Program-made: the position numbers and the translations under genes
Notes under the pieces: generated by a model
Database searches by the model: none
Told to the model about the DNA's origin: nothing
What the model saw: only the letters and a program-made list of their open reading frames with translations
Virus record (IMG/VR): IMGVR_UViG_3300037882_000522
Span: 1-24,036 of that record
Strand: one strand, 5' to 3'
DNA: 24,036 nucleotides
Origin: a virus
Taxonomy: Duplodnaviria > Caudoviricetes
In this document: piece by piece, positions 1-24,036 of the stretch
Numbering within the stretch: the first letter of the stretch is position 1
Layout of the letters: every line of letters starts with the position of its first letter

Positions 1-1
1 T

Positions 2-502
2 AAAAAATTTAGGGCAGCGCTCGCAGACAAAAGCGGCGATCTGTCGAGGGAGTTTCACGAGCAATACCCGCAGTTCTGCGAAAAAACATTAGATTATTTC
101 GAGCGCATGGGGCGATTCGCTGAAAATGCAGCGACACGCGACGATTTAACGGCGCACATTGACGCGGTAACTGATGTACTAAGCCGTCAAACAAGCCAAA
201 TAAATCTACATGACCGACGAATCAATGAGCTTGACTACCGCGTTAAACACCTAGAGCAATTAGCTACCCACACCAAAATCAGCGTGGACGCAAACACCGC
301 AATATCCAAACAAACATTACAGCTAGTCGAAATATCTAGCGCAAAAATAGATCAACTCACTGCATCGCCAATTAAATCACTGCCAGCCATCGCCTATCCT
401 ATTTTGGGCGTTATTGCGCTGGCATTAATCGCCGCAGCCAGTGGCCAAATGGCCGCGTTCATAGGCTGGCTTGGCACCATAAAAGTCTTTGGGGGTGTGT
501 AG
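2..502 (+). CDS. Coiled-coil protein with C-terminal transmembrane segment, lysis-module associated; probably 5'-truncated by the window
   Basis: The frame of ORF 107..502 is open back to base 2 (KKFRAALADKSGDLSREF...) and ATG107 lacks a clear SD. Heptad region HDRRINELDYRVKHLEQL and hydrophobic AIAYPILGVIALALIAAASG. Its stop overlaps the holin GTG start (TAGTG). Confidence 0.75.
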   Translation, partial: KKFRAALADKSGDLSREFHEQYPQFCEKTLDYFERMGRFAENAATRDDLTAHIDAVTDVLSRQTSQINLHDRRINELDYRVKHLEQLATHTKISVDANTAISKQTLQLVEISSAKIDQLTASPIKSLPAIAYPILGVIALALIAAASGQMAAFIGWLGTIKVFGGV

Positions 503-912
503 TGAATCCATTAGCTATTGTCGAAATTGGCGCGAAATTAATAGACAAATTGATCCCAGACCCACAAGCAAAAGCGGCCGCAAAGCTTGAGCTGCTGAAA
601 ATGCAGAGCGAAGGAAGCTTAAAGGAGGTTGAGCTGTCTCTAAGTGCGATAATCAGCGACTCAAAAAGCGCAGACCCGTGGACTAGCAGGGCTCGCCCAA
701 CTTTTCTTTACGTCGTTTATATTTTGATTTTGTGGTCGCTGCCAATGGGGGCCATGTTTGTGTTCAGCCCTGACGCAGCCGAACGGTTTACTAATGGCTT
801 TGGGTTGTGGCTTAGCTCGATCCCTGAGCCTGTTCTAACGCTGTTTGGCACGGTAATGCTGGGGTATATTGCTGGTAGGTCATTTGATAAAATTAAGGGG
901 GTGGCTAAATAG
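502..912 (+). CDS. Holin, 3-TM GTA-type (Holin of 3TMs for gene-transfer release-like)
   Basis: LIDKLIPDP..K..AKLEL N-terminus, W.SRARP.FLY motif, hydrophobic helices and basic C-terminus GY..GRSFDKIKG match this holin family as I recall it. Confidence 0.88.
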   Translation: MNPLAIVEIGAKLIDKLIPDPQAKAAAKLELLKMQSEGSLKEVELSLSAIISDSKSADPWTSRARPTFLYVVYILILWSLPMGAMFVFSPDAAERFTNGFGLWLSSIPEPVLTLFGTVMLGYIAGRSFDKIKGVAK

Positions 913-931
913 CCAGTAGTCGGCGCATGCC
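906..931 (+). repeat. Left copy of ~26-bp imperfect direct repeat (TAAATAGCCAGTAGTCGGCGCATGCC); contains the holin stop codon
   Basis: Matches 1268-1294 with a 12-bp identical core TAAATAGCCAGT, then 3 substitutions and a 1-nt indel. Confidence 0.8.
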
Positions 932-966
932 GGCGAGTGTCGTTGAGGCCTCAATCCTATCGCAGT

Positions 967-995
967 TTGCGGAACCGGCATAGAGCTGGTATAAT
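967..995 (+). promoter_or_regulatory. Sigma70-type promoter with extended -10
   Basis: TTGCGG (967-972), 17-nt spacer, TATAAT (990-995) preceded by TG at 987-988. Predicted start ~1001-1002. No ORF of 60 aa or more follows on this strand within the gap. Confidence 0.8.
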
Positions 996-1000
996 TGAGT

Positions 1001-1167
1001 TGGGGTAAGCGGCTCCCCCCTAATGAATTCGCCTGAAATGGCAAAGCGAGCGTGGGTTTCGGTTGGGCGCCCCATAGCGTGTTAAGTCACGAGGATGCAT
1101 AAATGCAAGTGGCTCGGAGATAGACGGAAGGCCGAGCAAACCGATGACAGCCGGAAAGACGGCACCA
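1001..1167 (+). ncRNA. Putative structured non-coding RNA (~165 nt), family not recognised
   Basis: Lies directly downstream of the promoter. Stems: GGGG/CCCC (1002-1018), TTCGC/GCGAG (1028-1050), and TCGGTT/AACCGA (1059-1064/1139-1144) enclosing CGTG/CACG, TGCA/TGCA and GCTCGG/CCGAGC. Terminal GCCG-GAAAGA-CGGC hairpin followed by ACCA (1164-1167). The 3' end is inferred. Confidence 0.65.
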
Positions 1168-1267
1168 TTCAATCAACTATCGGATAAGCCGCGGCAATTA
1201 ATGACATCACAGCTCAACTAATGTGTCGCATGCCGGCAAGCCAATTGATAAAGCCAAAAAGGCTGTA

Positions 1268-1294
1268 TAAATAGCCAGTGGTCAGTGCTATGCC
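1268..1294 (+). repeat. Right copy of ~26-bp imperfect direct repeat (TAAATAGCCAGTGGTCAGTGCTATGCC); contains the endolysin stop codon
   Basis: Matches 906-931; the copies are 362 bp apart. Confidence 0.8.
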
Positions 1295-1761
1295 TCTTCC
1301 CCAATAAACTTTTCAGCCATGCTTATATAATGCTCAACAGTGCCGGAACCTAGCTCGCTGTTGTAGTATTTTTTCCACATAGCAGCACGCTCAGCTCTCG
1401 TCATAGGTATTGCGGGCATCAAATAAACCTTTAGACGGCACCATATTGCCCCTACAAGAGGTGAGTATTCTAGGTCGCTAAACGCCACCCTGTTTATGTC
1501 GATATTGAACTCTGAAATCAAAGGCTTGACGAATCGCTGTGATCTGATTTTTGTATCAACAAACCCAACGCTATCAAATTGGAAAACACCCTTTCCTTGT
1601 TCGAAATGCCTGTCTCGCACGCTGCCTAAGCCTGTTTCGGCAGCCGCTATTTCTAGTAAAAATTTAGATGCAATAGAAACGTTTTTATTGTTGATAATTT
1701 CGCACGCACGATGAATGTGATTGTTTAATTCTTGCTCTGAGCTTAGCCCGTAAAAAATCAT
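1288..1761 (-). CDS. Putative endolysin, lysozyme-like/transglycosylase fold
   Basis: Helix ending in a catalytic-type Glu (EIAAAETGLG), G.GVFQ motif, A..CRL..Y..P.IP and WKKYYNS..G.GT...Y motifs. Adjacent to the holin. SD-like AGGGTG upstream of the ATG. Confidence 0.7.
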   Translation of the reverse strand: MIFYGLSSEQELNNHIHRACEIINNKNVSIASKFLLEIAAAETGLGSVRDRHFEQGKGVFQFDSVGFVDTKIRSQRFVKPLISEFNIDINRVAFSDLEYSPLVGAIWCRLKVYLMPAIPMTRAERAAMWKKYYNSELGSGTVEHYISMAEKFIGEEA

Positions 1762-1782
1762 ATTTGAACACCCTGGTTAACA

Positions 1783-1801
1783 TAGCCGCCCTCGGCGGCT
1801 A
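1783..1801. terminator. GC-rich hairpin, probable leaky intrinsic terminator after the tailspike gene
   Basis: Perfect 8-bp inverted repeat TAGCCGCC-ctc-GGCGGCTA. Weak U-tail on the minus strand (TGTT); GTATTTTTG follows on the plus strand. Confidence 0.55.
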
Positions 1802-1886
1802 GTATTTTTGCTATAAATTTATTCAATACAAAATCGCTCGATTAGTGTTTTTGTCGTCAATGTCATCACCTCAAATGCGAGCAAAA

Positions 1887-4586
1887 TTACACTGGGGTAT
1901 TTACAGTTGACCCGTCTGCGCTTTTCCATACGTCTGTAGATACAGCCCCGCTAGCGACTGAAATGGTGTCCAGAGTGTCATCATATGCCAGCTTTCCTTT
2001 AAATTTCCCGTTTGTGTTGATCGTATTTGCTGCCGAATTTAGCGCAGCAGTTGTTGTAATTTGCATGTATGACGATATTGTTACCCACGCAGCAGCAGTC
2101 AATAAGTTTGGGGTGTCTGAAATATAAACAAATTCCCTGTTTATCGGCCACGACGTTAAGTCTATGAATCGCGTACCTGATGACGCCCCAGCTTTATCTA
2201 ATGCTGGCAATGTGTAGCTTGCAAACTTTGACGTGCAATTGTTAAATTCATTATCATCAACAAGCCCATGCGACGATAGGAATTTGCTATTAAGCGAACC
2301 CTCAAAATCAATTCCCACCGAGCTCCCTCCGCCAAAAAACTTATTTCTTCGAATTTTATAAAATGATGAGTGGTCTAGCTCGATAGATTTTGACGTACTT
2401 TCTATGTGCGGGTTGTCTTCGATTAGCACAAATTTAACATCATTGAGCGCAATTGCGCGCGGCGCTTTTAATTTTTTGTTATGGTGTATATTAATCGCTT
2501 TTACTGACGCATCGTCAGGGGAATCGTGGACTATAGAAATCGCTGTATTTGTTGAGTCAATGTTGCAATATTTAATTTCTGTTGCTGCATTTTGGGTTGC
2601 GCCTTTCACTCGAACCCCGATATCCTGCCCCTCGAGTCTTACATTGTCAATAACGCAATCCTGCGTGTATTCCATTTTAATTGCTAAAAACGCATTGCTT
2701 CTTATGTCCCCGTTTGCAAAGTTATCTTGCTTGCAGGAAAACGCTAGGATGTTTGTTTTTTCCTGCGCCCCAAATGCGTCATCCATGTAACCGGTTTGTT
2801 TGAATCCGTTCCACGTTGTGCGTCTGGAGATGTAGCTAATAAGTATATTTCCGACGCAATGCCCCGTTACATTTGATACATTATTGTCAAAACTGTCGAA
2901 ATATGCGGCTACCCCTCCGTGGCAATTTCTGACCGTAATATTGTTGATATTATTATTGTAGCTGCCGTTTAGGTATGCACCAATTGAGTTGATGTTTGTG
3001 GAGTAATAGCCGTCAACTGTAACATTGTTAATATTGTTGTGGCATGCTCTGAGGTTTAGCAATAGCGCCGAGTCTCCCCCCTCCTTAAATTTAAGATTTA
3101 GGTCACTGATGTTATTGTGACAACAGAATGACTCAAGCCGTACGCCGTTAGATATTTTGCTATCGACTGAAATATTCGTTAGCGTGTTATAACAAGCCTT
3201 GTTGCTAAGCAAAATCCCTCTGCCACCGTATATTGCTATATTGCTGATTTTGGATTTTTTAATTTGATCAAAACTAACGCACTCCTTGTAAAATCCGGCC
3301 CCTGCATTTGCGCTGTCATCAATTGAAAAATCTCTGACGGTTAGGTTCTCAGAGCCTACAAGTTTTGTTACTCGGGGGGTATTGAATCCAACATAGCTGG
3401 CTTGTGCGTTTTCACCAGATAGCCCGCCGTACAACACAGGGGCAACCGGATACGCATAAAATGTAGACTGCTCAAACGTAAGCGTGGTTGACGTAAGGGC
3501 CCTGACTGTCATAACCTCTCCAGCCGCAAAGTCGTTGCCGTCAACGTTCCACACTGACGGATCGGAGCCTTGCTCAAGCTGCCGCCAGTGGTCACAGTAA
3601 CCGTTAAAAATAAAAACTAAATCCCCCTCAGCAAAACCGGTAGTGCTTGCTACTGTTACTGTGTACGAGTCGACAGAAACGTTAGCTGTAATTAAGCTCA
3701 TCGGGGTGCCGGCCGCTACAGTCTCATTGTAATACTGAGCAGTGTTATCAAATGACCGGAAACCTGCGCCTTTTTCGCAACGGATCCTAGCGTTAGAGGT
3801 TGGGCGCAACGTTGCTCTATGGCCAACGCCACGTAGCGTTTGTCCATCGCGCAACCAGATATCATTTGCAAAAGTGACAGTTGATGCAAAATAAACTATA
3901 TCTGATGAATCAAGTGCACTCTGCATAGCAGTGACAGAATCCACCGCGTTTGTAGTTCCGCATTGCTCAAAAAATACTGCACTGCAACTATGCTTTGCAT
4001 AAAACCCACCACCTAAATCATGGTTTCTTCCCTGCCAAATCCCGCCAACCAGCGTTGATAAATTACCAGGATTGACATTAGTTATAACGTAATCAGCACC
4101 GCCAGCGTTTGATGTTGTGTTGCTCACTACAGTAGAGACTTTGCGGCCAAGGTAGTCCGACCAAACAATTGAACCAATACCATTAAGCGGTGTGCCAGTC
4201 TTCATTGCCGCTACTGTGGCGAACTCTGCCGAAACGATAGATTGATAACCGTCACCCTCGTAATTGCTTATGTTATCGCAAACCCAAAGAGCGTTAGCGG
4301 TGTTGTCCGCGTCGGCGTCGGCGGCTGTTGCGTATAGTGCAGCCTTATAGCCACCGTCAACATACGGAACAAATACAGAATCATCATCAACAGAATTGGA
4401 GATTGGCTCGCCGCGAGTGTTAAGCTTGCATTTTGTTAAGCTTGAGCCTCCTATATCTAGCGTCCACATTAGTTTGTTAGTAGTGGTACCAACGTCATAA
4501 AGTTTAAGCCAGTATCCGCTGGCCGAGGCTCCGCCTGCATTTTTTGAATACTGGGGTGGTAATCCTGCGATTGAGCGCCTAGCCAT
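1887..4586 (-). CDS. Tailspike / receptor-binding protein with parallel beta-helix (putative polysaccharide depolymerase)
   Basis: 899 aa. N-terminal virion-attachment region (GYWLKLYDVGTTT...LNTRGEP), D...AMQSALD motif that typically precedes tailspike beta-helices, then many Asn-rich N.I.NI.V repeats. Position after the ejection genes as for P22 gp9. Confidence 0.88.
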   Translation of the reverse strand: MARRSIAGLPPQYSKNAGGASASGYWLKLYDVGTTTNKLMWTLDIGGSSLTKCKLNTRGEPISNSVDDDSVFVPYVDGGYKAALYATAADADADNTANALWVCDNISNYEGDGYQSIVSAEFATVAAMKTGTPLNGIGSIVWSDYLGRKVSTVVSNTTSNAGGADYVITNVNPGNLSTLVGGIWQGRNHDLGGGFYAKHSCSAVFFEQCGTTNAVDSVTAMQSALDSSDIVYFASTVTFANDIWLRDGQTLRGVGHRATLRPTSNARIRCEKGAGFRSFDNTAQYYNETVAAGTPMSLITANVSVDSYTVTVASTTGFAEGDLVFIFNGYCDHWRQLEQGSDPSVWNVDGNDFAAGEVMTVRALTSTTLTFEQSTFYAYPVAPVLYGGLSGENAQASYVGFNTPRVTKLVGSENLTVRDFSIDDSANAGAGFYKECVSFDQIKKSKISNIAIYGGRGILLSNKACYNTLTNISVDSKISNGVRLESFCCHNNISDLNLKFKEGGDSALLLNLRACHNNINNVTVDGYYSTNINSIGAYLNGSYNNNINNITVRNCHGGVAAYFDSFDNNVSNVTGHCVGNILISYISRRTTWNGFKQTGYMDDAFGAQEKTNILAFSCKQDNFANGDIRSNAFLAIKMEYTQDCVIDNVRLEGQDIGVRVKGATQNAATEIKYCNIDSTNTAISIVHDSPDDASVKAINIHHNKKLKAPRAIALNDVKFVLIEDNPHIESTSKSIELDHSSFYKIRRNKFFGGGSSVGIDFEGSLNSKFLSSHGLVDDNEFNNCTSKFASYTLPALDKAGASSGTRFIDLTSWPINREFVYISDTPNLLTAAAWVTISSYMQITTTAALNSAANTINTNGKFKGKLAYDDTLDTISVASGAVSTDVWKSADGSTVNTPV

Positions 4587-6973
4587 TATTTTCCTTCCTC
4601 GTCTTTAGTTAGCCATGGGACTAATCCACTGGCGGTAATTGCGGTAACGTCATTTTTGTCTAACTGACGTAAAAAAACCTTGTATTGATCGGACGACTTC
4701 AGCCTCGCTGCGGCTGCTCGATAGCTCGATGACCCTGTTCCGCTTCTTGCTGCATTGATTATCGCGTCCTTGAAGGCTTTTGAGTTAATCATTTGATCAA
4801 CGGCGTCCACTGCCGGAGTGCGCTCCTTCGCGAAAAGCTTGGCGACATTTCCGGCGAAAGTTGCGGATGAACCTACCCCTGGTACAGTTTGGTATTTGTC
4901 GGCCAAGCTATATAGCTTGGCGGCCAAGTCCGCTGTTTGATCAAGCCTTTTGTATGTATCTAGCTGTATTCCGGTTCTTATTCTATTGGCCTTGACGCTG
5001 GATACTCCCTGCGCTAGCTCGTAAATATTGTCGAGCCTTCTTACCGCTTCTGGCGGGGCAAACTGCTTAAGGCTCTTATATGCTGCGCTCTCACTTCCGG
5101 CCGGTGCTCTAGTTAGGTTTCTATACCATTTTGCGTACTGTGTCGCATCAAGCTGACGCGATGAGTCTCGGCCTCCTGTCAGCGCTCGATTTAGCGATGT
5201 GGCAAGAACCTTCTGGCGGTATTCTGGCGGTATTAACTCCATTTTTGCGCGAAAGTCGTTAACCTCGCCTGCGGAAAGTTTTGCTATCGCGCCATCAATT
5301 TGTGGGAATATGTTGCCCGTCAAATTGTCGCCCGCCAATGTTTTTGTTGCGTCCTGTAGGGCGAAACGCTTAGCACCAATTTTTTTAGCCTCTAGTAGCT
5401 GGTCCTTTAGCCCAAACTGTCCCGCTACGCCGATTCTAAGATCGCTCAGTTTTCCGTACAAGTCATTTAATACCGACAATCTAACATTGCTGTACACGCC
5501 AGTCTCCCGTCCAATCGCTGCACCTATATCCGCAATTGCGTCATCTAGGTTTGCATAACTCATTTTTCCTTTTCCATCCTTAACCAACTTGAATATGTCG
5601 CGCTCGGCTTTTGATAGGTTCTCTATTCCTCGCCTAGTGCGTACCCTTGACGAAAGCAGGTTTTTTAATGGTTTGGCGTTTACTATCAGATCGGCGCCAA
5701 TATTTTGGCGAATTTGCCCATAAAGCAAATCTTCCTCCCTTCTGATCTTTTTAATTGCGTCCTGCATGCCACCTATAACCTCAGAAGACATAGCGCCGCG
5801 ATCAATTGAGCCTCCCATGCCGCTAATCAGGTCGTCAGCCTTTTGCGACAACCCCTCGGTGAACGAGTCAAACACGGTCGAAGCTGTGGACGCTGGCCTT
5901 GCGGCAAGCGCACCATAAAGCTCCTGAGTGGCCCTGTTCTCAGACATAACACCAAGGGGCACGGCATCCGCATCAAGGCCCAATTCTCTCGCAGCCTGTG
6001 CACGTCTGGCGCTTGGGGCTGCCACTGCAACACTCTCCGCGATGTCTGCAGCCTGATTTGTTTCGGCTGCGTTGGCAAAAACTTTTGCTACGTCAGCGCC
6101 GGAATCGTCTGCGGCAGACGCTACGAAGTCGGCAAACGTGGTGTTATTTTGCTGAAGCAGTCGATTAAATCTAGCTGTCGGCCGCCCAAGATCATCAAGC
6201 AGCGCCCCAGCTGATGTATCACCTAGCCTAGCAGCAAGCGCGCCGCCAGCGCGACGCACGACAGGTATAAGAGCCTCAAGGCCACCGCCAATAAGGCCTC
6301 CAGCAATCGCGCTTTTAAGCACCTCAGCTTCGTTTCCGCCTGTACCTTTTGCAATTAAACCACCCTGTGCCGCGCCAGCGGCAGATTGGCCAACGACACG
6401 CCCAGCTATTGACGCTGGTGCGCTTGCGATAACAGAAAGAGGCAGAACTGGCAACGTTTGCCCAACAGCCCTGCCGACAATTGACGCCTTTGGATTTGTC
6501 AATTCTGTTTGAGCTTCGATGGCTCTAATTTCGTCTGATTTGTTTTTAGTGAACGGAAGTCCGGCCCAGATGTCAGTTAGCCCGGCGCCTATGTTAATCG
6601 CCGCAGCCTCGACCGAGCCCATTTCTCGGAGGGTCTTAGCCTGAAAAGGGTTTGTTTTTTCCAGTTCAGCAAGCTTTGCATCTCTGTCAATTTCCGATTG
6701 CTTTGCATTAACGCTCTGAGATTGCTGCGCCGCGTACGCCTGGGCCATTTGTGGATTTATCGCTAGAAGCTTGTCGTATTTCGATTGATCAAAATCAGAC
6801 GACTTCGGCGGCTCTTGCTCAGTGCTGATATCGGCCTCTACCGGCGCCCGCTTTCGTGCCTCGTACTGCTGTTTTGCAAACGCAAGTATCTTGGCTTTTG
6901 GCGCATCATCAGGCGCACGGAATTTTATTACCGATCCATCCGGCGCCTTAATTGAGTATTCTTTTATGGCCAC
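4586..6973 (-). CDS. DNA ejection (DNA transfer) protein, P22 gp16-like
   Basis: 795 aa, Ala/Gly-rich helical protein with a hydrophobic GxxxG-rich segment. Third of three ejection-type genes. GTG start overlaps the upstream TAG. Confidence 0.75.
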   Translation of the reverse strand: MAIKEYSIKAPDGSVIKFRAPDDAPKAKILAFAKQQYEARKRAPVEADISTEQEPPKSSDFDQSKYDKLLAINPQMAQAYAAQQSQSVNAKQSEIDRDAKLAELEKTNPFQAKTLREMGSVEAAAINIGAGLTDIWAGLPFTKNKSDEIRAIEAQTELTNPKASIVGRAVGQTLPVLPLSVIASAPASIAGRVVGQSAAGAAQGGLIAKGTGGNEAEVLKSAIAGGLIGGGLEALIPVVRRAGGALAARLGDTSAGALLDDLGRPTARFNRLLQQNNTTFADFVASAADDSGADVAKVFANAAETNQAADIAESVAVAAPSARRAQAARELGLDADAVPLGVMSENRATQELYGALAARPASTASTVFDSFTEGLSQKADDLISGMGGSIDRGAMSSEVIGGMQDAIKKIRREEDLLYGQIRQNIGADLIVNAKPLKNLLSSRVRTRRGIENLSKAERDIFKLVKDGKGKMSYANLDDAIADIGAAIGRETGVYSNVRLSVLNDLYGKLSDLRIGVAGQFGLKDQLLEAKKIGAKRFALQDATKTLAGDNLTGNIFPQIDGAIAKLSAGEVNDFRAKMELIPPEYRQKVLATSLNRALTGGRDSSRQLDATQYAKWYRNLTRAPAGSESAAYKSLKQFAPPEAVRRLDNIYELAQGVSSVKANRIRTGIQLDTYKRLDQTADLAAKLYSLADKYQTVPGVGSSATFAGNVAKLFAKERTPAVDAVDQMINSKAFKDAIINAARSGTGSSSYRAAAARLKSSDQYKVFLRQLDKNDVTAITASGLVPWLTKDEEGK

Positions 6974-8121
6974 TATTCGATCACCTCAAAGCCTTCAAAC
7001 TCATAAAATTCATCAGCAGAATCTTGCATTTCAGACTTCCTGCGCTTGCCTTCCGCGACCAAATCAGCAAGAGAATTTCCCTCATTAAGATATGTGACCG
7101 CATTCTCAAGGGCTTCTGCAGCTTTGGCTTGAGCCTCTTGGCGGTCTGTTATCCACTTGCGCAATGCCTTTGGCTCTTTTGTATCTGGCAGGGCGGTTGA
7201 CAGTGCCATGCGCAACTCCCCCTCAGACAGCGCCCCGAAGGTTGTCATACTGACAACATCTAGGCCAAGCCTCCCGCGAACATTATCAAGCGTTTTTGAG
7301 GCCTCGTTAATCGATGGCAGGTACGATTGAATTTTGCCTGTGTTGGCCCCCTCGTCAATAGCTTTAATTGCTTCGTCGTACGTTGAAATAAGCGATCGAA
7401 TTTTGCTGATCTTTGGAACCGCTTCGGAAATAAACCCTTGCGCCCCCTCTTGCTCTTTTTTAGCTCGAGTTGTCTCGGCCTCAATCTGAGGCTTAACGTC
7501 AAGCTCCTCATCCAAGCCTCCTCGCCGACGCTGGCCGTAAAGCTCGCGCTGTGCCCCAGCAAACTCCGATTCTGCCGCACGCAACTTCCCGCTCACCTGA
7601 TCTTGCGGGATTTCTTGGCCGTACTCAAAATACTTCACGCTGCCATCATTACCGTATTGCGCAGTAATTCGGCCTCCTGCCAAAGATTCAGAGCGCGTAG
7701 AGACCTGCCTTAGATCCTGCCCCGCGTTAACAATTGATGAAAATTGCGCGATTCCAGCATCAAGACTTTGATCATCTAATTGCAATTTATCAAATGAATC
7801 AGCGCCAACACCTAAGTCATCAAGCACGTCGCGATCAATAGTATTTAAGTATGTTCTACGCTGCGCAAGCGGTACAGATTTAAGTTTTTGCGCATAATTT
7901 AGTAGTACCCCAGCTTTGCGCATTGACTGCTGCTGTTCTTGCGCTTGCCGTTGTTGATCGATCTGTTGCTGTTGCTGCTGAACCCTGAGCTGGTTCTGCT
8001 GATTTATGAGTGGCGAGGCCCGCATAGAATCGTAAGCAGCGGTAGTTTCCTGCAGTATGCGCGGCACGTTAATGTCTGGCGTGCGGGCTGCCATCAATGG
8101 AATATTTGGATCAATTGGCAT
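6973..8121 (-). CDS. DNA ejection protein, P22 gp20-like position
   Basis: 382 aa, Gln-rich coiled-coil N-terminus, C-terminal FGALSEGEL motif common in podovirus internal proteins. Assignment rests largely on synteny. Confidence 0.7.
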   Translation of the reverse strand: MPIDPNIPLMAARTPDINVPRILQETTAAYDSMRASPLINQQNQLRVQQQQQQIDQQRQAQEQQQSMRKAGVLLNYAQKLKSVPLAQRRTYLNTIDRDVLDDLGVGADSFDKLQLDDQSLDAGIAQFSSIVNAGQDLRQVSTRSESLAGGRITAQYGNDGSVKYFEYGQEIPQDQVSGKLRAAESEFAGAQRELYGQRRRGGLDEELDVKPQIEAETTRAKKEQEGAQGFISEAVPKISKIRSLISTYDEAIKAIDEGANTGKIQSYLPSINEASKTLDNVRGRLGLDVVSMTTFGALSEGELRMALSTALPDTKEPKALRKWITDRQEAQAKAAEALENAVTYLNEGNSLADLVAEGKRRKSEMQDSADEFYEFEGFEVIE

Positions 8122-8813
8122 TATGCATACCTCTGATTTGATTGCTGGCTAACCATGCCTACCTGCTGACCTCCAGCGGCGGTACTGTCGCCACCGCCAA
8201 ATGCTCCAAAAATGGCCGGAAGAGCTTGTATTATTTGTGCGTTTTGGTTTGCTGTTGCTTGTTGCGCACCAATCAATCCTGCGGCTCGTGCATTTGCAGC
8301 TTGTGTGCCGTATTCGCCAATTGCCTCACCTGCCCGCTGACTATTGGCTCCAACCTGAGCAGCTGATGACTGACCAATGTTTGCAAGATTGAGTAGCTGT
8401 TGCTCGCGCTGAGCAAGCAGAGGCGATGCTGCCAGTAAATAGTTTTCCTGCAGCTGTGCGGATTGGTCGCCTGTACCAATTCGCCCTTGTGACGCGAGGC
8501 GCGCCGCTGTAGCCCTGTCTGCTGTGTTTAGCGACGCCTGAAACAATGGGTTTCCCTGCAGGTAATCCATTTGCGCCTGCGGATTTGTATTAAATTCCGT
8601 AAGCAAAGGCAAAGCTGACTCACCCGCTTGACGATACGGCGCAAGGTCAGATCTAAAAGTCTCCTCACGTGAACTTATTCCGGCTTGGGCGTCTGCCGCA
8701 GATTGCGCCTGCATTTTTGCGGCCTCCTTAGCTGTTTTTCTGCCTTTGTGCCCCTGATATGCTGCGTTAGCTACAGCTGCCCCCGCTATAACCGCGCCTG
8801 TAACTGCAGCCAT
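8121..8813 (-). CDS. DNA ejection protein, P22 gp7-like
   Basis: 230 aa Ala/Gln-rich. Hydrophobic N-terminus followed by AA..QA....R.DLAPY.QAG..AL motif typical of gp7-like proteins. Confidence 0.8.
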   Translation of the reverse strand: MAAVTGAVIAGAAVANAAYQGHKGRKTAKEAAKMQAQSAADAQAGISSREETFRSDLAPYRQAGESALPLLTEFNTNPQAQMDYLQGNPLFQASLNTADRATAARLASQGRIGTGDQSAQLQENYLLAASPLLAQREQQLLNLANIGQSSAAQVGANSQRAGEAIGEYGTQAANARAAGLIGAQQATANQNAQIIQALPAIFGAFGGGDSTAAGGQQVGMVSQQSNQRYA

Positions 8814-9248
8814 TTATAAAGCCCTCTCGTATCGAGTCTCGATCAATTTGTACCCCATTTTATCATAAATACTTTTAACTGTTTGCGGCATTGATGACTC
8901 CATAAAAACCATTGACATTCTTTTGCAGCCCATTAGCTTTGCGTAATCTTCGCCAGCTTTCAGTAGCCTTATTCCGCAACTACCGCCCCTTGCGCTTGGC
9001 GAAACATACCAAGCCAGCTCGCATGCCGTTAACTCTGGGCTGCATAAGTTGTCGGCAGCCGCAATGATCATAAACCCGACAATCACCCCGCCACTCTCCG
9101 CAACTAAAATCATGTGGTTTTCATGGAGGTGCGCGAGCTTTTTAACTGTGTGATCGTGATCATACGCTAAATCTTGAGTTGAGCACCAAAACGCCTTGCA
9201 CATTGCTAATACATCAAAAAGGTCTTTGTCTTCGGCTGGCCTGATCAT
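8814..9248 (-). CDS. GNAT-family N-acetyltransferase (virion-module GNAT)
   Basis: MIRPAE..D start, LVAE..G.IVGF strand, WYVSPSARGG..G..LL acetyl-CoA motif A, and ..YDKMGY C-terminal motif. Confidence 0.9.
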   Translation of the reverse strand: MIRPAEDKDLFDVLAMCKAFWCSTQDLAYDHDHTVKKLAHLHENHMILVAESGGVIVGFMIIAAADNLCSPELTACELAWYVSPSARGGSCGIRLLKAGEDYAKLMGCKRMSMVFMESSMPQTVKSIYDKMGYKLIETRYERAL

Positions 9249-9799
9249 GAAAAAAACCTCGTGTAAACAACCCTCGCAGTGACGCCTTCGCCGCCGCCGC
9301 CGATGGGATGGGCTGCGTGCATCATTTGCGAGGGGAATATCGCTACGGTGTTAACGTTAGCCTTTGCAAATCCTGTAACCCTCCAAGCGTCAACATCTTT
9401 CGAGTCGGCCGCGATAATGTCGATCGCCTCTTTTGCTGAAGGCGCAAAGCTAATGCCTGTGGCAGAATGAGTTACGAAAGCTGTGCCGCCGATTTCGGTC
9501 AAGTACAGCATTAGTGAATAGTCTCCCATTACTCCGTCATGATGGACGGGGTTTGGGCAGTGAACACCGGCAGGCGACGATCTAAAAAATTCGGTAACAT
9601 TCATCGCGCTTCTACCGAGATGATTAAAGCAAACCTCGTCAATTTCAGCGCTAATAACATCTGGTACGCGACGGCAGATTAAGGGGTAAATAGTCCCGTC
9701 AAGCTCGTTCTCCTCGTCCGCAAATGGGCCGCATGCGACCTGCGCAAATGCTGCCCGTAATGCTCTCGGACTTAGCGTGTCTTTAATTATTGTAATCAT
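9245..9799 (-). CDS. 2-oxoglutarate/Fe(II)-dependent oxygenase superfamily protein
   Basis: HxD (VHHD), LYL...GGTAF, N.V.IF....H distal His, and R....FF (RVVYTRFF) 2OG-binding Arg; the full facial triad is present. Confidence 0.8.
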   Translation of the reverse strand: MITIIKDTLSPRALRAAFAQVACGPFADEENELDGTIYPLICRRVPDVISAEIDEVCFNHLGRSAMNVTEFFRSSPAGVHCPNPVHHDGVMGDYSLMLYLTEIGGTAFVTHSATGISFAPSAKEAIDIIAADSKDVDAWRVTGFAKANVNTVAIFPSQMMHAAHPIGGGGEGVTARVVYTRFFS

Positions 9800-10119
9800 G
9801 CGGGCACCGTATTGCCGAAGATGTGATAGTTAAATGTGCTAGCGCCATCACCTTGTACCCGCAGTGAGTCGCCAGCGCTCAAGCCGCCAATGGCCTCGAA
9901 AACTATTTTAGACTTGCCGGCCCCTGCAGGCAATTTTACTTTAGTGAGCAGCCTTTGTGTTGCGCCAGCATACGCGAACACGCTAACAGCAGTTACAGTT
10001 GCGCCCGCGTTAGTTAGCACCATGTTTGCAATCGTTGCGGTGGTTCCAGTGCCGACGCTAACGCATGTTGCGAGTGTTGTCCCGCTAACAGAGCCTGACC
10101 CTATTCTGTAGATGCTCAC
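9796..10119 (-). CDS. Small beta-rich virion protein (hypothetical)
   Basis: 107 aa, GTG start, Thr/Gly/Ala/Val-rich with L.AGDSL.V motif seen in small jelly-roll-type phage structural proteins. ATGA coupling to the next gene. Confidence 0.65.
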   Translation of the reverse strand: MSIYRIGSGSVSGTTLATCVSVGTGTTATIANMVLTNAGATVTAVSVFAYAGATQRLLTKVKLPAGAGKSKIVFEAIGGLSAGDSLRVQGDGASTFNYHIFGNTVPA

Positions 10120-10121
10120 AG

Positions 10122-11303
10122 CTAGACCTCATTCAGAATGAAAATATCGAATTCAGCCGAAACGCTAGCCGTCCCAGCAGAAACTTTGGCCATAAAGCCT
10201 ATATCTGTTGGCCCGACGTAGGGGCCAAATGGCACTTCAATCCCACCAAAAACCTCAATGCTGCCACCGGCCACGCCGGTCACTACGCTTTGCGCCTCCA
10301 TTGGCGAATATGGTGCCGCCGTCTGGTCTGCGTTAGCACGAGAGAAAAAACCCAAATCAATCGTTTTGCCGCTGTCCACGCTTAAATTTCTTAATTTTAC
10401 ATAGCCAGTCGAACCGGCTGGAACTGTGTATGCCGCAATCTCGGACCGCCCTTTTGGAAATGCTGTGGCGTCTATTGTCGCCCAATCAGTTCCGCCGCTA
10501 GCGTTTTCTATTGTTATGGATCCCGCGTGAGAACCTGCTGAACTGGTCGCATACGTACCGCTACCCTCGACGCTTACGCGAAAAACTCGCGCAAATAATC
10601 CTGTAGTTGCCGCTGATGCTGACGCCCCGGCAGTTGCAACACTCTCACTCAACAGATTAAACGACGCATCGAGGCCTTCTATTAAAACAGACCTCGCCCC
10701 GCTTCCTGCCGCCGTGTCATTTGCATTTCCCCCTGCTTTTATTCTTAATGCCGTGGCGGCAGATGATTGAGGCGTTCTGTATATCCCACCAATCGACAAA
10801 GGCACGTAAGTAGTCCCAACGGCTGGGTTTCGCCCAAATTTCTTTATTTCGGTAAATCCCGAAACAAGGCCGCGTGCCATATCTAGCCATGTTAGGGTTT
10901 GCCTAACGACTATTGCGTCACTGTCCAGCGCTATAGGTTGATTCAGTGGCGCCGTCGGCTGTCTAAAAACCCCGTAATATGTGGATAGCTGGAATGTAGC
11001 CTGCGGCGTTGCTGAGTTTACAAAGCGCGCACGGAAATATCGCGGGCCTTTTACTGCTGTGTGGAACTCGTGAATATTTGCCTTTACTTCATAACCAGAA
11101 GTCGGGAACGTTCGCCAATTTGTGCCATCCACGGAAAAATCAAAAAACAGCGTACCGTCCGTATCTGAAAAACACGACGACATAACATCTGCTATTGGGT
11201 TTAGTTCTGCGGCGCCGGTAAATGTTGCACTGGTACCAAGCGGAGCGGTGCTTGTGTTGCCTATCGACGCTATACCATTGCTCGGGTTTGAGATGTATGT
11301 CAT
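10122..11303 (-). CDS. Minor virion structural protein, beta-rich (hypothetical)
   Basis: Start moved to MTYISN (ATGA overlap at 11300-11303), 393 aa. Motifs STAPL...ATFTG, FSVDGTNW, KFGRNP.V and DTAAG.GAR.V.I.GLD recur in phage structural proteins. Confidence 0.7.
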   Translation of the reverse strand: MTYISNPSNGIASIGNTSTAPLGTSATFTGAAELNPIADVMSSCFSDTDGTLFFDFSVDGTNWRTFPTSGYEVKANIHEFHTAVKGPRYFRARFVNSATPQATFQLSTYYGVFRQPTAPLNQPIALDSDAIVVRQTLTWLDMARGLVSGFTEIKKFGRNPAVGTTYVPLSIGGIYRTPQSSAATALRIKAGGNANDTAAGSGARSVLIEGLDASFNLLSESVATAGASASAATTGLFARVFRVSVEGSGTYATSSAGSHAGSITIENASGGTDWATIDATAFPKGRSEIAAYTVPAGSTGYVKLRNLSVDSGKTIDLGFFSRANADQTAAPYSPMEAQSVVTGVAGGSIEVFGGIEVPFGPYVGPTDIGFMAKVSAGTASVSAEFDIFILNEV

Positions 11304-11764
11304 TGAATTACCCACTGATTAAATTCAACTAGATACACGATATTAACACAATCGCCATTTGCATAGATAAACGAGCTACTGGCGCCGTTTATATTGCCGG
11401 CAATTTCGACAAGAAAATGGCCGCCGTACACCTGTACGTAAACGCTCTCGTTATCATCTGGGGTTGCGTTTAACGTAACAACCGTTGCTGCTGTACATCT
11501 CACAAACTCATTGCCAGAGGTTGTGTGCGCTCCAGATGCTAACACCTCCGCGTGATCGTCGCCGTTCAGTATTGAAATTGCTGGCGACATCACCCCGTAA
11601 ACGTCAGGGATGCCTTTTACTTGCGTTTGGCTAGTGCCAGTTTGACTTTGAAATTGCTGCAAAATATTCTCAAGCAGCGACAAATAGCGGTCAACCTCGC
11701 CCCCCTTGAATGCGCTGGGCCTTGATCTTGCCAACGTTAAAGCCTGAATATTTGAGTTTGCCAT
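11300..11764 (-). CDS. Tail accessory protein, possibly tail-needle (P22 gp26 position)
   Basis: Start moved to MANSNIQ (TAATG overlap at 11764), 154 aa. N-terminal amphipathic helix followed by a beta-rich C-terminal knob. Directly follows the gp10-like gene. Confidence 0.55.
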   Translation of the reverse strand: MANSNIQALTLARSRPSAFKGGEVDRYLSLLENILQQFQSQTGTSQTQVKGIPDVYGVMSPAISILNGDDHAEVLASGAHTTSGNEFVRCTAATVVTLNATPDDNESVYVQVYGGHFLVEIAGNINGASSSFIYANGDCVNIVYLVEFNQWVIQ

Positions 11765-13197
11765 TAGTGGCCAGCCTCTCGCAAATAGATACACGCTGAA
11801 AATATTGTAAAGCTGCTTATAAAATCAGTTGATCGAAGCTTAAACACCGCGCGCCTAAATTGTTTCATCAAGTGCAGCTCTACCGGCAGCGTGTAATCGC
11901 CCCTAGTACCAAGCTCTAAAATGTACTCTTTGCCCCAAGTATACCCGCCGTCAAATGACGGTATGACAGATATTTTAGGGTTGGGCGTTGAAACTATAGT
12001 TGTTGCAACTCCCGTCTCAACAGATAAGACTAATTTTGACATTTCCATTAGCTGCTGAGGCTTTCCAAAATCATCGCCCGATAAAACAGAAATTGTGCGC
12101 TCTTTTAGAATGCCTCTACCGCTGTTAAAAAACTGGTCAGGGGTTAGCTTCCAGATTAGCGCGCCACGGGTGTCAAAGCCGATAATCTCGCCAAAGGCTT
12201 CGACGAACGAATCGACAAACCACGCCCCGTCATCAATGTCCGCCAGCTCAAGCCATGCTTCTGAATTTTCGGAATAAACCCACACCTCAGATTCGCCGCG
12301 AAAATTAAAAATAATAAATTTGTGCCCATTAAGATTTACGCGATTAGCTACAACTTTGGTTAAATCCAGCGATTTAAAATGCGACGCAATTACTGGGTTG
12401 GTAATTTCTTCGGCCGTGAATGATGAGACCCTATACCCATGCCCATCACTGCCGATGAAGTACATAAATTTATCGGTATTTGCGACAGTGTAAGGGCTTT
12501 TTATGCCTACGTTTTCAATGATCCCGCCATTCATTCGCGCAAGTGGCGGCGCTCCAGCACCGACATCCTGCCACGGCTCTATACTGTTTTCTCCAAATAC
12601 ATACACCACCTGATTAAATACATACATGGTCACGGTCGTATCTGGCGACGAGCGAGCATAGAACACGTTAGCCGAATCAAAGCTTGCGGCCAGTACGTCG
12701 CCAACGCTTATAGCTTGATCGTCGCCGTTTAGCAGGAAGCGCTCGTTCAAAAAATCGCAGCATGTAGGGTTAAATGTTACCGCTGCTAGCTCTGTTATCG
12801 TCGTGCCGTCATAGATGAATGGGGTCGAGCCAACACAGCACAGCATTAACTCGCCGTTATCTGTGAATACTGCCCTAGCGTCACCTGCAGCACTAATAGC
12901 TCCTATCACGGTTGTGTTGTAGGATGAATCCATACTGACAAGCTCATCCCCAAGCACCGCGTACACCAAACCCTTCCAGAAATAAGAGCCCCTGAAATAC
13001 TCAAGAGAACCGGCAAGACTTGATGTTACAACCTCTATGCCAGGCCATGAATGCATAACACTCTCACTCATGCCAGTCGGCGTATTTTCTGGATATAAAT
13101 TTATGCTACGCTGAGACGAAAGCGGGATAACTCTACTGCTGTATGATGCGCCATTTGTTCTCAGTTGCACTGCTGTATAGCGTGACGTTCTCGCCAT
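11764..13197 (-). CDS. Tail hub/nozzle protein, P22 gp10-like (packaged DNA stabilisation protein)
   Basis: Start moved to MARTSRY (TAATG overlap at 13197), 477 aa. Q..INLYPE, A.SSPD, VFGE.SIE.W...G and S.DGG.TW motifs characteristic of gp10-like beta-propeller tail proteins. Confidence 0.85.
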   Translation of the reverse strand: MARTSRYTAVQLRTNGASYSSRVIPLSSQRSINLYPENTPTGMSESVMHSWPGIEVVTSSLAGSLEYFRGSYFWKGLVYAVLGDELVSMDSSYNTTVIGAISAAGDARAVFTDNGELMLCCVGSTPFIYDGTTITELAAVTFNPTCCDFLNERFLLNGDDQAISVGDVLAASFDSANVFYARSSPDTTVTMYVFNQVVYVFGENSIEPWQDVGAGAPPLARMNGGIIENVGIKSPYTVANTDKFMYFIGSDGHGYRVSSFTAEEITNPVIASHFKSLDLTKVVANRVNLNGHKFIIFNFRGESEVWVYSENSEAWLELADIDDGAWFVDSFVEAFGEIIGFDTRGALIWKLTPDQFFNSGRGILKERTISVLSGDDFGKPQQLMEMSKLVLSVETGVATTIVSTPNPKISVIPSFDGGYTWGKEYILELGTRGDYTLPVELHLMKQFRRAVFKLRSTDFISSFTIFSACIYLREAGH

Positions 13198-13814
13198 TAT
13201 GGTATGCACCCCACTATATGCTGAGTTGGTAGCGTGCCATAGCCTAGCATATCCGCATCCTCATTAGCCTTGAGGATGGCAGATTGAAACAAGTTTCCCC
13301 AGTACGTAACCTGTTCAATTTCACCAGCGTACTGAAATGCGGCGGCCATCGCGCCATAAAAATACACGTTAGGGTAATTGGTTAAAATATCGTTAACGGG
13401 GGCTGCGTCAGATAGCGGCGTTAGCAGTGCGTAGTATTCAAATTTAAAGTTATACTGCTTGTCTGGCTCAACATCCAAAATTATTGCGCTGGTTAGCGCA
13501 TAGGCTGTCGGCCTGCCTGTCTCGCCATTATCCGGTATTTGAGCTAGCGGGATTTTCTTTAGTCGATAAAAAACGCCATCAATCTCAACTGAAACATTCC
13601 TAAACTCAATGAGCCCAGCTGGAAACGCTATTGACTTGACGCTAAACATAGATTGCAGTTCAGTCTGCATTTCGGGCACGCGAAGTCCGGCCGTGCCTCG
13701 GTACATGTGAGACTCAGCAAGGGCAATACAGTCCGCTGCGTGCTCCTGTATGTCGTCGCGATGTGACCATTTTACAACCTGCTGTTGCAAATTTGCGTAG
13801 TTATCTAAGGGCAT
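13197..13814 (-). CDS. Head-tail adaptor (connector) protein
   Basis: 205 aa. NY..LQ..V..W..R.D, I.LAE, G.P..Y and N..L..YP.VY.YG motifs of podovirus adaptors. SD AGGTG upstream. Confidence 0.8.
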   Translation of the reverse strand: MPLDNYANLQQQVVKWSHRDDIQEHAADCIALAESHMYRGTAGLRVPEMQTELQSMFSVKSIAFPAGLIEFRNVSVEIDGVFYRLKKIPLAQIPDNGETGRPTAYALTSAIILDVEPDKQYNFKFEYYALLTPLSDAAPVNDILTNYPNVYFYGAMAAAFQYAGEIEQVTYWGNLFQSAILKANEDADMLGYGTLPTQHIVGCIP

Positions 13815-13825
13815 TTTGCACCTAT

Positions 13826-13849
13826 AAAAAAAGGGGCTTTCACCCCCTT
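13826..13849 (-). terminator. Rho-independent terminator after the capsid/cement genes
   Basis: Minus strand reads GGGGT-GAAA-GCCCC followed by TTTTTTT. Typical position for reducing tail-gene expression relative to capsid. Confidence 0.85.
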
Positions 13850-13864
13850 ATTGTATCACTACTT

Positions 13865-14101
13865 TTAGAGATCTGCCCCAAACTCAGCAGAAACGTCTAG
13901 ATTTACGGGTTTTTCCGTTTTGCTAGATTTTGCTTTTGCAGGTTTTTGGTGTTCCTCCAAAGGCTCCAGCCAAGAGCACTCGAAATCTTTGCCATGCTCT
14001 TTTTTGTAGTCGGCAAGCCAATCATCGGAGATCTCGAACTTGTCACCTTCTTTGCGCAGCTTGTCAAGAATGTAACCTTTGTCAATAGCTTTAAATAACA
14101 T
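13865..14101 (-). CDS. Small hypothetical protein in the head module
   Basis: 78 aa, good SD (GGAGG), F.A...GYI...L..EGD.FE N-terminus and Lys-rich tail. Confidence 0.8.
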   Translation of the reverse strand: MLFKAIDKGYILDKLRKEGDKFEISDDWLADYKKEHGKDFECSWLEPLEEHQKPAKAKSSKTEKPVNLDVSAEFGADL

Positions 14102-14113
14102 TTAAAACCTCCA

Positions 14114-14545
14114 TTAGGTGATTGAATAGCCTATCGGCAAATTGCTGGTTTCTGTTGATACGTCGCAGGCGGGTTTCCATTCAGCAGTAACAGTGACAGA
14201 CGGAGTGGTACCGCCAAGGGTTAGCCTGCCACGAACATACTGCTCAATGCCAAGCGGGGCGGGAACCCACACTTTAGCGCCAACGGTAAGAGCAGAACCG
14301 GCAACGGTCAGGCTGGTCAGCGCTGTAGCGCTACCAAACGCCGAATCGTTATCTGTTTCGATGCTGAATGCGTACGTCTCGTTGCCTGATGCCGTATCTG
14401 CCGCCACGTCAACAGTGTACAGAATCCCGAACGGTTCGCCACGATTTGAGTCGTAAACTGAACCGGTATTGTAGCTGTTAGTGGTTGCTGCAGTTGCGGT
14501 AAACGCCTGAGCGTTTGATAGTGTTGCTTGATAATCAGTAATCAT
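14114..14545 (-). CDS. Capsid cement/decoration protein, BPP-1 Bbp16-like
   Basis: Start moved to MITDYQ (SD AGGGG), 143 aa. MI.D....S.AQA.TATA..TN, D.S.F and L..G......P....Y.R motifs. Directly follows the major capsid gene. Confidence 0.85.
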   Translation of the reverse strand: MITDYQATLSNAQAFTATAATTNSYNTGSVYDSNRGEPFGILYTVDVAADTASGNETYAFSIETDNDSAFGSATALTSLTVAGSALTVGAKVWVPAPLGIEQYVRGRLTLGGTTPSVTVTAEWKPACDVSTETSNLPIGYSIT

Positions 14546-14556
14546 GAGTCGTCCCC

Positions 14557-15540
14557 TTAAACTACTAATGCTTCGGTTGATAAAATACCATCGCACAAAC
14601 GCAATGGAACGCCTCTGAACTCGGTGCGCATAACGCCCTCAACTTCACGCGAAGTAAAGTAAGCGTTTGATTTCTCAACGCCCTCGAGGTCGAGAATCTG
14701 GCCGCCGTCGCGATTCATATAGAAGCCAAAATTGATGCCGGCCGCTTTCAATGATGGCACTCGACGCATTGCGCGAATCATTAAATTAATAATGCCTGCG
14801 TTTGCCGGATCGGCAAGGCTCGCCGATACGTCGATATTGCAAATGCGCACAGCATAGCGCCAGTCCTCAACAGCAATGCCGCCAGCCATGTCGTACAGAT
14901 CACGGTGGGCCATATAGCTGTTGCCATCGGCGTCATTGATCGGGTGAACGCCCTGATCTTGATGGCGAACACCTGATCCGTAACCCTCCGGCAAAACGCC
15001 ATAAATTGCACGGCGACCCAAGCCAATGAGCCATATTGAAGTATTATCTGCGCCAACGCCGCCAGCTTTCAGGATGTTCTGACCATTTCCTGCCGATGTT
15101 GAGCCGTAGCGAGTCGCTAAACCCACCAAACCTTCAGGATCAGCTGCTGTGCCGTAAAACAACTCTGTTGAAAAGTCGTTAGACAGCGCTGACATAGCCG
15201 ACATCATTTCGGTGCCGCGGAGCTCTTTACCGTTTGGCATGCGGGTGTCTGTCAATCCAAGGGTTTCAAGGATCGCAGTGCCTTCCTTTTGGGTCACGGT
15301 TGCAGACTTTCCGGCAGGCGTGCCCTTGTTCATTTGAGCCCAGTAAGTAGGGTTCAGTCCAACACGCATACCGATCTCGTGAGTTGTGCCTTTATTTGCG
15401 TCGACATAAGGCATATCGCCAAGAATATCATTTGTTTCTGCGAGCAATTCTGCAATTTGCATCGCGCGTTTTTTGCTATCACCTGTCAATCGATTTGCGC
15501 GATCAACAAGCGTCAAGTAACTTCCGCCTAAAATGGCCAT
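14557..15540 (-). CDS. Major capsid protein, BPP-1 Bbp17/epsilon15-like
   Basis: 327 aa. TL.D.A.R, I.ELL..TN.IL.D.P, FYG......GL..RY, NTSIWL, DWRY.VRI.NID and FRGVP.R.CD.I..TE motifs. Confidence 0.93.
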   Translation of the reverse strand: MAILGGSYLTLVDRANRLTGDSKKRAMQIAELLAETNDILGDMPYVDANKGTTHEIGMRVGLNPTYWAQMNKGTPAGKSATVTQKEGTAILETLGLTDTRMPNGKELRGTEMMSAMSALSNDFSTELFYGTAADPEGLVGLATRYGSTSAGNGQNILKAGGVGADNTSIWLIGLGRRAIYGVLPEGYGSGVRHQDQGVHPINDADGNSYMAHRDLYDMAGGIAVEDWRYAVRICNIDVSASLADPANAGIINLMIRAMRRVPSLKAAGINFGFYMNRDGGQILDLEGVEKSNAYFTSREVEGVMRTEFRGVPLRLCDGILSTEALVV

Positions 15541-15551
15541 ATTTTAACCCT

Positions 15552-16349
15552 CTAGCTAAAGAATAAGTCTTCTAATGATTCGCCTCGGCTCTGTGTGGTC
15601 TTGGCGGTTGATTTTGATGATTTGAAAATCTTCACCTTTTTTCGCTTCGCCTCAGCGCTTTTTGGTGCCTGCTTCAATCGTGCTAACTCAATAATTGCCG
15701 CCATGACTTTTGCAGATGTTAGATTGCGTGAATCACTTTCAGTGAAGCCACTATCTCTTGCAAAAGCCTGATAGAGCTTTATATCGCCGGCTTTCTTTTC
15801 TTGATCGCTCCAGCCCAGTAATTCAACCAATTGCGTTTGCTGTTCGGCTAAGTATTCGCTTCGCGTTTCGGCGGCCTTAGCTTTAATTGCATCCACTTTT
15901 GCAGCTCGCTCGTTGCGCTCTTCTTTGACGCGCAAATACTCGCTGTAGTCGTCTTTCTTGAGTTGGTCTAGATCAATATCATCAAGATCCCCAATAGCTA
16001 ACTTTTTCAAGTCATTCTCGGCTGCCTCAAGCACGTTAAGTGCCTCATTTAGCTTAGAATCTTTAGCTTCGTACGCCTTGCGCTGTTCAGCGAGGGCGGT
16101 AGTTTTTTTGGTGTAATCCTGCTCGCGGAATTGAGACTTTAGAGCCTTCTTGATTTCGTCAAGGGTGACTTCTTTGCCGTCTATTTCAACAACATCTAGT
16201 TCCTCTTCGTCATCGCCAAGCTCTTCGTCACCTTCCTCGGTGCCCTCCAGCTCCTCACCTTCGGGTTCTTCGACATTTTCTGTTTCGCTAGTCTCCTCGG
16301 GTGTTCCTTCGGAATCTTCAGAGAAAAACAAGTTTTCATCTAATGTCAT
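15552..16349 (-). CDS. Scaffolding protein
   Basis: Very acidic N-terminus, IDGKEVTLDE...DYTKKT..LAEQRK motif, coiled coil and basic C-terminus. Immediately upstream of the capsid gene. Confidence 0.85.
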   Translation of the reverse strand: MTLDENLFFSEDSEGTPEETSETENVEEPEGEELEGTEEGDEELGDDEEELDVVEIDGKEVTLDEIKKALKSQFREQDYTKKTTALAEQRKAYEAKDSKLNEALNVLEAAENDLKKLAIGDLDDIDLDQLKKDDYSEYLRVKEERNERAAKVDAIKAKAAETRSEYLAEQQTQLVELLGWSDQEKKAGDIKLYQAFARDSGFTESDSRNLTSAKVMAAIIELARLKQAPKSAEAKRKKVKIFKSSKSTAKTTQSRGESLEDLFFS

Positions 16350-16354
16350 GTTGC

Positions 16355-16651
16355 TTATCGCTTATGTAAGTTGTTTGTTTTGGCTATCAAGTTGGCGCTC
16401 CTGATAGCTTCCTCGGACATTTTACCTGTTTGTATGGCTTGTAGCAAATGTTGTTCAAAAATGTCAACCTCTTTTAGAGTTCTGTGTATTTCTTTTCGCT
16501 CGTAGTCGCCGCCGTGGGCCGGTGTATTTCGAAAATTCTCGAACAGTTGAGCGCGGCGGTACATAAAGTACTGTTTGATTATCGGGTTATTGAGCAGGCG
16601 CTCCGCCTCCTCTCCTACTGCAATGTCATTTGCTAATTGGTTTCTATCCAT
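16355..16651 (-). CDS. Hypothetical helical protein between portal and scaffold
   Basis: About 98 aa (ATG at 16651; alternative TTG at 16654), SD GGAG, G..A..LL.NP motif. Overlaps the portal 3' end. Confidence 0.8.
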   Translation of the reverse strand: MDRNQLANDIAVGEEAERLLNNPIIKQYFMYRRAQLFENFRNTPAHGGDYERKEIHRTLKEVDIFEQHLLQAIQTGKMSEEAIRSANLIAKTNNLHKR

Positions 16652-18701
16652 CAATAAGATCTCCTGGTACGTTAACGCCGTATTTTAGTTGAAGCTCTGT
16701 CAAGTCTTTAATGTAGTTATCGCGGAATTGCTTATTCTCATTTGTAAACGTCATATTGAACTGACGCTCCTCTTCTCGAAGCTTTGCAACTGCAATCGTG
16801 TCTTTATTGTTCGCCTCGGCCAGCCTGGCTTGCGCCTTTATCGTTTCTGCTTCGGCTAGTGGGTTTGTTTGTACCTGCTGCTGAAGCTGCGCAACCAGCG
16901 CCGTTAATTGCTCCACTTGGGCCTGCGCGGTTGCCGCCGGTATCTCTGGATTATTGAAATACTCGGCGTTATTGTGCACGTTCATAGACGCCAGTATCTT
17001 TGTTAGCGTGTTGTAGATTTTCGCATCATCAACAATAGTAGAACCTGCGCTTTTCAGTTCTTTTTGTGTTTGCAATATCACGCCAAGATTGCTTATAAGC
17101 TCTTGAGTGTCGCCGGAGCCAAGACCAATGTTTGAGCTAATCCGCGACGCGTAGCGCCAATCACTCGGGTTGTATGCGATTTGTTCGCCTAGAATTGTCT
17201 CTTCTAGCAGGGAGTCTTGATGATGTCGCACTAGCCACTCCATGCCTAGGTACAATTTCCTAATGCCTGTCTCGACGTAGTTGCGCACAACCAATTCAAG
17301 TTTTGCTGCGCCCTCACTACTGACACCATTAAAGCGCGCAGCCGTCTCATTATAAATATCATCACGATTAAGGCCTTGCGACGCCATGAGTGCACCAGTC
17401 GTCTGCGCTCTTGTGAAATCCATGTACTCAATAATCTGCAGTGTTTCTGCTGCTATGCTAGGCGTCACTAGCGGCATTATTGACGCTTGCGGCTGCCCGT
17501 TAACGCGCACAATCCCATTTACGCGACGGTTAACTATGTCGTCCATATTAACGCTGCCAAGCTCGCGATTAATATTGATGGCGGTCATAGGCTTGTTGAC
17601 TGAGGCAATGTTGTTAAACATACCTCGCAACATTAGCGATTTTTGGCGTTGAGCTTCTCGTGTTACGCTAATGCGACTTTGCCCGATAACTTGTCCTGGC
17701 ATTGGGTACCCAGATAAAACCGCGTAATTAACATGGTCAAACGGCTCATCATCTATTATTGTTTCGCCTACCGACATTATTCGGCGGCGCTCAAGGTGCC
17801 CAGATGACGTGCAGAATTTCACACACGCGGTTACTAGCTCGACCTCATCCATGTACCAAAGCGGGGTTTGGTCGTGCTGGTCGTCGCCGTTGATCGCGCC
17901 CAATTGCTTATCCTGAATACTGCGATTACTTCCAGCTGAATCCTGAGAATAAGCAAAGCCATTGCTTAGCGTTAGTGTCTCAACAAGCTTTTTGCTTATA
18001 CCAATAGATATTAAGTATCCTTTGGTCACTCGCGACCTATGCCCAACAAACTCGCAGTCGTCAATCGTAGGGCCGCCGCGAGTGATTAAAAAATCGTCTG
18101 GGTGAATGTATTCGATCTTGTATTTTGTAGTCTCGCGGAACACATGCACATCAATGTCGAACCGGTCTTGATCATCCGTGTCGCCAGTGACTTCAACTCG
18201 AGAAATCTTGTCTGACTCCTCAAAATTGCTGACGATTGCATTAAGCTCAATTTTAGTGATTCCCTCATAGCGCAATATTTCGCGCTCTTCCGATTCCTCA
18301 GCGTAATACGTAACCGCTGCAAAATTGTATATTTCTGCTGCCTTTAGCCAATCGTACATCAATTTGTAGCTGCACTCTTGGCCTAAAACCAGCTTATTAA
18401 TCAGCTTTGTTTTCTGCTGAGCCTCAAGGATTTTCCCTTCGTCGTCTGGATTATCGGCCGTGAATTCCATAATGTTTGCGCCGCCAAGAATCGCTCGCAC
18501 GATGCCAGGCATATCACTTTCCACTACATCGAAACAATCAGAACTAACAGCCGCTGACTCGTTCGGCAGTTCATTGCCCATTGGGTTGCGCAAGTAGTAG
18601 TCGATATTTAGCTCGTTCTCGACATTGAGCCGATCAACATACTCTGTGGCGGACGCCAAGAGCTGCTTGTATGCCTGATATTCCAAGCTGTTTTCTTTCA
18701 C
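16644..18701 (-). CDS. Portal protein (podovirus type)
   Basis: Start moved to GTG at 18701 (GTGA overlap with the terminase stop, SD GGAG), 685 aa. YY...P.GNE, VS.D..D.VE..MP, TG....SQG and ETA motifs, with a C-terminal coiled-coil barrel. Confidence 0.92.
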   Translation of the reverse strand: MKENSLEYQAYKQLLASATEYVDRLNVENELNIDYYLRNPMGNELPNESAAVSSDCFDVVESDMPGIVRAILGGANIMEFTADNPDDEGKILEAQQKTKLINKLVLGQECSYKLMYDWLKAAEIYNFAAVTYYAEESEEREILRYEGITKIELNAIVSNFEESDKISRVEVTGDTDDQDRFDIDVHVFRETTKYKIEYIHPDDFLITRGGPTIDDCEFVGHRSRVTKGYLISIGISKKLVETLTLSNGFAYSQDSAGSNRSIQDKQLGAINGDDQHDQTPLWYMDEVELVTACVKFCTSSGHLERRRIMSVGETIIDDEPFDHVNYAVLSGYPMPGQVIGQSRISVTREAQRQKSLMLRGMFNNIASVNKPMTAININRELGSVNMDDIVNRRVNGIVRVNGQPQASIMPLVTPSIAAETLQIIEYMDFTRAQTTGALMASQGLNRDDIYNETAARFNGVSSEGAAKLELVVRNYVETGIRKLYLGMEWLVRHHQDSLLEETILGEQIAYNPSDWRYASRISSNIGLGSGDTQELISNLGVILQTQKELKSAGSTIVDDAKIYNTLTKILASMNVHNNAEYFNNPEIPAATAQAQVEQLTALVAQLQQQVQTNPLAEAETIKAQARLAEANNKDTIAVAKLREEERQFNMTFTNENKQFRDNYIKDLTELQLKYGVNVPGDLIDG

Positions 18702-20359
18702 GCTATATGCTCCGTCGGGATGTTTAAATCGCCCCAATCTATTGACAATGGAGCCGTATTGAATGTGCCCATCATAACACTATCAGCGATGTTGGGCGAC
18801 GGCACCACTATTCTGTCGCCGTTTGGCATTGATATACCTTTGCGCATTTCTTGTTTTGTGTAAAGTTCAATGTGACCAGTATTGTTTGTGGGCTTTTTCG
18901 GTAACCGGCACAGCTCTGCTTTGAGCTTTTGCAGCATTGTTATTTTTGAGCTAAACGAAATCAGCTCGTCAGGGTTAGTGTATTTCTTCTGCTCTACCGC
19001 TTCCCACGTTTTACGCATTCGCTCTGCTAGGTTGATATAGCCTTGGGCGCGCTTGTTTCGGAATGCGTCTTTGTTTTTAACCTTGCCCTTGATGTTTGAG
19101 TAATACTCTGCCGATTCTCCAAAGTATTGGTCTGGATTTTCTGGAGAGTTTGAGCCTTTGAACATTAGCTGCTCAACTTTGGTACCCTTGAATGCGCGCT
19201 CGACGTTATCGCGTAAAGTTGCGCCAAGCCCATCACAGTCCCATCTAAAGTAATCCGCCTTGTGCTGCCGTGCCATCCCGCACGCTATGTCGCACGCTCG
19301 GTTTCCGTTCTCTGCATCAATCTCTCCAGCGTCAATGTAAACATTGCCATGCCGCACAGCGTAGCCGTTCGGGTCGTCGCCAGTGTCGGCGGGATCAAAG
19401 GCAAGCACAATGGCGCCGGTAGGCTCAAAGCCAAGTTTTAAGTGCGCATCAACGCACGCCTCAAACCATTCTTCTTTGATCACGCCATTCTCGATATCAT
19501 CATTGAAACCGCCCTCCCAAATCCAGTTGAAGCGCGTTTTACTCATGCGCTTAGCTTTGACTTTGGCCTTGTCTTTTTCAAGCTCAATGCGCAACGATTC
19601 GTCGTGCATGAACCACGGATTATCTTTGTATGTTGTTTTGATTATCAAGTGGTATTCGTCCTCATAAATCCCGCACCTATCAAGCTCGGCTTGATATGGG
19701 TTTATGAATTCAACGCTCATTGGGTCAGTTATAGATTCAGGATTCCACACATACCAAAGTTCAGCGCCGTCAACATCACGAAGTGTTGGCCCTAGTACGT
19801 CAATCGTTTGGCGCTTTGTTCTCGCAGCCTCTTCCATTACAAAGTACTTGAACTCGAACGACCCCTTGAAATCGATCATGTTTTGCATACCGCCAAATGC
19901 AAACCTTCCGCCGCTTCTATGTCGTATTTCGCCCCTTGACTCTACGCACCTAAACCCCGCCATTCCAAGCTTTGATATTCGCCCCTCTACTCCAGAATAA
20001 ATCGACTCTTTGATGGACTTCATGCGCTCGCGTATGCCGTAAACTTTGGAACCGCACGAATTAACGTCACCAATAAGCAGATCGCATGCCATTGTGGTTT
20101 TCATTCCTGCGCGTCCGCCATATGCGCATTTGTACTTCTTGTGAGTTGTCAACCACGGCTCGAATACTTTAGCTATGATGATGTTCGGCTCATCGTCGAC
20201 TTGCTCGACGTTCCCAATTGTTCCGCGCCATTTGCGTATATAGTGATTGCTGCCGTCCTCATTGAGTCGGTCAACAATGCCGTACACAGAAGGCTCAAGC
20301 CTGCCCGCGCTGGCCATAACCAGAGGTTCAAGTCGATCAAGCCTATCTAGTAGACTCAC
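18698..20359 (-). CDS. terL: Terminase large subunit (PBSX/P22-like)
   Basis: Walker A-like YGGRAGMKT, Walker B FVMEEA, PTLR, WNP coupling motif, Y.DNPWF, nuclease FDPAD.G.D and SPN.ADSVMM. Confidence 0.95.
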   Translation of the reverse strand: MSLLDRLDRLEPLVMASAGRLEPSVYGIVDRLNEDGSNHYIRKWRGTIGNVEQVDDEPNIIIAKVFEPWLTTHKKYKCAYGGRAGMKTTMACDLLIGDVNSCGSKVYGIRERMKSIKESIYSGVEGRISKLGMAGFRCVESRGEIRHRSGGRFAFGGMQNMIDFKGSFEFKYFVMEEAARTKRQTIDVLGPTLRDVDGAELWYVWNPESITDPMSVEFINPYQAELDRCGIYEDEYHLIIKTTYKDNPWFMHDESLRIELEKDKAKVKAKRMSKTRFNWIWEGGFNDDIENGVIKEEWFEACVDAHLKLGFEPTGAIVLAFDPADTGDDPNGYAVRHGNVYIDAGEIDAENGNRACDIACGMARQHKADYFRWDCDGLGATLRDNVERAFKGTKVEQLMFKGSNSPENPDQYFGESAEYYSNIKGKVKNKDAFRNKRAQGYINLAERMRKTWEAVEQKKYTNPDELISFSSKITMLQKLKAELCRLPKKPTNNTGHIELYTKQEMRKGISMPNGDRIVVPSPNIADSVMMGTFNTAPLSIDWGDLNIPTEHIA

Positions 20360-20766
20360 GACCGCATAGCCTCCTCAATTTTAGCAATCCGGTCTTTTAT
20401 TTCGGTGTTGACTTCAATGTCAATAGCACTGCGAATCGCTGTGATTATCTGAGTGCCAACGTCAGGCGGTATTTCGCCACAGGAAATTGCCGTGAGTATT
20501 TGCGCGACTTGCTCAACTGGTGTGCCACTGCTATTAAAGTCGAATTCAACATCTGGCAGAGTTGCCTTTTTTGTTGGCGAAAACCGAGATAGCAGCTCTT
20601 TTAAAGCAAAACTGTCAGAGCGGTCTAGGGCTCTGCTTAGGAGCTGATCATAAAAATCGTCTTCCGTCATTTTTATGCGCTTCATTGCCGCAAGAATTTT
20701 CACCCTCTCAGATATGCCCCTTCCTTTGCGCACTGACGGCTGATGTTCAGAGCTAAACCTTGCCAT
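20356..20766 (-). CDS. terS: Terminase small subunit (putative)
   Basis: 136 aa, RF....QP..RKGRG N-terminal motif, helical. Stop overlaps the terL start (GTGA). Confidence 0.7.
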   Translation of the reverse strand: MARFSSEHQPSVRKGRGISERVKILAAMKRIKMTEDDFYDQLLSRALDRSDSFALKELLSRFSPTKKATLPDVEFDFNSSGTPVEQVAQILTAISCGEIPPDVGTQIITAIRSAIDIEVNTEIKDRIAKIEEAMRS

Positions 20767-20808
20767 AATCCACCGCTATACTTTCGTTAAAATCGGCATA
20801 ATTAATTA

Positions 20809-21045
20809 TTACCCCATTATAGGATAGCACCACAGCCCAGATGGCGGCGTTGCCTGCACTTTAAATGTAAATGCAATTTGCTGATAAGGCTGAAGCGCAA
20901 TTGTGTCTGTAACCGGCGCTGAGCCTTTCGGTTCAACAGTTACAGATATTGAAATTGCCGCACCTGTGTTGTTATACATGGCGCGGTAGAGTGTATCCCC
21001 TGCTGCGGTGACGGGAATCATTGGGCCGATGTCATCTGATGCCAT
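20809..21045 (-). CDS. Small beta protein, putative head-spike base (RcGTA Rcc01079-like)
   Basis: 78 aa. Pattern VT..D...RA.Y..TG..I.V....VT.T.....I....KV.AT resembles the spike-base family as I recall it. Starts 2 nt after the stop of the 772-aa gene. Confidence 0.5.
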   Translation of the reverse strand: MASDDIGPMIPVTAAGDTLYRAMYNNTGAAISISVTVEPKGSAPVTDTIALQPYQQIAFTFKVQATPPSGLWCYPIMG

Positions 21046-21047
21046 TT

Positions 21048-23366
21048 TTATAGTCCTATGCTTAGAGAGATTGATATTTTTTCGTAAGTGTACCCGCCAG
21101 ATCCTCCTGCGGAAAACTCATAAGCCCCAGCGGCGCCAGCTCCGCTATTGCTGCGCGCCACGCCATCTAGGTCAAATGATAGCACAGCCATTCCAGATGG
21201 CACTCGGTTTAGCATTTCTGTCGCCGCTGCTGTCAAGTGGTAGTCGCCACCAACCGCCGGTACAGCTCTCGGTGTTGTCGTCCAGTTTACAAACTGATCC
21301 ATAAGTTGCGTTTGCGTATAGCCTTCCGCGAGCAGATTTGGCGAGCTTGATGACAGCCAATAACTGCCGAGGTATTGATCTGCTGATGTGTTTTCCGGAA
21401 GCTCACCTGCGCTTCTTCGCGTATTTCCGAACAGCGAAACGTTTCCGACGTTCCCTACGCTGTATTCATACGCCCAGTTGCCAACTGAACCGCTGCCGTC
21501 ACCCAAATTAAATCGATCATCTTTAATATTGTAGTTGTCGTAGATCGAGTATTTTGATACGCCGCGTTTTTGCACGCCGTTTGGCGCTATTTTTGTAGCT
21601 ATAGCGTCGTTGTACATGCGTGAGCAGCGGTCGCCGACAGCTGTGTTGTGATAGTCAATATAGTTCGTAATCGTCGTCAAATCGCCGTCTGCATAGGCGT
21701 TCATACAGATAACGCTAACGCCAGCTTCATATTCGTAGACGTTTTGAATATTGGCAACGCCAACATTTACAGTGTTTAAACTTGTGGTGTTTAGATTCAG
21801 CTGTCTCAGCCTGTTATTGTAAATAACACGCCCGTGATTTCCGGCCGTTGACCCAGTATCATCAAGCCCATAATCAGGGATGTCACAACCAACAATAGAT
21901 TGAGGATAACTGGTTGTCCCATCGTCTTTTGGGTGGCTGTCTCTATTCGCAGAAACAACCCCTGCGAATAGTGGGATAGCTCTGTCGGTTGGTCCTAATC
22001 CGTTTACTGCGAAATCAATAGCGTTTCCACCGTCGAGCGTAACGTTTCTAAAATAGCGATAAGAGTGCCAGCCGATACCGTTTTTGTTTAACGAGTTATT
22101 TAGCGTTACATCCTCGAAATAAACATTCGTTGCCGGGGTTCCTGTGGTCGAGTATCCAACGTGCAGGTATGCAGAGGCTCCCGCTTTGTACGTCAAACCC
22201 CGCCAAAGCGTGTTAGATGCCAAGCTAACCTGCACCGTGGCCTCTACCGTGATTGCTGCGTTTGCTAGCGGGTCAGACTCAACAACACAGCGCCCTGTAC
22301 CTGGGAAATTGCCGCTAGCTACTCCTATGGGGTAAGTTACAGGTGATCCGCTATCGTTAATAAAACGAATCGTAGCGCCGCCGAAATCGTTATGGCTCTT
22401 GTTTGTATTGTTCCACGCTCTAACGGCGGTAAACGCCGCAGTTAGCGTAGCGTATGGGGTTGTTTTTGCTGTAGCTGGGTCGGATGACACGGCAGGAGTG
22501 CCAGCGCCAACGCCGTTAACATACGCGAATGCACCCCCGTAAGCGCCATTGCGGTCACAGAACACGCGCAGCGGTGTGTGTGGCAGAGCTGTAGGCCAAG
22601 CTGCGCCATCAACATCAAGATTCATAATTGCAGATGAGTCACCGATCCACGGATACAGCTTGGCATTAACTTTGCTAAATCCTCCTTGAGTTTGACCGCC
22701 CATATTTAGCGTAGCCGAATGACACTCAGGCGGAAAGCCTTGAGTAACCAGTGTTGAAATTGCTGTGGAGTTGCTAAACACGCTAGCACTCTGCGTAACC
22801 CCATCCGTCACATAAAACTCAACACACGCCACTTGGCGACCATTTCGCGCGGTGTCAGATGCTGGCACAAACTCAACGTAAACGTTGTTTGTTGTTTCAG
22901 TGTCGCCGTTAAAATTTAGCCAGCTGCCGAATGGCTTTTTATACGCCAGAGTGCTGCTGTTAGTTGCTGTAACTGTGTCAGCGTTAGCCCCTGTATAAAA
23001 CCCTGCTGCAATTCCAGCCGTAACGATTGTGGTGCCGCTGTAGATCCAGTCATCTAACGAAATGTACAGCGTTAGATTGCTTCCGTCAGTTGTAATGAGG
23101 CGCTGGTCGCCGTTGGGGTGAGTGCGATGTAAAAACGTCTGCCCTGTAATTGTGCGGCTAACGGTGGTAGTTGCGCCATTAGCCAAAAAACCTGGATCTT
23201 GAACTGTAAACGTTAACTTTGACGCATCTAGCGTACCGGCGGTGCTAGTTATCCCATCCAGCACAACAATGGCCACCCAGCCATTGCCGCTTGGGCCGAT
23301 CCCGCCTTGTGGGTCGATTGCCGTACTGTCTGCAATCGTTATGCTGATTAGGTCGCCAGTTGCCAT
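21048..23366 (-). CDS. Large beta-helix virion protein, putative head fibre/adhesin
   Basis: 772 aa Thr/Gly/Asn-rich. PYATL.AA cap motif, beta-helix-like repeats (NVYFEDVTLN, YFRNVTLDG), GDYHL...DLDG..R.....GAYE terminal motif, GGSGG linker and C-terminal ISISLSIGL. No signal peptide evident. Confidence 0.65.
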   Translation of the reverse strand: MATGDLISITIADSTAIDPQGGIGPSGNGWVAIVVLDGITSTAGTLDASKLTFTVQDPGFLANGATTTVSRTITGQTFLHRTHPNGDQRLITTDGSNLTLYISLDDWIYSGTTIVTAGIAAGFYTGANADTVTATNSSTLAYKKPFGSWLNFNGDTETTNNVYVEFVPASDTARNGRQVACVEFYVTDGVTQSASVFSNSTAISTLVTQGFPPECHSATLNMGGQTQGGFSKVNAKLYPWIGDSSAIMNLDVDGAAWPTALPHTPLRVFCDRNGAYGGAFAYVNGVGAGTPAVSSDPATAKTTPYATLTAAFTAVRAWNNTNKSHNDFGGATIRFINDSGSPVTYPIGVASGNFPGTGRCVVESDPLANAAITVEATVQVSLASNTLWRGLTYKAGASAYLHVGYSTTGTPATNVYFEDVTLNNSLNKNGIGWHSYRYFRNVTLDGGNAIDFAVNGLGPTDRAIPLFAGVVSANRDSHPKDDGTTSYPQSIVGCDIPDYGLDDTGSTAGNHGRVIYNNRLRQLNLNTTSLNTVNVGVANIQNVYEYEAGVSVICMNAYADGDLTTITNYIDYHNTAVGDRCSRMYNDAIATKIAPNGVQKRGVSKYSIYDNYNIKDDRFNLGDGSGSVGNWAYEYSVGNVGNVSLFGNTRRSAGELPENTSADQYLGSYWLSSSSPNLLAEGYTQTQLMDQFVNWTTTPRAVPAVGGDYHLTAAATEMLNRVPSGMAVLSFDLDGVARSNSGAGAAGAYEFSAGGSGGYTYEKISISLSIGL

Positions 23367-23392
23367 GATGTTGCCCGCTAAATATTTCCCCC

Positions 23393-23428
23393 ATTCTAAT
23401 CCAGCTTAGCCATGGGTGCCACTGGCAC
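23393..23428 (-). promoter_or_regulatory. Candidate late-operon promoter with a palindromic site over the -35 position
   Basis: Minus strand TGGCAC (23421-23416), 17 nt, TAGAAT (23398-23393). The -35 position lies within palindrome GTGCCA-c-TGGCAC (23416-23428). Confidence 0.4.
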
Positions 23429-23471
23429 AGCCAAAAATTCACAAAACCCCGCAATATGCGCCAGTTTGTCG

Positions 23472-23879
23472 CTTTTCTAACTTTTCTAACTTTTCTAACC
23501 TGCCTTTAGAACCAAGTTAGAAAAAAGTTGCCTAGTGCCACGTGGCTTAGCGGGGAGTTTTCTTATTTTCTTATTTTTATTATATATATAAAGATATAAA
23601 GATATATATATAAGAAAGAAAGGGGGGGGGTAGGTAAGTAAGAACTAAAGGGGGTGCGTCAGAAAAGTTAGAAAAGTTAGAAAATAAGAAAACTCCACGC
23701 TAACCCTAGTGCCACGCGGGTTTCGTTTTCTAACATGAAGTTAGAAAAAAGTTAGAAGTGAGAAAGAGCAAAAAGGCTTTTCTAACTTTTCTAACTTTTC
23801 TCACATGCAAGTTAGAAAAAAGTTTCTTAGTGCCACTAGGCTTAGCGGGGAGTTTTCTAACTTTTCTAACTTTTCTAAC
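23472..23879. repeat. Iteron array with AT-rich core; putative replication origin
   Basis: More than a dozen exact or near copies of TTTTCTAAC/GTTAGAAAA in both orientations, including tandem triplets at 23472-23499, 23777-23803 and 23853-23879. ~85-bp direct repeat (23471-23563 vs 23776-23858) and an AT core at 23558-23620. Lies between divergent transcription units. Confidence 0.8.
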
Positions 23880-23906
23880 TTATTTTGAAAATAGCAAAAT
23901 AAGAGC

Positions 23907-23935
23907 TTGTATTACGCGTAACAGATTGCTATAGT
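23907..23935 (+). promoter_or_regulatory. Sigma70-type promoter with extended -10, divergent from the late operon
   Basis: TTGTAT (23907-23912), 17-nt spacer, TATAGT (23930-23935) with TG at 23927-23928. Confidence 0.7.
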
Positions 23936-23982
23936 TACATCACTGGATCGGATGGCCGACCAGACAACCAAGAGCTATAAAT

Positions 23983-24036
23983 ATGAAGTTCATTCACGCA
24001 CTAAACAAAAACATCTATGTGCCAGTCCGTCCAGTA
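23983..24036 (+). CDS. Probable start of a gene running off the window (MKFIHALNKNIYVPVRPV...)
   Basis: ATG ~47 nt downstream of the -10 box, weak SD (AAGAG), frame open to the window end. Too short to assign. Confidence 0.45.
   Translation, partial: MKFIHALNKNIYVPVRPV

Follow-up and report, generated by a model that had tools for sequence, protein, structure and literature searches.

A 362-base unit without a protein gene lies between the holin gene and a likely lysozyme-like endolysin gene of a tailed phage, and it is present in some alleles of this junction and missing from another. At about an even balance of probability, we read this population-variable unit as an old ~59-base duplication of the gene junction that was filled with a promoter and a structured RNA, and that was lost again at a 12-base identical core. 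The cassette is a moron-like, RNA-only, repeat-bounded indel and not a demonstrated mobile element or slot. A sequence-only reading of this DNA had proposed a protein-free, RNA-only moron; the protein-free, present/absent unit with an RNA motif and a predicted promoter stands.

The window (the whole stretch of 24,036 nucleotides that was analysed) is a piece of a tailed phage in which terminase, portal and major capsid proteins are recognised, and the public runs that contain its sequence are for the most part freshwater metagenomes. The holin gene and a gene for a 157-aa protein are arranged tail-to-tail on either side of the cassette (Table 1). The 157-aa protein falls in phrog_3108, a family of unknown function, and has no Pfam match and no PDB sequence match. 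A Foldseek search with its predicted model (pTM 0.73) gave a GH23 chitinase as top match (probability 0.89–0.96 and TM ~0.53, but E 0.3), among weak GH23 and lytic transglycosylase matches (E 0.3–0.9), and residue E42, near the end of predicted helix 25–46, is invariant across nine sequences. The gene is likely a lysozyme-like endolysin, judging by the model; the label 'endolysin' that had been given to it is plausible, but leans on a Foldseek E of 0.3 and a family of unknown function. The region around the cassette is a mosaic, with borders near 320, 610, 915, 1776, 1817 and 1855; at the last of these, the sister phage L121 changes to another gene, with a 471-aa frame where the window has an 899-aa tail-spike-like gene. 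Far from the cassette, at 23471–23880, a stretch without genes holds clusters of a 9-base repeat on both strands and is a likely replication origin.

Table 1. Features of the cassette and its surroundings (positions in the window)
Feature	Position	Strand	Basis and remarks
Holin, 136 aa	502..912	+	PF11351, E 9e-21; phrog_3427 holin; final 14 codons inside left repeat copy
Long imperfect repeat, left copy	870..931	+	Alignment and shuffles; working holin end, spacer, decayed lysozyme-like gene end
Identical 12-base core, left	906..917	+	Longest identical run of the repeat
362-base unit missing from empty allele	906..1267	.	905->1268 joint in X6; crossover anywhere in the 12-base core
Inner repeat, left copy	924..937	+	13/14 against 1227-1240; straddles end of left long copy
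Perfect 12-base palindrome	943..954	.	Read from sequence; just before -35 box; candidate operator
Predicted sigma-70 promoter	967..995	+	TTGCGG, 17 bases, TATAAT with TG extension; only TGnTATAAT of the window
RNA motif, conserved core	1050..1165	+	5' module, variable middle hairpins, 3' hairpin; 14-sequence alignment A3 and two further members
5' strand of predicted long-range pairing	1059..1064	+	Likely pseudoknot with 1139-1144; 95% of cells paired
UGACA-stem-GGAAAGAC-stem hairpin	1145..1164	+	4/5 pairs covary in A3
A/C-rich leader with 6-codon frame (1201-1221)	1168..1221	+	Sequence; likely stump of the gene once led
Inner repeat, right copy	1227..1240	+	13/14 against 924-937; straddles start of right long copy
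Long repeat, right copy	1231..1294	+	Alignment and shuffles; decayed holin end, spacer, working lysozyme-like stop
Identical 12-base core, right	1268..1279	+	Identical to 906..917
157-aa protein, likely lysozyme-fold endolysin	1288..1761	-	phrog_3108, model pTM 0.73, Foldseek
Terminator-like site, first after cassette promoter	1783..1801	+	Beyond lysozyme-like gene start

The cassette borders are formed by direct repeats. The repeat first noticed by eye (906–931 and 1268–1294) is borne out, with 23 of 27 columns identical, one gap and none of 5000 shuffles scoring as high, and so are the properties ascribed to it. The left copy holds the holin's stop codon (910–912) and the right copy that of the 157-aa gene (1288–1290, minus strand), and deletion of 906–1267 keeps both reading frames whole and 13 bases apart. 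The longest frames lying wholly within 913–1287 (30 aa on the plus strand, 50 aa on the minus strand) are too short for a recombinase, so the unit encodes neither this nor a transposase; no recombinase was found among the 13 window proteins scanned, the window being a partial phage genome. A third copy of the 16-base repeat head is missing from the window at up to three mismatches.

The repeat is also longer than originally stated. It extends over ~62 bases (870–931 against 1231–1294) that have diverged by ~30%, and the homology continues into the 60 bases left of the core, whose anchored score of 26.0 was matched by none of 400 shuffles and by none of 400 60-mers drawn at random from the window. 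Taken alone, the stretch to the right of the core has little significance (15 of 400 shuffles reach its score), and in a lenient 180-base local alignment one of 783 unrelated genome windows beat the repeat (65.5 vs 63.5). Read in the holin frame, the right copy gives AGKPIDKAKKAV against the holin's AGRSFDKIKGVAK, and by this comparison it contains a decayed holin end. Opposite holin positions 873 and 876, the right copy has C, as in the diverged holins of runs X6 and X9, and at a third variable holin site (882) it agrees with the window. In each copy the half that is no longer needed has decayed and the half under selection has been kept. Nested within this arrangement is the inner repeat, whose copies are 303 bases apart and were equalled in 2 of 300 shuffles. 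Its identities across the edges of the long copies are 4/4, 4/4 and 5/6, falling to 2/6 and 1/8 beyond them, and its position astride both edges is what would be expected of the joint of a head-to-tail 59-base duplication. Traces of a middle unit beyond the inner repeat were not significant in a shuffle test. Another allele (X1, X3) contains ten letters of the repeat core a further time, behind window position 1817 and just past the terminator-like site of Table 1, at another module border.

Eight of the 22 listed runs (X1–X6, X8 and X9) were compared with the window, all as contigs and not as raw reads; X1 or X2 may be the same sample as the window itself. The empty site with one repeat copy that had been predicted is present in X6, where a 348-base contig (depth 7.7) runs from 781 to 905 and then from 1268 to 1490 with 0 other letters. 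The joint skips exactly 362 bases, lies in the 12 identical bases and has sides of 125 and 223 bases, and within X6 positions 916–1255 are without cover although both flanks are covered. With a clean sequence over the full contig, a short side of 125 bases, this depth and an uncovered cassette between covered flanks, it is very improbable that amplification or assembly produced the joint and that the cassette is fixed, as might be suspected of one contig from one run, given that joints of low likeness (<95) can stem from repeats. Cassette sequence was found in the other seven of the eight runs, of which X1 and X3 bridge it whole, X2 spans 898–1566, and X4, X5, X8 and X9 hold pieces; the sister phage (96.7% over 1–1855) has the cassette letter for letter. 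A filled allele in X3, seen in one contig (contig 19, depth 14.5), lacks 14 bases at 851–864, which would frameshift the holin near its C-terminus.

In X1, X4, X6 and X9 there is a third allele, whose holin is diverged and whose sequence departs from the window at 912–915 into letters that complete a terminator-like hairpin, and other contigs join the window sequence at 1776. From these two sets of joints, with no bridging contig among those listed, we infer that the cassette and the lysozyme-like gene were replaced together in four of the eight runs. The loop and arm of the third-allele hairpin share the first 7–10 letters of the repeat core, and this allele is the deeper one in X1 and X4. 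An allele with the bare 59-base tandem duplication, recognisable by a 303-base skip, was not seen in the eight runs compared. The junction had also been suggested to be an exchangeable slot, a proposal that finds no backing here: neither the eight runs nor the scans of viral and genome sequences nor the surroundings of 12 RNA relatives revealed other cargo or a second site, and in the same runs and scans the whole cassette was found only at the holin/lysozyme-like junction.

The divergence of the repeat copies bears on how the cassette came and went. Since the copies differ at ~30% of their length of ~62 bases, yet the flanks of the empty and filled alleles are identical, the recent event used only the 12-base core, and the idea of a 26-base duplication made by insertion fails. 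On the same grounds, and with the core alone involved, loss fits better than gain. Short-homology deletion is reported to be a significant source of small indels (PMC2884548), and a crossover in the longest identical run, here the 12 bases, is what such deletion leads one to expect. The X6 empty allele, moreover, is unlike the template of the right copy, because it has the window's T at both 873 and 876 where the right copy has C.

From the sequences, duplication, filling, decay and finally collapse in the lineage of X6 would be the simplest order of events. In the first step, the letters TGCC, common to the holin's last codons and the last codon of the lysozyme-like gene, would have led to a head-to-tail duplication of the junction, and the new joint of this duplication would read like the 14-base inner repeat. 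Subsequently, a payload of ~290 bases, made up of promoter, RNA motif, leader and gene stump and derived from a different phage locus, would have entered at the joint, leaving joint sequence on both sides (362 − 303 = 59). An origin of this payload elsewhere is consistent with the 15 relatives of the RNA, which sit in other gene neighbourhoods. The unneeded half of each copy would then have worn away (the decay itself is observed), and the one-copy allele, which is observed as well, would have arisen by crossing in the longest identical run, through slippage or a phage annealing protein and with no dedicated recombinase. Counting against this history, the significance of the inner repeat is only ~1 in 100, and the empty allele comes from one contig of one run.

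The direction of the recent event may have been the opposite, as uptake of a circle from a diverged donor would give the same junctions. In such a recent gain, a 362-base circle with a diverged, attP-like junction copy would have recombined at the 12-base core, making X6 ancestral and the site a reusable slot. A crossover in a shared identical core, as found here over 12 bases, is what an attP × attB exchange requires; homology-driven deletion predicts the same. The half-repeats on a circle would form one continuous look-alike of the target, the identical empty and filled flanks and the identity of all filled copies are as after one recent event and a sweep, and the PeSL cassettes of T4-type phages are a known case of circles made between short repeats (PMC2839356). 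A gain nevertheless requires a donor, of which none was seen, with the cassette found only in these flanks, no other cargo and no recombinase in the unit, whereas deletion takes one common event and no donor; we consider such a gain rather unlikely. A one-step insertion with a long duplication (26 or ~62 bases), followed by decay and by re-deletion in X6, would be one step simpler than the two of duplication and filling, and each copy has indeed kept its selected half. The presence of the inner 13/14 repeat at both edges would then be a coincidence, however, and the homology on the left side of the core (0/400) contradicts the 26-base version; we regard this one-step route as quite unlikely. 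Still less probable is a combined reading, in which a circle with a worn target copy shuttles via the core by general recombination of the phage, and its pseudoknotted RNA drives transcription antisense to the endolysin gene, so that gain or loss of this one RNA would switch the timing of lysis in a phage population.

Returning to duplication and filling, the payload itself looks like the head of a lost gene, since the RNA motif precedes a leader with a gene stump, and since a contig of X3 joins a promoter look-alike directly to the leader. This contig (contig 20; 151 bases, side 24, depth 2.9) has a 45-base look-alike of 951–995 joined to 1168, a weak joint; it is without the 172-base RNA block and could represent an inner empty site in another phage. 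Upstream of the RNA, the extended −10 element (987–995) of the predicted promoter is the only TGnTATAAT in the window, although 1.0 would be expected somewhere by chance, and this is a prediction from sequence only. The −35 box is weak (3/6 match), and a general promoter scan therefore passed over 967–995. Downstream, four relatives of the RNA (L544, L560, L570 and L590) have a start codon at a distance similar to that of the window's 6-codon frame. No terminator-like site was found in 600–1600, and none on the plus strand before 1783. Because the first plus-strand terminator-like site lies beyond the lysozyme-like gene, a transcript from the cassette promoter would be antisense to that gene.

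The ~116-base RNA is one of a family: 15 relatives were found, spread over other phage contigs and bacterial assemblies. A 20-base pattern taken from 1052–1071 matched seven viral stretches, and the six that are not the sister phage all have the GGAAAGAC hairpin 51–79 bases downstream, a feature that the pattern does not ask for; the single genome match of this pattern is without the hairpin. A looser pattern gave 43 matches, 33 of them distinct, of which 13 have the full module and 20 were excluded. The window, 12 looser-pattern matches and L544 make up the alignment A3 (14 sequences), the invariance of which is partly imposed by the search patterns. A scan that fixed only the 3' end gave 28 genome matches, comprising 2 full members, 5 short forms and 21 chance-like matches. 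The full members are L608 and L611 (94.5 and 71.6 bits), and in the short forms, judged by eye, the upstream hairpin is shorter but its loop has identical letters. Four short versions of the motif in bacterial assemblies (L596, L604, L612 and L616) begin a few bases after a tRNA-like sequence.

Within A3, the 3' hairpin shows covariation at four of its five pairs, and the predicted 5' helix of the motif never varies. The predicted long-range pairing of 1059–1064 with 1139–1144 is formed in 95% of cells; one sequence has a two-sided change, two sequences have two broken pairs, and a helix of 4–8 pairs ends just before 1139 in all 14 sequences, a count that has no control set. No Rfam 15 model matched at its gathering threshold in the window, 20 hairpin loci or 12 family loci, apart from neighbouring tRNAs. 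The family is absent from Rfam; the alignments of PMC10690425 may hold this RNA. None of 12 relatives is flanked by bounding repeats of the kind seen at the cassette, so the RNA itself appears to travel by ordinary phage mosaicism.

The 3' hairpin is far more widespread than the full motif. Its exact form occurs in ~360 viral stretches and a looser form in ~1200, chance matches included, and 67 of 112 hairpin contexts are fully Watson-Crick at the three free pairs. Another 57 genome stretches hold the hairpin, and their titles span Bacteroidota, Proteobacteria, Clostridia, Actinobacteria, Spirochaetes and one cyanobacterium. In a set of 207 hairpins picked without reference to the 5' module, the bases immediately preceding the hairpin find a U + 5-base partner in 23 cases; permutation gave 7.4 (maximum 18), and a slid control gave 8. 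A plain 6-base partner was found for 21 against 6.6 on permutation, but for 14 in the slid control. Given the excess in the first of these comparisons, the long-range pairing is real in a minority of hairpins (about a tenth), with its sequence, as far as these alignments tell, changing freely. Of 202 hairpin loci, 32 hold a tRNA, in all 32 cases on the same strand, and in 15 of them the tRNA lies only 3–9 bases downstream. One viral locus (L037:100–1005) has five copies of the hairpin at a spacing of 180–280 bases.

What the RNA does can be approached from its surroundings. Some full members of the family separate genes of an operon, some precede a tRNA, and others have a promoter-like site on one side and a terminator on the other. 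We tentatively favour a cis-acting role, in which the RNA, its expression here being predicted, would be a part of its transcript that aids polymerase read-on or protects what follows, because of the strict co-orientation with and tight spacing to tRNAs and because members are found ahead of tRNAs and genes. In the cassette, which would have lost the gene that the RNA once led, transcription would continue antisense across the lysozyme-like gene as far as 1783–1801, damping that gene before lysis. Against a special antisense role, read-through from the holin would run antisense in the empty allele too, so that such RNA could have sources other than the cassette.

Two members, L564 and L574, speak against a leader role, as their layout of promoter-like site, RNA and terminator better suits a free RNA. 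A free, trans-acting small RNA is possible, if on the unlikely side; it might, for instance, be a decoy to which a host RNA-binding protein or a defence nuclease binds. Such an RNA would agree with the predicted promoter of the cassette with no real gene behind it, and with a loop kept across hosts of many phyla. Two 23S loci also contain the sequence GGAAAGAC (window 1154–1160), a single time each and in corresponding positions (L620:3562–3569, L622:1395–1402), a stretch that we take to be domain V, around A2058; an 8-base match to 23S is expected 0.14–0.18 times per locus by chance, however, and is not significant. No terminator ends the RNA here, and the co-orientation with and spacing to tRNAs point to cis. 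The spacing of 3–9 bases to 15 of the 32 tRNAs could also suggest that the motif is self-cleaving, or is a signal for processing, and thereby releases the 5' end of the downstream RNA, as could the invariant, unpaired-looking bases and the likely pseudoknot. This reading is unlikely: no Rfam ribozyme model matches, ~9/10 of the hairpins are without the long-range pairing, and, as judged by eye, the motif does not seem to have the core structures of HDV-like, pistol or hammerhead ribozymes.

Whichever role applies, the filled and empty alleles are a natural with-and-without pair for testing the function of the RNA, and the proposed steps of duplication, filling and collapse can still be read from the cassette borders. 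That the unit is easily deleted, yet was kept while its repeats diverged by ~30%, suggests that it is likely useful to the phage. The family lies outside Rfam, and hundreds of phage contigs, whose hosts span many phyla, carry its 3' hairpin; the 116-base RNA alone, or the allele pair, makes the function of this widespread motif testable, for now in heterologous systems, as the phage is uncultured.

Phage morons are extra units between conserved genes and are usually thought of as protein genes. The cassette resembles them in lying between two conserved genes, being missing in a close relative and having its own predicted promoter; it differs in having no protein gene or terminator of its own, a structured RNA as cargo and nested imperfect repeats as bounds. 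A MITE-like non-autonomous transposon was considered and rejected: the copies are ~62 bases long and ~30% diverged beside identical flanks instead of an identical short target duplication, the 25 longest of 78 inverted pairs include no terminal inverted repeats, and no copies were found at other sites in the runs and scans covered. The put RNAs of HK022 are small phage RNA structures behind a promoter that act on their own transcript. Like these and the lambdoid nut/boxB elements (PMC2724277), the motif is a small conserved RNA behind a phage promoter with a purine-rich hairpin loop, its cis role being proposed here. Unlike them, compared by description and not by sequence, it has a UGACA bulge, a GAAAGA loop, long-range pairing and hosts of many phyla. 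With the PeSLs of T4-type phages, the cassette shares short repeats that mediate gain and loss of a small module and that could release a small circle. PeSLs, however, are promoter-terminator repeats, many per genome, that flank ORFs (PMC2839356), whereas the cassette repeat has two copies in 24 kb, consists of gene ends around an RNA and leaves the promoter outside the repeat. Closest to the loss that we propose is short-homology deletion, in which a few hundred bases are likewise present or absent through a crossover in a repeat core of <30 bases (PMC2884548); what sets the cassette apart is that its repeat derives from the ends of two genes and encloses a second, nested repeat.

Follow-up and report, generated by a model that had tools for sequence, protein, structure and literature searches.

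A candidate small-RNA cassette in a phage lysis region, closed by a UGAC/GAAAGA hairpin that recurs among phages

Does a promoter that points into a gene-free gap of a phage lysis region make a stand-alone small RNA, and does that RNA imitate a tRNA acceptor end, which a preliminary description of the DNA had raised as one possibility, or do something else? We addressed this in a 24,036-nt stretch of DNA (the window) from IMG/VR record IMGVR_UViG_3300037882_000522.

Setting, promoter and edges of the unit

In this 24-kb stretch of phage DNA, P22-like genes for portal, terminase, capsid, head closure and ejection lie on the minus strand. Completeness is 73% for a longer contig from this phage, and the metagenome runs examined that contain its DNA come from freshwater. 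The RNA region sits in a 375-nt gap between a holin gene and a convergent 157-aa gene (Table 1), which bears out its earlier placement inside the lysis region. A Foldseek search with the model of the 157-aa protein returned a chitinase catalytic domain (probability 0.96, TM 0.53, E 0.3), with transglycosylases ranked below; judging from this model, the gene is likely an endolysin.

Direct repeats of 16 and 14 nt flank the gap (906-937 and 1227-1283) in swapped order. The 16-nt pattern, which was derived from the copies themselves, has two matches versus 0.24 expected, and no further full match to either repeat was found elsewhere in the window. Between a tail-fibre-like gene and the 157-aa gene (1783-1886) lies an 8-bp hairpin, and inspection of the minus strand by eye showed an ORF of 15 codons whose ribosome site is strong. 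An ORF-poor, AT-rich stretch at 23436-23930, with many AGTTAGAAA-type repeats in both orientations, looks like an origin or attachment region. On the longer contig (L148, 5215-5856, minus strand), a 213-aa protein matches the RNA ligase family PF17720 (E 5e-12); its gene lies ~2 kb upstream of the holin gene, on the same strand as the RNA.

The promoter comprises TTGCGG (967-972), a 17-nt spacer and TATAAT (990-995), with TG at 987-988. The combination TG.TATAAT occurs once in the window, at one of five TATAAT hexamers. The promoter sequence was thus as previously described, though its -35 hexamer is weak, matching the consensus at three of six positions, and a consensus promoter scan did not return it for that reason. 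The absence of a substantial ORF was likewise confirmed, with none above 30 aa on the plus strand in 996-1290. Host RNA polymerase would be expected to start near 1001. Since no terminator-like site was found on the plus strand between 996 and 1783, a 3' end at 1167 would require processing. Four terminator-like sites were found in 1-4000, versus 4.4 expected.

The edges of the unit were indicated by a 151-nt metagenome contig, which matches 951-995 with five differences, continues with five other letters and then matches 1168-1191 exactly. Beyond this match, the contig carries a Shine-Dalgarno sequence, followed after 9 nt by an ATG. The window ATG at 1201 is equally spaced, has no Shine-Dalgarno sequence and opens an ORF of only 6 codons, indicating by sequence comparison that the ribosome site behind the cassette has decayed. 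Because the contig joins the promoter to the leader at 1168 and skips 996-1167, the unit described earlier behaves as a discrete cassette, present in one phage and absent from its relative by gain or loss, with edges that fit within ~5 nt. The idea of a stand-alone, self-promoted unit therefore stood as regards its boundaries, by way of one contig of depth 2.9, flagged as possibly from another organism or a repeat, in which the shorter side of the joint is 24 nt.

Table 1. Features of the locus and its surroundings, in window coordinates
Feature	Position	Strand	Remark
Holin gene (3-TM family), upstream neighbour	502..912	+	PF11351, E 9e-21; phrog_3427 holin
16-nt direct repeat, copy 1	906..921	+	Copy 2 at 1268-1283
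14-nt direct repeat, copy 1, small hairpin	924..937	+	Copy 2 at 1227-1240
Sigma-70-type promoter, extended -10	967..995	+	Predicted start near 1001-1002
Candidate RNA cassette, ~167 nt	1001..1167	+	Edges good to ~5 nt; joint 995-1168 in related contig
3-bp hairpin	1031..1042	+	Pairing probability 0.8
32-nt module found in another flanking context	1047..1078	+	1 difference; second metagenome record
Possible five-way junction	1059..1144	+	Minimum-energy fold when alone, minor in full RNA
Pan-phage hairpin: UGAC-A, 4-bp stem, GAAAGA loop, A	1145..1164	+	Window copy is the modal sequence
CCA after motif	1165..1167	+	6/117 copies in family
Leader shared with cassette-less relative, then decayed ribosome site and ATG of 6-codon ORF (1201-1221)	1168..1203	+	
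157-aa gene, convergent with RNA	1288..1761	-	Predicted lysozyme-like fold; phrog_3108
Terminator-like 8-bp hairpin and T tail	1783..1811	+	First such site downstream of promoter; z -2.5

Folding and homologues of the RNA

The RNA had been called highly structured, and this did not hold: 1000-1167 folds at -48.4 kcal/mol versus -53.7 in shuffles (z +1.46), and 189 of 200 shuffles fold as well. The proposed multi-way junction stood in part, being both the minimum and the centroid of 1059-1144 folded alone (z -0.83) but a minor fold in the full RNA, where its closing helix TCGGTT/AACCGA has a pairing probability of 0.08-0.14. The first of the two 5' hairpins reached only 0.28 in the full RNA, and the whole fold proposed earlier lies 3.8 kcal/mol above the minimum. 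Short perfect stems are nevertheless in excess over shuffles in this region, which had been fixed beforehand by the preliminary description: seven non-overlapping stems of at least 4 bp were found versus 3.6, and 6 of 1000 shuffles reach seven. No excess over shuffles was seen at 3 bp.

The last hairpin, GCCG-GAAAGA-CGGC (1150-1163), has a pairing probability of 0.99 and is followed by ACCA (1164-1167), exactly as proposed. The RNA is not a tRNA cloverleaf: no tRNA or tmRNA was detected, and ARAGORN remained silent down to 80% of its threshold. Nor did it match a named RNA family, with no hit up to E 10 in 900-1300 against Rfam 15, a collection that includes C4, ribozymes, GOLLD and ROOL.

No full-length homologue was found among 574 loci, INPHARED phages or ~800 genomes; the ~800 gammaproteobacterial-side genomes gave six short hits, all judged from context to be chance. 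Among 160 loci carrying relatives of the 157-aa protein, only this phage has the RNA or the motif. Two records with ~90% holin identity diverge from the window right after the holin stop. Most of eight metagenome runs contain near-identical DNA, and no variants were seen in the eight in 996-1167, which they cover in part; the 22 runs listed with phage DNA include no RNA run. The 32-nt module at 1047-1078 recurs in a second metagenome record, preceded there by a GACA-GCCG...CGGC-ACC stem with a different loop and followed by AGCCGA; judged by eye, this hexamer could keep the pairing with TCGGTT by means of one U-G.

The terminal hairpin and its occurrence in other phages

The terminal hairpin belongs to a widespread phage motif, which consists of UGAC, usually an A, a stem of 4-6 bp with a closing G-C pair, a six-base loop (GAAAGA or, rarely, GAGAGA) and a purine. 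The window copy is intergenic, on the transcribed strand and downstream of a promoter. Its exact 21-mer occurs in 27 IMG/VR stretches whose upstream sequences are unrelated. When the stem positions were freed, the resulting 16-base pattern was estimated to occur in ~700 IMG/VR stretches, whereas a control of 15 bases drawn from this RNA came to 23. Each free stem position pairs in 97 of 99 distinct copies, and with the outer pair also freed, 77 of 109 copies pair at all three positions. Among the 81 copies in which both inner pairs form, the outer pair is G-C in 56, C-G in 9, A-U in 8, U-G in 3 and G-U in 1, and is unpaired in 4. Covariation in a set of 56 distinct 20-mers, chance hits included, was 0.433 versus 0.158 in shuffles (0 of 500 shuffles), with 72.8% of cells paired versus 55.4%.

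Stem sequence varies freely, while the loop and UGAC are fixed; the distance from UGAC to the loop is also fixed at 8-9 nt, which the scan patterns partly imposed. A purine follows the stem in 27 of the 32 copies in which the pattern did not impose one. The motif was hit 122 times in GTDB genomes, with full pairing in 48 hits, from records of many phyla; the unpaired hits look like chance and are mostly coding. Unbiased scans yielded 117 copies, this phage's own included and loci selected for ACCA excluded; CCA follows 6 of them, so CCA is not part of the motif. We found no description of the motif in the literature, subscription journals and bioRxiv supplements lying outside the coverage, and none in the accessible part of bioRxiv 10.64898/2026.10.21.760802.

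Several other accounts of its parts were rejected. TGACA does not behave as a -35 box, as the preceding base varies among copies, and a UG/CA pairing with an ACAG bulge is contradicted by the outer stem pair, which covaries instead. No upstream partner for UGAC was apparent, GUCA not being enriched, and a UCUUUC partner of the loop was counted 7 times versus 3.3 of 161. Mimicry of 23S rRNA was suggested by an 8-mer, GGAAAGAC, identical to E. coli 23S 2056-2063, yet 55 of 200 shuffles match likewise and the full motif is absent from it. The inner hairpin at 1112-1126 had 23 exact matches, 22 of them outside this phage, and none continues the hairpin, so it was not retained as a second recurrent module; together with the terminal hairpin it occurs only in this phage. 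Finally, 1065-1087 was likened by eye to a freshwater-phage module (13 pattern hits), and a 12-member profile of that module did not match the window.

The surroundings of the motif were analysed in 137 paired viral copies, loci from the exact 21-mer search included. The motif lies on the same strand as the next gene in a ratio of 40:8 and as the previous gene in a ratio of 37:6. Extra nearby copies are on the same strand in 27 cases and antisense in one, reciprocal pairs being counted twice. A tRNA lies within 400 nt of the motif in 20 of the 137 copies, with an opposite-strand tRNA in one of these 20; where the tRNA is downstream (14 cases), it starts 2-9 nt after the motif in 9. Promoter-like sites were found upstream in 16 of 114 cases versus 6, 6 and 2 in controls, and ribosome sites downstream in 28 of 176 versus 6. 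Neither intrinsic terminators downstream (32 of 157 versus 22, 42 and 42) nor boxA-like sites upstream (11 versus 18 antisense of 171, with none in the window) are enriched. Among 114 neighbour proteins, no gene family recurs beside the motif, nor is the motif linked to lysis genes; of 57 downstream proteins scanned, 6 are products of capsid and scaffold genes.

Comparable ORF-free arrays of hairpins behind a promoter were observed at a Gallionella locus, in an E. coli prophage and in Vibrio phage 1.123.O, where the array also lies between convergent genes. The E. coli prophage, located at leuZ (L184, 1440-2190; L578, 5850-6839), has a ~1-kb ORF-free leader with three motif copies, in which GAGGAAAGACC is repeated, once just before an ATG; part of this leader matches 449 of 5426 E. 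coli genomes. One copy, in L165 (1223-1539), is placed after or before a HEARO RNA on one side and the beginning of a gene of the HNH family on the other. Hammerhead or hammerhead-like sequences adjoin the motif in L044 (an Rfam hit) and, by eye, in L097 and L186. The ORF-free arrays of related phages (L580-L591, L008 and L056) share a conserved 67-nt multi-stem module, which matched nothing in Rfam at three scanned loci of this kind.

Possible roles of the RNA and its relation to known systems

We tentatively favour the explanation that 1001-1167 is an accessory small-RNA cassette of swappable hairpin modules, which would be released and closed by a boundary hairpin; this is a possible reading, drawn from sequence comparison. 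The fixed lead, loop and spacing, combined with a free stem, suggest that the motif is a protein-binding site, its spread across phyla suggests that the reader is a host factor, and its position between RNA units and just before tRNAs suggests a boundary mark. Since the motif closes the cassette and the gene behind it has decayed with promoter and motif left intact, a released small RNA is the likely product. We infer that the unit is transcribed, that its 3' end is made by processing near 1164-1170, where there is no terminator, and that the hairpin is read by a host factor conserved across phyla. The bound hairpin would fix and protect the 3' end. The small stable RNA so released may work in trans, most likely as a decoy or scaffold that binds protein. 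Against a released RNA stand the unexceptional stability of the fold (z +1.46), the lack of a full-length homologue in the collections searched, the lack of a recurring partner family among the 114 neighbours and the shortness of the 4-bp stem, which could not hold back exonucleases unless a protein were bound to it. The broader proposition, that phages across phyla make small RNAs from interchangeable hairpin modules with a universal UGAC/GAAAGA end mark and a conserved host reader, and that the present cassette is a trans decoy, appears doubtful when taken as a whole.

The enrichment of ribosome sites behind the motif fits a role in cis too. The cassette could be a vestigial leader whose modules act on the elongating polymerase or on downstream translation, in the manner of nut/boxB, and whose gene has since decayed, an explanation that we consider unlikely, if still a serious contender. 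Multi-copy ORF-free leaders in the E. coli prophage and the Gallionella locus follow a promoter and end in the order motif, leader, ribosome site and gene; the window ATG at 1201 aligns with the gene start in the relative; capsid or scaffold genes follow some copies; and boxB of lambda nutR is a hairpin of like size whose loop reads GAAAA (PMC2724277). This role is opposed by boxA-like sites that are not enriched upstream of the motif and are absent from the window, by intrinsic terminators that are not enriched downstream, by the lack of an N-like family among the 114 neighbours, by the relative that has promoter and gene without the cassette, and by the persistence of promoter and motif though the gene is gone. 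That persistence, of a perfect extended -10 and a modal motif beside a decayed ribosome site, also argues against passenger DNA, left over from a mobile leader and now without function, as do the seven intact stems and the lack of variants across the eight runs, which covered 996-1167 in part. A mere passenger is very improbable, even with a cassette that is absent after the holin in two relatives, a weak fold and a body conserved in nothing that was searched.

Alternatively, the promoter could read through the cassette and the endolysin-like gene to 1783-1811 and limit leaky endolysin expression as an antisense damper. Such read-through agrees with the terminator-free plus strand between 996 and 1783, with a T tail on the plus strand at 1783-1811 although both flanking genes are on the minus strand, and with the lysozyme-like fold of the 157-aa gene. 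We regard it as decidedly unlikely, given that terminator-like sites are at chance level and the hairpin could serve the minus strand, that the modules and cassette edges are left unexplained, and that elsewhere the motif does not have lysis genes as neighbours. The acceptor-stem mimic or decoy raised as a possibility in the preliminary description, an RNA ending at 1167 whose stem and ACCA serve as decoy or substrate for RNase P, a synthetase or CCA-attacking toxins, found little support and is improbable. The cassette edge does fall at ACCA within ~5 nt, the first three pairs, the discriminator A and CCA are the same as in E. coli tRNA-Phe pheV, a purine commonly follows the stem where none was imposed, and the RNA-ligase-like gene lies upstream on the same strand. 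A short model hairpin is also cut by E. coli RNase P RNA via the RCCA interaction, according to the available part of PMC3874170. These points are outweighed by the rarity of CCA among the unbiased copies and of RCCA in further ones (2 of 32), by a 4-bp rather than 7-bp stem with a hexaloop and no T-arm, on which ARAGORN is silent, by a free stem sequence with a conserved loop and 5' UGAC, which an acceptor mimic would not need, and by the lack of a terminator that would make a 3' end at 1167.

A 20-nt element that phages of many host phyla keep with compensatory changes points to an unrecognised, conserved RNA-protein or RNA-processing interaction, and a hairpin that did fix RNA ends in many hosts would be a portable part for small-RNA expression. 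To this the locus adds a single-copy, self-promoted example of the motif with natural boundaries, and it is a compact test case, with one promoter, one motif copy and, for control, a relative devoid of the cassette.

Candidate structured RNAs of viruses, including covarying phage RNAs of 29-151 nt from IMG/VR, are presented in PMC10690425, as far as that source was available. The motif resembles that set in being an uncatalogued covarying phage RNA from IMG/VR; it was absent from the six supplements searched, and overlap is possible in three large files outside the search. The motif is also reminiscent of lambdoid nut boxB (PMC2724277), being likewise a small hairpin of untranslated phage RNA whose loop is purine-rich (G...A) and which is often preceded by a promoter. 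Unlike boxB, it has a six-base loop, a 4-6 bp stem and a fixed UGAC lead, it lacks boxA, enrichment of intrinsic terminators and, among the proteins scanned, an N-like neighbour, and it turns up in tRNA arrays as well as in phages and prophages from many phyla. No N-like protein was detected with PHROGs among the 24 window proteins, from a genome 73% complete, or among the 114 motif neighbours.

Phages make small stable RNAs such as T4 species 1 and 2, P1/P7 C4 and P4 CI, with tRNA-like processing and, in some, tRNA-like ends. The RNA described here is similar to these in being phage-encoded, 80-170 nt long and multi-hairpin, with release by processing as proposed here, and differs from them in having no Rfam match. 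A search for an antisense target of the C4/CI type gave no match at E 5 or better in 28 kb of the phage, whose genome is incomplete. With tRNA acceptor ends and RNase P model hairpins, the locus shares a stem followed by RCCA (PMC3874170, available part). Unlike an acceptor end, the window hairpin has 4 bp and no T-arm, and what its family conserves is the loop and the 5' lead, not the CCA.
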